Positions 1 through 64,000 of a stretch of 64,000 nucleotides of DNA are shown one piece after another (positions within the stretch are counted from its first letter, which is position 1; every line of letters starts with the position of its first letter). This stretch comes from a virus, in the IMG/VR virus record IMGVR_UViG_3300020183_000046, positions 14,326-78,325 of that record; one strand, given 5' to 3'. The notes under the pieces are model-generated. The model worked only from the letters and a program-made list of their open reading frames with translations, was not told the DNA's origin and ran no database searches. Both the position numbers and the translations under genes were made by a program.

Positions 1-351
1 TGTAGTAACAGGAACCAGAATCATTCGATCTCCATCAATACCACGCGAGAGAATCATCTCTTTGCTGATGGCAGATTCAGATTCAAAATAAACTACTCCA
101 GCGTCAGGGTTCGCCGCCAGGTAGTGCTGTACCACCCCGAGGCAGAAAAAGGTTTTACCAGTAGACGACTCACCCGCGATGGCTGTGATCTTGTTTGATG
201 GTACACCACCGAAGATAGAGCCGCTAACCAGAGCGTTAAAAATATAAGAACCGCTATCAATAAACGATTCGATGTCACCGATACCTCCTTCGCTAATGAG
301 TCCCGCATATTCATTACCGATGTCTTTGACTACTTCTTGCAAAAAATTCAT
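1..351 (-). CDS. uvsX: UvsX RecA-like recombinase (N-terminal part, runs off the window edge; not in ORF track)
   Basis: Manual translation from ATG at 351: [17 protein letters not shown]...[39 protein letters not shown]...YFESESA. Walker A present; ATGA overlap with gp43 stop; T4-like synteny. Confidence 0.95.
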
Positions 352-2849
352 GAGAATAAAAATTCAAGGTTAGTTACTTTTTCCGTCTTCCATCCTATCA
401 CGTCTAGGATGATTTGTAAAGGATCGACAAATGCTTTTTGGAATTGAGCATCACGATCTATGCTATTCTCCAGCTCAAGTTCTGTGGGGAACGTATTGAG
501 AAAAGAGATAACATTTTCATTAATTTTATTTGGGCGGCGAAGATAAAGAAACTTAATCTTTTCACCTTCCTGAATTAATGGATACTTATACTCTAGGTTT
601 TTTTGAGCAACATAAAAATTGTATAGCAGCGTGCCACGAACATGTATAGGGGTTCCCTTTGTATACACTGTTCCGTGCGATTTGAACTTACTGAGCCCAT
701 TTACAGACCTCGGAAATGCGATATCTTCGGGTGGTAATGAGTTGAATTCATCCCTAAAGTTATCTATGAATTCAATCAAGTCATCTTCAGTTTTCGACAT
801 AATAATTGTCAGGGCTTCCTTAATTGCCTGACGGCAAGGAGCAGGTGTTGAAGACTTTACTGCTTCGATTCCCATCATCTTGAGCTTGGGTTCTTTATAG
901 CGAACACCCTCACTATCCCAGACGTTTAGGATATAACGTTTTTTGGCAGTCCAGATTCCACTAGAAGCGATGTTCTCTCGCTTCATCATCATCTTCTGCT
1001 CATATGCATTTACATATCTCGCAAGGGTCGAATAAGAATCTTCAATATATTTTTCAAGTTCCATTTGACACACCTTGTCAAGGAACCCCACGATGCTCTC
1101 ATCATCTTTCTCTCTTCCTTCGTATACACGTTCAACCAGAGGACCCAGATTAAGGTAGATTGAATCAGTATCAGAAGCAATAACATAGTCAACTCCATCA
1201 GTTTTGAGAATCTTGTTTAGGTAGGCATTCATCTTGTTCTCAATCCAGCGGATAGATACCTGACCAGAAAGAGTGATTGCCTCAGCATTTGCTAGATTGT
1301 AATAACGGAAGTATTGATTTCCGATGGCACCATAGGCAGAGTTAAGCTGGATCTTCCTTGCCATCTGAATGTTGTTGTATTTACTAATTGCTTTGGTCAA
1401 TTCCTGAGATGGATTCTTTTCATACTCTTGCTTTGCCATAAGCATTAGCTTTTTAGACTGGACACGTTCATCGTAGATCTTCTGCATCATCTCTGGCAGA
1501 AAACCATGAATGTCTTTGCGATACTGAGATCCATTTGCACAGAGACAATATTTTGGATCGGGTTGAATCTCTTGGTTTAGGATCCTTTCAACAGTCGCAG
1601 TGGGATGTCGCCTTTCGGTAAGTGTCTCTGGCGAGATGTTGTACTGCATAATAAGATGGGGATACAGGCTATTAAGGTCAAAACTAACCACCCAATCATA
1701 ACGCCCAGGAATCGGTTCTTTGACATATGCTCCAGCGTACTTTTCGCTTTTATCGCTACGTTTAGAGGGAGGAACAACAATATTCTTATCGCGAAGAAAG
1801 TTGTAGATTAAGGTATCCCACATGCGTACCTGGAAGTACACATCTTTCATGTTTACCTTAGCGTCATATGCAAGAGCAATAGCAAGTTCAACGAGTTTCA
1901 TTTTTTCTTCAAGGCGAAGAACAAGCTCCACGTCCTTGATGTTGTAGTCGATGAACTTTTGCCAGTTACGAGTATAGAACTCCTTGAAGTTCTCAAACTC
2001 ACTGTGGTCCAATTTGTTCTGTCCCAATTCTACATAGGCTATATGATCCAATCTATACGATTCTTGGTTCGTATATGTGAACTTTTTATACAAATCAAGG
2101 TAATCCAAAACATTAACACCATAGATGTTGTAAATGATTTGCTTCCTTCCTTTGATTTCCATCTCCTCTCGGTGAACAATTCCCCAAGGGGAGATCTGCT
2201 TCATTTCCTTTTCCCCAAACAGACGTTCCAAACGTCCACAAATGTACGGGATATCATACAGCTCCACATTCCATCCCGTGAGCACATCTGGAAATGCAGT
2301 TGACCAATAAGATAAGAAAGAACGGAGCAGATGTTCTTCACCGTCACACAGAATATATTCAACATCCTTGCGATCTGTCTGATAGGGTTTCGTACCCCAT
2401 ACCTTAATCTTCTTGGAGGTATAGTCCTGGACTGTAATCGATAGAAGCGGTTCAGCGCACTCTTGCACGTTAGGAAAACCATTTTCACATGCAACTTCAA
2501 TATCAAGCGACGTAATCTTAAGAGCCTTAAGATTATAATCAACTTCTCCTGGGTACTCCTCTGAGACAAATTGATATAAGAAACGGTCATATCCATGGAC
2601 TTCAAAACCCTGTACTTCCCGATACCTATCTATGAACTGACGAGCTTCACGAACGGATTCGAACTTGATAGGCTTGGCGTAGCGACCATCCAAGGTCTTG
2701 TGCTTGGTCTGCTTATCAGTAACAACAAAAAGAGTCGGAGAGAACTTCATCTTCCTTTGGATACGCTCAAGCAACCCGCCAGGTCCCTCTTCATATCCAA
2801 GGTAGAGAAGGTCATCTCCGACCAATTGAACGTTTGTGTAAAAACTCAT
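348..2849 (-). CDS. g43: Family B DNA polymerase (gp43)
   Basis: ExoI LDIEV, Exo[10 protein letters not shown], ExoIII DYNIKD; polymerase motifs [22 protein letters not shown]. No intein or intron visible. Confidence 0.99.
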
Positions 2850-3085
2850 TTAGTCACTTGCTCATACTTCAAGCGGATCTCCTCCGCTGGTTCTACTATT
2901 GTAGCAAGTGTTTCGGAATAAAGCAAGATCTCGTCATCATTTGACCAGATTGGCCAAGGAGCTAGAGTGCCGTCATCTCGAACCATATATGGTTGGGAGA
3001 GATGGCAAGCTGGTTCCTCATCCAGTTGCTCCACCTTGGAGATCAGGGTCATTCCCGTTCTCAGAATCACTAACATCGTTTTCAT
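2846..3085 (-). CDS. Sm-like fold hypothetical protein (start refined to MKTMLVILRTG)
   Basis: VILRTGxxLISKVE...LSQPY...PWP..S..EILL...ATIVEP...Y pattern shared with its two upstream neighbours. Confidence 0.7.
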   Translation of the reverse strand: MKTMLVILRTGMTLISKVEQLDEEPACHLSQPYMVRDDGTLAPWPIWSNDDEILLYSETLATIVEPAEEIRLKYEQVTK

Positions 3086-3509
3086 TTTCTTCATCCTCTC
3101 GTAAGATTTTTTCAGCTTCTTCAAAAATAGATTCCATATCCAATTCATTAAGACCCTTACCTGCAAGCATAGCTTCATGCTTCTTGAAGTTTTCTTCGTA
3201 GGTATCCTCTTTGATTGCAGAAATATATTGCTCTGCAATTGTATCCAAAGGATCATATGCAGTTAGCACATGATGACCAGGAAGGAAAAAGTCTCTCTCT
3301 TTACTCAGAGGAGCCCAGGGGAACCAGTGCAATTGATATCCCTTTTCTCTATTAAAGATAATACCACCGTCTACATCAGAAACAATATCTAGACGAAATG
3401 GTTTGTGTAAATGAAAACCGATCGGATCATTACTTTCAGGAGAACAGATCTCCTTTACTTCACTAATGATTTCTTCACCAGATTTCAACAACAAAAGCTT
3501 TACGCTCAT
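3018..3509 (-). CDS. Sm-like fold hypothetical protein with acidic C-terminal tail
   Basis: MSVKLLLLKSGEEIISEVKE...LHKPF...FPWAPLS...LTAYDP...Y; typical cyanophage gene between hsp20 and g43. Confidence 0.75.
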   Translation of the reverse strand: MSVKLLLLKSGEEIISEVKEICSPESNDPIGFHLHKPFRLDIVSDVDGGIIFNREKGYQLHWFPWAPLSKERDFFLPGHHVLTAYDPLDTIAEQYISAIKEDTYEENFKKHEAMLAGKGLNELDMESIFEEAEKILREDEENENDVSDSENGNDPDLQGGATG

Positions 3510-3841
3510 TCTACTTCACCGCCCATTTTACGAACATTCTCGATGTATGTATCTCGAAGGCTAGGAACTGGTTCAAGAATAGTTGCAACAAAAGAAGTAT
3601 TAATTGCCATCTGAACATCTGCACTCAGAGGACACCAAGGTTCATAATGAACTTTAACTTCTGGATCAAGCACAATACCTGTACCATCAAGTTGTGGTTG
3701 ATCGTAAGTAACTTTGTATGGAAAATTAAATACCCAAGCTTGACGTTCTCCAGTATCTTTATGCACTGCTTCCTGAACATCGGCAATCACACGTTCACCA
3801 TTTACAAGAACTACAACTTTAACTCTATCTGCGTTGATCAT
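3506..3841 (-). CDS. Sm-like fold hypothetical protein
   Basis: VKVVVLVNGERVIADVQE...FPY...EPWCPLS...VATILEP...Y. Confidence 0.75.
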   Translation of the reverse strand: MINADRVKVVVLVNGERVIADVQEAVHKDTGERQAWVFNFPYKVTYDQPQLDGTGIVLDPEVKVHYEPWCPLSADVQMAINTSFVATILEPVPSLRDTYIENVRKMGGEVE

Positions 3842-3864
3842 ATTTTCAAGTAGTTTTACTATAG

Positions 3865-3893
3865 ATTATAGAGGGGTTCTTGGTCTTTGTCAA
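3865..3893 (-). promoter_or_regulatory. Consensus sigma70-type (early) promoter TTGACA-N17-TATAAT
   Basis: TGTCAA at 3888-3893 and ATTATA at 3865-3870 on + strand, 17-bp spacer; embedded in a 12-bp inverted repeat. Confidence 0.85.
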
Positions 3894-3929
3894 GAACCCC
3901 TCAGCGCCGACGATATTTGGCGCAACTAT

Positions 3930-4364
3930 TTAGAGGTAATCTTTACGAGCATGATGTTCTGGAATAACCTTACCAAGAACAATTGTCAGTAATCCATTAT
4001 CAAAGGTGACATCTCGTACTTCTGTATCATCTGAGAGTGTCCATACTCTTTTGAAAGATCGTTGAGCCAATCCCTTATGGACGTAACGTGTGTCAGATTC
4101 TTTATCTTCCTTTTGTCCTTCAACAAAAAGTTTTCCATACTCCGTGTACACATTCACTTCTTCATTTTTAAATCCAGCTAGTGCAATTTCCAGACGTGAT
4201 TCTACGTTACTTACCTGAACAAGATTGTATGGAGGATAATTTGAAGTGGTTTCATGAAGATTGAATAGACGGTCAAAGTACTCGTCCATTCCAATACTGT
4301 TGCGAGTGATCTTTTCCATCAGGGTAGGAAGATCCGCAGCCGTATAACGGGTAACATTAGTCAT
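3930..4364 (-). CDS. hsp20: Small heat-shock protein (Hsp20/IbpA-like)
   Basis: YPPYNL, LEIALAGF, HKGLAQRSF, NGLLTI motifs; GGAG RBS upstream of ATG at 4364. Confidence 0.97.
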   Translation of the reverse strand: MTNVTRYTAADLPTLMEKITRNSIGMDEYFDRLFNLHETTSNYPPYNLVQVSNVESRLEIALAGFKNEEVNVYTEYGKLFVEGQKEDKESDTRYVHKGLAQRSFKRVWTLSDDTEVRDVTFDNGLLTIVLGKVIPEHHARKDYL

Positions 4365-4429
4365 TATGGTAGCTCCTTTAAAAGCGAGTTTGTGTTTTGT
4401 GGACCCTTTCGGCATCCAATACTATTTAA
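4365..4429 (-). promoter_or_regulatory. hsp20 leader: late-promoter-like TTAAATA, GNRA hairpin and ROSE-like SD-sequestering hairpin
   Basis: Minus strand GGATGCC-GAAA-GGGTCC, then CTCGCT-TTTAA-AGGAG in which UCGCU pairs with the SD. Confidence 0.6.
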
Positions 4430-4439
4430 CCACAAAACG

Positions 4440-4475
4440 AAAAAGAGAGGAACGGTAAAAACCGAACCTCTCTTT
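4440..4475 (-). terminator. Intrinsic terminator downstream of regA
   Basis: AAAGAGAGG-TT-CGGT-TTTT-ACCG-TT-CCTCTCTTT followed by a T run. Confidence 0.75.
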
Positions 4476-4520
4476 AGGGTGTTCCGACTTTTGTAGAGAC
4501 CGCACGAAAGATCTCACAAA
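4440..4520 (-). ncRNA. Putative ~80-nt structured small RNA
   Basis: Bounded by TATAAATA (4521-4528) and the terminator; hairpin TTTGT-GAGATC-tttcgtgc-GGTCTC-tACAAA; no ORF. Confidence 0.4.
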
Positions 4521-4523
4521 TAT

Positions 4524-4949
4524 TTATACTGCCTTTTTCTTTCCGATGTTGTACTTACTCTCCAGTGTCCAATCATTCTTTTCCTTGTAAGAAAGAACTT
4601 TGATCTGACTCAGAGGAGCTACATCAACTACATCATCCTTCTTAGCAACAGTGATCAGACCCCAATCACTAAGCAATTGAATAATACGATTCCTTCTCTG
4701 TACATCGTTAATGCTAAGATTTGCTTTCTTACCATCAAGAGCAAACAACTCTTTAAAGTGTACGATGTAATACCTACCTTGCTTATGAAGGATGTGGCAA
4801 GACTGATAGAGTTTCTTTTCTTTGCGAGAAGCAACACCAATCCTGGTTAAGGTCTCACGAACTTTTAAGAAATCATCTGGTTCATTCAAGCTAACTTCAA
4901 CCATGCAATCGGAAGTCCAATACACTTCCTGCTCAGCGACCGCTGTCAT
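4524..4949 (-). CDS. regA: RegA translational repressor
   Basis: PDDFLKVRETLTRIG...LYQSCHILHKQGRYYIVHFKELFALDG. Confidence 0.98.
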   Translation of the reverse strand: MTAVAEQEVYWTSDCMVEVSLNEPDDFLKVRETLTRIGVASRKEKKLYQSCHILHKQGRYYIVHFKELFALDGKKANLSINDVQRRNRIIQLLSDWGLITVAKKDDVVDVAPLSQIKVLSYKEKNDWTLESKYNIGKKKAV

Positions 4950-5329
4950 CTTTTTCCTCCCATGTCATGTTTTGTTCTAATAAAATCAAGTTGTTGTTCA
5001 GTTAGAAGAGTGAGAGCGATCTTTGCTTTTTCGTTGCTATAACCATAGTAACTTTTTACATGCTCTAGATCGTCAATCTTAGCTTTCTTCAACCAAGGTG
5101 AAAACCGTTTTCGTTTCCTAACGATATTTATATAAAAATCATATTGCATCCTCTTATCTAGATGATGCGCTTTGTTCATTTCGTTTGCAAACAGAACAGT
5201 ATCAACGTGTCCAGCAAGACACTTGTTGATAATGTAAGGAGGATATGCTTTTTCTAAAGTAGGATCTTCTTCTAGAATATTTTGTTTGTTATCATTAATA
5301 CTGTTTAACCAGTCCTTCAATTCTGCCAT
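4946..5329 (-). CDS. g62: Clamp loader small subunit (gp62)
   Basis: YPPYIIN...NEMN...QYDF...KRKRFSPW...YYGYS; synteny. Confidence 0.95.
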   Translation of the reverse strand: MAELKDWLNSINDNKQNILEEDPTLEKAYPPYIINKCLAGHVDTVLFANEMNKAHHLDKRMQYDFYINIVRKRKRFSPWLKKAKIDDLEHVKSYYGYSNEKAKIALTLLTEQQLDFIRTKHDMGGKR

Positions 5330-5331
5330 AA

Positions 5332-5544
5332 TTAAGTGATAATCTTAGTTGGACCAACGACTCCAGTTCCACCACTATTGACCTTGTAAATAGCAACAGA
5401 ACCACTCTTGAGGGTCACATGAACCTCATCACCATTAATCAACGCAAACTGTGCATTTGGACAGAACGTTGATAGAGCTCCTCTTGTAGTGTGATACAGT
5501 TGGCAGTAACCACTACGGAGAACACGCACCCCTAAACTTCCCAT
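5332..5544 (-). CDS. Hypothetical protein
   Basis: 70-aa ORF filling the dam-g62 gap. Confidence 0.6.
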   Translation of the reverse strand: MGSLGVRVLRSGYCQLYHTTRGALSTFCPNAQFALINGDEVHVTLKSGSVAIYKVNSGGTGVVGPTKIIT

Positions 5545-6397
5545 AATTAGTAAGAATCAATTCACGACGGTCTTGTTGGTCTGCCATGTAATCTCCAGTA
5601 GATCGCATGGTATAAGTGTGGGCATAATCATACTGACACCATTCAGTAAACCTTTGACAAATGTCTGGATGATTGTTGTATGAGATCATGATGTTGCATA
5701 ACCAGCAATCCATCTCATCAGCAAAACGAGAGTGATCAAATCCCTTGTGCATACTTCCTTTATTGCCATAGAGATTATCTTTAATGTCATAGGGAGGATC
5801 CGCATACACAAAGACATTCTTATCATCAGACTTAAGATGATCGTATGACAAGTTTGTAATCCTCCACTTCTCAATTACTTTTGAGTAGTCTGGGAACTTT
5901 TCAATTCCTCGCAAGGTGAAGTTGGCGACGCTTGCTTGTTTTGAGAAGGAGGAAGATTCAGTAAGACCAGAAAAAGAGCACTTATTGACAATCCAAAAAT
6001 CAATAGCTCTCTGGTAGTTATTTGCTGTTCCGTCATTTAGTTCACTTTTAGCTTTAAGAAATACCTGTTCGGCTCTTGCGTAATATGAGTTGAGTTCTAC
6101 AGAGTCTGATTTGTCGGGAACAACTCCAAGATCATTTTTAATTTGAGTTAGATCTTTACACATCTCAGGTCCAAACGCCTGAAGTTGTTGCCAAAAGTTA
6201 ACCAGTGGCTCATAAAGATCATTTACCCAAACCACTCTACCTGGAAAAGATTTGGTAACTTCTATTGCCATACTACCACCACCTAAGAAAGGTTCTCTAT
6301 ATTCAGAGAACGGTTCATCAGGCAAATATTCAAATAGTTTAGTTAAAGCTCTGGACTTACCGCCAGGATAACGAAGAGGTGTTTTCAGAGATTTCAT
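5513..6397 (-). CDS. dam: DNA adenine methyltransferase (Dam/D12 class)
   Basis: LRYPGGKS, YREPFLGGGS, YADPPY catalytic motif. Confidence 0.93.
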   Translation of the reverse strand: MKSLKTPLRYPGGKSRALTKLFEYLPDEPFSEYREPFLGGGSMAIEVTKSFPGRVVWVNDLYEPLVNFWQQLQAFGPEMCKDLTQIKNDLGVVPDKSDSVELNSYYARAEQVFLKAKSELNDGTANNYQRAIDFWIVNKCSFSGLTESSSFSKQASVANFTLRGIEKFPDYSKVIEKWRITNLSYDHLKSDDKNVFVYADPPYDIKDNLYGNKGSMHKGFDHSRFADEMDCWLCNIMISYNNHPDICQRFTEWCQYDYAHTYTMRSTGDYMADQQDRRELILTNYGKFRGACSP

Positions 6398-6399
6398 AA

Positions 6400-6927
6400 T
6401 TACATAAAGGTACAGATAAGAACCACTCGTCTTGATTTTGAAGGAAGGTAATGATAGTGTTCTCCCTCAAAAACTATTATAGCATCTTCTTTTGGGGAAA
6501 AGGATTCTCCTCCACAAACAGTATCACCATCTCCACCATTTAAATAAATAAGTAAATTTTTATGAGGGAAATCATGATCTACATGTGGTAATGTTTTTTC
6601 AGATCCTATAACTGGTATAGTTAAATTTACTCCAATCCTAAAAACACATTCAACATTTATTTTATTATAAAGAAATATTTGCTGAAGTATGGAATTAGCT
6701 ATGTTGACGTATGCAGAAGTTTGCTTTGGGTATAAATTATAATCAGGTGGATCCAAAGGTCGTTTTACTATGGTGTGAGTAAATACTGGAATTGGATTTT
6801 TATGTGGATTATCATCTTCATCCTGAACACTATCCGCAGTCCAACACCAAGGAAAGTAACAATCAAGAACTTCTTTTTTAAATTTTAAATATTCTTGAGT
6901 TTTTGGATTACTAAACTCCGAAATCAT
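6400..6927 (-). CDS. 2OG-Fe(II) oxygenase-like protein
   Basis: PHVDH (HxD)...YLN..DGDT...H.H...RRV pattern. Confidence 0.75.
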   Translation of the reverse strand: MISEFSNPKTQEYLKFKKEVLDCYFPWCWTADSVQDEDDNPHKNPIPVFTHTIVKRPLDPPDYNLYPKQTSAYVNIANSILQQIFLYNKINVECVFRIGVNLTIPVIGSEKTLPHVDHDFPHKNLLIYLNGGDGDTVCGGESFSPKEDAIIVFEGEHYHYLPSKSRRVVLICTFM

Positions 6928-7868
6928 TTGAATTGACACTCACACATAATTTCAGTAAGAGCAGCAAGAAGATTAATTTCTTGATCAGCAACAAAAGCAG
7001 ATTGATACTGATACTTGGCAATCACCAAGACTGCATGAGGAATGCTCTGAGGTTGAAGACTATCATACAGAGTTTCATAGATCGTCCTAAGAATAATGTT
7101 AGGGTCATTATCCAAATTAGTATTGACCCACTTACGAGCTAAGGTAAACTCTTTATTCTTCAAAGCTTCCATAAGTTCGCCCATGCGAACTTCCGCCATG
7201 TTGGCAAGAATACCTGTATCAATTATACCACCAACGCTATAACGTTGCAACTCATTTAGGGTACGTCGAAAATCGGGAAAGTACTTTTGGACAACCTCTG
7301 CGAGAACCTTCGGATCATACTTGATACTTTCGCTCTCAAGTATAGTCCTGACACGGTTGAAGAAATTTCCAGCAATCTGAACTTTTTGCTTTCCTTTGAT
7401 TCCAAAGTCAACAACGGCACACCTTGAGTGGAGTGGTTCGATAATTTTGTTCTTGTAGTTGCAGGTAAAGATGAAACGGCAATTGCCAGCAAATTCCTCA
7501 ATAGACGCCCGTAGGAGGAGCTGTACATCGTGGGTTGTGTTGTCTGCCTCATCAATAATAATAACCTTGTGCTTAGCAGACGAGGTAAGTGAGACGGTCG
7601 AAGCGAAAGACTTCGCATGGTTTCTGACAGTATCAAGGAATCTACCTTCGTCGGATCCATTAATGACATAGGAATCTACATTAAGTTCATTACACAGTGC
7701 TTTAGCTACCGTGGTCTTTCCAATACCAGCGGTGCCACAAAGAAGAAGGTTGGGGATCTCCCCAGCATCAACAAAAGATTGGAATGTATCCTTCGTTTCT
7801 TTAGGAAGAATACAGTCCTCAATAGTTTGTGGGCGATACTTTTCAACCCACAGAAAATCATCCTTCAT
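6924..7868 (-). CDS. g44: Clamp loader ATPase (gp44)
   Basis: WVEKYRP, GTAGIGKTT, IIDEAD, SRC motifs. Confidence 0.98.
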   Translation of the reverse strand: MKDDFLWVEKYRPQTIEDCILPKETKDTFQSFVDAGEIPNLLLCGTAGIGKTTVAKALCNELNVDSYVINGSDEGRFLDTVRNHAKSFASTVSLTSSAKHKVIIIDEADNTTHDVQLLLRASIEEFAGNCRFIFTCNYKNKIIEPLHSRCAVVDFGIKGKQKVQIAGNFFNRVRTILESESIKYDPKVLAEVVQKYFPDFRRTLNELQRYSVGGIIDTGILANMAEVRMGELMEALKNKEFTLARKWVNTNLDNDPNIILRTIYETLYDSLQPQSIPHAVLVIAKYQYQSAFVADQEINLLAALTEIMCECQFK

Positions 7869-8512
7869 ACTTAGAGTCGGGTTCAAGGGCAATCAAATAT
7901 TCCAAATCCAGTGTAGCATGTCTGAAGAGAGATGCGTTGTGCTTACTGACAACGACAGAATAATCACCAGGAAGAAGCTTCAGGGTCTCAACCTTAAAAT
8001 TGAAACAGAAGTTCGAATCTGTTTCTCCAACGCTAACAGCATAGCTGTTAGAGGTGTCATTCTTTTTATCTCTAACGACCAGATCAATAGTAGATCCATT
8101 TCCAACGACAGACAGATCTTCTACACCATAGATGCCAGCAGCTTTAATAATGTTTGAAAGGTCGGTTGACGATACAAGGAAGCAAACATCTTGAGTTGGC
8201 AACTCAACTTTTTTATCTGGTGGAGTTGTAATTACAGAAGGATCTGCAAAGAAATACCGAGTCTTGTTACGACTATCTTTAATTGTAAGATAACTATCGT
8301 TTGTAAAATCAAACTCAGCATCGTTGAATAGAGTCAGACCAGAGAGAAACTCACTCAGATCATAGATTGCAAAGTCTCTTGGAAACTTTTCTTCTACAAC
8401 GCAACGACCAAGAATGTTTTTTTGAATCGAAAGAGTTGAAACTTGACTACCTTTCTTAAAGCAAATCGACTGATTGATAGTGGAGAAATTCTTCAGAATG
8501 TCGAGGGTACTT

Positions 8513-8526
<14 letters not shown>
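7858..8526 (-). CDS. g45: Sliding clamp (gp45)
   Basis: MKLS..TL.ILKNF..IN.S, FAIYDL..FL, C-terminal IALE.DS. Confidence 0.97.
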
Positions 8527-10638
<2,112 letters not shown>

Positions 10639-10654
10639 AGTTGGTTTCCTTGAT

Positions 10655-10722
10655 TGGTATGGACATATCATAAAGCAAAAACCCGCCTCAGGGGCGGGCA
10701 GTGGACACTTAAGAAAGTGGTC
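10655..10722 (-). promoter_or_regulatory. Palindromic box + GC hairpin + -10 element upstream of cobS
   Basis: GACCACTT-TCTT-AAGTGTCCAC, CCCGCCCCTGAGGCGGG-TTTTT, TATGAT; same layout as 13686-13744. Confidence 0.6.
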
Positions 10723-11044
10723 TGAAGAACTCCTGACTAACCATGTTGTCAGCATAAAGCATTTTCCTCATGTATTCGACTCCATCCTGAGGGGTTGTGT
10801 GATCTCCACATGTAAAAATATCACAGACCGCCATCCCTAACTCTGGCCAAGTGTGAATGCTGATATGACTTTCAGCAAGCATAGCTACACACGTCACTCC
10901 TTGTGGATCAAACTTGTGAGAATTAATCGCCAACAGAGTCGAGTTGCATTTGATAGCGGCATATAACACGACATCTTTGACGTATTGCTCATCATCAAGA
11001 AGTACAGCAGAACAGTTTTTCAAAGTAAAAAGGACGTGTCTCAT
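10709..11044 (-). CDS. speD: Pyruvoyl-dependent S-adenosylmethionine decarboxylase proenzyme (SpeD class Ib)
   Basis: HKFDPQGVT...LAESHISIHTWPE...DIFTCG. Confidence 0.93.
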   Translation of the reverse strand: MRHVLFTLKNCSAVLLDDEQYVKDVVLYAAIKCNSTLLAINSHKFDPQGVTCVAMLAESHISIHTWPELGMAVCDIFTCGDHTTPQDGVEYMRKMLYADNMVSQEFFRPLS

Positions 11045-11568
11045 ATCCAGTAAGGTTTTCTCTCAGGTTTACGAAGGTAATTTGAAGCAGCCCAAGGTTT
11101 AGATGCAACATACATTTTGTATGCGTCGAATGTATCTATACTTGTGTCAAGCTTAAATTCATCTGGCATGGCACGGGCAAAGTTCTCTGCCATGCAATAA
11201 CAAGTTATGGTCTTACTGGTTTGCTGATGAAAAATTAACTTAGCTTCAAACAAAGACTTGGCGCACGAATGCACTTTATTATATCTATAAGAGTATTCAG
11301 ATGACAAAGCACAACCGTGCTGAATCAACCAAGCTAGATTGTAAATGTTTTGTGCTGCCCATTTTGTACAAGGATGATTACGAAAAGCACCCTTTGCTGT
11401 TGAATAAGCTTGTCCATCTGCTCTATGAATTTCACCCCAGTTAAGATACCACTTAGAGTAGATGATGGAGATCATCTGACAACATTCTAGTGGCATCTTA
11501 ACGATGTGCTTATCTGGCAAAGAGATAGCAGATCTACGGGGAGATGGATCGGTCGCGAAAATGTTCAT
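11041..11568 (-). CDS. Pyrimidine-dimer DNA glycosylase / endonuclease V-like protein
   Basis: MNIF...DKHIVKMPLE..Q, HPCTKWA, EY..RY.K.H, AMPD. Confidence 0.75.
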   Translation of the reverse strand: MNIFATDPSPRRSAISLPDKHIVKMPLECCQMISIIYSKWYLNWGEIHRADGQAYSTAKGAFRNHPCTKWAAQNIYNLAWLIQHGCALSSEYSYRYNKVHSCAKSLFEAKLIFHQQTSKTITCYCMAENFARAMPDEFKLDTSIDTFDAYKMYVASKPWAASNYLRKPERKPYWI

Positions 11569-13664
11569 GCAATCTGCTCGATAAAGGATGAGAGAATCTT
11601 CTTGTTGGACTTCTTGCCGCTCAGGGCTTTTCTAAATGCACTCTTGATCTGTGCTTTAGACGCATCCTCTCCTACTACAAACTCGGTGTCTGTGTCAAGG
11701 CTTTCGTTACGAAGTGCGTAGGAAATGCTGTATGCAGTATGTGGATTGATGTAGCAGCGATTCTTCTTCCACTCTTCATCAGCTTGGATTGAGTAGGTAC
11801 GCCCATAAGGAAGATCGGACATCTTGTAACGATTCCATTCACGACCAGAGAGGATTCGAATCGAAATGATCTCACAGTCAGAGAAACGATCTCGGAAGTT
11901 TTGCACAAAAGTGCTGGTCTGAGCCCACTGATTATGACCAAACTGATAGGTCTTTCCAGTCTTTCTATCGCGAAGCAGACAGTTACCGTAAATAGGATTG
12001 CGAATAATCATAGAAGATCCATCACGATAATTGCGGACTGACTTACTACGGCACATGGGATGACCCTCACCATCAGTCAGATTAATGATGTGAACCTTCT
12101 CGCACTTGTTTTCCTTCTTGAACTTAGGTGCGATATGGAACATAGATAGCACAGCTTCATTCAACGGAGTGCCAGAAAGATGAAGCTTCCTAGCAACAGG
12201 ATAGTATGTCGGAAAGTTTGCACGACCTAAAGTAGCTGCAAGTCTAAAAAGATTGCGGCACTGACGCTCATGCTCGGAGTTGTTGGACTTGCTAGTAAGA
12301 AGAGTCAGCATGGAAAAATCTGGATGAATCCAAATCTTATTTGCCTCTTCATGAGCAAAGTCTCGAAAAGTTTCTGGAGTCCAACCATCACTAAAAGCAT
12401 ACACGGTGTATGCAATACCAACTTTACGGCAGAATAAAACCAGAGCAATCAACTGCTTGAAGGTAGCAAAGATTGTATCCCGCATAGAACCAGACCAATC
12501 AAGGTTAAAGATCAGACCATGGTTCTTGCCCTGCTGAAGGTTGGTAACCTTCTTGAAGAGATCTTCGTTGTACTTATAGGTATGAAGCTTAGTGCAATCC
12601 AGAACACCAGTGCGAGAGGTAGTAGCGCGAGCATATGAGCTTGCAGACTTCTTACACTCAAACTCTTTCACGAGATAGTTGACTTCCTGGGCACAGTTTT
12701 TCTTGAACTGACGATACTCAGAATCTACACGGTAGAAAGATTCACTACTATCATCATAATCATTTGCTTCCCAGGCACCTTGAATGTGCTCATGGACACG
12801 GGAATTGCTAACGATGACTTGGTTCCAATCGAAGTTCGGAACTTCGAGATAATCAAACAATCCGCCGTTGTTGTCAATCAGATCCTTAACAAAGTCGTTA
12901 AAGTTAGAATCAGTCTGAACCTCAACATCATCTGCACCATGATCTTCAAAGTCCTGGGATTCCTGCTTGATCTCAGGAGAACCAGAAAGATCGGAAGGAG
13001 ATTCATTAGTACTATCATCTTCATTCTCCCCATCCTGAGAATCAGAGAAGTCAGATTGAGTAGACTGACCCTGAGATGGTGAAGTGCTCTGAGGAGCATC
13101 AGCATCAAGATCTTCTACTTTCTCTTTGATGGATTCCTTACAGAACTTATAGATAAGCTTTGCAAGCTCAACAGCATCAGCAAAAGTCTCCAGAGAGTTT
13201 GCAATACTCACAAACTCTTTTTCCTCTTCGGAGAAAGGAACGGTAACAAAATTACCAATCTTGAAATGAATGTTCAGACGATCGGCAGTGTTATAGGAAC
13301 TGAGATCGGAATCACCGATAGAGAAGAAGTCTTGGTCGCTGAGATCTTTATATCCACGGAAGAAAGTCTTTGCAAGACCAGGATAGCGACGCTTCATCAA
13401 CTTCTCAACACGAATGTCCTCAGTGACATTCACAAATTGAGTAGGAACCTCGCTCTCAAAAGACCAGTCATTAGGAGTGTAGAGAGCATGTCCAACCTCA
13501 TGCGAGATCAACAAATCAAGAACATCATTACTAGCTTTCTTCCACATAGGAAGAGTGAGCACACGAGTCTCTACGTTGAACTGTGCAGTCTCAACCTGTC
13601 TGTGCTCAACAATCAGATCCTCTTGAGCGAGAAGGCGAGCGAGATGGTCTTTGACGTTGTTCAT
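11565..13664 (-). CDS. CobT-like protein: HEXXH metallopeptidase-like domain, acidic linker and vWA domain
   Basis: HEVGH...EDIRVE; acidic low-complexity linker; MIDAS DWSGSM, GTPL, LTDGE. Confidence 0.85.
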   Translation of the reverse strand: MNNVKDHLARLLAQEDLIVEHRQVETAQFNVETRVLTLPMWKKASNDVLDLLISHEVGHALYTPNDWSFESEVPTQFVNVTEDIRVEKLMKRRYPGLAKTFFRGYKDLSDQDFFSIGDSDLSSYNTADRLNIHFKIGNFVTVPFSEEEKEFVSIANSLETFADAVELAKLIYKFCKESIKEKVEDLDADAPQSTSPSQGQSTQSDFSDSQDGENEDDSTNESPSDLSGSPEIKQESQDFEDHGADDVEVQTDSNFNDFVKDLIDNNGGLFDYLEVPNFDWNQVIVSNSRVHEHIQGAWEANDYDDSSESFYRVDSEYRQFKKNCAQEVNYLVKEFECKKSASSYARATTSRTGVLDCTKLHTYKYNEDLFKKVTNLQQGKNHGLIFNLDWSGSMRDTIFATFKQLIALVLFCRKVGIAYTVYAFSDGWTPETFRDFAHEEANKIWIHPDFSMLTLLTSKSNNSEHERQCRNLFRLAATLGRANFPTYYPVARKLHLSGTPLNEAVLSMFHIAPKFKKENKCEKVHIINLTDGEGHPMCRSKSVRNYRDGSSMIIRNPIYGNCLLRDRKTGKTYQFGHNQWAQTSTFVQNFRDRFSDCEIISIRILSGREWNRYKMSDLPYGRTYSIQADEEWKKNRCYINPHTAYSISYALRNESLDTDTEFVVGEDASKAQIKSAFRKALSGKKSNKKILSSFIEQIA

Positions 13665-13837
13665 ACTGAGGTCTCTTGGATGTACCTACAATACGAAGAA
13701 ACCCCGCGCTTGGCGGGGTTCATGTGACACTTCTTGAAGTGGCTCAGGCGAGCTTTCGCTTGTCTTAGTGCCTGTGGCTTAAGGTGGCGCTTCTTCTCCT
13801 TCTTGGAGTGGTGCTGCCAGTTTGGTACGTTAGTCAC
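13661..13837 (-). CDS. Small basic hypothetical protein (GTG start)
   Basis: GGAGG RBS before GTG at 13837; (M)TNVPNWQHHSKKEKKRHLKPQALRQAKARL... Confidence 0.55.
   Translation of the reverse strand: MTNVPNWQHHSKKEKKRHLKPQALRQAKARLSHFKKCHMNPAKRGVSSYCRYIQETSV
13686..13744 (-). promoter_or_regulatory. Palindromic box + GC hairpin + -10 element upstream of the CobT-like gene
   Basis: GCCACTT-CAAG-AAGTGTCACA, AACCCCGCCAAGCGCGGGGTT, TATTGT. Confidence 0.6.
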
Positions 13838-14150
13838 GTTGCCTCCAGTCGTCGGGTTTGTCTTCGGTGAACCAGTCCACCATGTCATCCACACTATTAA
13901 AACCCCTTCTCCCGAATCTGTCAAGCCCCGTCCCACCAATATCAAGTTGGTTTAAAAAATCATCCATATCTCCCTCCTGCATATCTGGGTTCTCAGCAGT
14001 CCTACGTGCTTGACGGAGGATGGTAGCAGCAGAGCGATTTGCCTTAGCAAGTTTCTCTGCCCAGATCATATCTTCGAGACTTACTTCTTGATGTTTTGCA
14101 ATCTTATCACAGATTCCTTCAAGGCGAAGACGATATTGTGCTGACAGCAT
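13830..14150 (-). CDS. Conserved cyanophage hypothetical protein
   Basis: MLSAQYRLRLE.IC..I...MIWAEKLAKAN...DDWRQRD. Confidence 0.75.
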   Translation of the reverse strand: MLSAQYRLRLEGICDKIAKHQEVSLEDMIWAEKLAKANRSAATILRQARRTAENPDMQEGDMDDFLNQLDIGGTGLDRFGRRGFNSVDDMVDWFTEDKPDDWRQRD

Positions 14151-14183
14151 ATGAAATTTCTAGATGGGGTTGGTTAGCATTAA

Positions 14184-14378
14184 TTACTTGATCCTTGATT
14201 CCAAATCGTTAATCCTATTGAATTCTTGATATGCTCGTTCAGATCTCTCTGAGAGGATATCAGATATATCATTTAGGATAATTTCATTTTCAATTTGCTC
14301 ATCCAGATAATTATCGATCGCTTCTTTCAGATACCTTTTACGATGCCATTCTGGAGTATATGGTTTGTAGTGTGTCAT
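14184..14378 (-). CDS. Hypothetical protein
   Basis: YKPYTPEWHRKRYLKEA; fills intergenic gap in operon orientation. Confidence 0.65.
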   Translation of the reverse strand: MTHYKPYTPEWHRKRYLKEAIDNYLDEQIENEIILNDISDILSERSERAYQEFNRINDLESRIK

Positions 14379-14400
14379 GACAAAATGTATGATTTATTAT

Positions 14401-16119
14401 TTATTCTTCTGTTATAACAGAGAAGTTCTGCTTTTTTTCTATACGAAGAATACTAGCAAACTTATCCTGCAATACATCTGGTTTATGAGAAATAACAAAA
14501 ACATTTGTATTGTCAGAGAATGTCCTAAGGATTTTCATGAAGTCCTCTGTTCCAGAAGTATCCAGACTACTATCAAAAATTTCGTCCAGAATAAGGAGGT
14601 TGGTATTAGCACTGTTCTTCATCTTAGCAATAGTTCTCCAAGTAAACAACAGAGCTAAGTCTATTCGCATCTTTTCACCTTCGCTAAAAGAAGCATAAGA
14701 GAAGTCATCACGATAACGTGACTTGATGGTTTCCTCAAAGTTTTCACTAAGACTAAACGAAACATAAAAGTCCAACTCTTTGAGATAACGGTTGATGAGT
14801 TGGTTCATCACGGGCAGATACCTTTTAATGATCTGGGATTTGATACCAGTATCTTTGAGCATGGAAAGGACAACCTCGTGGTTATCCCTTTTATGTTTTG
14901 TGGAAGAAAGTTCTTTTTCAATCGAAATTCCTTCCTTAGCCAACTCCTTTAATTTTTCTTGTTCCCGTATTAGGTTCGCCCCGCCACCATTTTGCTTTTC
15001 AATTTCTTCTTCAATTTTTCGTATAGAGTCTTGCTTCCACTGGATCTCCCTATTATTGGTAGAGATTTGCTGCTGGAGGTCTTGGTAATTTTTAAGAAAC
15101 TCTTTTTTCTTATTGAGGGATTCAGTGATATCATGGATCTTAACCTTAAGATCTTTTGTAGCGGACTCTAGCTCCTCAATAGAGGATTCAATATTTGATT
15201 TCTTTTCTACTCTAAGTTCTTCAGTTATACTTTGCTTGCAAGTAGGGCACGTATCATTCTCTTCAAAGAATTTATAGTCGCTCTTCAGTTTTTTAGATTT
15301 GTCTTGGAACTTAGATTCGAAGATTTTGAGTTTATCAAACTCATCTTCTACTGTACCACATTCATCGATTTGGTTTTGTATTCCCTCACACAATTCAAGG
15401 TTCTCAATATTGATACCTTGAATCAATTCAATCTCAGATCGAATGGAGTTAATACTCGATTGTCTTTGAACGTTGTTAGCTGCAGACTGCTCCTTCAGAT
15501 CAGCAATAAATCTTTGTTGCAGTTGCACCTTTTCTTTAGCGATCTCCATCTTGTAATCAAGATCTCTAATATCATCCCGAATGATTTTAATTCGATCTTT
15601 AAGAAGAAGATTCATCGTAGAGAAGATCTTGATATCAAGCAAGTCTTCAATAACTTCTCTACGATGCGCTGGAGGAAGCTGCATGAATGGAACAAAAGTA
15701 GATGAACCAAGAATGACAACCTGAGTGAATGACTTGAAATTCAACTTCAGAATGTTTTGCTCTAGGGACCTCTGCTGATCAACAGCTGAAGCTTCTTGAT
15801 TCAACATTTGTCCATTCAGATGTACCTCAAAAATAGAGGGTTTGATTCCACGACGAACAAGATATTCTTTAGAACCAACACTGAACTCTACTTCAACAAG
15901 GCAATCTTTTTCATTAATCGAGTTGATTAACTGGGGTTTGTTGATTTTCCGAAAGGGTTTGTTAAACAGGGCGAAGCAAATCGCATCCAAAAGAGTGGAC
16001 TTGCCAGCACCATTACTACCCACGATCAGAGTAGAAGGACTGTTATCAAGACGCAGTTCAGTAAAAACATTTCCCGTAGAGAGAAAGTTTTTCCAACGTA
16101 TAGACTTGAATATAATCAT
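14401..16119 (-). CDS. g46: Rad50/SbcC-like recombination ATPase (gp46)
   Basis: KNFLSTGN, GSNGAGKST, zinc hook CPTC, FSEGE, LDEIFD. Confidence 0.98.
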   Translation of the reverse strand: MIIFKSIRWKNFLSTGNVFTELRLDNSPSTLIVGSNGAGKSTLLDAICFALFNKPFRKINKPQLINSINEKDCLVEVEFSVGSKEYLVRRGIKPSIFEVHLNGQMLNQEASAVDQQRSLEQNILKLNFKSFTQVVILGSSTFVPFMQLPPAHRREVIEDLLDIKIFSTMNLLLKDRIKIIRDDIRDLDYKMEIAKEKVQLQQRFIADLKEQSAANNVQRQSSINSIRSEIELIQGINIENLELCEGIQNQIDECGTVEDEFDKLKIFESKFQDKSKKLKSDYKFFEENDTCPTCKQSITEELRVEKKSNIESSIEELESATKDLKVKIHDITESLNKKKEFLKNYQDLQQQISTNNREIQWKQDSIRKIEEEIEKQNGGGANLIREQEKLKELAKEGISIEKELSSTKHKRDNHEVVLSMLKDTGIKSQIIKRYLPVMNQLINRYLKELDFYVSFSLSENFEETIKSRYRDDFSYASFSEGEKMRIDLALLFTWRTIAKMKNSANTNLLILDEIFDSSLDTSGTEDFMKILRTFSDNTNVFVISHKPDVLQDKFASILRIEKKQNFSVITEE

Positions 16120-16135
16120 AATGAAAGGACAAAAA

Positions 16136-16399
16136 TTAATCTTCTCTAGGAGGTATCACTATATCGTCGGGAGTTACGATATAGTATGGATGACCATGCT
16201 GCTCGCAAGCTCGCATAGCATTACGGTCTTCCACTTCTACTACTGACATTTCTGGAAAATCATCTGCTTCCAGAAGACCAGCATAGCGCACTGCGTCGTC
16301 TTTGTCAAGAAAAAGGTACACAATCTGCTCACCCTCATCTGAAGTGACAGCATATGCACCTTCTTCTTCATAACCTTTCAGTGCGAGTATGTACATCAA
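16136..16399 (-). CDS. DUF3110-like protein
   Basis: EGAYAV...VYLF.DKDDAVRYAGLLEADDFP...V.EV. Confidence 0.65.
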   Translation of the reverse strand: MMYILALKGYEEEGAYAVTSDEGEQIVYLFLDKDDAVRYAGLLEADDFPEMSVVEVEDRNAMRACEQHGHPYYIVTPDDIVIPPRED

Positions 16400-17442
16400 A
16401 CAAGCTCCAGTGCTTCGACGTACAAAGATTTCAAAAGATTCTTGAGACCAGATTTATCTTGATGCTCAAGGTCATCAACATACTTCTCAAGAATAGTGAG
16501 AGTGTCTTCAGTTTCAATATCAATTTCTTCTCGGAGATCTGATTCGAAAGAAGGGTCCTCGATGATCTTTACTTCATGTACTCCTGCTGCAAAAAGTTGA
16601 GTTACAAAAAAATCAAACTTGTGAGAGTCATTTTTCTTTTCAACTACAACCTTAACAAATTTCTCTGAGTAATCTTTGTACTTAAACTTAGAACTATTTA
16701 CCTTGCTTTCATCATAGTAAATCTTTTCATAGATTTCATATGGATTTTGAATGTACTCAAGTTCAAGAGTGTCTGTGTCAAAGATATGAAATCCTCTTTG
16801 ATCTTTGTAATCATTCCAATAAATTTGGTAAGGATTGCCAAGGTACTTTACATTAGCTCTGGATGACTTGTGATGGTAGTGTCCCGAGAATACTTGCTTG
16901 AACTTTTTATAGCGACCGCTCTCATCACCGTGGTCCATGATGAGTCCTCTACGGACTTCAAATCCGTTGAGCTCAAGGTGCCCCATCGCACACTCGCAAG
17001 TTGTCTTTTCAATAAGTTGGAAAGTTTCTTCAGCATTTTCTTGATTGATCCATGGAACAAACAAAATACCCAAACCACCAATATTCACTTCAGTTGGTTT
17101 TGAGTATATCTTAATATTATCATACTGCCCAAGAACGTTATCCAGGGTGTTGATGTTATTGGTATCTTTAAAGTATGCCGTGTGATTACCAACAACAGAA
17201 TAAACATTCACGCCCATTTTATCTAGGCGGTCGTAATAATTTTTTCTAGCCCAGTGAATAGACCACAAGTCAATATTGCGGCGGTTGTCAAATGTATCAC
17301 CTAAGTCAATTACTACTTTGATGTCACGTTCTTCCAGTGTTGGAAAAAAGATGTTGTTATAAAATTTTAGGAAGAAGTCATGAAAGATTCTGTTTGACTT
17401 TCTTGCTCCAAAATGCTGGTCTGTAATGATCGCTACTTTCAT
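16396..17442 (-). CDS. g47: Mre11/SbcD-like nuclease (gp47)
   Basis: TDQHFG, LGDTFD, GNH, GHLEL, SGHYH. Confidence 0.98.
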   Translation of the reverse strand: MKVAIITDQHFGARKSNRIFHDFFLKFYNNIFFPTLEERDIKVVIDLGDTFDNRRNIDLWSIHWARKNYYDRLDKMGVNVYSVVGNHTAYFKDTNNINTLDNVLGQYDNIKIYSKPTEVNIGGLGILFVPWINQENAEETFQLIEKTTCECAMGHLELNGFEVRRGLIMDHGDESGRYKKFKQVFSGHYHHKSSRANVKYLGNPYQIYWNDYKDQRGFHIFDTDTLELEYIQNPYEIYEKIYYDESKVNSSKFKYKDYSEKFVKVVVEKKNDSHKFDFFVTQLFAAGVHEVKIIEDPSFESDLREEIDIETEDTLTILEKYVDDLEHQDKSGLKNLLKSLYVEALELV

Positions 17443-17507
17443 AATTTAAATACTCGTTACAACTTGCCACCTACGTAACCTTCGTGGGTTGAAATTGGAT
17501 CTGGAAA

Positions 17508-17729
17508 TCATTTCTTCTTTTTATTCTTAGGTTCTTTGTGATCTAGAACTTCAACGTGACTTAAAAAATTACCACCACGCTCAAACCACCTACGCTGCAC
17601 ATCTTCATAATTATCAAAGATAACAGATTCGCCAGTGCTTGTTACTAATTTATAATCGTGACGGAGATATGGTTCGTCAGATGTTTGTCGGAAATAGCGT
17701 GGATCAGAGGGGTCAATAAGCTGAGTCAT
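17508..17729 (-). CDS. Hypothetical protein
   Basis: YFRQTSDEPYLRHDYKLV...F.NYE; ATGA coupling with the upstream ORF. Confidence 0.7.
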   Translation of the reverse strand: MTQLIDPSDPRYFRQTSDEPYLRHDYKLVTSTGESVIFDNYEDVQRRWFERGGNFLSHVEVLDHKEPKNKKKK

Positions 17730-17911
17730 TCGAGTGTAATTGCAGTGCGTGGGGTGTGGGGTGTACGGCGAATAGATGATGCTTTGAATATTTTAGCAAA
17801 GGAAGAGTCCCATACAAGTTCTTCATCTGCTTCTGTTAGCGGACCCCAACGGGAGGTAGCAAGTGCTGATTTAAGTAGTGTTTTAATAAGATCAATCATA
17901 ATCATTTGCAA
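17726..17911 (-). CDS. Hypothetical protein
   Basis: Short ORF in operon orientation; start uncertain. Confidence 0.5.
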   Translation of the reverse strand: MQMIMIDLIKTLLKSALATSRWGPLTEADEELVWDSSFAKIFKASSIRRTPHTPRTAITLE

Positions 17912-17935
17912 TACGTTCTAATTCTTCTTCGTTAC

Positions 17936-18406
17936 TCATTTGATTCTAATCTCTACGTTTTCTTTGATGGTGTTATAGTCCGAAGAAAAATCGTTGTCAT
18001 CAGAATGAAACACTTGTTCATATCCAGATCTAGTAAGAATTTTATTCTTGATTTCTAGCTGACGTTTTTCTTTTTGGATTCTACGCAAGAAAGCATAGTA
18101 GATGATCTGAGTAAAGTAAGCAAAGGGATTGCTTGATTTATCAGGATTAAAGTTCTCGATGTATTGAACGCAGTTCTCAATTCCATCACAGATCATATCC
18201 TCTCTGAACATGTAGTTCACGAAGTTTGGTTTGTATGATAAGTGAGTTGCGATCTTCAGAAAACACTCGCCAATATAATTATTAATTTGAGGACGTGGTT
18301 CACCCTTCTCAGCAGCAACTTTGCACTTGCGTTTGAATTCGATGAGTTCCTCTAAGAATTCTTTGTTATTAACGTAGTGTTCTGATTTTCCAGTTTTCTT
18401 TGTCAT
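17936..18406 (-). CDS. g55: Late transcription sigma factor (gp55)
   Basis: HYVNNKEFL, FVNY..REDMI.DG.EN, NPFAYFTQI...AFLRRI.KEK. Confidence 0.98.
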   Translation of the reverse strand: MTKKTGKSEHYVNNKEFLEELIEFKRKCKVAAEKGEPRPQINNYIGECFLKIATHLSYKPNFVNYMFREDMICDGIENCVQYIENFNPDKSSNPFAYFTQIIYYAFLRRIQKEKRQLEIKNKILTRSGYEQVFHSDDNDFSSDYNTIKENVEIRIK

Positions 18407-18433
18407 TCATACAACATGTATTGATTTTCTATA

Positions 18434-18462
18434 AGTGTAGCAAATTGAACTGCGTAAGTCAA
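18434..18462 (-). promoter_or_regulatory. sigma70-type promoter for g55 (TTGACT-N17-TACACT)
   Basis: Read directly; 17-bp spacer. Confidence 0.7.
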
Positions 18463-18467
18463 GGGGC

Positions 18468-18496
18468 TTGACAGACCCCCCAAAAAACGATACAAT
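18468..18496 (+). promoter_or_regulatory. sigma70-type promoter on the antisense strand (TTGACA-N17-TACAAT)
   Basis: Read directly; 17-bp spacer; no + strand gene downstream. Confidence 0.65.
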
Positions 18497-18532
18497 AACC
18501 CTGTGGAGGGTTCAAAAAATAGTTAATAGCTT

Positions 18533-18916
18533 TTATCTTTTAAATAGATTCTCTAATCTTTTTCTAGCTTCTTCTACAGATCCAAGTCTTCCTATCCCGT
18601 TTGTCTTGTCTACATTCAATTGATTTGAATCACGATTTAATTTTCTCAAAGAGAGCTTGTAGAATACTTCGACTTCTGAACTGACTTCTACAAGTGTGAC
18701 AATTTTTTCTTTTGGAATAATGAATACAGTTTCATTTGAGAACTTCATCCAGGGTCCAACTTTGGCTCCTGCTTTCCTACCGAGTTGAACTTCTTCTACT
18801 TCGATTGGATTCTCAACAATTACATATTCTCCAGCTTCATCATTAACAGGACAAACGACAGCAAGAATCTCTTCACCAGTAATTAGTTTTAGTGCGGCAA
18901 GAAATTCCTCATCCAT
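18533..18916 (-). CDS. Sm-like fold conserved T4-like protein
   Basis: ALKLITGEEILAVV...ENPI...PWMKFS..VFII. Confidence 0.75.
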   Translation of the reverse strand: MDEEFLAALKLITGEEILAVVCPVNDEAGEYVIVENPIEVEEVQLGRKAGAKVGPWMKFSNETVFIIPKEKIVTLVEVSSEVEVFYKLSLRKLNRDSNQLNVDKTNGIGRLGSVEEARKRLENLFKR

Positions 18917-18917
18917 T

Positions 18918-20390
18918 TTAGTTATCTCGAATGCGAACATCGATGAATTCATAATTAAAGTTTTCTTCGTTGTATATTTTTACTCTTTCTACTAAGTGAT
19001 TGAGTGTATAGTTTTTTTTTGATCCTTTTGATATATCGTCAGCAATATCATAAAGTACTGCTTTTCTTTTGTTCTCACCTTTTCTGAGAACGCGCCCGAT
19101 ACTTTGTAAGTTTCTTACTCTTGATTTTGACGGGGAGGCAAATACAACATTATGAAGATTACGAATGTTGATGCCTGTACTAAATGTTCCGTATGATGCA
19201 ACGATGATAGAGTTCGATGTAGTCTCTGCGATTTGTCTAACTTTCTCGCGGTCTTCGACTTCTACTCCCCCGTGTACCAAGAAGACCAATCGATCTTCTC
19301 CAACTTTATTATTTATGAGATCAAATAAAGGCATACCATGACGCTCAACGTAGTTAAACAGCACGAGAGTATTACCCTCAAGATCACACACCAGATTGCG
19401 AATGAATTTGTTTCTACCAGAATGCTCTACAAGGTAATCAATCTCTTGCTGGTAGCTATCAAATGCTTTTGAGTCATGCTTTAGAATAAGAACCTTAATT
19501 TCAAATTCAGAGAGATGCCCCTGTTGAATAAGACTCTCAGTCTTAATGACTTTATTGACAGCACCAAACACACCTTCAAGAACAAGGCGATTGGTTGCAG
19601 TTCCGTCTAATGTACCTGTGAACCCAACGCGGTATTTACAATCATGCAACTTATTCATGATCCCAGTGAGTGACTTAGCTTTAAAGAGATGTGCCTCGTC
19701 TCCAATCACTGCTCCAAAATCATTAAAGTAATTCTTAGGGAGCTTGTAGATAGACTGCCAAGTTGTAATCACCACATCCTTTTTGGAAATCGGAGATTGT
19801 CCACCATATACTTTATGGCAGTGGTGCTTAGCGTTCCAACCATAATCCTCAAAGTCCTTATACATCTGTTCGACCAGCGATGTAGTTGGGACAACGATGA
19901 GTGTCTTTAAATTCTTTTTCTCGAAGTATCTGATAATCGCATAGATCATCAGCGATTTTCCAGATCCAGTCGGAGACAACAGAAGCTTCCTTTTGTTTCT
20001 CAGAGCTTCGTAGATGCCTTTGTATTGATAGTCTCTTACTTTATGTGGTATGTTTAGAGTCTTTACGAATTCTCCGATTCCTTCAGGGGTGACAAACTCA
20101 TCCACTTCTGATGGAAGTCCGTAAAACTTGTTTTCTCTATAGACATATTCATACCCCCTTTCCTTGCAAAAACTTGTAACGTAAGGGAGAAGACCAACAT
20201 AAATCTCGCCCGTACCAGGGGAGAATAATTTGATTTTGCCATCCCAGAACCTCTTCTTATAAGCTGACATGAATTTCGCTTGAGGTACATCAAACGTGAA
20301 CTCGTCAGCTAACTCATATTGTACGTGCGGTTCACAATCAATCTTTAAATAAACCTCGTTCTTCTTTTCGATGATGACACTAGACTTCAT
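18918..20390 (-). CDS. uvsW: UvsW SF2 helicase
   Basis: RDYQ, SPTGSGKS, GDEAH, TGT, QSIGRVLR. Confidence 0.98.
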   Translation of the reverse strand: MKSSVIIEKKNEVYLKIDCEPHVQYELADEFTFDVPQAKFMSAYKKRFWDGKIKLFSPGTGEIYVGLLPYVTSFCKERGYEYVYRENKFYGLPSEVDEFVTPEGIGEFVKTLNIPHKVRDYQYKGIYEALRNKRKLLLSPTGSGKSLMIYAIIRYFEKKNLKTLIVVPTTSLVEQMYKDFEDYGWNAKHHCHKVYGGQSPISKKDVVITTWQSIYKLPKNYFNDFGAVIGDEAHLFKAKSLTGIMNKLHDCKYRVGFTGTLDGTATNRLVLEGVFGAVNKVIKTESLIQQGHLSEFEIKVLILKHDSKAFDSYQQEIDYLVEHSGRNKFIRNLVCDLEGNTLVLFNYVERHGMPLFDLINNKVGEDRLVFLVHGGVEVEDREKVRQIAETTSNSIIVASYGTFSTGINIRNLHNVVFASPSKSRVRNLQSIGRVLRKGENKRKAVLYDIADDISKGSKKNYTLNHLVERVKIYNEENFNYEFIDVRIRDN

Positions 20391-20793
20391 AACCTTTCAA
20401 AAATTTGGCAAACTCAATCGCGTTCTTAATATGGAATGAACGATTGTTAATTGCCGTGATGATGGTCTTTAGTGATTCGACCATCTGGTTATAATACTTA
20501 AGTTTCAGAACCGCTCTTTGATATTCTTCGTCAGAGTCTATGTAGATGCCTACATCTTGTTTGAGAAGTTTAATGTGAAAAGGTTTTTCTGATTTGCCAG
20601 TATAAAATTCCCAACGATCACGGTATACCGATTTTACGGTTAGCTCTTGCTGATCCCGAAGAACCGCAAAACTATTGTATAGTCTTAAATATTTAGCATG
20701 TAATCTGGGGATCGATAATGAGTCATGATCTAATTTTTCATCATCTAAGTGGGAATCCTTTTCCCACATTTCGTCAAGGGTTTCAAGATTCAT
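20380..20793 (-). CDS. uvsY: UvsY recombination mediator
   Basis: W.KDS...IPRLHAKY...Y.G...R.F.IKNAIE; synteny. Confidence 0.93.
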   Translation of the reverse strand: MNLETLDEMWEKDSHLDDEKLDHDSLSIPRLHAKYLRLYNSFAVLRDQQELTVKSVYRDRWEFYTGKSEKPFHIKLLKQDVGIYIDSDEEYQRAVLKLKYYNQMVESLKTIITAINNRSFHIKNAIEFAKFLKGYEV

Positions 20794-21347
20794 ACAATCT
20801 GTCCGTCAGAGTCAGTGATTTCATATAAAGTATACTTGAAATTTACCTCTGCTGTAAAGTAATTAATATCTGTAGCAGTGGAATCAAATTCCAAGGTTGT
20901 TAAACTAGTTGGCCAAATATTGTAAAAATTGACACTCGATACTGTATTGTAGTTGCTATTAAGAATCAGTAGACGTGCGTCACTCATTTGTTTAGTGAAG
21001 CTTGTAGATCTACCTGATTCATCTACAGTTTGAATATACTCATAGAACTCTTCCCATTCCTGTGGGTTTGTGAGTCCTTTGAGCCATCTGTAAATCTCAT
21101 AATAATTATCAAGTGTTTCGTTCACCAGGAATCTGAGATTCAGATCTCCGTATGTGATCTTGTCTCCTGGTACACTGAAATCTTTGATTGGTGTTTGGAT
21201 TTCTCGAATACCAATATTCACATCTGGAATCGAAGCTGATTGGCAGAAGTAGTCCACGTTTGGAGTTCTACCAATAACAAATTTGAATCCTACTGGAGAT
21301 AAGAAGTTTTGATTTCTTGGAGAAAATAAATTTGTTTCAGACGCCAT
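20790..21347 (-). CDS. g3: Tail tube terminator / completion protein (gp3)
   Basis: NFLSPVGFKF...PGDK..YGDL.LRFLV.E...WP.SL..LEF; position after g23. Confidence 0.9.
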   Translation of the reverse strand: MASETNLFSPRNQNFLSPVGFKFVIGRTPNVDYFCQSASIPDVNIGIREIQTPIKDFSVPGDKITYGDLNLRFLVNETLDNYYEIYRWLKGLTNPQEWEEFYEYIQTVDESGRSTSFTKQMSDARLLILNSNYNTVSSVNFYNIWPTSLTTLEFDSTATDINYFTAEVNFKYTLYEITDSDGQIV

Positions 21348-21498
21348 CTTTCTTATCACCACTAATCATATTTAGTTTCATACTGTCACAGGGTAAAGTA
21401 ACTGATTCCACATCCACATAGCGCATGTAATCAACCTTACAAACGTTAGGTCCGATTTCTGCCATACCAATAATCGCAAATGCGATTAGGTCAATCAT
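21337..21498 (-). CDS. 53-aa hypothetical protein (not in ORF track)
   Basis: MIDLIAFAIIGMAEIGPNVCKVDYMRYVDVESVTLPC...; ATGA overlap with the upstream peptide ORF. Confidence 0.55.
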   Translation of the reverse strand: MIDLIAFAIIGMAEIGPNVCKVDYMRYVDVESVTLPCDSMKLNMISGDKKDGV

Positions 21499-21602
21499 TT
21501 TTTCTTTCCTCCGTTCTTAGCTTTATTAGCGGTAGCGTTACCTTGGTTTTGCTTTTTATTATTGGCAGATCCTTTCTTGCCTTTGTTAGCTGACTTCGCC
21601 AT
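21495..21602 (-). CDS. 35-aa Lys/Asn/Gly-rich basic peptide
   Basis: MAKSANKGKKGSANNKKQNQGNATANKAKNGGKKK, downstream of ATAAATA (21625-21631). Confidence 0.6.
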   Translation of the reverse strand: MAKSANKGKKGSANNKKQNQGNATANKAKNGGKKK

Positions 21603-21637
21603 GGTACATGTGCGTGGAATAATATATTTATCCCAAT

Positions 21638-21662
21638 AAAAAAGGACCTCCGAAGAGGTCCC
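21638..21662 (-). terminator. Intrinsic terminator after g23
   Basis: GGACCTC-TTCG-GAGGTCC-TTTTTT (C(UUCG)G loop). Confidence 0.9.
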
Positions 21663-21682
21663 AGTAAATGTGAGGGAAAGAC

Positions 21683-23044
21683 TCACATGAGGTTCTTAAC
21701 GCGAACGCGACGATAGTAAGCGTTAGCAGACAGGTTGCTGCTGTGCTGAGGATCGCTATTGCTCAGTGCAGTCAGACCCTTAGCAAATGGGTTCAGGACC
21801 ATGCCGTAGCGGGTCTTGAATCCGATGCGTGGCTGGAAGGTATCCTGACCGATCGCTCTGTACATTTGCAGAGGAACGTATGGGCAATAGAAGAGACCAG
21901 CGTCATAAGCGTTGGAACCCTTGTAGCCAACAACGTAGTATTGGTCAGAAGCAACGTTTGCCGAATAAGGATCAATATAGACCTTGAAGCGACCGTTGAG
22001 AGTGCCGACAAAGGTGTTACCAGTGTCATCGATCTCGCCCAGACCACCAACAGCTTGATTGATGCCGCTGGAGTAGTCCAGAACGCCTGCCATAGCGAGT
22101 GCAGAAGCAACGTCAGCAGAAGTGACGATGACGTTACCCTTCCCTCTACGAGTCTCTTGTGCGATTGCGTTGGCATCGCGCTCGATTTGGAAGAGCAGAC
22201 CTTTGAACTTCTCAACCGACCAACGACCGTTGGAGTCAACGTCGAGGTCAAATACGCCAGCGTTAGCAACGTTAGCTTGAGCACCAGGCTTAGCACCGCG
22301 ATATACGGTACGAACAACCTCACGGTTGATCTCAGCAAGGATCTCGGTTGACAGAATGTTTGCCAGCTCCGACTCGGCATCAAGACCGTGGATCGCCTTG
22401 AGGTCTTGTGCCAGTTCAACGGAGTAATCGGCTCTCAGCGCACGACCTTTTGCTTCAACAGCAATACGATCGATGGTGAATGCCATCTCGTTGAACTCAC
22501 TACCGCTGTCACCAGCAGCTTCCAGGTTTGAAGTGGAGAGCTTGGAGGAAGCGAGGTCGTAGTTGGTTGCGGTTGTACCACCACCAGTTGCGTCGTTGAT
22601 CAGACCTGGGTTCAGTTCTGTGGTTGGGGTTGTGGTTGCGCCCAGAGTACCAGAGAACTGTGCGTCTGCCTCGTCGAAGAAGGCTTCAGAACCAGTCTGG
22701 TTGGTGTAACGTGAACGCATCGCGAAGATGAGTCCAGTAGGACCTGTCATAGGTTGAACACCTGCGATGTCATAAGCAATCAGCTTAGGCATCGAACGGC
22801 GGATCAGGCTAATGAGGATAGGGTCGAAACCGAAAACATTACCTGATGCGGTTGTTGGGGTGTTGATAGGACCAACGTTGGTTGGTGCTTCGGTAAGGAT
22901 GGCACGCTCCTCACGCATAGCTTTCTCTTGGTTTTCCAGGAGGATAGCGGTAACAGCCTTACGATAGTTATCCTTGATTTCAGGAAGACCATCATGGTTA
23001 AGGACTGGTGACCACTTCTCTTGGAGGTTCTCAGATTGATACAT
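21683..23044 (-). CDS. g23: Major capsid protein (gp23)
   Basis: LLENQ, DP.LISL.RR, GVQPMTGPTGLIFAMRSRY, ELAQDLKAIHGLDAE, FQPRIGFKTRYG. Confidence 0.99.
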   Translation of the reverse strand: MYQSENLQEKWSPVLNHDGLPEIKDNYRKAVTAILLENQEKAMREERAILTEAPTNVGPINTPTTASGNVFGFDPILISLIRRSMPKLIAYDIAGVQPMTGPTGLIFAMRSRYTNQTGSEAFFDEADAQFSGTLGATTTPTTELNPGLINDATGGGTTATNYDLASSKLSTSNLEAAGDSGSEFNEMAFTIDRIAVEAKGRALRADYSVELAQDLKAIHGLDAESELANILSTEILAEINREVVRTVYRGAKPGAQANVANAGVFDLDVDSNGRWSVEKFKGLLFQIERDANAIAQETRRGKGNVIVTSADVASALAMAGVLDYSSGINQAVGGLGEIDDTGNTFVGTLNGRFKVYIDPYSANVASDQYYVVGYKGSNAYDAGLFYCPYVPLQMYRAIGQDTFQPRIGFKTRYGMVLNPFAKGLTALSNSDPQHSSNLSANAYYRRVRVKNLM

Positions 23045-23080
23045 TTGAGTTCTCCTTTTAGGGGTTTAAGTGGGTTACAA

Positions 23081-24136
23081 TCAGATGCGCTTAGCGAGAG
23101 CAGCAACGTATGCTGACATAGACTCGCTAACGACTTCAATTTTGGCTGGTTCATCTGAAGAAATTTCTCCAGGAACCTCTACTTTGGGAGCACCAAAGTA
23201 TGATTCTTTGATTTGAATCAGCTTCTCACGATACGACTCTTCAGTTTTGAATTCAACTGCTTCAGCGAGAGAGGTGAACTTATCCTTTTGGGTCTCTGCG
23301 AGACCACGGGTCAGTTCATTCAAAATCTCATTTTTACGATAACCAGATACCTTCTCATGCAGTTGGATATTCTTCTCAACTTGTTCGTTGAGTCGGGTCT
23401 CCATTTCATCAAGCTTTTCGCTCATCTCTGAAACAAGATCAAGTTGCTCGTTAGGAACGTTGATGTTGCTTTCGATGAACAGATTTCTAAGACCTTCCAT
23501 GAAGCTCTCTACAATTTCAGCGCGGAGACCTTGCTCAATAGAGAGCTCGTTCTCGGTCATCCACTCTTCACATGCATAATTCAGGAAGTTCTCTACACGT
23601 CCAGCAAACTCTTCTTTGATCGATTCGATCTCTTCAGTGAGTTTTGCTTCGACGGATTCCTTAATAGCAAAAACCTTTTCTTCTACTTTTGCAGATACTG
23701 CTGCTTCGAAAACGGTTTTTGCTTTTTCTTGGAATTCTTCGGACAGATCAGCACCAGACAGAATCGCTACGATGTCTTCGGTGTTGTCCTCTTCGGTAAC
23801 TACCTCGCCCTCTGCCTCTACTTCGTCAAAGATCTTTGCAGACAGAGCACCAGGCATAGCGGAGGAAGCACCACTAGGCTTGGTCTTGAGGGTAGAATCT
23901 TTAGTCGCAGTCACAGGAGCAGCAGCCTTGGCACCAGGATTATCTGTGCCTTCTGGTTTCTCCTTGCTGTTGCTTGCAACCTCCGAACCATCATTCTTGA
24001 GGTCGGACTTTTGAGGAGGAACAGCGCCTTTCTTGATGGCAGCATCGCCAGTGGCAGCTTCTTCCTCAATAACTTCTTCTTCAACCGCAGTCTTTTCTGC
24101 GATCAATTTCTGAAATTTTTCATCAATAGTAGACAT
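23081..24136 (-). CDS. g22: Prohead core scaffold (gp22)
   Basis: LSEEF.EKA.T.FEAAV, YL.Y..EEW..EN, KESYF, MSAYV.AL. Confidence 0.95.
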   Translation of the reverse strand: MSTIDEKFQKLIAEKTAVEEEVIEEEAATGDAAIKKGAVPPQKSDLKNDGSEVASNSKEKPEGTDNPGAKAAAPVTATKDSTLKTKPSGASSAMPGALSAKIFDEVEAEGEVVTEEDNTEDIVAILSGADLSEEFQEKAKTVFEAAVSAKVEEKVFAIKESVEAKLTEEIESIKEEFAGRVENFLNYACEEWMTENELSIEQGLRAEIVESFMEGLRNLFIESNINVPNEQLDLVSEMSEKLDEMETRLNEQVEKNIQLHEKVSGYRKNEILNELTRGLAETQKDKFTSLAEAVEFKTEESYREKLIQIKESYFGAPKVEVPGEISSDEPAKIEVVSESMSAYVAALAKRI

Positions 24137-24180
24137 AATTGCTCCTACGGGTAATAAGACTGCGGGGTAATTTCTATATT

Positions 24181-24188
24181 TATTTATA
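24181..24188 (-). promoter_or_regulatory. T4-type late promoter TATAAATA (g22/g23)
   Basis: Exact motif upstream of g22. Confidence 0.85.
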
Positions 24189-24190
24189 AA

Positions 24191-24838
24191 TCACAAATTT
24201 CTGAGGAAAAGTTCAAATGCGCGTAACTTTCTCTCTTGAAGCTCTTGACTACTGGGTGCAGTGTCAAGCATTTGCTTGATCTGTTCGATGTGTACTTCCT
24301 TAATGCGGTTACCTTCCATGACCCACTCTTTACCTTCATAGATTCCCTCAACAAATGCATCGGGGGCAGAAGGATCTGCTACGATATCCGCAGCAGTAGC
24401 AAGCATAAAGTCATCAGCAACTACATTAGTGTTTCCCTCTTTTCTAATGGAACCAAGTCCTCTAGAAGAGACACCGAGCTGAACCCCCTCGTCAAGTAAG
24501 CTCTTTGCGATCTTACCCATAGGGGTTTCTAAAAGTTTTGCCTTACCAATAAAGTTTGTACCTTCTGGATAAAGCTCAACAATTTTATGTGACACACGAT
24601 CGAGGTTAATCGTTGGACCGTCAGGATGTCCAAGTTCTCCGAGAGCACGTCCGCGCTGAACGAACTCTTCGTTGTACTTATTGACCTCACGTTCCATGGT
24701 TGCATATTTGTACATGCGCCCATTTCTGTTATTGATCTCAGTTTGAAGGAAGATACCCTTAATAAAAGTATCTTTCTTACCGTCGTTTTCTTCGGTAAGA
24801 ATTTCAATATCTTCAATCTGTTCCGTGATCAGTTTCAT
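24191..24838 (-). CDS. g21: Prohead protease (gp21)
   Basis: NRNGR.Y, ALGELGHP, GVSSRGLGS, ADPSAPDAFV. Confidence 0.98.
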   Translation of the reverse strand: MKLITEQIEDIEILTEENDGKKDTFIKGIFLQTEINNRNGRMYKYATMEREVNKYNEEFVQRGRALGELGHPDGPTINLDRVSHKIVELYPEGTNFIGKAKLLETPMGKIAKSLLDEGVQLGVSSRGLGSIRKEGNTNVVADDFMLATAADIVADPSAPDAFVEGIYEGKEWVMEGNRIKEVHIEQIKQMLDTAPSSQELQERKLRAFELFLRNL

Positions 24839-25061
24839 CGGTTTCCTCTTCTGTGGTTTCGTCTTCAGTTTCTTCCTCTTCTTCGCTTTCGGGTTCTCCG
24901 TCTACGGGAACATGAGGAAACATTTTTGCTGCAATATCTTGTTTAGAAGCATCCACTGCCATAGCAGCTTTTACCTGCAGCATGTCTTTGAGTTTTGCAA
25001 GCGCATCCGCTTGATCATTATCCCAAAGCAAATCAACGATTTCTCGCTCTTGTGTATCCAT
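24813..25061 (-). CDS. Small acidic prohead core protein (gp67-like position)
   Basis: Acidic C-terminus; lies between g20 and g21. Confidence 0.6.
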   Translation of the reverse strand: MDTQEREIVDLLWDNDQADALAKLKDMLQVKAAMAVDASKQDIAAKMFPHVPVDGEPESEEEEETEDETTEEETDETDHGTD

Positions 25062-25081
25062 AATATTAACTTGACTGTAAA

Positions 25082-26710
25082 TTATTTATTACTGTTGCTC
25101 TTTTGAGATGCGGGTTTGGGCGGATTTTTAGCTTGCTGGATCTGAACCTTCTTCATATCCATGTCCAAGTCTGCGCTTTGCTGCTCCCTATCCATGGAAT
25201 CTTTCTCTTGAGATACCGTGTCGAGCGGATCAATTACTTTGCCAGACTTGATATCATTTGCCATTTCAACATCCAACTCTTCCATTTGTTTCTCAGTCTG
25301 ACCAAGAATTTGTTTGCGAATGTAATCCGTAGAGAAATACTTACCGACAAATGGATCCATCTGCGCGAGAATCTGAAGTTTCTCGTTCATCATCTCAAGG
25401 TTCTTTAATTCCGTGAAATGATTGTCATACAGATAGTCATACTGAATGTGCTCCTTCATCTGCTCCCAATCTTCAGGAGTAATAACTCCTTTGAGAATCA
25501 ATTGAGTTTTCAGAGTATCTTGGAACAGTTCACTGAACTTTTTACGAAGCTTACCAACAAACTTTGTGAACTTTAGTTCATCTCTGGTGATCTCAGAAGA
25601 TCTACCAAGGTTAAATGAGGTAGCGGAATCGAGTCTACCAGAAGGGACATTTAACGCTTTGTAAAGTTTTGTTTGGAAATATTGCACATCTGTAAGCTCT
25701 CCGAGGTTCTGCCCTCCTGGGAGAGTTGTGATCTCCGTGCCACGACCACCTTCCCTACGTGGAAGCCAAAAGTCTTCCAGCATAGACATATATTTGCGAT
25801 CGTCACGGATCTCCCCAGTATTGGCGTCGTAAACTAACTTGTTACGATAACGACCCATTACCTCTCTGAGGTATTGTTCTGCTTTTACCTTGGGAAGATT
25901 ACCAACGTCGATGTAGAAAATTCTACGTTCTGGTGCGCGAGAGATTCTGTAAATAACAAGACTGTCCTCAATCATTCTCAGTTGATTGAGAACTTTAATT
26001 GCCTTGTGTAAATATGAAAGAACAATATTTCTATTCGTATCTAAGATGCCAGATGTCACATAGGTGATAGCATCTTTTGCAATTTTAATACCACTATTTG
26101 CAGCAGTATTGTTTAATCCTTTTGAGTTGTAAATGAAATATTCCTCGGTCCTACCGAAATCATAATTCATAAACTCGTCAACGTTCTTCGGATTCTTATT
26201 AATCTGACGAACTTTTTTAATCTTGTTTGGATCGATATAACGCAGCTCAAGAATGCCATCTTGAGGTTTGTTTAAGTCGATTACTTTATGATAATATAAA
26301 CGCCCATCGATGTACCAACGACGGAACATCTCATGGGCTTTGTTATCAAATCCAAAAAGATTTTTGATATAATCAAACTCTTTGCGAATCATTCCCTTGA
26401 CGCTATCGCTAACTTCAAGGTTGTCAAGATTAATTTCTACTGGGGAATCATTCTGATCAGCAACGATTGCTTCATGAACAATATCCTCAATAGCGGAATC
26501 AACTTCTGGATGCATCGCCATTTCGCGATACTTTACCACCATGTCAAACTCGGTCTTAAAGTTACCATCTAAGTCAATATACTGACCGTAGTAACCTCCA
26601 GCAATAAAGCTAGTAGCGCCGTCTTCGTTTGTAGGGGGAACAGGGGAAGGTGCGTTTACCTTTTTCCCCTGTTCTTTTTCCCTAAACGAAAATCCAAATA
26701 ACTCTGCCAT
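25082..26710 (-). CDS. g20: Portal protein (gp20)
   Basis: WYIDGR, IYRISRAPERRIFYIDVGNLP, EDFWLPRREGGRGTEI. Confidence 0.99.
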   Translation of the reverse strand: MAELFGFSFREKEQGKKVNAPSPVPPTNEDGATSFIAGGYYGQYIDLDGNFKTEFDMVVKYREMAMHPEVDSAIEDIVHEAIVADQNDSPVEINLDNLEVSDSVKGMIRKEFDYIKNLFGFDNKAHEMFRRWYIDGRLYYHKVIDLNKPQDGILELRYIDPNKIKKVRQINKNPKNVDEFMNYDFGRTEEYFIYNSKGLNNTAANSGIKIAKDAITYVTSGILDTNRNIVLSYLHKAIKVLNQLRMIEDSLVIYRISRAPERRIFYIDVGNLPKVKAEQYLREVMGRYRNKLVYDANTGEIRDDRKYMSMLEDFWLPRREGGRGTEITTLPGGQNLGELTDVQYFQTKLYKALNVPSGRLDSATSFNLGRSSEITRDELKFTKFVGKLRKKFSELFQDTLKTQLILKGVITPEDWEQMKEHIQYDYLYDNHFTELKNLEMMNEKLQILAQMDPFVGKYFSTDYIRKQILGQTEKQMEELDVEMANDIKSGKVIDPLDTVSQEKDSMDREQQSADLDMDMKKVQIQQAKNPPKPASQKSNSNK

Positions 26711-26751
26711 TATAAATCTTTTGATTCCGTTCTACTATTTAGTTTACTAAT

Positions 26752-27354
26752 TTAGACGTTAGCTGCTTCCATAGTATTACCACCACCGCCTTGTTGGGCA
26801 GATGTGGTAAAGAACTGGTATGCAAACTCTACGTCAAATTCCTCATAGGAATCGTTGTTGTCATATGCAACAGTTACCTGAGAAACTGAAACTGGGAAAG
26901 CTTGAACCAGAGTGTAGCTTCTAATAGCTCTTAAACCATTAGCGCCACCACCAAACTTATCAAGTTGTGCAATTTCAATATCCTTAAGGATATCGCTATA
27001 AGCAGTTACTTCAGAAATGTTGGCGTTAACTCTGTTTGTCAGATCAACCCATCTTTCGTAGGCACCTCTGAGTTGGAAGCTATCATCCATGTAGAATGTT
27101 GCTGTCCAGTTCTCAAAGGTTCTGTCTCCAGGAACTTTAATCACACGACCACGGAAAGGAAGTTCTACCGTTCCGACGCTAGTTGCTGGCAGAGCAGCGG
27201 ACTTACACATGATTGAAACTGTCTCTCCATCTGGTCCATTCAAACCACCAGCATCAGGAAATGAATGCTGGACTTGGAACAGATTGGGGCGAACTGCCCC
27301 TTTGATTTTATTTTGAAATTTGCTCAACCCAAGAGCACTTGCTTCTAATGCCAT
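26752..27354 (-). CDS. g19: Tail tube protein (gp19)
   Basis: RPNLF, PFRGR..K.PGDRTFE.W, EEF.VEF.YQ. Confidence 0.97.
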   Translation of the reverse strand: MALEASALGLSKFQNKIKGAVRPNLFQVQHSFPDAGGLNGPDGETVSIMCKSAALPATSVGTVELPFRGRVIKVPGDRTFENWTATFYMDDSFQLRGAYERWVDLTNRVNANISEVTAYSDILKDIEIAQLDKFGGGANGLRAIRSYTLVQAFPVSVSQVTVAYDNNDSYEEFDVEFAYQFFTTSAQQGGGGNTMEAANV

Positions 27355-27376
27355 TTTAGATACTTCTCCTGATTAA

Positions 27377-29338
27377 TTATCTACGGGGAACGACTTCTTC
27401 AAAGCTAACTCCAGTGCGAGTTGCGATGAAGGTCAGGGTGATGAAGTTAATAGAGCGTGCTGGTTTGATGTAAATCTCAGCAACGAATTCGTTGGAATCA
27501 ATTACTGCAGCAGTGTTATTAGTGTCATCGCAGACTACAAGAAAATCTGTGATGCCTCTAGCAGCTTGAATGTCTCTGAGGAATGGCTCAACAACATTCT
27601 TAAAGTTTGCTCTAGTGAACTCATCGTTAATTTCAAAGAGTACCCCCTTCGCAGCGTTACCGATTGTCTTCTCTGCAATCAGGAAGAGACGGCGAACGTT
27701 AATGCGATCAAATGCGGATGGCGAAGCGAGAGCTGTTTTGTCACCAAAGAGAACAATTCCTTGACCAGGCAGAGAAGTAACTGGGTTGATTCTCTTCTGA
27801 TAGAGGCGATCTCTTTCAGCTTTGGTTGGTGAATATGCTAACTTAATAGCATTTTTGATTGAACCACGATTCAGACCAGCTGGTGAGAACCATGGAGTTC
27901 CGTTTGCTGTAACGGAAGCGCACAGACCAGCAACATCTGGGTTGCAAGGAATGTAGCGATACTTATCGTTGAATCTGTCATAGATGTACTTATATCCGTT
28001 ATCGAAAACGGCATATGAAGTGCTTTCTAACGAATCGAAGAAAGAGACAACGTTGTTAGTTTGATCAGTCGATGACTGTACACCGATAACGTTTGATCTT
28101 GCTGGTGAAAGGAAAGCGATGCAATCTTTTCTGGAAGATGCAATACTGATCAGAGAAGCTGCTTTTGACTTAGCATCAGAAACGCTACCAGCAGAAGGAC
28201 CCATCAGGAGATAGTCAACCTGAACGGTTTCTGGATCAGCAAGTTCTTGATATGCTTGTTGTACTTCACCAAGAGTAACTGCAAAATCATCTGCACCCTT
28301 TGCAAGAGTGTATACGTATTTTCCAAGAATATCAAATGCAGTTGAAGAAGTGCCACCAGTATTGGTGTTAGATGAAGTAACTGCATTTGCGCTTACTTCA
28401 TAAGAATCTTCTTCATGCTTACCCCAGTGAACCCAAGATGAAGCTTCAAGAATAACATCTGGATAGTAATTAACTCCACCTTCTGCAGTTCTTGCGTCAG
28501 ATGCCTTCGAGAGATAGGTCAACTTTTCAAGAACAGTATTTGGAGTTCCAGTGATCTTACCATCAGCATCATATACAACCATGTGAAGTTCATCTCTTGA
28601 ACCACCACGATCTGATACAAACTTTGAGGTGCCAGGACGAGGAGCGATATTGTTCCACTTGAGACCAGTGAAAACTACTTGCTCATCGTACCATTCAGCA
28701 ACTGCTGAGATTGACAGGTCAGTAGCACCATTTTCTACAGAGTCGCTTCCAGTAAACTCACCACCAGTTTTGTTAATAATGGCAAGCTTGTTAGATACAG
28801 AATCCCAGGAATAAATCCATGCCTCTTTAGTTGCACCAACGTTAGTGATTACTGTACCAACAGTAGTAGTCGAAGGTGCGCCACTCAGGGTCAGGATTTG
28901 ATCAGCGCCAGAATCAATAAAAGCAACACGTAAAGAGTTTCCAATTGCCCCAGGTGTTCTGGCAGCAAAGTGCCAACCGTTATTACCAGTGTAATAGTTT
29001 GATTCGAAATCTTCCTTATTCTTGATCTTTAAGGTATATGGGAGTGTTGCGTCATCCGATGCGTTGAGGTGACTTGCATCACATCTTACAACATCAAGAA
29101 CACCACCATAAGCTAAGAAGCTCGATGCACACCACCAGTATTCGTAGTTCTCTTCTACTGGTTTACCAAAGATTTCCAGGAGCTGCGCTTCACTGGTAAC
29201 TCTGGTTGGTGTAAGAACTGGACCCTTTTGGAAAGGACCAGCAATAGCTCCTACATTAGTTTCTACTGTCTCAATCGATCCAAGAGTGAGGTCTCTTTCT
29301 TGGATCGCTACTCCTGGCGAGAGAAGCGTGCTAGCCAT
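27377..29338 (-). CDS. g18: Tail sheath protein (gp18)
   Basis: SPGV...E.D, PWFSPAG..RG, GDKT, SAFDRINVRRLF, IKPARSINFI. Confidence 0.99.
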   Translation of the reverse strand: MASTLLSPGVAIQERDLTLGSIETVETNVGAIAGPFQKGPVLTPTRVTSEAQLLEIFGKPVEENYEYWWCASSFLAYGGVLDVVRCDASHLNASDDATLPYTLKIKNKEDFESNYYTGNNGWHFAARTPGAIGNSLRVAFIDSGADQILTLSGAPSTTTVGTVITNVGATKEAWIYSWDSVSNKLAIINKTGGEFTGSDSVENGATDLSISAVAEWYDEQVVFTGLKWNNIAPRPGTSKFVSDRGGSRDELHMVVYDADGKITGTPNTVLEKLTYLSKASDARTAEGGVNYYPDVILEASSWVHWGKHEEDSYEVSANAVTSSNTNTGGTSSTAFDILGKYVYTLAKGADDFAVTLGEVQQAYQELADPETVQVDYLLMGPSAGSVSDAKSKAASLISIASSRKDCIAFLSPARSNVIGVQSSTDQTNNVVSFFDSLESTSYAVFDNGYKYIYDRFNDKYRYIPCNPDVAGLCASVTANGTPWFSPAGLNRGSIKNAIKLAYSPTKAERDRLYQKRINPVTSLPGQGIVLFGDKTALASPSAFDRINVRRLFLIAEKTIGNAAKGVLFEINDEFTRANFKNVVEPFLRDIQAARGITDFLVVCDDTNNTAAVIDSNEFVAEIYIKPARSINFITLTFIATRTGVSFEEVVPRR

Positions 29339-29378
29339 GCGTTAACTCCTGAATAAAGATTTCATTTTTGTCTAGAAT

Positions 29379-29386
29379 TATTTATA
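29379..29386 (-). promoter_or_regulatory. Late promoter TATAAATA (g18)
   Basis: Exact motif. Confidence 0.85.
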
Positions 29387-29398
29387 AATTGCCTTGTT

Positions 29399-31075
29399 TC
29401 AGCGATACTCCCACATGAAGGAACGATCACCATATTCGTCAAGATTCCATCCAGCATTCCGATCATTAATATCTGCAGTCCAAATATTTCCTTGACTGTC
29501 AACTTCAACCATATCATCTAGACCATCAAGAATAAAACCAAACGGTGCCATGTCCTGCTCAATTTGATTTTTCTGCTCTTCATATATCCTCTTTCGGATA
29601 TCTTGATCTGTCATCTCCTTAAAATAAGGTTGTTGAACCAACCAAGAAAAAATAACCAAACACATTACCAAGTCATCGTTGTATCCTTCATCGGCTTCAA
29701 ACGATTGTTTTCTTTGAATGAACGTTGTTAGTTCCGAAACAATATTGTAATCATTTACAACTAACTTATCGTCTTCTATTAATGTCTTTAAGTTTGAACA
29801 TCCTTGAGCTTTAACTGTCTTGGACATCTTGACTCCCATTTGAGTTTTACCTCCAGAGAATCCATGTCCAACTATTTGACCTGCACGACCTCTCATCGCA
29901 CACATCAAAACATTTTCATATTCAATATCATAGTGAAGCATGGAGGCAACAGCTTCTCCAATATCATTTACTTCAACTAAAACATATGCATTATTATAAC
30001 TTGATGCCACCCGTTGAATAACATTAGGAAGCAACATGGGTTTGATATCATGGTCCCTATATTTTGCCACTAGCTTCCACGGAGCTTGAGTAATATCAAT
30101 AACAACGAAAGCAGAGTAGTCCTGAGACAAACCTCTACTAACATCAACACATATAATATAATCGTGGTTATCGAGTGCTGGTTCATATACATCCAAACCT
30201 GCGTTACTTGTGATGGGATCTTCGTATATTAATGATCTAATTTTTGATGCTGAAATTAAAGTATCAACAGATCCGAGAAACTCACATTCAAATTCTTGTG
30301 TGAACTGTCGTTCAGATGTATTAGCTATTGTAGTTCGTTTCCAATCATCATCCCTACCAGGAACTTCTGACCAGTGAACTTCGGTCCAAATATATCCATT
30401 CCTATTCTTCTGAGCATCAACCCAAAGTTTATAGAAATGGTTCATTCCATTTGGCGTTGAAATAATTATGACCTTCGTGCTTTTACCTGAAGTAATAGTA
30501 GGATAAACAGAGGCAAAGAATTGCTCTGCAATATGGTTTGGAATGAAAGCGAATTCGTCGAGGAAGATGATATTAAACGACATGCCTCGGACAGCAGACG
30601 CAGATGTAGAAGCTGCCAATATCTTACTGCCATTTTCCAACTCCATCGAACCTTTGTTGTAGACCACTATACCCTGTTGCATCCAGAGTGGCAACTGTTC
30701 ATAAGCTAACTGTAACCTACCCAGAAGGTCCCTGGCTGTGGACAATTTGTTTGCCAGGATGCCTATGTTGACGTTATCGTTAAACAGGGCATAATGGAGG
30801 AGATACGATACACACGTTGTTGATTTGCCAGTCTGTCTTGGCAACTTTGCAATATTGAATCTATGCTCGTGGAAATTTTGAATGAGCTGCTTTTGAAAAT
30901 CCCACATCTTAAAGGGAACAACACCTTCATCAAGAGAGATAATTTTCACATAGTTCATAGCAAAGTAGACTGGATCTTCTTTGCACTTGATGTATTCTTG
31001 AATCTGTTCTTCCGTAAACTCAATTGGCGTTCCAACTTTCTTGAGGTTGGGGTTACCAAGATAAAATTCAGACAT
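29399..31075 (-). CDS. g17: Terminase large subunit (gp17)
   Basis: YLGNPNLK, PRQTGKST, LDEFAF, STPNG, DVSRG..DYS, DDLVM. Confidence 0.99.
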   Translation of the reverse strand: MSEFYLGNPNLKKVGTPIEFTEEQIQEYIKCKEDPVYFAMNYVKIISLDEGVVPFKMWDFQKQLIQNFHEHRFNIAKLPRQTGKSTTCVSYLLHYALFNDNVNIGILANKLSTARDLLGRLQLAYEQLPLWMQQGIVVYNKGSMELENGSKILAASTSASAVRGMSFNIIFLDEFAFIPNHIAEQFFASVYPTITSGKSTKVIIISTPNGMNHFYKLWVDAQKNRNGYIWTEVHWSEVPGRDDDWKRTTIANTSERQFTQEFECEFLGSVDTLISASKIRSLIYEDPITSNAGLDVYEPALDNHDYIICVDVSRGLSQDYSAFVVIDITQAPWKLVAKYRDHDIKPMLLPNVIQRVASSYNNAYVLVEVNDIGEAVASMLHYDIEYENVLMCAMRGRAGQIVGHGFSGGKTQMGVKMSKTVKAQGCSNLKTLIEDDKLVVNDYNIVSELTTFIQRKQSFEADEGYNDDLVMCLVIFSWLVQQPYFKEMTDQDIRKRIYEEQKNQIEQDMAPFGFILDGLDDMVEVDSQGNIWTADINDRNAGWNLDEYGDRSFMWEYR

Positions 31076-31105
31076 GTCTAATAGTTCTTCACAGAACTAT
31101 TTAAC

Positions 31106-31128
31106 AAAAAAAGGAGGTCAAGCCTCCC
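31106..31128 (-). terminator. Intrinsic terminator upstream of g17
   Basis: GGGAGGC-TTG-ACCTCC-TTTTTTT, followed by TTAAATA (late-promoter-like) for g17. Confidence 0.65.
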
Positions 31129-31303
31129 TAAAGTTATTTAAATAATACCAATCTTCTGCAGTTTCGTAACTCTCAAAGTAGTGGATTCTACCTTTCCAAA
31201 CTAAAGTAAATCTTCCAATCAAGCTATCGAAACCGATGTTAGGCTTACCATCCTCTTCAATTTCGTCTTCGACATAGAGACGATCTTCTGGAACTTCACT
31301 CAT
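31118..31303 (-). CDS. Hypothetical protein
   Basis: 61-aa ORF, ATGA-type coupling. Confidence 0.55.
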   Translation of the reverse strand: MSEVPEDRLYVEDEIEEDGKPNIGFDSLIGRFTLVWKGRIHYFESYETAEDWYYLNNFREA

Positions 31304-31445
31304 CTAAAACCTTCTCCCTTTCTACTCTTGCGAGTTCACGTTCAATTATAGCACGAACTTGTCTTGCTCGTCCAGTCTCTCTAAATTGCTCTAGTATAAA
31401 AAGTTCTCTTTGTAGGTCTTCGATCGAGGGAAATCTTTCTTCCAT
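31296..31445 (-). CDS. 49-aa hypothetical protein (not in ORF track)
   Basis: MEERFPSIEDLQRELFILEQFRETGRARQVRAIIERELARVEREKVLDE, directly downstream of a sigma70 promoter. Confidence 0.55.
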   Translation of the reverse strand: MEERFPSIEDLQRELFILEQFRETGRARQVRAIIERELARVEREKVLDE

Positions 31446-31471
31446 AACACTACTCTGTGAATGCAATCCAG

Positions 31472-31500
31472 AGTATATATCCTACGCAGAAAAGTGTCAA
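31472..31500 (-). promoter_or_regulatory. sigma70-type promoter TTGACA-N17-TATACT
   Basis: Read directly; 17-bp spacer. Confidence 0.75.
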
Positions 31501-31553
31501 TAATAATCCTACACAAAGGATTGCTACAACACCATATGGAAAATCTTGTGGCA

Positions 31554-31766
31554 TTATGGGTGATCTTCTTCTAATTCTTTAAGTCTTTTTCCCCAGGTTG
31601 TTCCCTTTTCGGAACCCCTCTTAGGATTTATACAACTATCATCTCCAAATTGATTACAAACAAGACCTGCTAGATCATCTTCATTTCCAAGCTTGTTTGT
31701 ACCAGTCCAATAATGTTGGTTGCCAATCCAGGTAGCCCCGCATTTAGGGCATATCTTTGTGTTCAT
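31554..31766 (-). CDS. Cys-containing conserved cyanophage hypothetical protein
   Basis: CPKCGATW..QHYW.GT...DLAGLVCN..GD..CINP. Confidence 0.7.
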   Translation of the reverse strand: MNTKICPKCGATWIGNQHYWTGTNKLGNEDDLAGLVCNQFGDDSCINPKRGSEKGTTWGKRLKELEEDHP

Positions 31767-31974
31767 CTTTATACTCCTTGAGGAACTTTTGGAAGTCGGT
31801 TGTGTCTCTCACTAGTTTCCTCTTGAGTTTCCAACCCATCCATTTCATTTGAACTCTTACGAATGCATAACGCACTTGCAAATCCGCATAAGCAAAAAGC
31901 TTCATGGTCTCTTCCAATCCAGCGTAAGCTACCAAGATTGCAAAGAAGACTATGATGAAATAAAAACCGTACAT
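31744..31974 (-). CDS. Hypothetical membrane-anchored protein
   Basis: Hydrophobic N-terminus followed by YAG.E.T.KLF.Y.DL. Confidence 0.65.
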   Translation of the reverse strand: MYGFYFIIVFFAILVAYAGLEETMKLFAYADLQVRYAFVRVQMKWMGWKLKRKLVRDTTDFQKFLKEYKDEHKDMP

Positions 31975-32070
31975 TTTGGTAACTTTCTGCTACACAGATT
32001 ATACCACTATTTACCAAAATGAAACATTCTTAAAATTAATGTGATATATCAAAAGAAATTATTAATGATT

Positions 32071-32679
32071 TCATCGGCAGTTCCATCTCCTCAGTGCTTT
32101 ATTGATTCTGCTATCTGGATCTCTAGCAGTTTTAGATGAAGTTAGCTTTGTCTTCATTCCTTTCATACGGCGACAGAATGATGCTCTACGCTTAGCTCTT
32201 TTTCCTTTGGGTTTCTTTTCAGTAACTGCGGTCTGTAGTTTAGAACCTGGGTTCTCTTTACGATATGCATTAACTGCTTTCTGACTCAACCCATCCGTTT
32301 TATCCTTACGATTGACTGACTGCCAATCCTCCTTTTGCATCTTCTTAACATTCTTCTGTGCTTCAGGGTGCTCTCTAGAGTATACTTTCTTATCGTTTGT
32401 AGATTTTTCTACCGCACATCCACAGTGCTCTCTAAATTCTTTGAATGTTTTCATTTTCCTTTCTTCTTTAGTTAGGAATACTGAAGAATCTGTAGGATCA
32501 GATTCCCAAAACGTAACAACTCTACTTCCTGGATAAATCCTATCTACAATTCTTTGAGCTTGAGATCTTTGCATTAATGCAGTTTTAGATCTAAAAACAT
32601 TTACAGAAAAAGGTGACCCTCTCCACATCAAGGAGATGGTATAGTATCTACCATAAGAAGTGGGAAGTCTTTCCGCCAT
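32071..32679 (-). CDS. Basic conserved T4-like protein (DUF6321-like C-terminus)
   Basis: MKTFKEF motif; GLSQKAV.AYR.ENPGSKL.TAVT...RRASFC.RM.G...SRINKALRRWNC. Confidence 0.7.
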   Translation of the reverse strand: MAERLPTSYGRYYTISLMWRGSPFSVNVFRSKTALMQRSQAQRIVDRIYPGSRVVTFWESDPTDSSVFLTKEERKMKTFKEFREHCGCAVEKSTNDKKVYSREHPEAQKNVKKMQKEDWQSVNRKDKTDGLSQKAVNAYRKENPGSKLQTAVTEKKPKGKRAKRRASFCRRMKGMKTKLTSSKTARDPDSRINKALRRWNCR

Positions 32680-32978
32680 CAGTTTCTATATGCAATAGAG
32701 GTTGCATACACAATTCCATCAGCGTAGATAAAATGTGCTGGATTCTTTTCAATAACTAAAGTTTCTTGAAGTGCAACTCTGATGGATGCAATTGGAGCTT
32801 GACCTTGAGTGGATACAATATTGATTGTTATACCATCTTGATCTTGAGTTGTTCCACCACCAAGAACCAAACCCGCTGGATAAACGTGAATTAATTTGGC
32901 ATTACTTAAAGTCGTTGCAGTGCCACTACTGGTTGGTAATAACGCCGTAGTGTTCAGTGGCTTAATGATACCTGTCAT
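32679..32978 (-). CDS. Hypothetical protein
   Basis: ORF in operon; IEK.P..I.A...V.AT.IAY ending. Confidence 0.65.
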   Translation of the reverse strand: MTGIIKPLNTTALLPTSSGTATTLSNAKLIHVYPAGLVLGGGTTQDQDGITINIVSTQGQAPIASIRVALQETLVIEKNPAHFIYADGIVYATSIAYRN

Positions 32979-33000
32979 TTTATTTTAAGTGACCTTCTTT

Positions 33001-33420
33001 TTATTTATCTTTTTTCTTCGATGCGTCTTTCAACATCTTTTGTAGATCAGCCGTGCTTCCAACAAAAAGAGCATTAGTTACATTAGTAGGACCTTTTGCT
33101 TTCTCATCCTTAACATCTTTCTTGAGTTTTTGGAGTGCCATTAATTTATCGGCAACATCCCCTACGTGCTTGATTAACTGTCCAGCAACTTCGTATGCTC
33201 TAGGGTGATCAGAAGACATAGCCAAATCAAGAGCGCCGTTGATAGCTTCTTGTCCTTTGTCCACCAGCAGGTATAAATTGGATCTTGCATATTCATAGTC
33301 GCTTTGAACATCATCTCCATCAGGTTTTTCTTTCTTTACCTGAGGTTTTTCTTCTTGTTCAACTGGAACTATCTCGGCAAGAGTCTCAAATGCTTGATCT
33401 AAACCTTCAAAATTATCCAT
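33001..33420 (-). CDS. g16: Terminase small subunit (gp16)
   Basis: DYEY.R.NLY, HPRAYEVAGQLIK, NALFVGST.DLQKMLK. Confidence 0.96.
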   Translation of the reverse strand: MDNFEGLDQAFETLAEIVPVEQEEKPQVKKEKPDGDDVQSDYEYARSNLYLLVDKGQEAINGALDLAMSSDHPRAYEVAGQLIKHVGDVADKLMALQKLKKDVKDEKAKGPTNVTNALFVGSTADLQKMLKDASKKKDK

Positions 33421-34414
33421 AGAAAGAAGTCAATTCATTAAATCCAAAGTCATCTCCAGCTTCAACCAGAGCATCATCTGCCGTAGTAATTACATCGACA
33501 GGTGTTCCAGCAGCATGTGCGTCTGCTATAGTACCGTTCTGAGCTCGAACGACGGCAATCTTATTCGTACCTGGTTTTGATTTAACCTTCATTACTTCAT
33601 TACCAATTTCTACAAATGCTCCAATTGGAATATTTGTAAAGTCCGCAACCTCAATAGTGAGAGTCTTAGTTGTAATTGCACTAACAATAGTTGTTGTGTT
33701 ATCCTTGTCTCTATCAACCAGTGCCTTTGGAGTAACTTGATAGGATACTTGTCTAGTTGCAGCTAAATCAACCTTGGTATGATAATCGACAGTTGCTTTT
33801 TTGATTGGCGACGTTGTTCCAACGGGACCAAAGACGTATGCTTTAGCTGTAAAATTTAAAGTGAAAAGTGTGAGTTTGCGATCATCAAATGATCCTTCAT
33901 AATCATCTGAATATGAGATACTATTCAGAGTGATTGGAACGTCTCTAAACTCTTCCATCTCTTCTACAAGTTTGATGGTAAGGTTATAAGATGGTTGGAA
34001 GAATGGTAAAATCTGCTCGACAATTTCTAACGCATCATCATTTGTCTTTGAGATAATATTTAACTCAAAGTCAATATTGTATGGGACAGGAGTAAATTGC
34101 TTCTTGACTACGTTATTATCTACAGACTTAAATGTAGTTGTGATTGGAGCTAACTTTCTAGATGCATCATAAGAAATACCAGTCATCTCAAATGAAAGAC
34201 GTGGTAAAGTAATAGCAACCTTTTGATTTAAGTCTGCTTGTTCTGTAATTCTTGCGAGAAACTTTTGGCGAGGTCCATATGCAAGAGGAACTTTCATCCT
34301 ACTATAAGTAGTTCCATCTGGATTTTCTTTTCTTACTTCAATAGTATTGAAGACAGTTCCGAATGCAATAACACACTTTCGGATTATCTTATTATAAGTA
34401 TAGGTTCCCAACAT
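33413..34414 (-). CDS. g15: Tail sheath stabilizer / completion protein (gp15)
   Basis: FGT.FN.I, VPLAYGP.QKFLAR, LPRLSFE, EQILPFFQP; extra C-terminal domain. Confidence 0.96.
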   Translation of the reverse strand: MLGTYTYNKIIRKCVIAFGTVFNTIEVRKENPDGTTYSRMKVPLAYGPRQKFLARITEQADLNQKVAITLPRLSFEMTGISYDASRKLAPITTTFKSVDNNVVKKQFTPVPYNIDFELNIISKTNDDALEIVEQILPFFQPSYNLTIKLVEEMEEFRDVPITLNSISYSDDYEGSFDDRKLTLFTLNFTAKAYVFGPVGTTSPIKKATVDYHTKVDLAATRQVSYQVTPKALVDRDKDNTTTIVSAITTKTLTIEVADFTNIPIGAFVEIGNEVMKVKSKPGTNKIAVVRAQNGTIADAHAAGTPVDVITTADDALVEAGDDFGFNELTSFYG

Positions 34415-34415
34415 A

Positions 34416-35744
34416 TCAAGTAGCTACTCCAAATGGATTCGATTCAGTGAAATCTATAATGTCATCACCACTGACTTCATAGAATTCATTTTCATAATAT
34501 TTAGTATCTGTACTATCTATGTTATTATAAGAGTTGAGTGAAATGATCGCTCCAGAATTATCTCCAATAATCGCTTCACCGAGACTAAATGATTTTGTTG
34601 GATTCTTGAGTTTAATCCAACCCTCAGATGAATCCCACTCAACGAGTTGTGCTTGAGAACCAGTTGTTCCACCAGTTACAGTTTCTGGCACAACAAAAGA
34701 TCCAGTGATTCCTGATGGTGGAGCAGAGAATGAGACAGTGGCAGTGGTATATCCTGAACCTGCATTTGTTACATCAATAAGACGAACTGACTTGTAGTTT
34801 GATCCACCATCAAGTAACTTGATAGATGTTAAAACTCCATTCGTAAATACTGGAAGCATAGAAGCAGTTTGTCCACCAGTATCGGGATCTGAGACAACGA
34901 GAATTGTTCTATCCTCGTCATAACTTAAACCACCATCAACGATAGTAACTGCTCTTATTTCTCCATCCTTTACAGTAGCTCTAATTTTTGCTGCTCGAAT
35001 AGGAGTTCCACCAGTCAGAGATACTGTTGCGAGATATGCTTTTGCAGTAGCTCCATTTCCATCTCCAGCAATTGTTACTGTTGGTGCTTCCATATATGAA
35101 GATCCACCATTAGTAATCAGAACTTGCTCAATCGATCCATTATTACGAGTAAGATTAGCAGTTGCAGTTGTTCCAGTATCTTTAAGGTAGTAGTACTTAA
35201 CAGTATATCCAGTATCAATAAGTTCTTCGTCTCCCTCAAAGATATCTCCTTTCTCATCTTGATATTCAAAGAGCTCACACTTGAGTTTAAATATGTAGTT
35301 CTTTCCAATCTGATAGAATGGTTCTTCGTGTTCTACAAATTTGATTTCAAAATAATTATTAGTTAGTGGGAAGTAAACCAGATCACCTTCCTGTGGTCTT
35401 GTTCCTAAAAGAACTTCTGGATCTGCTAGTAAAAACTGTGAGATAAGATCCTCAAATCTTTGCTGGGAAATGACAAGAGTAATCTCATCGGATTGTCTAA
35501 TTCCAAATTTAGTAAGTAAGTCTCCACCACCTTGGAATCCCTCGGCATTTTCTAAGTAAGCTTCGATGATATATGAGTCATCAAATTGAGAAATGATCTC
35601 TTCGTTAAAAACACTATCCTTACTAACAAGTTGTCTTGGAATATAAAGAATATCCATCCCAAACATCTTGAGATATTCCTCCACAAGATTTTGTTGAAGG
35701 AATTGTTCGTTGCGAGTTCCGTGAGTGAAGTATACGTTTCTCAT
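34416..35744 (-). CDS. g14: Neck protein (gp14) with inserted GSGY-type repeats
   Basis: YIPR, GDLLTKFG, RPQEGDL.YFP, FEIKFVEHE.PFYQ, DF.ESNPFG. Confidence 0.95.
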   Translation of the reverse strand: MRNVYFTHGTRNEQFLQQNLVEEYLKMFGMDILYIPRQLVSKDSVFNEEIISQFDDSYIIEAYLENAEGFQGGGDLLTKFGIRQSDEITLVISQQRFEDLISQFLLADPEVLLGTRPQEGDLVYFPLTNNYFEIKFVEHEEPFYQIGKNYIFKLKCELFEYQDEKGDIFEGDEELIDTGYTVKYYYLKDTGTTATANLTRNNGSIEQVLITNGGSSYMEAPTVTIAGDGNGATAKAYLATVSLTGGTPIRAAKIRATVKDGEIRAVTIVDGGLSYDEDRTILVVSDPDTGGQTASMLPVFTNGVLTSIKLLDGGSNYKSVRLIDVTNAGSGYTTATVSFSAPPSGITGSFVVPETVTGGTTGSQAQLVEWDSSEGWIKLKNPTKSFSLGEAIIGDNSGAIISLNSYNNIDSTDTKYYENEFYEVSGDDIIDFTESNPFGVAT

Positions 35745-36550
35745 CCGATCATATCCAGCGGTGGCATTTCGTACATCGTGAGCATTTCTGACTCAAGTTT
35801 TTCTACTGCTTCTTTTCCTTCGTTGTAAATAAATTCACCGTTCATGGTGATTCCACCAGGAAGTTGAGCGCCCTGGAACTTAATCAGGTTTGCTCCCCAC
35901 TGACGACGAATCAAAGCAGTTAGATATCTCTTAACCCAGATATCGTTATATACATTATTGTAATCTGCTGGATCAATAGCTCGATAACATTCGAATACCA
36001 AGTAGTCTCCAGCCGCAAGATCTTCTTGAACGTCGATATCTAAGAAGAGGCGATTTCCTCTCATATTAAATCTTACTTGCTTCTGCCCTTCGAGTAAAAA
36101 ATAGATATCTTCAAGTCTTCTGTTTACCATTTCATAAGTCAGAATCTCAGTTTGAGTAAGATCCCAAAGATCATTAAGTCTCCACTGATATCTAACATCA
36201 AAAAGATTAGTTGTATTTTTTGAAGTAAAATCAAAGATCTTGATCACACTTGTAATGTGAGATGGAAGTGTGATAAAATTATTTTGCTCTTTAAATGATG
36301 TAGATCTTGCACCAACCTGAGTCGTTGTAGTAGTCGTATCAGTTTTCATCAGGTCAATTGTTGCTTGATCAAATTGATACTTCAAATAAGTTTTGATGTA
36401 TCCATCCATGTGACGCTCATTATAAAATTGGATAGCGTCATCTACGAGATCATCGATCTGATCATCATCGACGTTAATTTCTAATACTGGAGCTCCCAAC
36501 TGACGCAGAGCGTAGTCGATAAGATTTTGTCTGGAAGATGGCTTTGACAT
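35741..36550 (-). CDS. g13: Neck protein (gp13)
   Basis: LRQLGAPVLEINVDDDQ, QWG.NL.KF.G.QLPGG.T.NG, PP.D.IG. Confidence 0.97.
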   Translation of the reverse strand: MSKPSSRQNLIDYALRQLGAPVLEINVDDDQIDDLVDDAIQFYNERHMDGYIKTYLKYQFDQATIDLMKTDTTTTTTQVGARSTSFKEQNNFITLPSHITSVIKIFDFTSKNTTNLFDVRYQWRLNDLWDLTQTEILTYEMVNRRLEDIYFLLEGQKQVRFNMRGNRLFLDIDVQEDLAAGDYLVFECYRAIDPADYNNVYNDIWVKRYLTALIRRQWGANLIKFQGAQLPGGITMNGEFIYNEGKEAVEKLESEMLTMYEMPPLDMIG

Positions 36551-36552
36551 GA

Positions 36553-39500
36553 TTAAACTTGATTTACGTTGAACCTAATACGTACATAATAAGTTGTGTT
36601 TGGATCTAAAGATACATCCTGTGGTAGAATGTATTGGGTCTTGTTAGCGGTGTTACCAAGTGATTGGTGAATGATTGTTTGGAATTGGTTTGTTGGTGAA
36701 AACTGCCAATCACTAGATGTGTGTGCATATCCAGCTTTAACTTGTGCTGGGTCTACATTAATTGTTGGATTAAACGCGGGAACAATTGTTTGGATAACTG
36801 GTTGATCTACGAATGGAGTTGTGAAGTTTTGAGCAGAAGTGTAAGAACTTTCAAGACCATTTTGGTCTCTGAATTTTACTTGAACACTATAAACAGTATC
36901 AAATGACAGAATTCCAGGTGGGACTGTAAATGTTGTTAGATTTCCAGTGTCACCTGCTGCAAAAATGCTTGCTGTATCATAGATGATTGTGTTATCTCCA
37001 ACTCTTTTGATTCTCCAGAAAGTTGAATAGTGAGTCGATCCAGTATATTGAGAAACAAATGCTGATGTAGTAATTGTAGGAGTTCTGGAGAATGTTTTCA
37101 GCGTATCTGGATCTGTTGTTACAGTCACAGTAGCTGGAGCACTTACAAACTCAGATTCATTTACAGTCAACGTTGCAACGCTAGAAGTTACAGTAGTTGC
37201 AGCAAGGTTTGTTAGCACACATCTATATTGTACGTTTGGAGTTGTTGGATATACAGTTGGGGCAGTTGTATAACTGGAAGAGTTCGCACCATTAATATTA
37301 CTCCAGTTAGCTCCAGAGTTACTTGAGATTTGCCACTGATATGAAATTACATCACTAGTAATCGTTGCAATTACAGTAAAGGTTGCAGTAAATCCTTCAA
37401 TAACAGCAACGCTTTGTGGTTGTGTTGTTATTGTAATTACTCTGAGAACTGTAAGTAATGCAAATGTTGATGTTTGTGATCCAGCAGAACCAGTGAGAGT
37501 TACAACGCAACGATAACGATCATTATTATCTTGAGTGTATACTAACTGAGGAGTCGTATATGATGAGTTGGTCGCACCAGAAATATTAGAGTAGTTAACA
37601 CCACCATCATCAGATCTTTGCCACTGATAAGATGGAGCTCCACTACTTGCGCTAACAGTTACTGAGAATGTAACAGTACTATTTTCATTTGCTGTTTGAT
37701 TATTTGGATTTGCAGTAATTGTGAAAGTTCTTAGTACAGTTAATGTGACACTATTTGTGTATGCTGGCGCAGCTGCACCAGTAGCATCAATTTTACATCT
37801 GTAGCGATCTCCATTATCACTGGCATATGTAAGAGTTCCTGTTGTATATGATGCTGAAGTAGCTCCAGAGATATCTCCCCAGTTGCTTCCGCCATCATCT
37901 GATTTCTGCCACTGATATGTTACTGGTGGTTCGTGCTGGGACTGCAGAGATACTGAGTATGGATCTATGGAGTTACCACTACCTGCAGAAGGAGTTGTGA
38001 AATCTTCAACGTCAAAGGAGGATGAAGCTGCATTAGCTCCAATCTGACCCATCGTTACATCACCAAGACATGTAAATGTTGCCGTGGCATTTTCATTTGC
38101 AGTTTTATTTGTTGGTTGTTGAATAACTACTGGAGTTACTGTTTCTACTTGTAATGTTGCACTTCCCGAGTTGACTGGAGTAGCTCCAGTACATGAAAGA
38201 ACGCAACGATATCTTTGCTCATCATTTGATGCAGTTAATGTTGGAGTTGTATAAGTTGCTGTTGTTGCACCACTTCCTCCAACTACGTTAGACCACGATG
38301 CTCCACCATTAATTGAGAACTGCCACTGGTAGGTAATATCTCCAGGATCACTGTCGGAGGTTGTAGCTACAACGCTAAACTGTACTGTACCACCAACTGC
38401 TCCAGTTACATTTTGAGGTTGAGTTGTAACTGTAATTGTTCGAGTCAATAGCAGTTGAGCTGCACTTGACGTTACTGGAGATGCTCCAGTTGCTGAGCAA
38501 ATGCATCTATAGTAATGTCCAAAATCAGCATCGTATGTTGTTGCTCCTGTTGTATAAGACGCAGACGTTGCTCCAGATACTGATGTGTATGAGATACCAT
38601 CGTTAGATTTTTCCCACTGATAAGATATTGATGCAGCATCAAGTGTAGATGCGGTTACGAAGAATGTGGCTGCAGCAGGAGCCACTGGAGTTTGGTTAGT
38701 TGGTTGAGTGCCAATAGTAACTACTCTGAATACTGTTAGTGTTGCTGAGTTTGTCGTTGTTGTTGCAACTGCAGTCGCACTGTTAAGAACACAACGATAT
38801 TGATTGCCATTAAAAGCAAAATCATCATCTACGGTAAGAGTTCCAGTTGTTTCTCCACTATGTCCAGCAAGAGAAGAAATATTTGCCCAAGTAGAACCAC
38901 CGTTTGTTGAACGCTGCCACTGAAAAGTAACGGTTGATCCATCATCTGCAGTACCAGCAGCAGTAAATGTTGCGTTAATACCAGCTCCCGCTTCTACTGA
39001 AGTATTTGATGGTTGAGTTGTGACAGTAATTGCTACCCCAGTGCCAGTAATTGTGAAGTTATAATTTCTAGACTGACCAGTTGTAGTTTCAGTAACTGTA
39101 ATATTATATGTAAGATTTTGATATGATGCAGTTACTGTACCAGAAAGAACACCAGTGGTTCCATTAAAGGTAAGACCAGTTCCAGAAATACTAGTGCCAC
39201 TTAAAGTGTAACCTTGAATTGTAATTGGTTCTGAAGCCCAAGTTGTAAGTGAACTAAGTCCAAGATTGAGATTGATTGATGCTCCATTCGCAAAAGGAGT
39301 TCCAGTGAGAGAACCAGATGCTGCCGCCCAAGTTACTATGATATCAACATATGGATAAACGGATCCTCTATTAGTTGTACCTAAGCTTGAGAGATTAAAA
39401 TCTACACCTGGATCTACTGGAATATTTTTAATAGCAGTGCTTGTACCTCCAGTCTCCTGGGCATCGGTTTGGGTATACAGTTGAGTTCCACTAAATTCTG

Positions 39501-41625
39501 GTCCATCAGATGCTTCATGAGTTCCAGTTACAATAGCAAGATAATGACCAGATCCTCCAGCATTTGCCTGTGTTGATAATCCAGAAGATGCCATAGTAAC
39601 AGTAATTGTATAGTTCCCTGCATTTTGTGCAGAGATTGTCAACCACTGTGTACCTTGCTGTTGAATATTAACTCCACCAACTGTTGTTCCTGATATAGCT
39701 CTTAACTGTACTTTCTTACCGACGTTTCCAATAAAGTATGCAGAATCTGCTGGATTGAAAGAGATAATTAAATTACTTGATCCATTACTTACAGTAAATG
39801 GATTTGTTGGTAAAACTTTTTCTTCAATACTATTGATTGGATATTGATCTGTCCCACATCCATTTCCTAAGAAATCAGCACCACTTCCCCTAACAAAAGA
39901 TTTTGATAACTGTGGTAAGTATGGTGTTGTTCTTGTGTACGAATTTGCAGCGACCCAAGAAGCTAAAATACCAGTGACGATTGGGCAGGAGAAAGAAGTT
40001 CCGCTGATGATATCATAGTTAGATGTTGAGGTATAGACTGTGTTACTAGTCCAATCATACTTTGGAGAAACCAATCTTATACCTGGAGCAGTAGTGGTTA
40101 CACCACCACCATAGTTTGAAAAATATGCCCAACGGTCATTATATTCTGTTGCACCAACAGAAATTTTATTTTGATTTGCATCAACTGAATTAAATACTGG
40201 ATCACTATATCCAGCAGTTCTAGTACCTGCAATATACTTTCCTTGGATTGGACCAGCAAAATTGCCAGAGGTATCTACAAATCCATTACCAGCAGATCTA
40301 GCTAAAATAATATTGTAAGTATCAGTTACAGTCTTTTCAATTTCATCAAGCAATTCTACCTCAACTCCAGCATCAGTTCCAGCATCGTTGAGTTCAATAT
40401 AAGGATATGATCCACTAGGAATTGTTGGACCAAATGATGCGTTGATAATAGCTGGACGATTGTTTCCTTTGTAGTTTGCATCTAAAGGATCGTTGTGATC
40501 AATTACTGCCTGATATGCCGATAAGATTTGAGAGTATGAAGAAGACAATCCGCTATTAAATGCCTTCAGTGAATATATCCTTGCCTTTCTAGAAACACCT
40601 GCTGTTCTACCAGATGACATGATTGCACAGAAAGTTCCGTGACCATTATCATCTTCGTTATTAGTACCGTATGCTCCAGCATAGTGTGAGAGTTGATATA
40701 CTCTATAGTTTTGTTGTTCTGCTGTACCGTTTAAGTTAGTTGCAAAATCTGGATCATAAAGTTCTGGGTGTAGTGCTGCGTTTGTTCCTGTTGGTCTGCT
40801 TGCTCCACGAACACCAGAATCAATAACATAGATGTCTACACCATCCCCAGTTTCAGTTGCACTAAATTCTCTATTGAGATATGAACGATCTGACTTTGTA
40901 ATTCTATCCAGGTGCCAGTAATCATGAATATTAATTGTTCCATATAAATTTGGTGCTGCTTGATATCTGCCCATGCCAGAATGAACAGTACAATAGTAGA
41001 ATAAAATGGATGGAGTCGTCGCTCCAACAACTATTCTAGTGTATGAACCAACAGTACCAGAAGTTCCAGATACAGATACTCCAGATGTTAATTGGGTTCC
41101 ACCACCATGAGTTCCATCTGGAGTTTCGGAAAATCTAAATGGGTGTCCAGCATTTGATGAGTGTGCAGTATCAAATGTATATGTGCCACCCTGTAGGAAT
41201 CCACTGAGGTTTAAGTATCTTATGTATATTCCACCAGATGTTTGAGAGAATGTATAAAAATTACTTCCACCAATATTAGCAACTCTTACATATATTGTAC
41301 CAGTGCCAGAAGTTGTAATATTTCTTGTTCCGTAAGTTGCATCCGCTGCTGCTTCATTTAAAGTTTCATCTTCATGGGCAACAACATTCGATTCAACTGA
41401 ATCTGCTGGATCACAAGTAACTTCCATATCCCATGTTGCCTGATGCCCTAATGAGCGAATATCATACAAGGCAGTTTCTTCGTTTTCCTCTGGTACATCA
41501 AAGGTAACGATACTAAAGCTTCTAAATTTCTCTACAAAAACTAAGTATCCAAATTGATCTAGGATAGAGTCCTTTGCCGCTTCTAGATCAGAATTATTGG
41601 TTACCTTGACTACTACCCTCTTCAT
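36553..41625 (-). CDS. Subtilisin (S8, proteinase K-like) protease with a cupredoxin-like insert, six Ig-like repeats and FN3-like C-terminus; probably virion-associated
   Basis: Triad motifs VDIYVIDSGV, NGHGT, SGTSFSCP; SAGN oxyanion; repeats IT.QP...YQWQ.S..GG..W.NI.GA....YRC; late promoter upstream. Confidence 0.88.
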   Translation of the reverse strand: MKRVVVKVTNNSDLEAAKDSILDQFGYLVFVEKFRSFSIVTFDVPEENEETALYDIRSLGHQATWDMEVTCDPADSVESNVVAHEDETLNEAAADATYGTRNITTSGTGTIYVRVANIGGSNFYTFSQTSGGIYIRYLNLSGFLQGGTYTFDTAHSSNAGHPFRFSETPDGTHGGGTQLTSGVSVSGTSGTVGSYTRIVVGATTPSILFYYCTVHSGMGRYQAAPNLYGTINIHDYWHLDRITKSDRSYLNREFSATETGDGVDIYVIDSGVRGASRPTGTNAALHPELYDPDFATNLNGTAEQQNYRVYQLSHYAGAYGTNNEDDNGHGTFCAIMSSGRTAGVSRKARIYSLKAFNSGLSSSYSQILSAYQAVIDHNDPLDANYKGNNRPAIINASFGPTIPSGSYPYIELNDAGTDAGVEVELLDEIEKTVTDTYNIILARSAGNGFVDTSGNFAGPIQGKYIAGTRTAGYSDPVFNSVDANQNKISVGATEYNDRWAYFSNYGGGVTTTAPGIRLVSPKYDWTSNTVYTSTSNYDIISGTSFSCPIVTGILASWVAANSYTRTTPYLPQLSKSFVRGSGADFLGNGCGTDQYPINSIEEKVLPTNPFTVSNGSSNLIISFNPADSAYFIGNVGKKVQLRAISGTTVGGVNIQQQGTQWLTISAQNAGNYTITVTMASSGLSTQANAGGSGHYLAIVTGTHEASDGPEFSGTQLYTQTDAQETGGTSTAIKNIPVDPGVDFNLSSLGTTNRGSVYPYVDIIVTWAAASGSLTGTPFANGASINLNLGLSSLTTWASEPITIQGYTLSGTSISGTGLTFNGTTGVLSGTVTASYQNLTYNITVTETTTGQSRNYNFTITGTGVAITVTTQPSNTSVEAGAGINATFTAAGTADDGSTVTFQWQRSTNGGSTWANISSLAGHSGETTGTLTVDDDFAFNGNQYRCVLNSATAVATTTTNSATLTVFRVVTIGTQPTNQTPVAPAAATFFVTASTLDAASISYQWEKSNDGISYTSVSGATSASYTTGATTYDADFGHYYRCICSATGASPVTSSAAQLLLTRTITVTTQPQNVTGAVGGTVQFSVVATTSDSDPGDITYQWQFSINGGASWSNVVGGSGATTATYTTPTLTASNDEQRYRCVLSCTGATPVNSGSATLQVETVTPVVIQQPTNKTANENATATFTCLGDVTMGQIGANAASSSFDVEDFTTPSAGSGNSIDPYSVSLQSQHEPPVTYQWQKSDDGGSNWGDISGATSASYTTGTLTYASDNGDRYRCKIDATGAAAPAYTNSVTLTVLRTFTITANPNNQTANENSTVTFSVTVSASSGAPSYQWQRSDDGGVNYSNISGATNSSYTTPQLVYTQDNNDRYRCVVTLTGSAGSQTSTFALLTVLRVITITTQPQSVAVIEGFTATFTVIATITSDVISYQWQISSNSGANWSNINGANSSSYTTAPTVYPTTPNVQYRCVLTNLAATTVTSSVATLTVNESEFVSAPATVTVTTDPDTLKTFSRTPTITTSAFVSQYTGSTHYSTFWRIKRVGDNTIIYDTASIFAAGDTGNLTTFTVPPGILSFDTVYSVQVKFRDQNGLESSYTSAQNFTTPFVDQPVIQTIVPAFNPTINVDPAQVKAGYAHTSSDWQFSPTNQFQTIIHQSLGNTANKTQYILPQDVSLDPNTTYYVRIRFNVNQV
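37160..39037 (-). repeat. Six tandem Ig-like (I-set-like) protein repeats of ~100 aa
   Basis: Recurrent TQP..., (Y/F)QW(Q/E).S, (Q/R/Y)YRC, S..A.L.V. Confidence 0.85.
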
Positions 41626-41636
41626 TCGGTAAGCAC

Positions 41637-41673
41637 AAAAAAGTCCTCTGTTGTATTTATACAGAGGACTTTT
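41637..41673 (-). promoter_or_regulatory. Hairpin/terminator whose loop carries the late promoter TATAAATA
   Basis: AAAAGTCCTCTGT-tgtatttat-ACAGAGGACTTTT; TATTTATA at 41654-41661. Confidence 0.75.
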
Positions 41674-41675
41674 GG

Positions 41676-41996
41676 TTAAGTATCTAGATTTGGAACATTA
41701 AGTTCTCGTAGATTCTTCGGTGTCATTTTTTCCAGAGGTTTGGTGTATTTCAAATCATGCTGACTATCAAAAGTAAATCTTGTAGTCACATGAGTTCTAT
41801 CACCTCTCACAACCAAACTATAGTTCCAACCATAAACAGTTTGAGCTGTTGATATGGAAAGAATCTCTCTTCCTTCGTATAGATCACCAGATCTGTATGG
41901 AAGAGTTTCTAAATCTCCATCAAATTTTATTGGATTTCTGGAAGAGTTGATGTGCTCTAGTTGTCTAGCATCACTCGGCGGATTCGGTGATCTCAT
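41676..41996 (-). CDS. Hypothetical protein
   Basis: 106-aa ORF in operon orientation. Confidence 0.6.
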   Translation of the reverse strand: MRSPNPPSDARQLEHINSSRNPIKFDGDLETLPYRSGDLYEGREILSISTAQTVYGWNYSLVVRGDRTHVTTRFTFDSQHDLKYTKPLEKMTPKNLRELNVPNLDT

Positions 41997-42156
41997 TCTC
42001 TTGATTCTTTAAAGTCATATTCAAAGCTTCTATTGCTCCTTCTAATCTGAGAACCTGATTCTTTCTCGCTGTCAAAGCTGTTTCAAGTTCAACAATAGTT
42101 GCTTTTTGCTCTTTCAGTTGCTCGGTGAAATCCTTCACCATATCTTCTGTAGTCAT
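41971..42156 (-). CDS. Small coiled-coil protein
   Basis: Heptads ...QVLRLEGAIEAL. Confidence 0.7.
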   Translation of the reverse strand: MTTEDMVKDFTEQLKEQKATIVELETALTARKNQVLRLEGAIEALNMTLKNQENEITESAE

Positions 42157-42180
42157 GGTTAATAATGATAACTGATTTAT

Positions 42181-42891
42181 TTATTGTAAAAATGCATTAA
42201 ATGTTAGACGGTTAGTACTCCACTCTCCTTGTTTAAAATATGGAGAATGCCAAAGTCTTCCCTCATACAACAATACGGAATTATATTCATGAAGTTCAAC
42301 ATGATATCTTTCCCATTCTTTTGATTTATATTTTGATGGATCAAAATTAACAAAAGCATTAATATGATTTAGTGCTCTAGATGATCTGTAATTTTTATCA
42401 GAAGAAACAAATTCTTCACACAATTCAGTATTCCTAAAGAAAGCGGTTCCAGAATCTGTACCAACTAATTCTTCTGACTTATTCAAGCACAATACAGCAG
42501 CATAGTGAGTATCATCCGTGTGGGGTGATAGGCTACACATTCTACATTTTTCATTTACTTCATACATTTGAAAAGTAAAATCCGACATAGCTGGAATACT
42601 CATTACAGATCTACCAGCTTCAAAGTAAGTATGACAAGCAAATTTGAATGGCTCATTAAATTGTTTTGAGGTATGTCCAATTCTATGGACATATCCAGGT
42701 AAGTTTGTATATTCACCATTTAGCGTAGAAACATAATCACATGATAATGCATATGCTCTAACTGAATCTGGATTCTTGAAAAAATTTTTTATTTTGATTA
42801 TACGATTTTTACTCTTACCAATATGTGTTTGCTCAACATCCCAATCTCTAGGATGATGTACTTCTAATATATCTGGATTAATTACTTTCAT
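42181..42891 (-). CDS. 2OG-Fe(II) oxygenase, DUF6445-like
   Basis: I.NFFKNPD.VR, PG, PHTD, YAAVLCLN, GTAFF, YN..LLYEG...HS, RLT. Confidence 0.8.
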   Translation of the reverse strand: MKVINPDILEVHHPRDWDVEQTHIGKSKNRIIKIKNFFKNPDSVRAYALSCDYVSTLNGEYTNLPGYVHRIGHTSKQFNEPFKFACHTYFEAGRSVMSIPAMSDFTFQMYEVNEKCRMCSLSPHTDDTHYAAVLCLNKSEELVGTDSGTAFFRNTELCEEFVSSDKNYRSSRALNHINAFVNFDPSKYKSKEWERYHVELHEYNSVLLYEGRLWHSPYFKQGEWSTNRLTFNAFLQ

Positions 42892-44638
42892 TTCCAAAAT
42901 ACTCATCAACTACTTTAGTTTTCTCTAAGACCAAAACATGAATTCCATTCCACCAGTGGGTAGGATTTTCTATTATACCACTTAGAAGTTTTCTTTCAAA
43001 ATAACAAGTTAAATTATTTTCCTTTACGAATTGTACAGTTCCTTCAACAACACCATCAAAATTAGCATCATCCACAACCAAAATAAATTTATCATCTAAA
43101 AATGGTAAAATATGATTGAGGTTATTCATCTGCTCAATCATATCATGATTTGCATCATAGAAAACTACATTTGGTTTATATCCATCAAAGTCATCTTTAG
43201 TTAGTTCTTGAGCACTAGCTTTTATGAAAACGGAATTACCATTTTCATATTTTTCCCAGTGCTGAACAAGCATATCATATGGATTTGATATTTCTGCCCA
43301 TGAAACATGGGGCATCATGGGTTTACATTCTGGTTCAGAAAAATCGTCAACTCCAAAACATTTTGTAGCATTATTCATTCCTGCAGCAAAGAATGTACTT
43401 CCAATAAAAGTTCCAATCTCTAAGTATACTGAATCTTTATGCGAACATAAACTATTTAAAAAATGTCTAACTCTATCAGAGGTCAATCCACGTACAATAT
43501 AGTTTTCTGGGTTATAGTTTGAAGATCTTGTCAATCCATCATTAATTGCTTTTAATGTTCTCTTTGTAAATTCATCAACTTCAGTTGGTCTTTCATCTCG
43601 TTTGAGATGAGATTCAACAACAGCTTCACAGTAATTACAATCCCAGCAATTAAACTGGCAAGTTTTAATTTTTTCTCTCCAAATATCAATTGGTTTTTTC
43701 TCCATGGATAAATCTTCCATGTAATTATTAAAGGTTGGAAAAAGTAAATCATCTTCTTTTGCCCACCTTTCAACAATATCCATAGATTCTTTTAACTTCA
43801 TGGTGTTTTCTCTACCATGCATTTTAAATACATCAATACCTAAATCTAAAAATTCATTCCAGTCCTCTCTCCATGGTGGGAGATTTGCAGATTTTAATGC
43901 ATGTGAATTATCTTGAATATCCCAAAGAGCACATGAATTTGTACTAATTGGATCCATGAAATATTGAGGAATATTTTCAGTTCTAGTGTTATTAAAATGG
44001 TAGTGTTCATCCATCATGGAACATCCTCCCCAGCAACCCTCATTTGCCAAAAGAGAAAGTTCTACTGGTTTACCAATAGATGCACAGTATTCCTTAGATT
44101 TTTTAATCTTAAGTAAGGAATCTCTATCTCTCATTAAATCCCTATCGAGATTAATATAATGAAACCCAGCATTAGCTAGTGATACAATCTCATTTGCTTT
44201 AGTTACATTTCTCAGGATTGTATTTTTAATTTTAAGTTCTGGAAATTCTTTTTGTATAATGCCAGAAGCAACCCAACTGGTATGTGGAATAGTTGCTATT
44301 CTAACTCCATTATCATATAACTGTTTGAAGTTGTGTACAAATAGATCTAAATTTTCTTGGTCTGGTCTAACATAGATATTATTGAATGTTGCGGATAATG
44401 GAATTCCTGCTGCATCTGCAATAGATTTTGCATTATAAAAAAGTTGCACAATATCTCCAGCAAAAACATCTCCCATAGCATCATTAACAAATGGGGGCAT
44501 TCTTGATGTAAAATAAAGATCTACAATATAATCTTTATATTTTTTTAACCAAGGAACAAATACTGTCTCTGCAAATTTAGAATCAATCTTCGGATTTATT
44601 GGAAGACTGAAGACGAATTTTTTCTTTTGGGATGTCAT
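42878..44638 (-). CDS. Peptidase-U32-family Fe-S protein fused to a class I SAM methyltransferase
   Basis: LDRDL.RD, LLANEGCWGGC, NSC, IDVFKMHGRE, CQFNCWDCNYC; then YLEIGTFIGST, VDDFS, FYDANH, VVDDAN. Confidence 0.8.
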   Translation of the reverse strand: MTSQKKKFVFSLPINPKIDSKFAETVFVPWLKKYKDYIVDLYFTSRMPPFVNDAMGDVFAGDIVQLFYNAKSIADAAGIPLSATFNNIYVRPDQENLDLFVHNFKQLYDNGVRIATIPHTSWVASGIIQKEFPELKIKNTILRNVTKANEIVSLANAGFHYINLDRDLMRDRDSLLKIKKSKEYCASIGKPVELSLLANEGCWGGCSMMDEHYHFNNTRTENIPQYFMDPISTNSCALWDIQDNSHALKSANLPPWREDWNEFLDLGIDVFKMHGRENTMKLKESMDIVERWAKEDDLLFPTFNNYMEDLSMEKKPIDIWREKIKTCQFNCWDCNYCEAVVESHLKRDERPTEVDEFTKRTLKAINDGLTRSSNYNPENYIVRGLTSDRVRHFLNSLCSHKDSVYLEIGTFIGSTFFAAGMNNATKCFGVDDFSEPECKPMMPHVSWAEISNPYDMLVQHWEKYENGNSVFIKASAQELTKDDFDGYKPNVVFYDANHDMIEQMNNLNHILPFLDDKFILVVDDANFDGVVEGTVQFVKENNLTCYFERKLLSGIIENPTHWWNGIHVLVLEKTKVVDEYFGNESN

Positions 44639-45359
44639 ACTTCACTTCAGGTAATGTTGGTTTTTGGTCAGTCAATTCAGACCCATTAATTTGTGGAGGT
44701 CTAAAGTCTTCAAGTTTTCCATTCAATATAGATTGCATAGCTGGTTCCATTTGTTTTTGCATATTTCCAATACCAGCACGAAGGAGAGATGAATGATGAA
44801 CGGCTCCAGATAAAACTTGAATTTGATCTTCTGGTTGCATGTTCATAATTGAATCCATGTTTCCACTTCCAATATTCCCAAAGGAAATGATATCAACGGC
44901 AGCTTGTTTTGCCATTCTACTGATCCAATATTTACGATCCTCTTCTTCATTATTTTTCAAATAGTATTCTTTACCAAGATTGGGATCGATATCTTTCTCT
45001 AATTCTTCTACGAAGTGCTCAACTTCTTTCTTGATAAGTCTATATTTCTGTTCCCAGATAGATTTATCATAGTGAGCTTTTTCAAGTTCGATCGCAATCA
45101 TTTCTTTCTCAAGATCGTCTTGCTCTAATTTTAAAGCTCTTTCTAATTGTTTAATCTGAACAGTATTTTTCTTCAGACGATATTCAAGCTCTACCCTACT
45201 ATTATCTCTCATCTGGAGTTCAAGAAAAGCTTGTTGAACTCTTTTGAATGGAGTTATTTGGGATCCACAAACAAAATTTTGATTTTGGTATCTTGTTTGC
45301 CCACCCTCTAATTTGTAAGATAATTCAATCCAAGATTTTTCAGAATCCGAAAGTTCCAT
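44583..45359 (-). CDS. Coiled-coil hypothetical protein of the U32 cassette
   Basis: YQ..NFV..SQITP...QQA.LEL; YWI.RMAKQAA.DI...G.IG.GNMDSI. Confidence 0.75.
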   Translation of the reverse strand: MELSDSEKSWIELSYKLEGGQTRYQNQNFVCGSQITPFKRVQQAFLELQMRDNSRVELEYRLKKNTVQIKQLERALKLEQDDLEKEMIAIELEKAHYDKSIWEQKYRLIKKEVEHFVEELEKDIDPNLGKEYYLKNNEEEDRKYWISRMAKQAAVDIISFGNIGSGNMDSIMNMQPEDQIQVLSGAVHHSSLLRAGIGNMQKQMEPAMQSILNGKLEDFRPPQINGSELTDQKPTLPEVKYDIPKEKIRLQSSNKSED

Positions 45360-46272
45360 AAGCTAGTTCTCCATCAATTCGCTTTCCATTAGAATCGATT
45401 CTTCCCAGCATTTCTGCCTGCTTTATTGGCATACCTACATTCAAGTAATCTTCATACAAGATGTTGATATCCCACATATTATCACAGTTTTTAAACTGAG
45501 AACGAATCGCATGATATTTGCCCAACAAAGAGGCATAATCTATAAGATATTTATCATGATGATCAAGCACTCTTTTTACTAAAACTTCCTTTGCCATTCC
45601 TCTAGTCATGCAAAGAATATCTAAAAATGGAGTCTTTGCTTCTTCATTTTCTTTATATTTTCTTGCTTCTTCTAACTGATAAATCCAAGATTCAGTTTCA
45701 ACATCGCAGCAATTTTTAAAATTTTTAAATCGTAAATCAAATTCATGCTCAATAACTAAGATTGCTTGCTTTTTCATGAAAGAAATTGCAAGTTGAATAT
45801 TTTCTTTCGGTGTAATTTTCTTTACTTTTTCGAATTTGAGCTCTCCAGTATCAGTCATTACTTGCTCATATTCTTTGTAATGAGCTCTAGTTTCCCCCTG
45901 AAATCTTACTCCATGAGTAAATTCTTTTTCTGGAATCTCGACATATCTCCTAAAAGATGATTTGATTGTTTCAAAAACAATTTTATTCATCTTGATTGTA
46001 GAGACATTACAAAAATTATATAAAACAAAGTAAGTAGTTTCGTCGGCTTTAATGTCAGCCAACCTCAAAGCATCTTCATGGATCATCATGTAGATAAACC
46101 CTTCTTTGATCTTCTCTTTATCCTTAATAAATTTTCTTGTCTCTAATTCTAAAGGATGCTGTGGTTCATATTTTGGACGTAAAAAATCTTCCTCTTGAAT
46201 TAAATCTTGAGGGATTCTTTCCTTCCAAGCAACATCAAATGATTTTTCTTCTATAAAATTACTTGTTTCCAT
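45340..46272 (-). CDS. Hypothetical protein; C-terminus resembles tail-fibre-assembly helical domains
   Basis: E.ESW..QL.EA......TPFL..L...RG.....LV..VL pattern. Confidence 0.65.
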   Translation of the reverse strand: METSNFIEEKSFDVAWKERIPQDLIQEEDFLRPKYEPQHPLELETRKFIKDKEKIKEGFIYMMIHEDALRLADIKADETTYFVLYNFCNVSTIKMNKIVFETIKSSFRRYVEIPEKEFTHGVRFQGETRAHYKEYEQVMTDTGELKFEKVKKITPKENIQLAISFMKKQAILVIEHEFDLRFKNFKNCCDVETESWIYQLEEARKYKENEEAKTPFLDILCMTRGMAKEVLVKRVLDHHDKYLIDYASLLGKYHAIRSQFKNCDNMWDINILYEDYLNVGMPIKQAEMLGRIDSNGKRIDGELAYGTFGF

Positions 46273-46405
46273 CTTTATTCTTAAGTTCTTCTATTTCTTT
46301 TTTTAGATTTTCTACTTCTAACTTAAGATATTTAAATTCTTCATATAGAACAAAATCTGGTCTATTGAAAAACATATTATTACTACTTCCAGTTTTTGAT
46401 GACAT
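46259..46405 (-). CDS. 48-aa coiled-coil peptide (not in ORF track)
   Basis: MSSKTGSSNNMFFNRPDFVLYEEFKYLKLEVENLKKEIEELKNKDGNK; TAATG overlap upstream and 14-bp overlap downstream. Confidence 0.6.
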   Translation of the reverse strand: MSSKTGSSNNMFFNRPDFVLYEEFKYLKLEVENLKKEIEELKNKDGNK

Positions 46406-47835
46406 TACTGATACCTCCTACCAGTTACTGCAAATGCACCACTCACACATGCTCCAGAAGATTGCCCTTGGTGACCTTTTGGCTCGGACTTAAATCCAAG
46501 AACAATATCAGAATCATTAGCATAAAAACGCTTCCACGTCCTATTGTTCTGATAGTTTCCTCCAGCATCTCCATAATTTCCTAAGCAATATCCCCAGTCT
46601 TGTCCCTCTTCCATGTTTTCTTCTCCACTTGCAACATCTTTTTGGTTGAATTGTGATCCAATAGTAGTCGCAGTGAGATCATTAAATTTAATCCAAGGTA
46701 AAGTTACGTTTGCTCCAGCTCCATGATAGCAGTGACCCCATTTAGATGAAAGATTTTTTTTCCATCCATCATTAGTTCCCCAGCTAGTCAAGGTGTAACT
46801 AGTAACACTTTCACTACTAAATGTGACATAAACTGCATTTGAGTTATCTCCAAACAAATATCCTCTAGTTTCCCCTTCGCATCCAGTGGCATTACCATTA
46901 GTAAATCCACCAGCTAAACGAGTTGACATTTCAGTAATAAAGTTTAATCTTTGAATACTTGCTGGTCCACCACCAGCAGTATATCCTCTTTGAGTCACAA
47001 AACCAGAAACAGAACCTGGGTCGTCAGTACTATCCCAAGTATCCATGGAAGCACCGAGACTATCTGGAGTAGTGCTATAAGCGTCTCCGTGACCTGGACT
47101 GCCATTCGGACCAAATGTTCTATTCGTTCCGTTATGTAAGTTTATACTAGAAACAGATGCACCAGATCCACCGTATGCGTTTTCTGTTCCAAATACATAT
47201 CCATTAAAATCTCCAAAGTTTCCATCTACATACGATGCTGCTCTATCCAGCTGATCACCGCGAGAAATAGTAATATCGGTTGCATGGAAAGTTTGATTTA
47301 CAGTTCTCCATGGATTTGATCCACGGTATCCACCGATCAAAAATCCATGAGTAAAAATACTTCTATATCTAAAACTTGATCCAACAGTAATATTATATAA
47401 TGCCCCAGTAGAATCATACCACTGACCAGTTCCAGTATAGGGCAAATAATATGCACTAGATATTGTTGGATTTTGCCCTCCAGCAAGAGTAGTTGTTGAT
47501 GGAGTGGATCTATACGTACCAAATTCATTTGAAAATGTTGTTAAACTCCCACCAGTATTCGGTCCTGTTGGTTGAGTTGCCCAATATGCTCCAGCACCAA
47601 CACTTTCATTTGGCACAGCATTAGCCCAAAAAGCATTTTGTCCATCTGACATCAATACCGATCCAGCAGTTGCTGGAGATTGATTTGGGATTGCTGCAAA
47701 TGGTTGACCGTTTTGAAGTAACTGACCCGTGAAGTTAATATTTCCAGTTACATCAACATTTTTTGGAATAGCTACTGTGGTCCCACCGCTGGTTAAAGTA
47801 TTGGCTTGTACAGTAGTGGTAGTTACCTGAGACAT
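46405..47835 (-). CDS. Tail-associated protein with a six-blade Kelch-like beta-propeller
   Basis: Fibre-like N-terminus (VDVTGNINFTG.L.QNG, G.VL.SDG...W); six GY..G(G)-type repeats; ends PKGHQGQSSGAC. Confidence 0.7.
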   Translation of the reverse strand: MSQVTTTTVQANTLTSGGTTVAIPKNVDVTGNINFTGQLLQNGQPFAAIPNQSPATAGSVLMSDGQNAFWANAVPNESVGAGAYWATQPTGPNTGGSLTTFSNEFGTYRSTPSTTTLAGGQNPTISSAYYLPYTGTGQWYDSTGALYNITVGSSFRYRSIFTHGFLIGGYRGSNPWRTVNQTFHATDITISRGDQLDRAASYVDGNFGDFNGYVFGTENAYGGSGASVSSINLHNGTNRTFGPNGSPGHGDAYSTTPDSLGASMDTWDSTDDPGSVSGFVTQRGYTAGGGPASIQRLNFITEMSTRLAGGFTNGNATGCEGETRGYLFGDNSNAVYVTFSSESVTSYTLTSWGTNDGWKKNLSSKWGHCYHGAGANVTLPWIKFNDLTATTIGSQFNQKDVASGEENMEEGQDWGYCLGNYGDAGGNYQNNRTWKRFYANDSDIVLGFKSEPKGHQGQSSGACVSGAFAVTGRRYQ

Positions 47836-47841
47836 GATTTA

Positions 47842-48168
47842 CTACTCGGGTTTTGGATATTTTGCCTTAATGCTATTTATTGTTTCTTTCCAAGCATCAA
47901 TATCATGATAAATCATATCAAGTTGTTCTTCAATTGGAGGATACTCTGACTTTCTAGATCTTTGATATCTAGCATTAGTATATTCCAACTCTAATTTTTT
48001 TACTTCTTGGTTTATTTCAAATTCTGAAGGGCACTCGCTATCATTTTCAGGTAACCAATTAATTCCTTCATATGAATTATTTTCCACAATCCATTTTGAT
48101 CCTGGTCTGAGACTTTCTAAAGCCAGGGCAATATTAATTCTTTTACCATCATCTCTAATAATTGTCAT
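47842..48168 (-). CDS. XkdW-like / tail fibre assembly protein
   Basis: AL.SLRPG.KW...I.W...P...EI; YQR.R..EYP.IEEQLDM.YHD...W...I..IK.KYPKP. Confidence 0.75.
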   Translation of the reverse strand: MTIIRDDGKRINIALALESLRPGSKWIVENNSYEGINWLPENDSECPSEFEINQEVKKLELEYTNARYQRSRKSEYPPIEEQLDMIYHDIDAWKETINSIKAKYPKPE

Positions 48169-48752
48169 ATTCTAATCTCCCATATTTGAATATAATTTGA
48201 TCCCCATCCATAGTTGAATTCACCAACTCCAGCATAAGGAGTAATACCAAGAGTAAATGTAGTTGAATTTTTATTTACAGCTGCGACTGATGTAAATACT
48301 CTAATTTCAGAGTGATGATTTAGTGCCTCTCCTTTATAATAAAAATCAAGAGAACTTCTTTGAAATGATGGATTTACAAAAGTCCCATCTCTTTTTAAAT
48401 ACCCAGACATACCGAATCCACCATTAGATCTAGTTTGACACTGTGCAAAAATAACCAATTTACTATCAGAATATTTTGGCGTCATAGAAAGTGATACTGG
48501 AGTATCATAATTAGTTGCATCTGCAATATTCACATAGTTATCATTAGTAGATGGGACTATATAATCAACCATCTGTACGACACTTCCAGAGAACAAATTT
48601 GCCCCAGAAGATGTTTGTAAATTATCAGTTCTTACTGTTCCAGAAGTAAGAATACCACCAAAGTCAACATTTCCAGATGCATTTAGCTGCAAAAATGGAG
48701 TTGAAGCTCCAGCAGAGACGTGTTTGATTCTATCAACTCTAAGCTCAGACAT
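48165..48752 (-). CDS. Small tail-fibre tip protein
   Basis: MSELRVDRI, GSVVQ, ..TPK.S.SK..I, C-terminal I.EI. Confidence 0.7.
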   Translation of the reverse strand: MSELRVDRIKHVSAGASTPFLQLNASGNVDFGGILTSGTVRTDNLQTSSGANLFSGSVVQMVDYIVPSTNDNYVNIADATNYDTPVSLSMTPKYSDSKLVIFAQCQTRSNGGFGMSGYLKRDGTFVNPSFQRSSLDFYYKGEALNHHSEIRVFTSVAAVNKNSTTFTLGITPYAGVGEFNYGWGSNYIQIWEIRI

Positions 48753-48775
48753 TTTCTAAAATGACTATACAGGGT

Positions 48776-48783
48776 TATTTATA
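48776..48783 (-). promoter_or_regulatory. Late promoter TATAAATA for the tail-tip / U32 cassette operon
   Basis: Exact motif overlapping the stop codon of the large fibre gene. Confidence 0.8.
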
Positions 48784-51700
48784 CGATGCTCCAGTATCCG
48801 CCACTATTGATGGTAACCGTAGTTCCATTTGCAATTGTGATTGGACCTGCGCTCATACAATTATCTCCATTAGCAACAATTACATTTTCTGCTACTGTAT
48901 TACGATTGCGCTTGAAGATTCCGTAAGTATCAATCCACTGCTTATCCCCAGTTGCTCTCAGAACAGTTGTCTTCTGACCACTAGCGAGTGCTTCTGCTGC
49001 GTTGATATTAATACCACTCTTAGCTCTTACTTCAAGTGCGTAAGTTGTCTGGAAGTAATCGGTGCCACTATTTCCACCGAGCGTCATGGTGCCAGTATCA
49101 GTTAATGTGGCAACACAATTATCATTATCGGATCTCCAAACAAAATCATCTCCTGTTCTAAAGTATGTTGTGCCATCAGTAGCAAAGAAGAATCTTTGTT
49201 GGGCATCAGTCGAAGTGATCCAAACATTAGTTGAACCTCCCAGGTACGGAAGCGTCAGTGCAGAGTAACCATCGAGCAGGTCAGCGTTCAGGTTGGTAAC
49301 AACCGTAGTAGAACTAACCGTGAATGGTGCTGTTCCTGTAGCAACGCTAGATTCAAAGGTTGGAGATATCATCTTCACGTTAGCTGTAACATTACCATTT
49401 ATGGCAATTGTTAAAGCATCAGTTCTAGTTGTTGGGAATAGTTGATTTCCATTACTGCTTGTTTGAGAAATTCTAAATAAACCACTCAACTGACCAATAG
49501 ACCAGTGGGCAGTATCTATATCATGCAATTTGATACCAATACCATTACCAAAAGTTCTGCTTGCTACAGCATCACCAATACGCATCCATGGAGCGTTTTG
49601 ATCCAATCCAAGAGCGTTAACATCATTTGCATCTGTTCCAGCATTAAGAAGTCTCAGAATTGCATCGGTTTGAACTGCTGCAGCATTACCAATAGAAACT
49701 TTTGATGTGGTGAACCTTACATTACCATAAACGAGGTTTGCAGCATTATATCCAAAATCATTTGTGTCATTACCAAAACGAAGATAACCAGAATTTGAAT
49801 CTTGCTTACCTTTAACTGAGAGGGAGTTTGTTGCAGCCTTACCTACGGTAATACCATTAGCATCTGCAAGGTTGAGGATCGAAGTGCCTGTATTTGTCAG
49901 AGTAATTTGATCACCACTAAAATCATTAGCAACAATATCACCAGCTGATGTTCTCTTAACAATAGAACTATTGGTTGCAGTTTCTGATGGCTCAGCACCC
50001 TGCAGATAGCGTGCGTCCAACTGAGAAGCTGAACCATCGTTACCAGAGTGCCATACAGTATTACCGTTAATAGTTACATCACCAGCATTAATTCTGAGCG
50101 TACCAGCACCATCAGTAGCAGTACCACCAGAGACTCTGAATTGAACGTCATAGTTAGATGCCTGACCGCTAGATCTAAAATCAAATGTAGGAACCGAAGT
50201 AGTTCCAATTTGACCCAATTCAATACCAGCTCCAGTTGCGTTATCGTTAACTGCAAAGATCTGTGCAGAACCAGCGACTAATTCATTAGAAGAAGTAACA
50301 GTCCATCTTGTGCTTCCAGATGCACCAGGACCAATCAGGTAGACATCTTTACCAGATTTTCCAGCAGTGAAGGTGCAGGATCCAGTAATAGTTGAATAAA
50401 TTCTACCGTCATTTCCAGTACCTTGTACTGCACCATTTGAATCAACAATTATTGTTCCAATATTCTGAGTTGCATTAGCATCTTCATATAATGTATAAGT
50501 TCCACTATTTGCGATGTTGCCACTTGGTCCAGTGACTACATGGAAGTTTGGAATATAGAATTTAAACTTATTGCCCGTTCCAGCAACATAGAAGTTTTCC
50601 AGAACATACTTGTCTCTACCGAGAACTTCTGGAATGAATGGATCTCCAAGGGTTCCGTGACCTCTTCTATCTCCAATATTGTGACCAGACTGATACCACA
50701 GACCCTGTTGACCGTCAAGAAGGTCTGCATCTAATCCAGAAGAAGCACCATCATTATTAGATGACCAAATTTGATACCAAGAAGAATATGTTGTGGAAGT
50801 TCCACCACTATCACCACGGATCCAAAGATTGTTATTATCTGTGAATCCAAGTTGAGTTACTGCTCTTGTGCTGGATGCAGATTTTCTTCTATATGTAAGG
50901 ATACCTGCTTGGGTTCCACCATCACTCAGAGAAACTGTACTGTTGTTTCTCAAATGTAGTTCGATACCAAGAGATGAAGCACTTGGAGCTGGGTTTGAAG
51001 TTACTGGAACTTCGTCATGCTTCAACAGAGCAGTGCTAGCTGATTCTCCGTTAATGCTGATGTTGTAAGTTCCCTGTGCAATACGAGCAGGATCAATACT
51101 TCCTTGAGTAAACAAACTTGCATCAACAAGATTTGCAACACTTAAAGTACCAAAAGCACCCTGAATAAATTCGGCAATCAGACCAGATCCAGTTCCTTGA
51201 TCGAGACGAACTTCTCCACTATTGGTTACAATAAAACCAGCTTCTGTTTGGTTGGCAAGAGATTGATCACTCTTTCTCTTGCGGAATTTAGAAATACCAT
51301 AGTTACCATACAGAGATGTACTTGTGGTATTTGCATTTGCTTTTCTAACATCAATACTGATGTTGCCGTAACCACGATTGACTGTTCCCTTAACAGCAGT
51401 AAGAGTTGCTGCAGCAGATGGGGATCCGAGCTCAGTTGGAATAGTAACTGTAAAGTTACCGTTATAACCAGTTCCAGGGTCAGTTACTTGTGCTGCGGTA
51501 ATGACACCATTAGTAACCGTGAAACTTGCTCTAGCTACATCATCGGAACTTACTGATACGTTACCACCAGCAAGAGAAAGATTCTGATAAACTTGAGTAC
51601 CACTTTGAGGAGTATATCCAGTACCGCCACTTACAATAGTGATGCTCTCGATGTATGTACTATCAGTAATTGAAGCACTAATTACGATTGCATCAGCAGT

Positions 51701-54700
51701 TTCTGGTTTGATTGATTGTAATGCATATTCGTAAGAAGAATCTCCACGGAGGAAAGTAAATGCGTTAGCAACTCCTCTAGATGCAAGACGTTGTGGATCA
51801 ATTGTACCAGATACAATATTTGTGGCGTCAATATTTGTAGAAGTAAGTTGAGTCCAGTTGGCAGCATCTGCCGCTGAAGTATTAACTACTCTAAGAATGT
51901 CTACGATTCTTTCTCTTTCTACGTTACCACTAGTACTCGAAGGTGCGTTTGTGGTTACTGTATACTCGTTGGCATTATTGACAGCAACTACATAGAATCC
52001 ATCTGGAGCAGTACCTGATGTAAAATTGAGATAGACAAGATTACCATTTGCCAATCCATGACCAGACTCAGTTACAACAATAGTTGTGCTAGCTGTTTGT
52101 GAGTATGTACCAGTTCCAAGATTGGTTCCAGATCCATCAAGTACAAAGTCACCAGTATCAAACTTGATATTGTTTGCAATATCTAAGTATACTCTACCTT
52201 CAACAGCGGCAGAGATAGACGCATTAAATTGCGCTCCTCCTGGTGAGGTTGGAACAGTAATAACTGGGTTATTGTAATAACCTTTACCAATATTCGTGAT
52301 GGTTACAGATATAACGCTTCCATTTAATACATTAGCAGTTGCAGCTGCTTGAATACCATTTACAGTATCATTTGGTGCGCTGATAGTCAGTGCAAAGTTG
52401 TTGGCATAAAATGCGCCAGCAACATCGATATCGTACTCGTAAACAGCACCATCATTATACTCAGTGATAACTCCAGTAGCTCCTGTCGAACTACCATTTA
52501 CGATTGCTGCATTCGTAAACGTATATGTATTATTTGGGGTGAATGTGATGTACTGAGAATCTAAATCATTTTCTAAGATGTAGGAAACTGCAATACCTTG
52601 AGTTGTGAATACCTGAGTTCCAGTTCCTTGTGAAGTCAAATTAATTGCAGTTCCAGTGCCAGCATCTGTTTCATTTGCAGCAAGTTTTATTGTACTTGCA
52701 TTAACGACTATGGCATAGTAAGTGGATCCATTTGTAATACCACCGATAGAAGCTGTACCCTGAGTATAGATTAATCCATCGCCAGTTGTAAGTCCATGAG
52801 CGGCAATTGTAATTTCTTCAGTTGAAGTATTTACATCAGCTGGAGCAACGTTAAATACCTGTGTGGTTGTCTCAATCGCAATATCTCCAGCAACAACGTC
52901 TTCAAGAGCAAGACGTTCTTGAGTTGAGTTAACTGATGTGATATTGAATGGGCGCAGTGCTGGGATCTGATCAATATTGATCTTACCAGTTGCAGTTAAC
53001 TGAACAAGTGCAGAAGGAACTGCGTTTGTTGAATATGGTTGATTGAGATATGGTCCAAGGTTGTTGGAGATATAATCCCTAACTGCAGCCTGAGTAGGTA
53101 GCAGAGCATCTGATGCAAATGCACCACCAAGATTATCATCTGCAGAGAATCCATTAATGGTAATATCCCCACCAGTAATCTTAATTGATGTCAGTTCTGA
53201 AATTGCAACAGTACCAACAAAGCTGATAGCACCAGTTCTATTGAAGATAGTAACAAAATTACCTACCTTAAAGTCACCAAATTCGTTAGTACCCGATGTA
53301 TATACCTGACCATACTCTTCTTCTCTTGCCTCAAATGCAGATCCTCTACCAAATCCACCGTTCTGTGGTAGAGCAGCATAACTGTTTCCAGATCCAGCAA
53401 ATTCCCAAGTATGAGAAGATGAGTTAACTACCGATGGTCTATGTAATTTAATCGTCGCATTTACCAGTGGTGTGCTGGTTCCGCCAGCAATATTTCCGAG
53501 TGAATATGCATACCTGGTTCCAGTTGAGGTATTTGTAACATCAAGACCCTGATTGCTTACAATTGTAGCAGTGATCTGAGATCCTGGAGTTCCAGAAACA
53601 TCTTTCGTTTGTAAGATAATAAATTCAAGAGCTGGATTAGTATTTTCATATCCATCAATTTTAATAATATAATCTTCAACTGGGATATTCGTTAACGCTG
53701 GTCCACTGATTCTAATCTCTTGCCTTCCAGTTTGTGTACCATTTCCATCTACCTGGTTGGTGATGGAAAGAATTTGAGCAATATCAAATGAGTATGGTTC
53801 TGAGCGATAACCAGTAGCACGCAGAGCATATGTACCAAAGTTAGACGCAGAGTTTGTTACAGATGCATAACCACCAGACTGGCAAACGATACCGTCCTGA
53901 CAGAAGATGGCAAACACAGAAACAAGTTGTGTATAACCATCATTTAGAATGTTGTATGCAGTACCACCGAAAGAGATAATGGTAAATGCCGACGCAACCA
54001 TCGACTTACCTTGTGGATCATAGAGAGCTACAGTATTGCCTTGACCATCTATTTTCAATCCTGGACGAGGAACGTTTGGAGTTGATACCTTAGCTCCGTC
54101 GATCTCACAACCAGATCCACCTTCAAATGAAATCAGAGAAGAGTTTTGAATATATGGAGATGCTTCAATAATTGGAAGATCTAAGAAAGTATTGACAAGA
54201 GCGAAGTTATATGCACTAGATCCAAGTTCAGTAAGAATTGGATCTGGATATGTAATGTTAGTAATAGCAGAATTGTTTAAGATTGCACTGTCTAAAGCAG
54301 TCCAAAGAGTTGTAAGTGCAGAAGTTACGTTAGCACACTCTGGAGCATTAGAATCTACCGTTACTGCACTATTTGCAACTGGTACAATCTGGGAGAATCT
54401 TCCATCATCAAGATGTGAATTGATTGACTTCTTAGCAAGAAGTTTTGCATATGCATAAACTTGTCTTGAGAAAGCAACCTCATTAGCAATAAAGTTTTGA
54501 ACTCCAGCACCAACGTACTTATTAGCCGCTTCTGCAGTTGCTGAGTTACCAGTATAGCGAAGGTCATACTGCCATGCTCTCAAAACTTTGACGATATCAT
54601 CGATACACTGCTGATCTCCATCTGCATAGGTTCTTGTTATGCCAGTGAGATTTCCTGGTGATCCAGTGCTACCAATTGCTTGAGTGACAATAGCGGTCAG

Positions 54701-57700
54701 AGTAGTGATTGTTGATGCTACATCCTGACAAGATGGATTTTGAATATCAAGTGTAATGCTTGTATCTTTAACCTGAGTGTATGCACCGAGGTTATAAGTT
54801 GTAAATGCAGAACTGAAGGTCTCATTACGCATCGCTGCAATAGCAAGATCTCTAGCATAGTTGAAGACAATTACTGACTGGTTCTCTTCTCCAACTACAT
54901 GAGCTCCATCAATATAGTATTTGGCAGCATCATAAACTTGATCATTACCACCAAAAGTTAAGTTATATGAGAGTGCTTTTAAGAAGTCAACTGTATCATC
55001 TTTGCAAGATTGCTTACCAGTTGGAATTGTAAATGATTGCTCAGCAACCATTCTTTCAACTGCCATTTCTGCAATCATTACAGCGTTAGCAAGAATCAGA
55101 GATGAAGAATCTGCATAACGATCTGCTCTTGGTTTGCTGCCAGGAGTTACATGTGGAAGTGGAGTGGTGAACGTTACAGTTCCACTTTCTCCGCTATTTG
55201 CTAGGCTTGCAAGATTAATTGTAAGAGTTCTATAGTCTGGGGTATCTGCTACCTGATAATTACCGTCTGCGAGAGCTCCACTCCAATTAAAACTATATGT
55301 TTGCAGAGCGTATCCTGCATGACCCAGGGGGGTGGTTAAAGTGAGAGTTTGACCACTGATGCTATATGATCCAGATCTTGTATTTGCAGAGATGCTTGAG
55401 TAAGAAGTTCCATCAATAGAAATCTGAGTTCCTCTTGTGCTTGAGGAAGTATGATGGGACTTAATTGCTGCATATGCCTCTTCTGCGATAAACTCTTGGT
55501 TTACCTTAATAGCCTCTGCACCATCTCTATAACGATCAGTTTGATTTACTGCAGTAAATCCATATGGAGAGTTTCTAAGAGATGCAAGAACATAGTTGTT
55601 TGCCGCTACAACTTGCTGATCACCAGCAACATCAATAGCAGTTCCAAAACGAGAATATGAACCCCTTACAACAAAAGCAATTGAGAAACCATCTGGTCTT
55701 TCAATTCTATGAGTAATATACTTTCTTCCGTTCAGATCTTCGATGTTATCTTGAACACTAAATGTTCCAGTTCTAGTTGCCGAGTCTGGTGCATTCAGTG
55801 TAAATCTGACTGTTTGTGTTCCAGAGCTATAAGAACCTCTAGCGATACCCAGGACAGTTCCTGCAGGAAGAGTTGGGAAAGTAGTGCCAGATGTGAATGT
55901 ATCACAGTGATAAACTTTAGTTGTTGCTCCACCAGTAGTGAATGTAAATTTGAGACCAGCTTCTCCCAGAGTAGTTAAGTTGCCCCAGAATGCATTAACT
56001 AATGTTGTATCGACTCCAGTAATTGTACACTGGATTGTTGTTCCATTTTGAGTATATGAATATGCTGCTGATGCACCAAAGTTAATTGTTGAACTTTGGA
56101 ATCCATAGAGATAAACTTCCTGACCAACTTCATAATCATGATAAGTTGTTGATCCAAGATTAACAATTGGACCAGAATATGTCTGCTGAGTTGTCAGAGA
56201 AGTATTGATATTGGCAATAGCAAGAACTCTGGTATTCAGATCAAATCTTTGGAATCCCTTTCCAGCAGATGTAATATCTACAGTGATTGGATCATCTTGA
56301 CCAGATGCATTTTTTCTAGTTGCGTTTGCCTGACTTGTTGCAATTCTAACCCAATTAGAATTTTCTACATAAACAGCATATGTTGTACCGTCAGAAAAAC
56401 CACCAATAGCGCCCATCTTACTGGCACGATAGATGACCTGATCTCCAGTTTCAAATTGGTGATTGAGAATATAGATATTGTTTGACTCTGGCATTACCTT
56501 GCCAAAGGTCAGATAGTGAATTGTATTTGATCCTACAGCAGTAATATCAACTAAACCCTGCTTTGTAGTTGAAGATGCGTCAAAGTTTGCATTTGCAAAG
56601 CTATCGTAAAGTTCGAAAGTATTTGCAGTTAAGACACGAACATAATATACAGAGTTGTGGACTAATCCTGGAACGCTAGTATTACCATCATTATCATAAT
56701 GTACAGCAGCACCAGTGAATAATCCGTGACCATTAACGGTCAATACATCAGTTGTAGCATTTACATTTGATGCATTTAAGAGGAGAGTTTCTCTCTCAGA
56801 ATCAAATGTGTGCTGATAAATTTGGTTAGAAATAGTTTCAAGCTCTGGTCTCAGAGACTCTACGTCAACAAGAGCAGCATTAGGAGAAGTTGGTGGGTTA
56901 TTTGGATCATTTACAACTTGACCTAAAGTTGGAGCATAGTAAATTGTATCTACACTAGAAAATACATCATTATTTCCAGATGTAACTAAAACGGTTACGC
57001 TACCAGTTGAATACGGAGAAGCTACTGGTCCAGTAAATGTTACTGCCTTAACTATAGCAGTGAGAGATCCTCCCTCATTTGTAAGTGCAAAACCAGGGAG
57101 AAGACTTGTGTTATTGCCAGTATTATCTCTAAACGTTAACAGTTGAATGTTTTCTCCCTGGAACTTCTGTCCAGGAACTGCTGGAATTTGCTTTACTTCT
57201 GGCTCGTAGTAGAGTCGCTGCTTATCGTCAAATACGAAAGCATATTTCCAAGTATAAAGCGTTGCACTATTGGGATCGTTTGGATTCTGTAGTGCGTCTC
57301 TAAACGTAACTCCATTAATATAAGTTTCGTTAGATGCCTTAACCATGTGACGATCACGGTTAGATGGTCTAACGACTACACGACGTAGGTTATCACCAAT
57401 AAGAGAACAGTTTCTTGGCAGTGAGATTGGGTTATCTTCTAAGTATTCTCCACCAGAAACGATAATCGAAACATATTCATCACTTGGATCTGGAGTTGCC
57501 TTCTGCAATCCATAAGCAACTTGAGCTGCCTTCTTAATGGTTCTAAGAGGTCTAGCTGCCGATCTACCATCATTATCATCATCACCAATAGTCGATGAAA
57601 CGTAAACACGTCCACCAGTATCGTTAGTAGCAACTCGATACACGAAGTCTGTAGTAGCAATACGTCTCGATTGGTCACTCAGAGGAGGAGTATCTGCAGT

Positions 57701-58303
57701 TGGATGGAAAGTTTGCAGGTATGTTGGACTCGTTATATCAGTGTCCTGGAAGTTAAGTAAATTGGGAGCACGAAGATTCAGTGCTGGGTTAACGATTGTA
57801 CCAATATCCAGATTGATAATCGTTGCAGTATCTGAAATGATCGAACGAGTCGTTCTGATTTGACCTTCAACGTCCAGTTCGAATTGTGGATTTGTATTAT
57901 TAATACCAATACGAACATCACCAAGATTATCCTTAGTTACAATAAGAGCACTGGATTCTGATACTCCACTTCCAACAGTGATGCCAAGCTTATCACTAGC
58001 ATTAATGACTAAGGAACGTCTAATTCTATATGCAAGTGTATTTCCTGCAGTAATTGTACCACTTGCAGCATCTGTAAAAGTAAATGAATCTGAGTTGACT
58101 ACAGTGATTGTATAGTTGCCACTTGTAGCTCCACCAGAGTTTATATCAATCTCAAGTTCTTCGGTATCGATGAATCCGTGCCCAACTGAAATTACTGTTA
58201 CAGTAGTGCCAACTCTAAAATAAGTGGCATTTACCCAACTTCCAGTGGCAACTTTACCTGAACCTTCAATTCTCTGTTGTTCAGAATTAATTCTCAGACT
58301 CAT
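48779..58303 (-). CDS. Giant tail fibre / tailspike-like protein (3174 aa)
   Basis: Beta-helix entry motif VYVS..GDD.NDG...P.RTIKKA...GEY.E.NP...GDNLR; HG..TGD repeats; (D/N)ADLLDG motifs; C-terminal N.MSAGPITI..G.TVT...G..WSIV. Confidence 0.88.
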   Translation of the reverse strand: MSLRINSEQQRIEGSGKVATGSWVNATYFRVGTTVTVISVGHGFIDTEELEIDINSGGATSGNYTITVVNSDSFTFTDAASGTITAGNTLAYRIRRSLVINASDKLGITVGSGVSESSALIVTKDNLGDVRIGINNTNPQFELDVEGQIRTTRSIISDTATIINLDIGTIVNPALNLRAPNLLNFQDTDITSPTYLQTFHPTADTPPLSDQSRRIATTDFVYRVATNDTGGRVYVSSTIGDDDNDGRSAARPLRTIKKAAQVAYGLQKATPDPSDEYVSIIVSGGEYLEDNPISLPRNCSLIGDNLRRVVVRPSNRDRHMVKASNETYINGVTFRDALQNPNDPNSATLYTWKYAFVFDDKQRLYYEPEVKQIPAVPGQKFQGENIQLLTFRDNTGNNTSLLPGFALTNEGGSLTAIVKAVTFTGPVASPYSTGSVTVLVTSGNNDVFSSVDTIYYAPTLGQVVNDPNNPPTSPNAALVDVESLRPELETISNQIYQHTFDSERETLLLNASNVNATTDVLTVNGHGLFTGAAVHYDNDGNTSVPGLVHNSVYYVRVLTANTFELYDSFANANFDASSTTKQGLVDITAVGSNTIHYLTFGKVMPESNNIYILNHQFETGDQVIYRASKMGAIGGFSDGTTYAVYVENSNWVRIATSQANATRKNASGQDDPITVDITSAGKGFQRFDLNTRVLAIANINTSLTTQQTYSGPIVNLGSTTYHDYEVGQEVYLYGFQSSTINFGASAAYSYTQNGTTIQCTITGVDTTLVNAFWGNLTTLGEAGLKFTFTTGGATTKVYHCDTFTSGTTFPTLPAGTVLGIARGSYSSGTQTVRFTLNAPDSATRTGTFSVQDNIEDLNGRKYITHRIERPDGFSIAFVVRGSYSRFGTAIDVAGDQQVVAANNYVLASLRNSPYGFTAVNQTDRYRDGAEAIKVNQEFIAEEAYAAIKSHHTSSSTRGTQISIDGTSYSSISANTRSGSYSISGQTLTLTTPLGHAGYALQTYSFNWSGALADGNYQVADTPDYRTLTINLASLANSGESGTVTFTTPLPHVTPGSKPRADRYADSSSLILANAVMIAEMAVERMVAEQSFTIPTGKQSCKDDTVDFLKALSYNLTFGGNDQVYDAAKYYIDGAHVVGEENQSVIVFNYARDLAIAAMRNETFSSAFTTYNLGAYTQVKDTSITLDIQNPSCQDVASTITTLTAIVTQAIGSTGSPGNLTGITRTYADGDQQCIDDIVKVLRAWQYDLRYTGNSATAEAANKYVGAGVQNFIANEVAFSRQVYAYAKLLAKKSINSHLDDGRFSQIVPVANSAVTVDSNAPECANVTSALTTLWTALDSAILNNSAITNITYPDPILTELGSSAYNFALVNTFLDLPIIEASPYIQNSSLISFEGGSGCEIDGAKVSTPNVPRPGLKIDGQGNTVALYDPQGKSMVASAFTIISFGGTAYNILNDGYTQLVSVFAIFCQDGIVCQSGGYASVTNSASNFGTYALRATGYRSEPYSFDIAQILSITNQVDGNGTQTGRQEIRISGPALTNIPVEDYIIKIDGYENTNPALEFIILQTKDVSGTPGSQITATIVSNQGLDVTNTSTGTRYAYSLGNIAGGTSTPLVNATIKLHRPSVVNSSSHTWEFAGSGNSYAALPQNGGFGRGSAFEAREEEYGQVYTSGTNEFGDFKVGNFVTIFNRTGAISFVGTVAISELTSIKITGGDITINGFSADDNLGGAFASDALLPTQAAVRDYISNNLGPYLNQPYSTNAVPSALVQLTATGKINIDQIPALRPFNITSVNSTQERLALEDVVAGDIAIETTTQVFNVAPADVNTSTEEITIAAHGLTTGDGLIYTQGTASIGGITNGSTYYAIVVNASTIKLAANETDAGTGTAINLTSQGTGTQVFTTQGIAVSYILENDLDSQYITFTPNNTYTFTNAAIVNGSSTGATGVITEYNDGAVYEYDIDVAGAFYANNFALTISAPNDTVNGIQAAATANVLNGSVISVTITNIGKGYYNNPVITVPTSPGGAQFNASISAAVEGRVYLDIANNIKFDTGDFVLDGSGTNLGTGTYSQTASTTIVVTESGHGLANGNLVYLNFTSGTAPDGFYVVAVNNANEYTVTTNAPSSTSGNVERERIVDILRVVNTSAADAANWTQLTSTNIDATNIVSGTIDPQRLASRGVANAFTFLRGDSSYEYALQSIKPETADAIVISASITDSTYIESITIVSGGTGYTPQSGTQVYQNLSLAGGNVSVSSDDVARASFTVTNGVITAAQVTDPGTGYNGNFTVTIPTELGSPSAAATLTAVKGTVNRGYGNISIDVRKANANTTSTSLYGNYGISKFRKRKSDQSLANQTEAGFIVTNSGEVRLDQGTGSGLIAEFIQGAFGTLSVANLVDASLFTQGSIDPARIAQGTYNISINGESASTALLKHDEVPVTSNPAPSASSLGIELHLRNNSTVSLSDGGTQAGILTYRRKSASSTRAVTQLGFTDNNNLWIRGDSGGTSTTYSSWYQIWSSNNDGASSGLDADLLDGQQGLWYQSGHNIGDRRGHGTLGDPFIPEVLGRDKYVLENFYVAGTGNKFKFYIPNFHVVTGPSGNIANSGTYTLYEDANATQNIGTIIVDSNGAVQGTGNDGRIYSTITGSCTFTAGKSGKDVYLIGPGASGSTRWTVTSSNELVAGSAQIFAVNDNATGAGIELGQIGTTSVPTFDFRSSGQASNYDVQFRVSGGTATDGAGTLRINAGDVTINGNTVWHSGNDGSASQLDARYLQGAEPSETATNSSIVKRTSAGDIVANDFSGDQITLTNTGTSILNLADANGITVGKAATNSLSVKGKQDSNSGYLRFGNDTNDFGYNAANLVYGNVRFTTSKVSIGNAAAVQTDAILRLLNAGTDANDVNALGLDQNAPWMRIGDAVASRTFGNGIGIKLHDIDTAHWSIGQLSGLFRISQTSSNGNQLFPTTRTDALTIAINGNVTANVKMISPTFESSVATGTAPFTVSSTTVVTNLNADLLDGYSALTLPYLGGSTNVWITSTDAQQRFFFATDGTTYFRTGDDFVWRSDNDNCVATLTDTGTMTLGGNSGTDYFQTTYALEVRAKSGININAAEALASGQKTTVLRATGDKQWIDTYGIFKRNRNTVAENVIVANGDNCMSAGPITIANGTTVTINSGGYWSIV

Positions 58304-58320
58304 TTATGTGCTCCGAATCC

Positions 58321-58854
58321 TTAAGATACGACTGTGATTTCTAATATTCCAATCCACTTAACAGTGGATGATGATGTAACAGATTCAACTTCAAATGTAA
58401 AAAATGGTGCTCCACCAATTTGAAAAGGATCTGGAGTTACACTCCACTGTTCCTGTCCAGGTAAATTTTGACGAATTACATTTTCATATACAGATGCTAC
58501 AGTTGAAACACCAGATCCATTTGTAGTAACAATAACTTCAAATTGAGTTGCATATACATATGTATTTGTTGTTGTTTCCTGTCCAAAAATTCTTGCAGTA
58601 ATAAAGGAAACAGTATCATTTGCTAACGCTGGTGAATTCGTTGCAAGTGCTTGAGTACCATCTAAAGTCAACTGATTGGTATTAAGTACCGAATTAGTTT
58701 GAGCTTTTGTGATGTAAGTATCTTTGTTAGCATCAGCAAACTGATCGCTAGTCATATGCATAGCAGAAATATTCTTCAGTGCATACTCTGTGCTGAGTAC
58801 TTCTGTAGAACCTACTGCAAAGCCACCAATTGACGAAAAATTCTTAATTGCCAT
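58321..58854 (-). CDS. Virion structural protein (baseplate/tail-associated)
   Basis: F.S.GGF.V...LKNI; located between two giant tail genes after a late promoter. Confidence 0.7.
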   Translation of the reverse strand: MAIKNFSSIGGFAVGSTEVLSTEYALKNISAMHMTSDQFADANKDTYITKAQTNSVLNTNQLTLDGTQALATNSPALANDTVSFITARIFGQETTTNTYVYATQFEVIVTTNGSGVSTVASVYENVIRQNLPGQEQWSVTPDPFQIGGAPFFTFEVESVTSSSTVKWIGILEITVVS

Positions 58855-58874
58855 GACTTTAGATTACCTTAGGT

Positions 58875-58882
58875 TATTTATA
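58875..58882 (-). promoter_or_regulatory. Late promoter TATAAATA
   Basis: Exact motif. Confidence 0.8.
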
Positions 58883-61800
58883 CCTTGACCTTTGTGGTTG
58901 TATATCTACCAGTGAAAGATGTTGACGATGTTGCCGCACTTGATTTTGCGATGGAAATATTGACATTATTTCCAACAACTGTCACACTTGCATCCACAAG
59001 ATCATTACTAGAAGTTACTGAGTTGGTAATAGTTGCATATGCAGTAGTACCAGCTGCAGCACAAACTGTGGTTACTTCGAGCATGTGTACTTTACCATCA
59101 TTACTCTCAATTGTTACAAGTGTCTTAGCACCCTTATACGCTGTCTTATTGAACTGAACGATGGTTGCGTTTGCTCCGAAGGAAGAGAGTTGACCACCCT
59201 CTACTCTACAATCATTCAGTTCCATGAATGTAGCAGTGCTATCAAATACGGTCAGATATGACTCAGTGCCAGCATTCCAACCACGATTGATCTTCCACGC
59301 AGCTTCTGCGCCATTTGCATCAAGCGAAAGGAATGGTTTTGAATCGAGTTGAGTTATATAATCTTGTTGAAGAATATCAAGTCTGGTAAATGCAGGAGTT
59401 GTATTTGTAATAGTTGCAACTGGGAAAGTTACATCATTTGCTGGAGTAGTCCCACCGAGGAGAGAACCTGCAATTGTGATAATTTCACCTACCTCATAAT
59501 CGGATCCTGGAACAACAAGACTTACACTTAGAATAGATCCAGCACCATCAGTTATAACTGTGAATGTAGCTCCAGATCCTTCAAATTGGGAAGTTGATGT
59601 AACCGTAGATGTTTGCGATGGTGTATAAACACCAGCTCCAGAAGTTACTGTTCCGATAGTAGCAATTTCGCCCAGAACTGGAACCGACTTGAATCTAAGT
59701 CCATTTGTAATTTCTACGTCTTTTCTAGATCTTACTCTTAAAACTGATGATCCAAGTGTGCGGACATCCAAAGGATCAGATCCAAGAGAAACTCCGTCAA
59801 GAACTAAAGTTCCACTAGTCTCAAAAGTTCTTGCTGTATAAAGCTTGAATTTGTCTTGTACAATATCAAGACTATTGATGCCCTGATTGTAGAAGAAGAA
59901 TGTATCTTCATTACTTCCAGGGGAAAGCTCGGTAAGGATATATGTATCCTGGTTTACGTCACGGACTCCACCAAGAGAAACGAAGTCTTGTCCATTATAT
60001 CCTTCAAATTGTTGTTGTTGAGTGTTGAATCTAATACCACCTGTTTGTCGATCCCCAGATGTAGGTCTTTGGTTGGTATTACCAGAAGGAACAACGAACA
60101 TCGCTGTTGAATCAATCTTAACATTCTTACCAACTTGGGGTTTAATGACAATACCAGCACCTTCGATATCGGTTACTGTGATTGTCTTACCTGAACCAGA
60201 ACCAATTGTTGCAGAATTTAATGTGATAGTATCTCCTTCGTTATATCCAGCTCCGCCAGAATAAACAGAGATTGTTGTTATGTCTCCACCAGCAACAGTG
60301 ACGTTGAAAGTTGCATCAGATCCACTACCATTAGTTGTGGAAGTTACATTTGTGTATGTACCAGTGGTAAATCCAGTTCCAGTTCCAGTAGCTGTTACTG
60401 TGATAATTTGACCAAATGAAGTGGTAGCAGTTGTCCCAATATTTGAAATAATGTTATCTTCTAATTGTAAATTTGCATTTACCTTTAAATTTCCCTTAAT
60501 TGTAGTATTACCACTTTCAGTATCTACTCTGAATGTTTCTGAGGATCCATCGGTAATTAAGAAATCTTTATTCAGACCACCAGTTAATTGAAGATTTCCT
60601 TCCCCTAAAGGAATAAGAGTTATATCTACATCTTGATTTGATCCAATAGCTTCAATTGATGCAGCATTAGTAATTCTAAGACCACTTGTAAATGTTCCAA
60701 TATCTACTGATTCTCCAATAGAATCTACTTTAAAAAATGGACTTACGGTTGCAAAAGAAGAATCAACAATTAAATCGTTTATTGTTCTAAGTTCAGTTGA
60801 ACTTAAAGAGAGAGATTTTGTACCAGAGATAGAAAATCCTAGAACATCACTCGAATCTCTATACAAACCAGTTGTAAGAGAGTTTTCAAATTTTAAAGAT
60901 GGAGACGCTGCAGATCCATTTTGAAGATCAATAAGTGCATTATTGATCTGATTGTTGGAACCATTCGCAGTAAGATTATTACTTAATGTTGTAGTTCCAT
61001 TTACTGTTAAACTTCCAGTAATTGAAGCAGTTGATAAAATATTTAAAGATCCACTTGCGGTTATATTTCCAGTTGTTGTAAGACCAGAAGTTCCCAAAGA
61101 AGAACTATTTGATCCAGATGAAGTTGTAAAAGTACCAGACGCTGAAATATTGTAAATATCTGATACTATTGCTCCATCATTTTTCAATTCAATAATTGAT
61201 TCAGTATTAACTGTATTTGCTAATAGGGATAAATTTGATCCTGATCCTAATCCAGCAAAATTCTGTGGATCAAACAATATTGTTTGATTTGGGTAGAATG
61301 TATTACCGCCACTAGTAACTACTGCGGAACTTACATATCCAACCTCAGTAACTGTAAACTGGAATCCAGCTCCGCCACCAGATCCAACATTAGAGTCTGA
61401 AACAGATAATATGTCTGCAACTGTATATCCCGATCCAGCCGATTGAATATTCGTTACTTGACTAATACCAGTATCATTACCATCAATAGTATAAGAGAAT
61501 CCACTTCCTCCCCCTATCAATCCATTCGGTACAGAAACAACATCTCCAGCTTTGTATCCAGATCCCTGTGTTGCAAAACTAACACTACTTACGGAACCAG
61601 CAGAAGCGGTGACATTAATTTGTCCACCACTTCCATACGATCCAACAGTTCCAGAAATAATGTCAATATATGCATCTTCCGACATGCTTCTTCCATGAAC
61701 TGTGCATGTATAAAATACAGTATTTGAAGAAGTAGCAGCGGTTGGTTTGATTATTATATCGACAAATGCACCTGAACTTCCAGCTGCCCCAACAGTCTTG

Positions 61801-63998
61801 ACTACAAAATTCGGATCAGTAGACGTAGTGCTATCTAAAACAAATGGATGATTAGATACGGTTGGACTTGACAAATCGAAACGATATGTATTTCCTTTTA
61901 TGAGGGTAAGATCTGGAGATTCTTGCCCATTAATAAAATATCTATTGGGTGATATTGGGGTAACCTGCAAAGTTCCAGATCCACCACTAGTGAATGTAAC
62001 TATATTACCTTGACTAAATGTTCCTCCAGATATTGTTGCTGGATCAACAAATGCAAAGTTAGACCCAACATAGGTTACTGTTGCAGTAACTCCAGAACCA
62101 TTATTTGCAGTATCACCAACATTAATTGTTCCAGTAATTCCAGAACCAGACATATCAAGTTTCGTTCTTGGTGCAACCGTTACTGTATATGTTGTTGTTG
62201 GAGTGTTGAATAAGTCAATTTGTTGATATGTCCCATTTGTATATCCACTTCCAGCATTAGTTATAGTTCCAAAGAAACCACGAACAAAGAAAGTTGCTAT
62301 TGCTCCACTTCCAGTTCCACCAGTAAACGCTACTGCTGGATATGTACCAGCTCTATATCCAGATCCATTTGAAAGAATATTACCAGCGACAGGCAATACC
62401 GTAATAGAGGCTTGAGCATCTGATCCAGCTCCACCAACAATTGATACTGTTGGTGCTGTTAAATAACCAGATCCAGGAGAAGTTAAAGTTATTTCCGAGA
62501 TAGACCCAGTTTCAATATCTAAGGTTGCATCAGCAACAGCATCTATGTCTGGATTTCCAGAAAACGTAACAAATGGAACTTTTGAATAACCATAACCATT
62601 ATAATTTAAAGTTATAGTATTCAGTTCATATTTTAGTGCATCTACTGTAGCTGCAGCTCCAGTTCCAGAGTCGAGTGCTTGTGGTGTGATTATCAGAGTT
62701 GGCACTGAAGAAAATTCTCCAGCTCCAGAAGTATTAATTTCTCTAATTTCACTACCAATATTAACTGTGAATGATCCTGGAGATGCTGGAGTTTCACTTA
62801 AGGTAATGTTGATTGGAATACCAACGATATAACCAGTTCCAGGATTATTGATTGTAAAGCTAGTAATACTTCCACCACTTACATTTGGAGTAATTAATGC
62901 AGTAGTACCTCTTATATAATGTTGTTCTTGTGTTAGTGGAGGTGTTAAAGTTATAACAGGACCCCCAGGAGAGCCTGATAACTGAATCGTATCATTATCA
63001 AGATCTCTATTTCTTACATAATAAGTATTTCCACTAGTCAATCCACCAATACTTGAATTGCCATTTGAATCATAAATTACTGCATCGTTATTTTTGAAAT
63101 GTACAATTGTTAAATCTATTGTGTTTCCAGTAATTAAACTTGCATCAAATATATTATTTGGTGGATCTGGAACAGTGGCGGTTGGACTAACATATCCAGA
63201 TCCTCCACTGGAAATTCCAATAACTCCAATTCCTCCTCCAGATCCTCTTACTACAGAAAATGAAACCGATCCAGATACAGGTGCTTGTAAAGTTGTTACT
63301 GTTGGAGATAGTGTATAAAGTGATCCAGGGTTTGTGATTGTTATTGTGGAGATTAATCCAGTACTCTTTAAAGTTGCAGTTGCAGTTGCGGGAGAATCTG
63401 GATTTGATAATATAGCTGCGCTATAAATTCCTGGAGTATATCCAGTTCCAGCATCAGCAATAGTTATAGTATCTAATGACTTTTTATTAACTCCAATATT
63501 TTTATTTGAAAAATATCCATAAGAGGAAACACCAACTTGAACATTATTTCCAAGATAGAAATTAGTTTGTCCTACTGCTGATTTGCCAAGTGAAAAGACT
63601 TTGCCAGAATCAAAGAAAATTTTCTCTGGCGAGATAACCTCAGCATTCAAAACAATATCTTCATCCGCTGATGGATCAAGAATAATTTGACCACTGTTGG
63701 AGCTTAGGGTATTGCCAGAAAGTCTGAGGTTGCCAGTTTCAATATAAGCTGGATATAAATTAGTTGTACCAGTTCCATCTGACAGAGTAATATTTGCGGC
63801 GCTCTGAGCATTCTGTGTAACTGCCGAGAAGGTAACATTACCAAGCTCTTGATCTACAAGGAATAAATCACCTACTCTGAAGTTACCAGATTGGTCCTGA
63901 GAAGTATAGTAAACCCTACCACCGTTTAACTCATTAACTTCATTAGATTGTACAACACCAGCAGTATTATTGGTAATATCTGATCCAGTTCCAATATA
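58878..63998 (-). CDS. Giant baseplate/tail structural protein, 5'-truncated by the window edge
   Basis: Frame stays open from 63650 to the edge (YIGTG...GRVYYTSQDQSGNFRVGDLF); many ITN.GSGY repeats; GGIRFNT...FEGY.G motif; cupredoxin-like module. Confidence 0.85.
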   Translation of the reverse strand, partial: YIGTGSDITNNTAGVVQSNEVNELNGGRVYYTSQDQSGNFRVGDLFLVDQELGNVTFSAVTQNAQSAANITLSDGTGTTNLYPAYIETGNLRLSGNTLSSNSGQIILDPSADEDIVLNAEVISPEKIFFDSGKVFSLGKSAVGQTNFYLGNNVQVGVSSYGYFSNKNIGVNKKSLDTITIADAGTGYTPGIYSAAILSNPDSPATATATLKSTGLISTITITNPGSLYTLSPTVTTLQAPVSGSVSFSVVRGSGGGIGVIGISSGGSGYVSPTATVPDPPNNIFDASLITGNTIDLTIVHFKNNDAVIYDSNGNSSIGGLTSGNTYYVRNRDLDNDTIQLSGSPGGPVITLTPPLTQEQHYIRGTTALITPNVSGGSITSFTINNPGTGYIVGIPINITLSETPASPGSFTVNIGSEIREINTSGAGEFSSVPTLIITPQALDSGTGAAATVDALKYELNTITLNYNGYGYSKVPFVTFSGNPDIDAVADATLDIETGSISEITLTSPGSGYLTAPTVSIVGGAGSDAQASITVLPVAGNILSNGSGYRAGTYPAVAFTGGTGSGAIATFFVRGFFGTITNAGSGYTNGTYQQIDLFNTPTTTYTVTVAPRTKLDMSGSGITGTINVGDTANNGSGVTATVTYVGSNFAFVDPATISGGTFSQGNIVTFTSGGSGTLQVTPISPNRYFINGQESPDLTLIKGNTYRFDLSSPTVSNHPFVLDSTTSTDPNFVVKTVGAAGSSGAFVDIIIKPTAATSSNTVFYTCTVHGRSMSEDAYIDIISGTVGSYGSGGQINVTASAGSVSSVSFATQGSGYKAGDVVSVPNGLIGGGSGFSYTIDGNDTGISQVTNIQSAGSGYTVADILSVSDSNVGSGGGAGFQFTVTEVGYVSSAVVTSGGNTFYPNQTILFDPQNFAGLGSGSNLSLLANTVNTESIIELKNDGAIVSDIYNISASGTFTTSSGSNSSSLGTSGLTTTGNITASGSLNILSTASITGSLTVNGTTTLSNNLTANGSNNQINNALIDLQNGSAASPSLKFENSLTTGLYRDSSDVLGFSISGTKSLSLSSTELRTINDLIVDSSFATVSPFFKVDSIGESVDIGTFTSGLRITNAASIEAIGSNQDVDITLIPLGEGNLQLTGGLNKDFLITDGSSETFRVDTESGNTTIKGNLKVNANLQLEDNIISNIGTTATTSFGQIITVTATGTGTGFTTGTYTNVTSTTNGSGSDATFNVTVAGGDITTISVYSGGAGYNEGDTITLNSATIGSGSGKTITVTDIEGAGIVIKPQVGKNVKIDSTAMFVVPSGNTNQRPTSGDRQTGGIRFNTQQQQFEGYNGQDFVSLGGVRDVNQDTYILTELSPGSNEDTFFFYNQGINSLDIVQDKFKLYTARTFETSGTLVLDGVSLGSDPLDVRTLGSSVLRVRSRKDVEITNGLRFKSVPVLGEIATIGTVTSGAGVYTPSQTSTVTSTSQFEGSGATFTVITDGAGSILSVSLVVPGSDYEVGEIITIAGSLLGGTTPANDVTFPVATITNTTPAFTRLDILQQDYITQLDSKPFLSLDANGAEAAWKINRGWNAGTESYLTVFDSTATFMELNDCRVEGGQLSSFGANATIVQFNKTAYKGAKTLVTIESNDGKVHMLEVTTVCAAAGTTAYATITNSVTSSNDLVDASVTVVGNNVNISIAKSSAATSSTSFTGRYTTTKVKV

Positions 63999-64000
63999 TT

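Follow-up and report, generated by a model that had tools for sequence, protein, structure and literature searches.

U32 proteins have only recently been recognised as O2-independent Fe-S hydroxylases, and to our knowledge just three classes of U32 substrate have been described: ubiquinone precursors, U34 of tRNA and C2501 of 23S rRNA. They hold [4Fe-4S] clusters via conserved cysteines, for which the canonical pattern is CX6CX15CX3/4C, with variants in UbiU and UbiV (10.1101/587956). In Bacillus subtilis, the U32 genes trhP1 and trhP2 share an operon with the COMT-like gene trmR; fusions of TrhO to TrmR also exist, and TrhP needs a C-terminal motif (PMC6599085). Both this yrrM-yrrN-yrrO operon and the eukaryotic TrhO-TrmR fusions, which lead to mo5U34, thus couple a hydroxylase to a COMT-like O-methyltransferase, and a comparable pairing within a single polypeptide is suggested for a gene in the 64,000-nucleotide stretch of viral DNA analysed here (the window).

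An earlier note on this DNA had proposed that a minus-strand gene encodes a U32-type Fe-S hydroxylase-like domain fused to a SAM-dependent methyltransferase. The ORF is real and corresponds to phrog_1458 (E 1e-239), and all of the motifs that the note had pointed out (NEGCWGGC, a third cysteine, FKMHGRE, CQFNCWDCNYC and a Rossmann methyltransferase) were found where it had placed them (Table 1). By tblastn the enzyme is present in 126 phage records, and in 123 of these the match spans 80% or more of the query; the full-length fusion occurs in 123 cultured cyanophage genomes and in hundreds of viral contigs. Of 8000 candidate protein clusters that were scored, 1925 match the enzyme at E<=0.001, and 580 confirmed stretches in IMG/VR carry the family. 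A megablast search against phages returned no near-identical record. Because the fusion recurs in so many phage records, protein clusters and IMG/VR stretches, an origin as an assembly artefact, which the note had named as a way in which its proposal could fail, is ruled out. The encoded protein is acidic, with a pI of 5.2 overall and 4.9 for the methyltransferase domain.

Table 1. Features of the enzyme gene and its surroundings, in window coordinates.
Feature	Position	Strand	Evidence or remark
T4-type late promoter motif TATAAATA	48776..48783	(-)	heads the unit w195-w108-w476-w310-w258-enzyme-DUF6445
w476 (phrog_1417), Gly/Ser/Thr/Asn-rich, fibre-like N-terminus, repeated G-[YF]-x-x-G units	46405..47835	(-)	position kept in viral loci, S-CAM4 and P-SSM4
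w310 (phrog_1604), helical protein	45340..46272	(-)	position kept in viral loci, S-CAM4 and P-SSM4
w258 (phrog_1409), acidic coiled-coil protein	44583..45359	(-)	shares 56 nt with the beginning of the enzyme gene
Enzyme ORF (P0001), 586 aa, ATG start	42878..44638	(-)	putative U32-like barrel, Cys knuckle and O-methyltransferase
N-terminal domain, aa 1-345, predicted divergent U32-superfamily TIM barrel with C-terminal helices	43604..44638	(-)	AlphaFold model, 5d88 match, hhalign
NEGCWGGC, aa 199-206, with C202-x3-C206 right after the strand at aa 193-197	44021..44044	(-)	both Cys invariant, E200 conserved in at least 90%
C236, third invariant barrel Cys	43931..43933	(-)	invariant in 59 sequences
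FKMHGRE, aa 271-277, K272-x-x-G275-R276, like U32 KIEGR	43808..43828	(-)	K272, G275 and R276 conserved in at least 90%
CQFNCWDCNYC, aa 327-337, C-x3-C-x2-C-x2-C knuckle between two helices	43628..43660	(-)	four Cys invariant
Predicted class I SAM-dependent O-methyltransferase-type domain (Methyltransf_24), aa 376-573	42920..43513	(-)	PF13578, model, invariant residues
Downstream DUF6445 gene, 2OG-Fe(II)-oxygenase-like HxD...H signature	42181..42909	(-)	PF20043, 51.9 bits
Next TATAAATA downstream	41654..41661	(-)	marks the end of the unit, before a 1690-aa gene

The C-terminal domain (pLDDT 92.9) adopts, in the model, a COMT/CCoAOMT/TrmR-type O-methyltransferase fold in which the SAM-binding residues appear intact. 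A search with Methyltransf_24 (PF13578), suggested in the earlier note, gives 27.4 bits for the domain alone, a borderline score given the cut-off of 26.3, and 25.1 bits within the whole protein; most homologues carry a precomputed PF13578 annotation. Searches of the PDB found no significant sequence match between the domain and solved methyltransferases. The top folds, all small cation-dependent O-methyltransferases, are 8c9v (Z 16.1), MeT1 (6g7d; Z 16.0) and TrmR (5zw3; Z 15.7, rmsd 2.6), although matches to O-, N- and RNA-methyltransferases are tied within 1-2 Z units, and the Foldseek list for the domain consists mostly of Mg-dependent O-methyltransferases. The Rossmann methyltransferase of the earlier note can be described more closely: it is class I and probably an O-methyltransferase, TrmR being one of its tied best matches. 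Motif I reads YLEIGTFIGS (aa 405-414), and the residues that are invariant in 30 sequences comprise Y-L-E407-x-G409-x-x-x-G413 and D431, the acidic residue that closes strand 2, together with F493-Y494-D495, H498 and D523-D524-A525-N526. Cation-dependent O-methyltransferases have a divalent-metal triad of the form D...D-N, which the invariant D495...D523-D524-A525-N526 of the enzyme resembles only approximately, the spacing being different. The domain has the Rossmann fold, motif I and the strand-2 acidic residue in common with TrmR (YrrM) and the COMT/CCoAOMT type, and its D/D/N-like residues may correspond to their triad, but it carries DDAN in place of DN and sits behind a U32-like barrel.

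The best structural match of the AlphaFold model of the N-terminal domain (pLDDT 92.1) is 5d88_A, the U32 peptidase Mk0906 (Z 17.0, rmsd 3.2, 229 of 247 residues aligned), which is also first by TM-score in Foldseek; the next match, an unrelated TIM barrel, has a Z score of 12.3, 4.7 units lower. 5d88 is the only solved U32 barrel. The earlier note had proposed an HMM search for Peptidase_U32, and here its expectation failed: PF01136 matches neither the whole protein nor the N-terminal domain alone even at E<=10, finds nothing in the enzyme's own viral record, and gives one faint match (E 0.033) across 59 homologues. The NCBIfam models for TrhP and UbiU likewise do not match the enzyme, PDB sequence and profile searches with the protein and with family alignments returned nothing significant, and a direct hhalign comparison of the enzyme family with the E. 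coli U32 paralogues reached only 66.9% (E 5e-5). The link becomes visible through a bridging U32 subfamily from bacterial MAGs (L102, L103, L104 and L105; about 330-390 aa), members of which exceed the Pfam cut-off for PF01136, with the N-terminal half scoring. The N-domain family of the enzyme aligns with the bridging family at 99.0% (E 3.4e-18) over 302 columns that include both Cys motifs, and the bridging family in turn aligns with E. coli UbiU, UbiV, RlhA and TrhP at 97.8% (E 9e-13). Fold and transitive profile-profile homology together support placing the N-terminal domain in the U32 superfamily, as the earlier note had done. Because the domain lacks both a PF01136 match and the canonical Cys spacing, however, it appears to form a distinct and remote subfamily and not to be an ordinary member.

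The motifs themselves suggest what has been kept and what has changed. In an alignment of 59 homologues with 22-46% identity to the query and a mean column identity of 23%, the only invariant columns are C202, C206, C236, C327, C331, C334 and C337, and conservation reaches 90% or more at E200, E211, H212, K272, G275 and R276; by this alignment, motif conservation is far above chance. The predicted TIM barrel is common to the enzyme and the U32 hydroxylases (UbiU/UbiV, TrhP or YegQ, YrrN/YrrO of B. subtilis, and RlhA or YdcP), as is the order of the motifs, in which L-x-R-[ED]-L is followed by the Cys pair after its strand, a further Cys and K-x-x-G-R. NEGCWGGC sits where U32 proteins have HGALC-x6-C and aligns with LLAN.GC...C of the bridging proteins, and KIEGR of the E. 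coli paralogues stands at the matching place for FKMHGRE. In the enzyme as in the U32 hydroxylases the conserved cysteines are at the catalytic face: in the model, C202, C206 and C236 lie at the C-terminal end of the barrel, the region where U32 proteins hold [4Fe-4S]. The pattern of the enzyme is C202-x3-C206-x29-C236 followed by C327-x3-C331-x2-C334-x2-C337, so that the pair is spaced by three residues and not by six as in U32, the third Cys comes after 29, and a fourth barrel Cys is missing, leaving three of the four canonical ligand positions within the barrel. The enzyme differs further in its extra invariant CX3CX2CX2C knuckle, in having no U32 C-terminal or RNA-binding domain, and in being phage-encoded and fused to a methyltransferase. 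The knuckle (pLDDT 96 and 92 for the blocks that span aa 321-340) is predicted to be a second metal or Fe-S site. Bridging U32 proteins carry the same type of motif with variable spacing (CX4CX2CX2C, CX3CX3CX2C) and have the architecture of the enzyme's N-terminal domain, with LLAN-x-x-C-x3-C, a third Cys, W/F-I-R-P-E-D, GID-x-x-K-I-x-x-R and the C-terminal Cys4 knuckle; unlike the enzyme fusion, they stand alone. One bridging gene is flanked by genes for a radical SAM/SPASM protein, an FMN reductase and a ketoacyl synthase.

The enzyme gene comes last in a core module of four genes: w476, w310, w258 and the enzyme itself. In the genomes of more than 120 cultured phages, all four carry the label hypothetical. 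Wherever the 80 viral loci leave room for it, w258 nearly always lies upstream of the enzyme. Of 50,697 phage records, 126 contain w258 and 123 contain w476; the former divide among organisms just as the enzyme's records do, the latter match the enzyme in their cyanophage breakdown, and the distribution of w310 is nearly identical to that of the enzyme. For w258 and w476 nothing significant was found in the PDB, and the ESM Atlas offers weak leads only for w258 and w310 (tail assembly chaperone family, 0.75; HI1402_helical, 0.89). Sequences like w258 or w310 were not found fused to U32-like proteins in 150 representatives. The 2OG oxygenase that the earlier note had seen next door bears the expected signature and Pfam match, but is a frequent and not a universal companion: in about 50 of the 80 viral loci, as in S-CAM4, the gene after the enzyme encodes DUF6445, which is absent beside the enzyme in P-SSM4. 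All seven matches to TATAAATA in the window are on the coding strand, and since these late promoter motifs bracket the unit, the module appears to be expressed late. The window contains no tRNA genes. That the gene keeps company with fibre genes could stem from where the module ends and not from a common substrate.

Stand-alone relatives are found in other settings. Ralstonia phage RP31, a Leptospirales chromosome and a Bacteroidota contig each have a w258 homologue upstream of a stand-alone U32-like gene, and in the Leptospirales locus a weak w310 homologue is directly upstream of the U32-like gene. In both RP31 and the Leptospirales chromosome the stand-alone form is accompanied by a transporter-like membrane protein (DUF401). 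Two genes downstream of a bacterial stand-alone homologue lies a Methyltransf_2 (phenolic) O-methyltransferase, and the same locus encodes a solute-binding protein. Among 80 loci of a distant viral group, 38 have the gene directly next to one for a Trp-halogenase-type enzyme (flavin halogenase), and a 2OG oxygenase lies between the two in about 18; no cultured phage represents this halogenase-linked stand-alone group, and no halogenase is present in the enzyme's own phage record, a 78-kb fragment. In one distant viral subgroup the gene follows regA near clamp-loader genes, in a replication module.

Our best reading of these data, which as a whole we put at somewhat less than an even chance, is that the gene encodes a two-domain tailoring enzyme of marine T4-like cyanomyoviruses that hydroxylates its target and then O-methylates it. 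The barrel would bind one or two Fe-S or metal centres and, by analogy with UbiU/UbiV, TrhP and RlhA, would place a hydroxyl on a carbon of an aromatic or heteroaromatic ring without using O2; methylation of this hydroxyl by the fused domain would then give a methoxy group, and where O2 is available the DUF6445 oxygenase may work on the same substrate. Fe-S binding is something that we infer for the barrel. Besides the fold, the profile links and the operon precedent, the neighbours of stand-alone relatives speak for this reading: an O-methyltransferase in one bacterial locus, and halogenases and 2OG oxygenases in the distant viral group. As to the target, the earlier note had left RNA, protein and small molecules side by side. 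If the mechanism is right, our tentative first choice is a protein, either of the virion or encoded in the module, that is modified on an aromatic side chain, with w476 as the first candidate; a small aromatic molecule is possible and ranks second, and RNA or DNA bases are unlikely. A fully specified version is that the phage tailors a virion-associated protein post-translationally, the enzyme and its two helical partners placing methoxy groups on aromatic residues of the Gly/Tyr-rich w476, while in relatives from uncultured marine phages flavin halogenases and 2OG oxygenases would take over to add other decorations; in this detail the proposal is quite unlikely.

The same chemistry could instead serve small-molecule tailoring, with an aromatic metabolite of the quinone, indole or phenol type hydroxylated and O-methylated as by UbiU/UbiV and UbiG, within a phage secondary-metabolite or cofactor pathway that includes oxygenases and halogenases. 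Besides the UbiU/UbiV precedent, this is consistent with the solute-binding protein and Methyltransf_2 enzyme of the bacterial locus, the neighbours of the bridging gene, the halogenases and 2OG oxygenases beside distant viral relatives, and the DUF401 partner. We nevertheless consider it unlikely for the cyanophage enzyme, as the module has no biosynthetic core genes, the obligatory partners are fibre-like beta-rich and helical proteins and not enzymes, and the context is late and structural.

It is also conceivable, though rather unlikely, that the barrel is no hydroxylase at all and that the methyltransferase acts independently. The barrel would then be a U32-fold metalloprotein engaged in radical chemistry, in proteolytic or chaperone-like fibre processing along the lines of the old 'U32 collagenase' view, or would hold a structural Zn or Fe-S site. 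The incomplete set of canonical ligand positions and the failure of all curated U32 models to match the family would agree with this, as would the link to fibre-like genes and a collagen-repeat protein near the U32-like gene in RP31 (26.7 bits, just under the cut-off). On the other hand, every U32 protein of defined function is a hydroxylation factor, and the recurrent association with O-methyltransferases, from two different families, fits hydroxyl production. C327-x3-C331-x2-C334 formally fits the radical SAM signature, but we reject a radical SAM identity because the motif (aa 327-334) follows the barrel instead of strand 1, its spacing varies in the bridging relatives, unlike that of the strict radical SAM motif, and Radical_SAM (PF04055) gives no Pfam match.

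Least probable is a phage TrhP-TrmR pathway, in which the barrel would hydroxylate pyrimidine C5 in tRNA (U34 to ho5U) or rRNA before the fused domain turned the product into mo5U, retuning decoding in infection: TrhP and RlhA, U32 enzymes of known function, do act on RNA, the B. subtilis operon and hydroxylase-TrmR fusions offer a precedent, TrmR ties with two others as best structural match and one distant subgroup adjoins regA and clamp-loader genes, but an RNA target is not favoured, as the enzyme is acidic, has no TrhP/RlhA-type C-terminal domain or equivalog (no Pfam or NCBIfam match beyond Methyltransf_24), sits in a run of structural genes bracketed by late promoter motifs, in a window devoid of tRNA genes, parallels fibre-like and coiled-coil proteins in its distribution, and matches TrmR no better than sugar and catechol O-methyltransferases, while the systems that provide the precedent act on tRNA via canonical U32 or rhodanese-type hydroxylases and the enzyme's partners are fibre-like and helical proteins of a late module.

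The gene defines a large and abundant marine-phage branch of the U32 proteins that curated models have missed, and this branch has a seven-Cys architecture of its own, a built-in O-methyltransferase and a tie to a fibre-linked late module. Should hydroxylation and methoxylation of w476 prove true, it would be the first protein substrate of a U32 enzyme, and the tailoring of w476 would suggest a natural role for the cyanophage 'tryptophan halogenases'. The substrate, once found, would widen U32 chemistry to a new target class and could reveal a modification that affects cyanophage particles or the infection of Prochlorococcus and Synechococcus.

The window is a fragment of a T4-like cyanomyovirus with nearly all genes on the minus strand, and Synechococcus phage S-CAM4 (Kyanoviridae) is the nearest cultured relative of the enzyme region. 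The enzyme is encoded by exactly one ATG ORF, the translation of which contains every motif listed in an earlier note that had read the protein, from sequence alone, as a U32 hydroxylase fused to a SAM methyltransferase. It is assigned to phrog_1458 (E 1e-239; function unknown), while its N-terminal part on its own matches phrog_36869; every record seen labels the family 'hypothetical', and a literature search combining U32 with cyanophage gave nothing relevant. The fusion is genuine: 123 of the 126 phage records found by tblastn are cyanophages with the full-length protein, the other three being Ralstonia jumbo phages with the N-terminal domain only. An assembly artefact, which the note regarded as fatal to its reading, is excluded by these full-length records together with 1925 protein clusters, many of them from Tara or other marine metagenomes, that passed E ≤ 0.001 when 8000 candidates were scored, and at least 580 confirmed stretches of the family in IMG/VR. 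Database gene models (S-CAM4 C440309_103, P-SSM4 PSSM4_035) start ~49-54 codons late, and the phrog_1458 profile starts only at residue 55. The omitted stretch forms the first two barrel strands and is conserved at F10, P13, D40, Y42, F43, T44, P49, F50 and D53; read from its true start, the enzyme gene shares 56 nt with the gene upstream.

Coordinates of the enzyme, its motifs and associated features (wNNN, window genes named by length in aa; L numbers, loci from other genomes or contigs)
Feature	Position	Description
Enzyme	42878-44638 (-)	586 aa
Stretch omitted by database models	44477-44638; L001 8001-8163; L008 6001-6148	enzyme aa 1-54
NEGCWGGC	aa 199-206	N-domain
C236	aa 236	N-domain, third Cys
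FKMHGRE	aa 271-277	N-domain
CQFNCWDCNYC	aa 327-337	enzyme
YLEIGTFIGS	aa 405-414	motif I of Rossmann methyltransferase
w310	45340-46272
w476	46405-47835
w108	47842-48168	phrog_9114
w195	48165-48752
TATAAATA	4521, 5125, 24181, 29379, 41654, 48776, 58875 (-)	T4 late promoter type
U32-like and DUF401 gene pairs	L009 5995-8068; L010 8001-10180	RP31; Leptospirales
w108-like, U32-like, 2OG oxygenase, halogenase	L106-L185, e.g. L164 6574-10444	uncultured marine T4-like phages

The N-terminal domain escapes the curated models. The search for Peptidase_U32 that the note had proposed came back negative: neither the whole protein, nor aa 1-370 by themselves at E ≤ 10, nor the phage record matches it in Pfam, and an NCBIfam scan of the enzyme gave no match either. 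Exhaustive phmmer searching with aa 1-370 as query retrieved 284 representative clusters, many of which are stand-alone proteins 330-450 aa long. Of 59 homologues taken from these for alignment (22-46% identity to the query), only one matches PF01136, faintly (E 0.033). The sole invariant columns of the alignment are C202, C206, C236, C327, C331, C334 and C337, with D40, N86, K138, T140, D165, R166, R170, E200, E211, H212, K272, G275 and R276 at least 90% conserved. Whereas published U32 families ligate [4Fe-4S] through CX6CX15CX3/4C, with variants in UbiU and UbiV (10.1101/587956), this family has its own pattern, CX3CX29C plus CX3CX2CX2C.

An AlphaFold2 model from the 59-sequence alignment (pLDDT 92.1, pTM 0.89) consists of strands alternating with helices and then a C-terminal group of helices, with C327-C334 in an inter-helix loop. 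Its best structural match in an all-against-representatives search is the U32 peptidase Mk0906 (5d88; Z 17.0, rmsd 3.2 Å, 229 of 247 residues aligned), with generic TIM barrels ranking below (Z ≤ 12.3); 5d88 also has the top Foldseek TM-score (TMt 0.72), and the best viral model, close homologues aside, is a 'Peptidase'-annotated protein of Escherichia phage OLB35. The direct hhalign match to E. coli UbiU, UbiV, RlhA and TrhP (66.9%, E 5e-5, 118 columns) is suggestive only. Among true U32 genes of bacterial MAGs that also carry the enzyme family we found four bridging proteins of ~330-390 aa (L102-L105). In their first half they exceed the PF01136 gathering cut-off; their second half, LLAN-x-x-C-x3-C ... 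C ... IRPED ... GID-x-x-KI-x-x-R ... C-x3/4-C-x2/3-C-x2-C, has the architecture of the phage domain. They align with the phage family at 99.0% (E 3.4e-18, 302 columns, both Cys motifs covered) and with the E. coli set at 97.8% (E 9e-13). Given the 5d88-like fold and this transitive profile homology, the N-domain therefore belongs to the U32 superfamily, as the note had proposed, but as a separate branch with different Cys spacing that curated models miss.

The methyltransferase half of the earlier reading holds. PF13578 (Methyltransf_24) matches aa 406-524 with 27.4 bits in the domain alone and 25.1 in the whole protein (cut-off 26.3). Residues invariant across 30 diverse viral sequences are E407, G409 and G413 in motif I, D431 at the end of strand 2, F493-Y494-D495, H498, D523-D524-A525-N526 and W563-N564-G565. 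The best structural matches of the model (pLDDT 92.9) are small cation-dependent O-methyltransferases, 8c9v (Z 16.1), MeT1 (6g7d; Z 16.0) and B. subtilis TrmR (5zw3; Z 15.7, rmsd 2.6), followed by a Coxiella O-methyltransferase and SpnH; RNA and precorrin methyltransferases lie 1-2 Z units below the top. The Foldseek list consists chiefly of Mg-dependent catechol-type O-methyltransferases, and the fold is thus of O-methyltransferase type. TrmR is one of several tied matches in these model comparisons, with no basis to single it out.

The genomic partnership of the enzyme with its module genes is obligatory. The order w476-w310-w258-enzyme is kept in 80 viral contigs wherever the contig is long enough, with DUF6445 (w242) downstream in ~50 of them. 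The block also occurs in S-CAM4, inside the structural region, and at a different genome position in P-SSM4, where denV, not DUF6445, follows the enzyme. Over 50,697 phage records, the enzyme and w258 have identical distributions (126 each: Synechococcus 77, Cyanophage 38, Prochlorococcus 8, Ralstonia 3), w476 has 123 with the same cyanophage breakdown, and w310 has 127 (113 cyanophage plus short local matches elsewhere). The window contains seven TATAAATA motifs. Each is on the minus (coding) strand, and most precede an ORF start by a few dozen bases. Those at 48776 and 41654 flank the unit w195-w108-w476-w310-w258-enzyme-DUF6445-w61-w106, which suggests that it is co-transcribed late. Gly/Ser/Thr/Asn-rich w476 shares a fibre-like N-terminus with w195 (phrog_1417 positions 1-58), and its six G-[YF]-x-x-G repeats, ~45-70 aa apart, may form a propeller-like domain. 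For the acidic helical proteins w258 and w310 we found no family or solved relative, and Atlas leads to tail-assembly chaperones were weak; w310 also has an Atlas lead to HI1402_helical, and 14 Helicobacter-associated phage records match it locally over a short stretch (aa 192-252). The small protein w108 ends in a Y-x-x-x-R-x-x-E-Y-P-x-x-E-Q-L-D motif, and its relatives lie directly upstream of distant stand-alone U32-like genes at several viral loci.

Oxidative and methylating tailoring enzymes recur across the relatives' loci. A w258-like gene precedes a stand-alone U32-like gene in Ralstonia phage RP31, a 6.4-Mb Leptospirales contig (where a gene weakly similar to w310 and a 1523-aa LamG/DUF6519 protein also occur) and a Bacteroidota contig (with two w476-like genes). 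A transporter-like DUF401/CitMHS-like membrane protein follows in the first two, the genes overlapping in RP31. A solute-binding protein and a Methyltransf_2 O-methyltransferase come after the homologue in another bacterial contig, and radical SAM/SPASM, FMN reductase and ketoacyl synthase genes surround bridging gene L103. In a more distant uncultured viral group with stand-alone proteins of ~430 aa, a w108-like gene lies upstream in 51 of 80 loci and a Trp_halogenase-type flavoenzyme (366 bits) directly adjoins in 38, with a 2OG-Fe(II) oxygenase in between in ~18, an arrangement absent from all cultured phages in the collection. The halogenase-linked loci lie near gp15, and another subgroup follows gp45-gp44-gp62-regA. 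One Deltaproteobacteria MAG (L012, L013, L014; also L097) has three paralogues of the enzyme family; one of the three adjoins an asparagine synthase gene and has a more canonical U32 gene (PF01136, 111.9 bits) 3 kb upstream of it.

U32 proteins bind [4Fe-4S], and these proteins are needed when aromatic or pyrimidine carbons are hydroxylated without O2 (10.1101/587956). COMT-like enzymes O-methylate the hydroxylated products; the trmR-trhP2-trhP1 operon of B. subtilis is an example, and hydroxylase-TrmR fusions are known (PMC6599085). By analogy, the enzyme would hydroxylate one substrate and then O-methylate the same substrate, a tentative reading to which we give slightly less than an even chance. 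The note's observation is thus confirmed, and its interpretation is supported in part, for the U32 fold and homology and the O-methyltransferase fold. We favour a module-tied target, such as would be a residue in w476 or in some other late protein, with a small aromatic molecule as second choice. RNA ranks last because the enzyme has no RNA-type C-terminal domain, has a pI of 5.2 and appears to be expressed late, and because no tRNA genes were found in the 64,000-nt window, each point being weak by itself. With a U32-superfamily barrel bearing invariant cysteines and a domain of O-methyltransferase type whose SAM residues are intact, the enzyme is a divergent U32 branch that has its own Cys architecture, is fused to an O-methyltransferase and is embedded in a phage late module.

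Follow-up and report, generated by a model that had tools for sequence, protein, structure and literature searches.

The locus described here raises the question of whether a cyanophage tail fibre can be built partly from phycobiliprotein domains and, if so, whether these domains bear a pigment that acts in adsorption. Cyanophages carry genes for bilin synthesis and T-type lyases even when their hosts are Prochlorococcus strains that have almost no phycobiliprotein. A further puzzle concerns some cyanomyoviruses, whose adsorption requires light even with host photosynthesis blocked (PMC6628666 and work cited there). Fibre domains derived from phycobiliproteins that have kept the attachment cysteines would offer one bench-testable hypothesis for both puzzles. 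A preliminary description of a 64,000-nucleotide stretch of viral DNA (the window), taken from a 78 kb record that is only 42% complete, had proposed domains of this kind.

The protein concerned is encoded on the minus strand at 48779..58303, and the ORF list and translation gave it as a giant fibre/baseplate-associated virion protein of 3174 aa. It matched the PHROG family phrog_5342 ('tail fiber protein', E 0). Its orthologue in P-HM2 is PHM2_096, which belongs to T4-like gene cluster 513 and is also annotated 'tail fiber protein', and in a tblastn search with the fibre region the best matches were P-HM2 and P-HM1 (36% identity across 96% of the region). Directly upstream, in an order common to P-HM2 and S-PM2, is the gene for a small virion structural protein of T4-like gene cluster 512 (58321..58854, minus strand; phrog_5449, E 9e-48), whose product is 61.6% identical to PHM2_095, a virion structural protein of P-HM2. 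Further upstream, a giant baseplate-wedge-like protein truncated at the contig end (58878..63998, minus strand; phrog_32294 'baseplate wedge subunit', E 0) contained no phycobiliprotein-like module in a six-frame module scan of the window. The fibre is a tail/baseplate protein from a marine T4-like cyanobacterial virus.

An HMM of the helical module was built from 150 database relatives. This found three pieces in the fibre, which were confirmed by two independent scans. The first piece, aa 921-954 (55442..55543, minus strand), matched HMM positions 2-35 (i-E 7e-5) and is equivalent to phycobiliprotein helices A-B of a unit A; it was among the pieces that both of those scans recovered, was also found in orthologues L002-L007 and in P-HM2, and forms one long helix in a 451-aa AlphaFold model of aa 905-1355 (model residues 19-46). 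It is followed by a beta-strand domain, aa 955-1057 (55133..55441, minus strand), which is defined by the AlphaFold model (pLDDT is low to moderate over its strands, which occupy model residues 69-144) and gave no match in the family search. Next comes unit B, a complete domain of phycobiliprotein fold and CxDD subtype, aa 1058-1228 (54620..55132, minus strand), of which aa 1058-1227 matched HMM positions 1-171 with E 1e-56; the assignment is also supported by AlphaFold and Foldseek. The third piece, aa 1226-1351 (54251..54628, minus strand), matched HMM positions 36-164 (E 3e-25), is equivalent to helices E-H of unit A and has its helices at model residues 327-439. Unit A is therefore split, with the beta domain and the whole of unit B inserted in the loop after its first helices, which is the interrupted layout that had been read from the sequence alone.

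The motifs on which that reading was based, including all four cysteines, lie in the minus-strand ORF where they had been placed. RYRDGAEAIK begins at aa 924 (window 55534), RYADSSS begins at aa 1062, and aa 1342 ends at window 54278. Cys1100 (55004-55006) is held in SCKDD and Cys1192 (54728-54730) in PSCQD, both in unit B; in unit A, Cys1233 (54605-54607) is held in QCIDD, a motif that is identical and in the same position in the P-HM2 orthologue, and Cys1323 (54335-54337) lies in PECAN where the last helix begins.

That these helical units are related to phycobiliproteins is close to certain, from both sequence profiles and predicted fold. The resemblance might in principle have arisen by chance or by convergence among helical bundles: single-sequence searches of the window's own units against Pfam, NCBIfam and PDB gave no match, PF00502 matched neither the fibre nor a 467-aa region of it nor unit B at any E up to 1, close orthologues of the fibre carry no precomputed Pfam domain, and helical models often score middling Z values. 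This explanation is effectively refuted by the profile searches and the predicted fold. Two different module profiles gave 60-84 matches among PDB sequences, and these were exclusively phycobiliproteins (best match for profile A1, 6jpr_B, E 8.3e-7; for profile A4, the 6y3d alpha chain, E 4e-6). With 871 module instances, hhalign gave Prob 95.6 and E 1.1e-8 against CpcA and E 7e-9 against CpcA and CpcB together, and the four phycobiliprotein segments listed in the preliminary description fell in the same order in the global profile-profile alignment. Pfam's own PF00502 model matched 10 of 81 module family members, has precomputed matches in about 32 of 120 giant relatives and directly matched the giant ORFs in both S-PM2 and P-HM2. 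The modules have only 15-22% identity to phycobiliproteins.

The structural model agreed with the profiles. Unit B was modelled with a pLDDT of 88.3 and a pTM of 0.87 and contains the globin-like helices A, B, E, F, G and H, with coverage of helices A-H. In Foldseek its top matches were all phycobiliproteins (probability 1.0, TM up to 0.72), and in VIA-align the top 50 matches were likewise all phycobiliproteins, with Z 15-17 over the whole domain and rmsd 2.2-2.6 Å over 129-145 residues for phycoerythrin and phycocyanin beta chains. The AlphaFold and Foldseek comparison that had been suggested as a check thus gave the globin-like phycobiliprotein fold. Residues 1-154 of the model align to chain residues ~30-172/177/184, and both the structural and the profile alignments start at phycobiliprotein residue ~28-38, showing that the N-terminal X-Y hairpin, which pairs alpha with beta subunits in phycobiliproteins, is absent from the module. 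Ring assembly is unlikely for this reason. In the 451-aa model the N-terminal helix of unit A sits beside unit B at the place of helix Y, with moderate confidence. Residues 921-1351 therefore encode two phycobiliprotein-homologous globin-like domains, one inside the other.

The positions of the cysteines were then compared with the known attachment sites. Cys1100 and Cys1233 align to phycobiliprotein Cys82 (position 82/84). Cys1192 falls on the cysteine of CpcB G-D-C-S, which is beta-Cys153, in the global profile alignment, and this register agrees with the structural alignment, in which model residue 154 corresponds to chain residue 172/177. The cysteines thus coincide with the beta-82 and beta-153 sites, as had been suggested. 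In phycobiliproteins Asp 85/87 hydrogen-bonds the pyrrole nitrogens and Arg 84/86 binds the bilin propionate. The Asp position is occupied by Asp1103 and Asp1236, and the Arg position by Asp1102 and Asp1235; this Arg-to-Asp change had been raised as a caveat, although the wider family has Arg in 80% of cases and Asp in 13%, the latter forming the CxDD subtype. Across ~690 instances with roughly 20-30% identity, Cys82 is conserved in 97%, Arg84 in 80% and Asp85 in 99%, and the family consensus KCxRDIGY parallels CpcA KCARDIGYY. The window's units belong to the CxDD subtype, in which the second cysteine is 98% conserved; the commoner CxRD subtype keeps the first but has the second in only 42%.

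A reading in which the cysteines form disulfides between domains or chains, or bind metal, and so staple the nested domains in oxic seawater with no bilin, was suggested by the near invariance of both cysteines in the CxDD subtype and by the physical interlacing of units A and B; disulfides had already been raised as a caveat. This reading is improbable. Positions 82 and 153 of phycobiliproteins carry two separate bilins ~34 Å apart, and the correspondence of the two cysteines of one domain to these separate chromophore sites weakens the case for a disulfide within a domain. Single CxDD units that have no neighbouring partner are found as well (e.g. P0015 and P0013). Because the CxRD subtype retains its first cysteine with the second present in under half, the first is independent of the second.

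It is plausible from the sequences, if somewhat short of probable, that the CxDD-type units of the window bear a bilin. The conservation of Cys82 and Asp85 in so many divergent copies, together with the second cysteine on beta-Cys153, was counted in favour, as were the confinement of the module to cyanophage records, the T-type lyase genes in 113 such records and the presence of cpeT near the giant genes. In S-PM2, cpeT lies 1.4 kb upstream of a giant gene with the module, and in S-RSM4 it adjoins such a gene with one HNH gene between. The canonical bilin pocket may nevertheless be lost, because Arg84 has become Asp, Lys83 before the first cysteine is replaced by Ser or Gln (SCKDD and QCIDD) and the helix-E face is wholly remodelled in this subtype; lyase recognition is uncertain because the X-Y hairpin is absent.

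The distribution of bilin genes was counted against bilin binding. The window does encode a PebS-type ferredoxin-dependent bilin reductase of 211 aa (8943..9578, minus strand; PF05996, E 3.8e-16; phrog_7278, E 9e-63), as had been stated, with 59% identity to PebS of P-SSM2 and 61% to the homologue in P-HM2, and its gene lies ~39 kb from the fibre gene. The specific link between PebS and the module that this had suggested did not hold, however: the module occurs in 284 phage-collection records, all from cyanophages, and PebS-type genes in only 31. P-SSM2, the source of the PebS that was characterised, gave no module with three profiles, whereas S-PM2 and S-RSM4 have 11-12 module matches and a search of both for a bilin reductase and a haem oxygenase found none. 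A phage cpeT is possible in at most 40% of module-bearing records. The preliminary description had noted the lack of a lyase gene in the window, and neither cpeT nor ho1 was found in the 78 kb record, within its stated completeness.

It is a real possibility that a host phycobiliprotein gene was captured, lost its X-Y hairpin and was reused as a pigment-free structural or receptor-binding module, a compact, insertion-tolerant helical brick or spacer that forms much of these giant fibres and in which the conserved Cys, Arg and Asp serve folding or packing. Across 150 giant proteins the ~170-aa module recurs some 820 times, with as many as 35 pieces in one protein and with nests of the form N-N-N-F-C-C-C, as expected of a repeated, nestable brick. 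In the window's subtype Arg84 and Lys83 are gone, and the co-varying swap in which position 1084 (helix B) changes from aromatic to Arg alongside 1102 from Arg to Asp resembles an internal rather than a ligand contact. The first cysteine is missing from 18 of the ~690 copies, and many phages with the module do not themselves encode bilin genes. On the other hand, packing alone does not readily account for 97-99% retention of the chromophore-contacting Cys and Asp among copies that have diverged so far, the modules are restricted to phages of bilin-containing hosts, a free reactive cysteine is unusual in an extracellular fibre, and apo-phycobiliproteins are generally unstable without bilin.

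If the fibre does bear a bilin, the following mechanism is proposed. The fibre cysteines would receive thioether-linked bilins during assembly in the infected cell, the bilin being phycoerythrobilin from phage PebS and/or host bilins. Attachment could be autocatalytic, as in the phycobiliprotein domain of ApcE, or could be catalysed by lyases, either S/U-type from the host or T-type from phage or host. Free virions would then have chromophores on their baseplate fibres, and absorbed light would alter the conformation or deployment of the fibre. This would explain the photosynthesis-independent, light-dependent adsorption reported for the closest isolates, P-HM1 and P-HM2, and for S-PM2. We know of no cyanophage virion on which a bilin has been shown.

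The published adsorption data are consistent with this scheme. P-HM2 and P-HM1 show no adsorption in the dark and S-PM2 adsorbs in a light-dependent manner that is independent of host photosynthesis, while adsorption of P-SSM2 and P-SSP7 does occur in darkness (PMC6628666). The module is present in P-HM2, P-HM1 and S-PM2 and absent from P-SSM2 and P-SSP7. Its presence thus tracks light-dependent adsorption, in a small sample of four to five phages that is confounded by phylogeny. Gating of adsorption by light through fibre bilins is at present rather unlikely, and the same low expectation applies to the full proposal of virions with covalent bilins on their baseplate fibres, serving as a photoreceptor that restricts adsorption to the light period. 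Pigmented fibres might instead provide photoprotection, as the preliminary description proposed, or a quenching screen, or might serve as a bilin sink in the infected cell, with no control of adsorption. The same site conservation that favours bilin binding would support this, and nothing in the analysis ties light absorption to a conformational output; but the shielding from a few dozen bilins in each virion would be slight (estimated at ~0.01 absorbance units for 1e12 virions per ml) and the parallel with adsorption in the few phages tested would be left aside, so that this reading is very improbable.

No paper describing phycobiliprotein-fold domains in a cyanophage fibre was found in a literature search, and none of the orthologous fibres of isolated cyanomyoviruses is annotated as phycobiliprotein-like. 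A virion photoreceptor, if real, would represent the first case of a virus particle that senses light and would give phage cpeT, pebS, pcyA and ho1 a second function. Without pigment, the capture of a photosynthetic antenna protein as a virion building block would still be new, and the nesting of domain within domain is an unusual protein architecture.

Among known systems, the closest in fold are the phycobiliprotein alpha and beta subunits (PF00502: CpcB/CpeB and CpcA/CpeA). The module shares their globin-like helices A-H, collinear segments, Cys 82, Asp 85 and Cys beta-153, as well as a domain length of ~140-170 aa after the hairpin, and most family members also have the full CpcA K-C-x-R-D-I-G-Y. 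It differs in having no X-Y hairpin, so that no canonical alpha-beta monomer or ring is expected, in the residues found at Arg84 and Lys83 in the window, in its low identity, in its bilin binding being putative, and in being embedded, one copy within another, in virion proteins of 3000-7000 aa. The core-membrane linker ApcE is a large multidomain protein with a phycobiliprotein-fold domain that has a loop insert and attaches its bilin without a lyase. It is the best precedent for such a domain outside the classical alpha-beta context, although it is a cellular phycobilisome component that contacts allophycocyanin rings, whereas the fibre domains are extracellular, repeated and nested. Phytochromes and cyanobacteriochromes, which sense light through a Cys-linked bilin, offer a functional analogy only, as they have GAF-domain rather than globin-like folds and no homology was seen. 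The nearest relatives are the fibres of P-HM2 (PHM2_096), P-HM1 and MED4-213, which have the same gene position after the gene-cluster-512 protein and the same nested CxDD units. The number and subtype of modules vary among orthologues, that of P-HM2 having an extra partial unit. More distant are S-PM2 p091 and the 'short tail fiber' giants of S-PM2 and S-RSM4; unlike the window's fibre, S-PM2 p091 contains a three-deep nest of CxRD units.

The fibre is encoded on the minus strand of the window (48779..58303) by an ORF of 3174 aa and contains two nested domains homologous to phycobiliproteins, with both attachment-site cysteines and Asp85. Translation of the ORF placed every motif cited in the preliminary description at its claimed residue: RYRDGAEAIK starts at aa 924 (window 55534) and RYADSSS at aa 1062, and the four cysteines are Cys1100 (within SCKDD), Cys1192 (PSCQD), Cys1233 (QCIDD) and Cys1323 (PECAN). 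An HMM for the module, built iteratively from matches to aa 905-1350, found a complete unit B at aa 1058-1227 (E 1e-56) and two pieces of unit A, at aa 921-954 (HMM positions 2-35) and aa 1226-1351 (HMM positions 36-164); all three pieces were recovered again in repeat scans. As unit A is split at HMM position 35/36, the beta-strand domain at aa 955-1057 and the whole of unit B sit inside it, in the split layout first proposed. The HMM is what supports closure of unit A across this insert, since the model covering all 451 aa of the region had a pLDDT of only 68.9 and its structural matches were all taken up by unit B. That model puts the N-terminal helix of unit A, with some uncertainty of placement, beside unit B at roughly the place of helix Y in phycobiliproteins.

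Ahead of the fibre gene lie the gene for a small structural protein of the virion (gene cluster 512) and that for a giant protein resembling a baseplate wedge, an order common to P-HM2 and S-PM2. Among isolates the nearest are P-HM2, P-HM1 and MED4-213, with about 61% identity in the neighbouring protein and 36% in the fibre region. The source record, a 78-kb IMG/VR contig estimated to be 42% complete, holds a PebS orthologue (window 8943..9578) that is 59% identical to PebS of P-SSM2, and neither cpeT nor ho1 was found in it. A 1690-aa ORF elsewhere in the window (36553-41625, minus strand) matches phrog_27200, of unknown function, with stretches that also match head, virion, tail and protease PHROGs; the phycobiliprotein-like module was not found in it.

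Searched as single sequences, the window units gave no match in Pfam, NCBIfam, PHROG names or, with phmmer, the PDB. Phage records gave no megablast match to the region, the ESM Atlas gave no usable one, and word-indexed homologue searches returned few fragments at near length. The relationship to phycobiliproteins is visible through profiles only. The A1 profile, made from unit B and 18 relatives, found nothing but phycobiliproteins among PDB sequences, the best being phycocyanin beta 6jpr_B (E 8.3e-7), with the first helices of the module on residues ~35-60 and the conserved Cys on Cys82. The broader A4 profile, whose 81 rows came solely from the window itself, from IMG/VR loci and from database proteins, again matched phycobiliproteins only. 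Its best hit was a C-phycocyanin alpha chain (E 4e-6), where ...KCSRDIGYY...CLVAGG lies opposite the consensus ...KCkrDIGf...DL..GG. These matches bear out the phycobiliprotein likeness that had been proposed. CpcA and CpcB alignments were then built from cpcBA loci of cyanobacterial genomes. With hhalign, 871 module instances matched CpcA (Prob 95.6, E 1.1e-8) and the module matched CpcA and CpcB combined (E 7e-9), with module positions 3-100 on phycobiliprotein positions 35-139. The Pfam model PF00502 matches 10 of the 81 family members; in S-PM2 and P-HM2 it also hits the giant ORFs. Precomputed PF00502 matches exist for about 32 of 120 listed giant relatives and are absent from the fibre and its close orthologues. 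Chance similarity to phycobiliproteins was rejected.

AlphaFold2 with the A4 alignment gave a six-helix model of unit B (pLDDT 88.3, pTM 0.87). As the preliminary description had anticipated, a structure search of this model found the phycobiliprotein fold: Foldseek against the PDB returned phycobiliproteins only, mostly phycoerythrin beta (TM ≤0.72), and VIA-align gave Z 15-17 and an rmsd of 2.2-2.6 Å over 129-145 residues, with model residues 1-154 on chain residues ~28/34 through the C-terminus. Since the alignment begins at chain residue ~28/34, the module is, on this predicted structure, the globin-like core of helices A-H without the X-Y hairpin, which pairs alpha with beta subunits in phycobiliproteins. 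BFVD entries with this fold all come from Synechococcus phages or uncultured caudoviruses, where they are tail or structural proteins, and none is named phycobiliprotein-like. PDB 8u0f_C, an entry titled 'Bacterial fluorescent protein', scored Z 16.4, which ranks it with classical phycoerythrin beta chains among the top structural matches.

Both bilin-attachment positions claimed at the outset were recovered in the global profile alignment to CpcB. The first Cys falls on beta-Cys82. The second coincides exactly with beta-Cys153, the Cys of ...G-D-C-S... where the last helix begins; the proposed helix-G segment (KMKEAA...) aligns in order. The register of the second Cys is consistent with the structural alignment, which puts model residue 154 on chain residue 172/177. 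It had been cautioned that the Cys pairs might simply form disulfides. In phycobiliproteins, positions 82 and 153 bear separate bilins ~34 Å apart, so with the fold register at beta-82 and beta-153 a disulfide within one domain is unlikely.

Searched against 1.84 billion representative proteins, fibre aa 905-1350 had 200 relatives, nearly all giant proteins and many with up to 19 matching stretches. One of them, P0207, has as its NCBI source a 'Dehalococcoidia bacterium' MAG and is probably a mis-binned phage contig. The iterative HMM found ~820 instances of the ~170-aa module in 150 proteins, with ≤35 pieces per protein. Among ~690 instances the first Cys (Cys82) is kept in 97%, the Arg two residues after it (Arg84) in 80%, the following Asp (Asp85) in 99% and the second Cys (beta-Cys153) in 56%. 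There are two subtypes. CxRD (542 instances, motif K-C-x-R-D-I-G-Y) has the second Cys in 42% and an aromatic residue at the helix-B position corresponding to 1084; CxDD (88 instances, motif [N/D/S]-C-x-D-D) has the second Cys in 98% and Arg at that position. Units A and B are both CxDD, with the Asp already remarked on in place of the Arg of CxRD. These CxDD units have lost the two basic residues that hold the bilin propionates in phycobiliproteins; bilin binding by them is quite possible, if short of probable, and for CxRD units elsewhere its likelihood is somewhat higher. The main rival, that the module is a pigment-free structural brick, is also a possible explanation that falls short of probable. 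Coloured virions have not been reported, and this is weak evidence against a pigment because virions with a few dozen bilins each would, by estimate, have an absorbance of only ~0.01 at 1e12 particles per ml.

The preliminary description had also drawn support for a pigment from the presence of PebS. In the phage collection the module occurs in 284 records, all cyanophage, compared with 113 for CpeT and 31 for the PebS type. PebS was characterised from P-SSM2. This phage carries the gene, along with bilin genes according to its annotation, and no module was found in its whole record (NC_006883.2) with the A4, A1 or PF00502 profiles. PebS does not track the module; this part of the argument therefore fails, and PebS co-occurrence was rejected as support for the pigment hypothesis. 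P-HM2 has six module matches together with cpeT, the PebS type and ho1, and P-SSM4 has four. In S-PM2 and S-RSM4, the T-type lyase gene cpeT is closely followed, in the same orientation, by a giant 'short tail fiber' gene that bears the module. In S-PM2 (11 module matches; NC_006820.1 163952-177267) the distance is 1.4 kb, with three small ORFs between, one a 2OG-Fe(II) oxygenase, and neither a bilin reductase nor a haem oxygenase was found in the genome. In S-RSM4 (at least 12 matches; NC_013085.1 162121-177038) one HNH endonuclease gene intervenes. RefSeq lists 16 tRNA features inside the S-PM2 'short tail fiber' CDS (NC_006820.1 168556-173383), all sharing its locus tag, which suggests wrong coordinates or a faulty annotation in the record. 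HO, PcyA, PebS and CpeT are almost confined to myocyanophages (review, PMC10452541), and since these are also the lineage of the module, any association between module and bilin genes is confounded by ancestry.

According to Liu et al. 2019 (PMC6628666), P-HM1 and P-HM2 fail to adsorb in darkness, whereas the podovirus P-SSP7 does adsorb then, as does P-SSM2, if less than in light. No module matches were found in P-SSP7. Module presence fits the adsorption pattern in all these phages, a tiny and phylogenetically confounded sample, and the link between module and phenotype is suggestive only. Bilins might be attached to the fibre domains during assembly, and a chromophore-bearing fibre could then make adsorption responsive to light; such light-gated adsorption is, on balance, unlikely.

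The literature searched, largely outside subscription journals, yielded no account of domains resembling phycobiliproteins in the virion proteins of phages, and databases already flag PF00502 on some relatives without comment. The window adds the CxDD subtype with its two cysteines, a clean nest of two units into which a beta domain is inserted, a fibre orthologous to that of P-HM1 and P-HM2, phages with strictly light-dependent adsorption, and the negative result on PebS co-occurrence.

Nesting of the module is general. The P-HM2 orthologue has the same layout as the window, with an identical QCIDD motif, and S-PM2 p091 has a three-deep nest, in which a full unit has three N-terminal pieces before it and three C-terminal pieces after it, all in a row. 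This nest (NC_006820.1 50053-63267, protein frame residues 690-1546) is preceded by a full unit, and all its units are CxRD with the second Cys. Module copies in representative proteins (e.g. P0003, P0005, P0012) have two insertion points. One follows HMM position ~35, where a loop joins helices B and E; the other, at HMM positions ~112-131, falls in the G-H loop ahead of the last helix. Phycoerythrin beta has an insertion of its own at the site matching the second of these.
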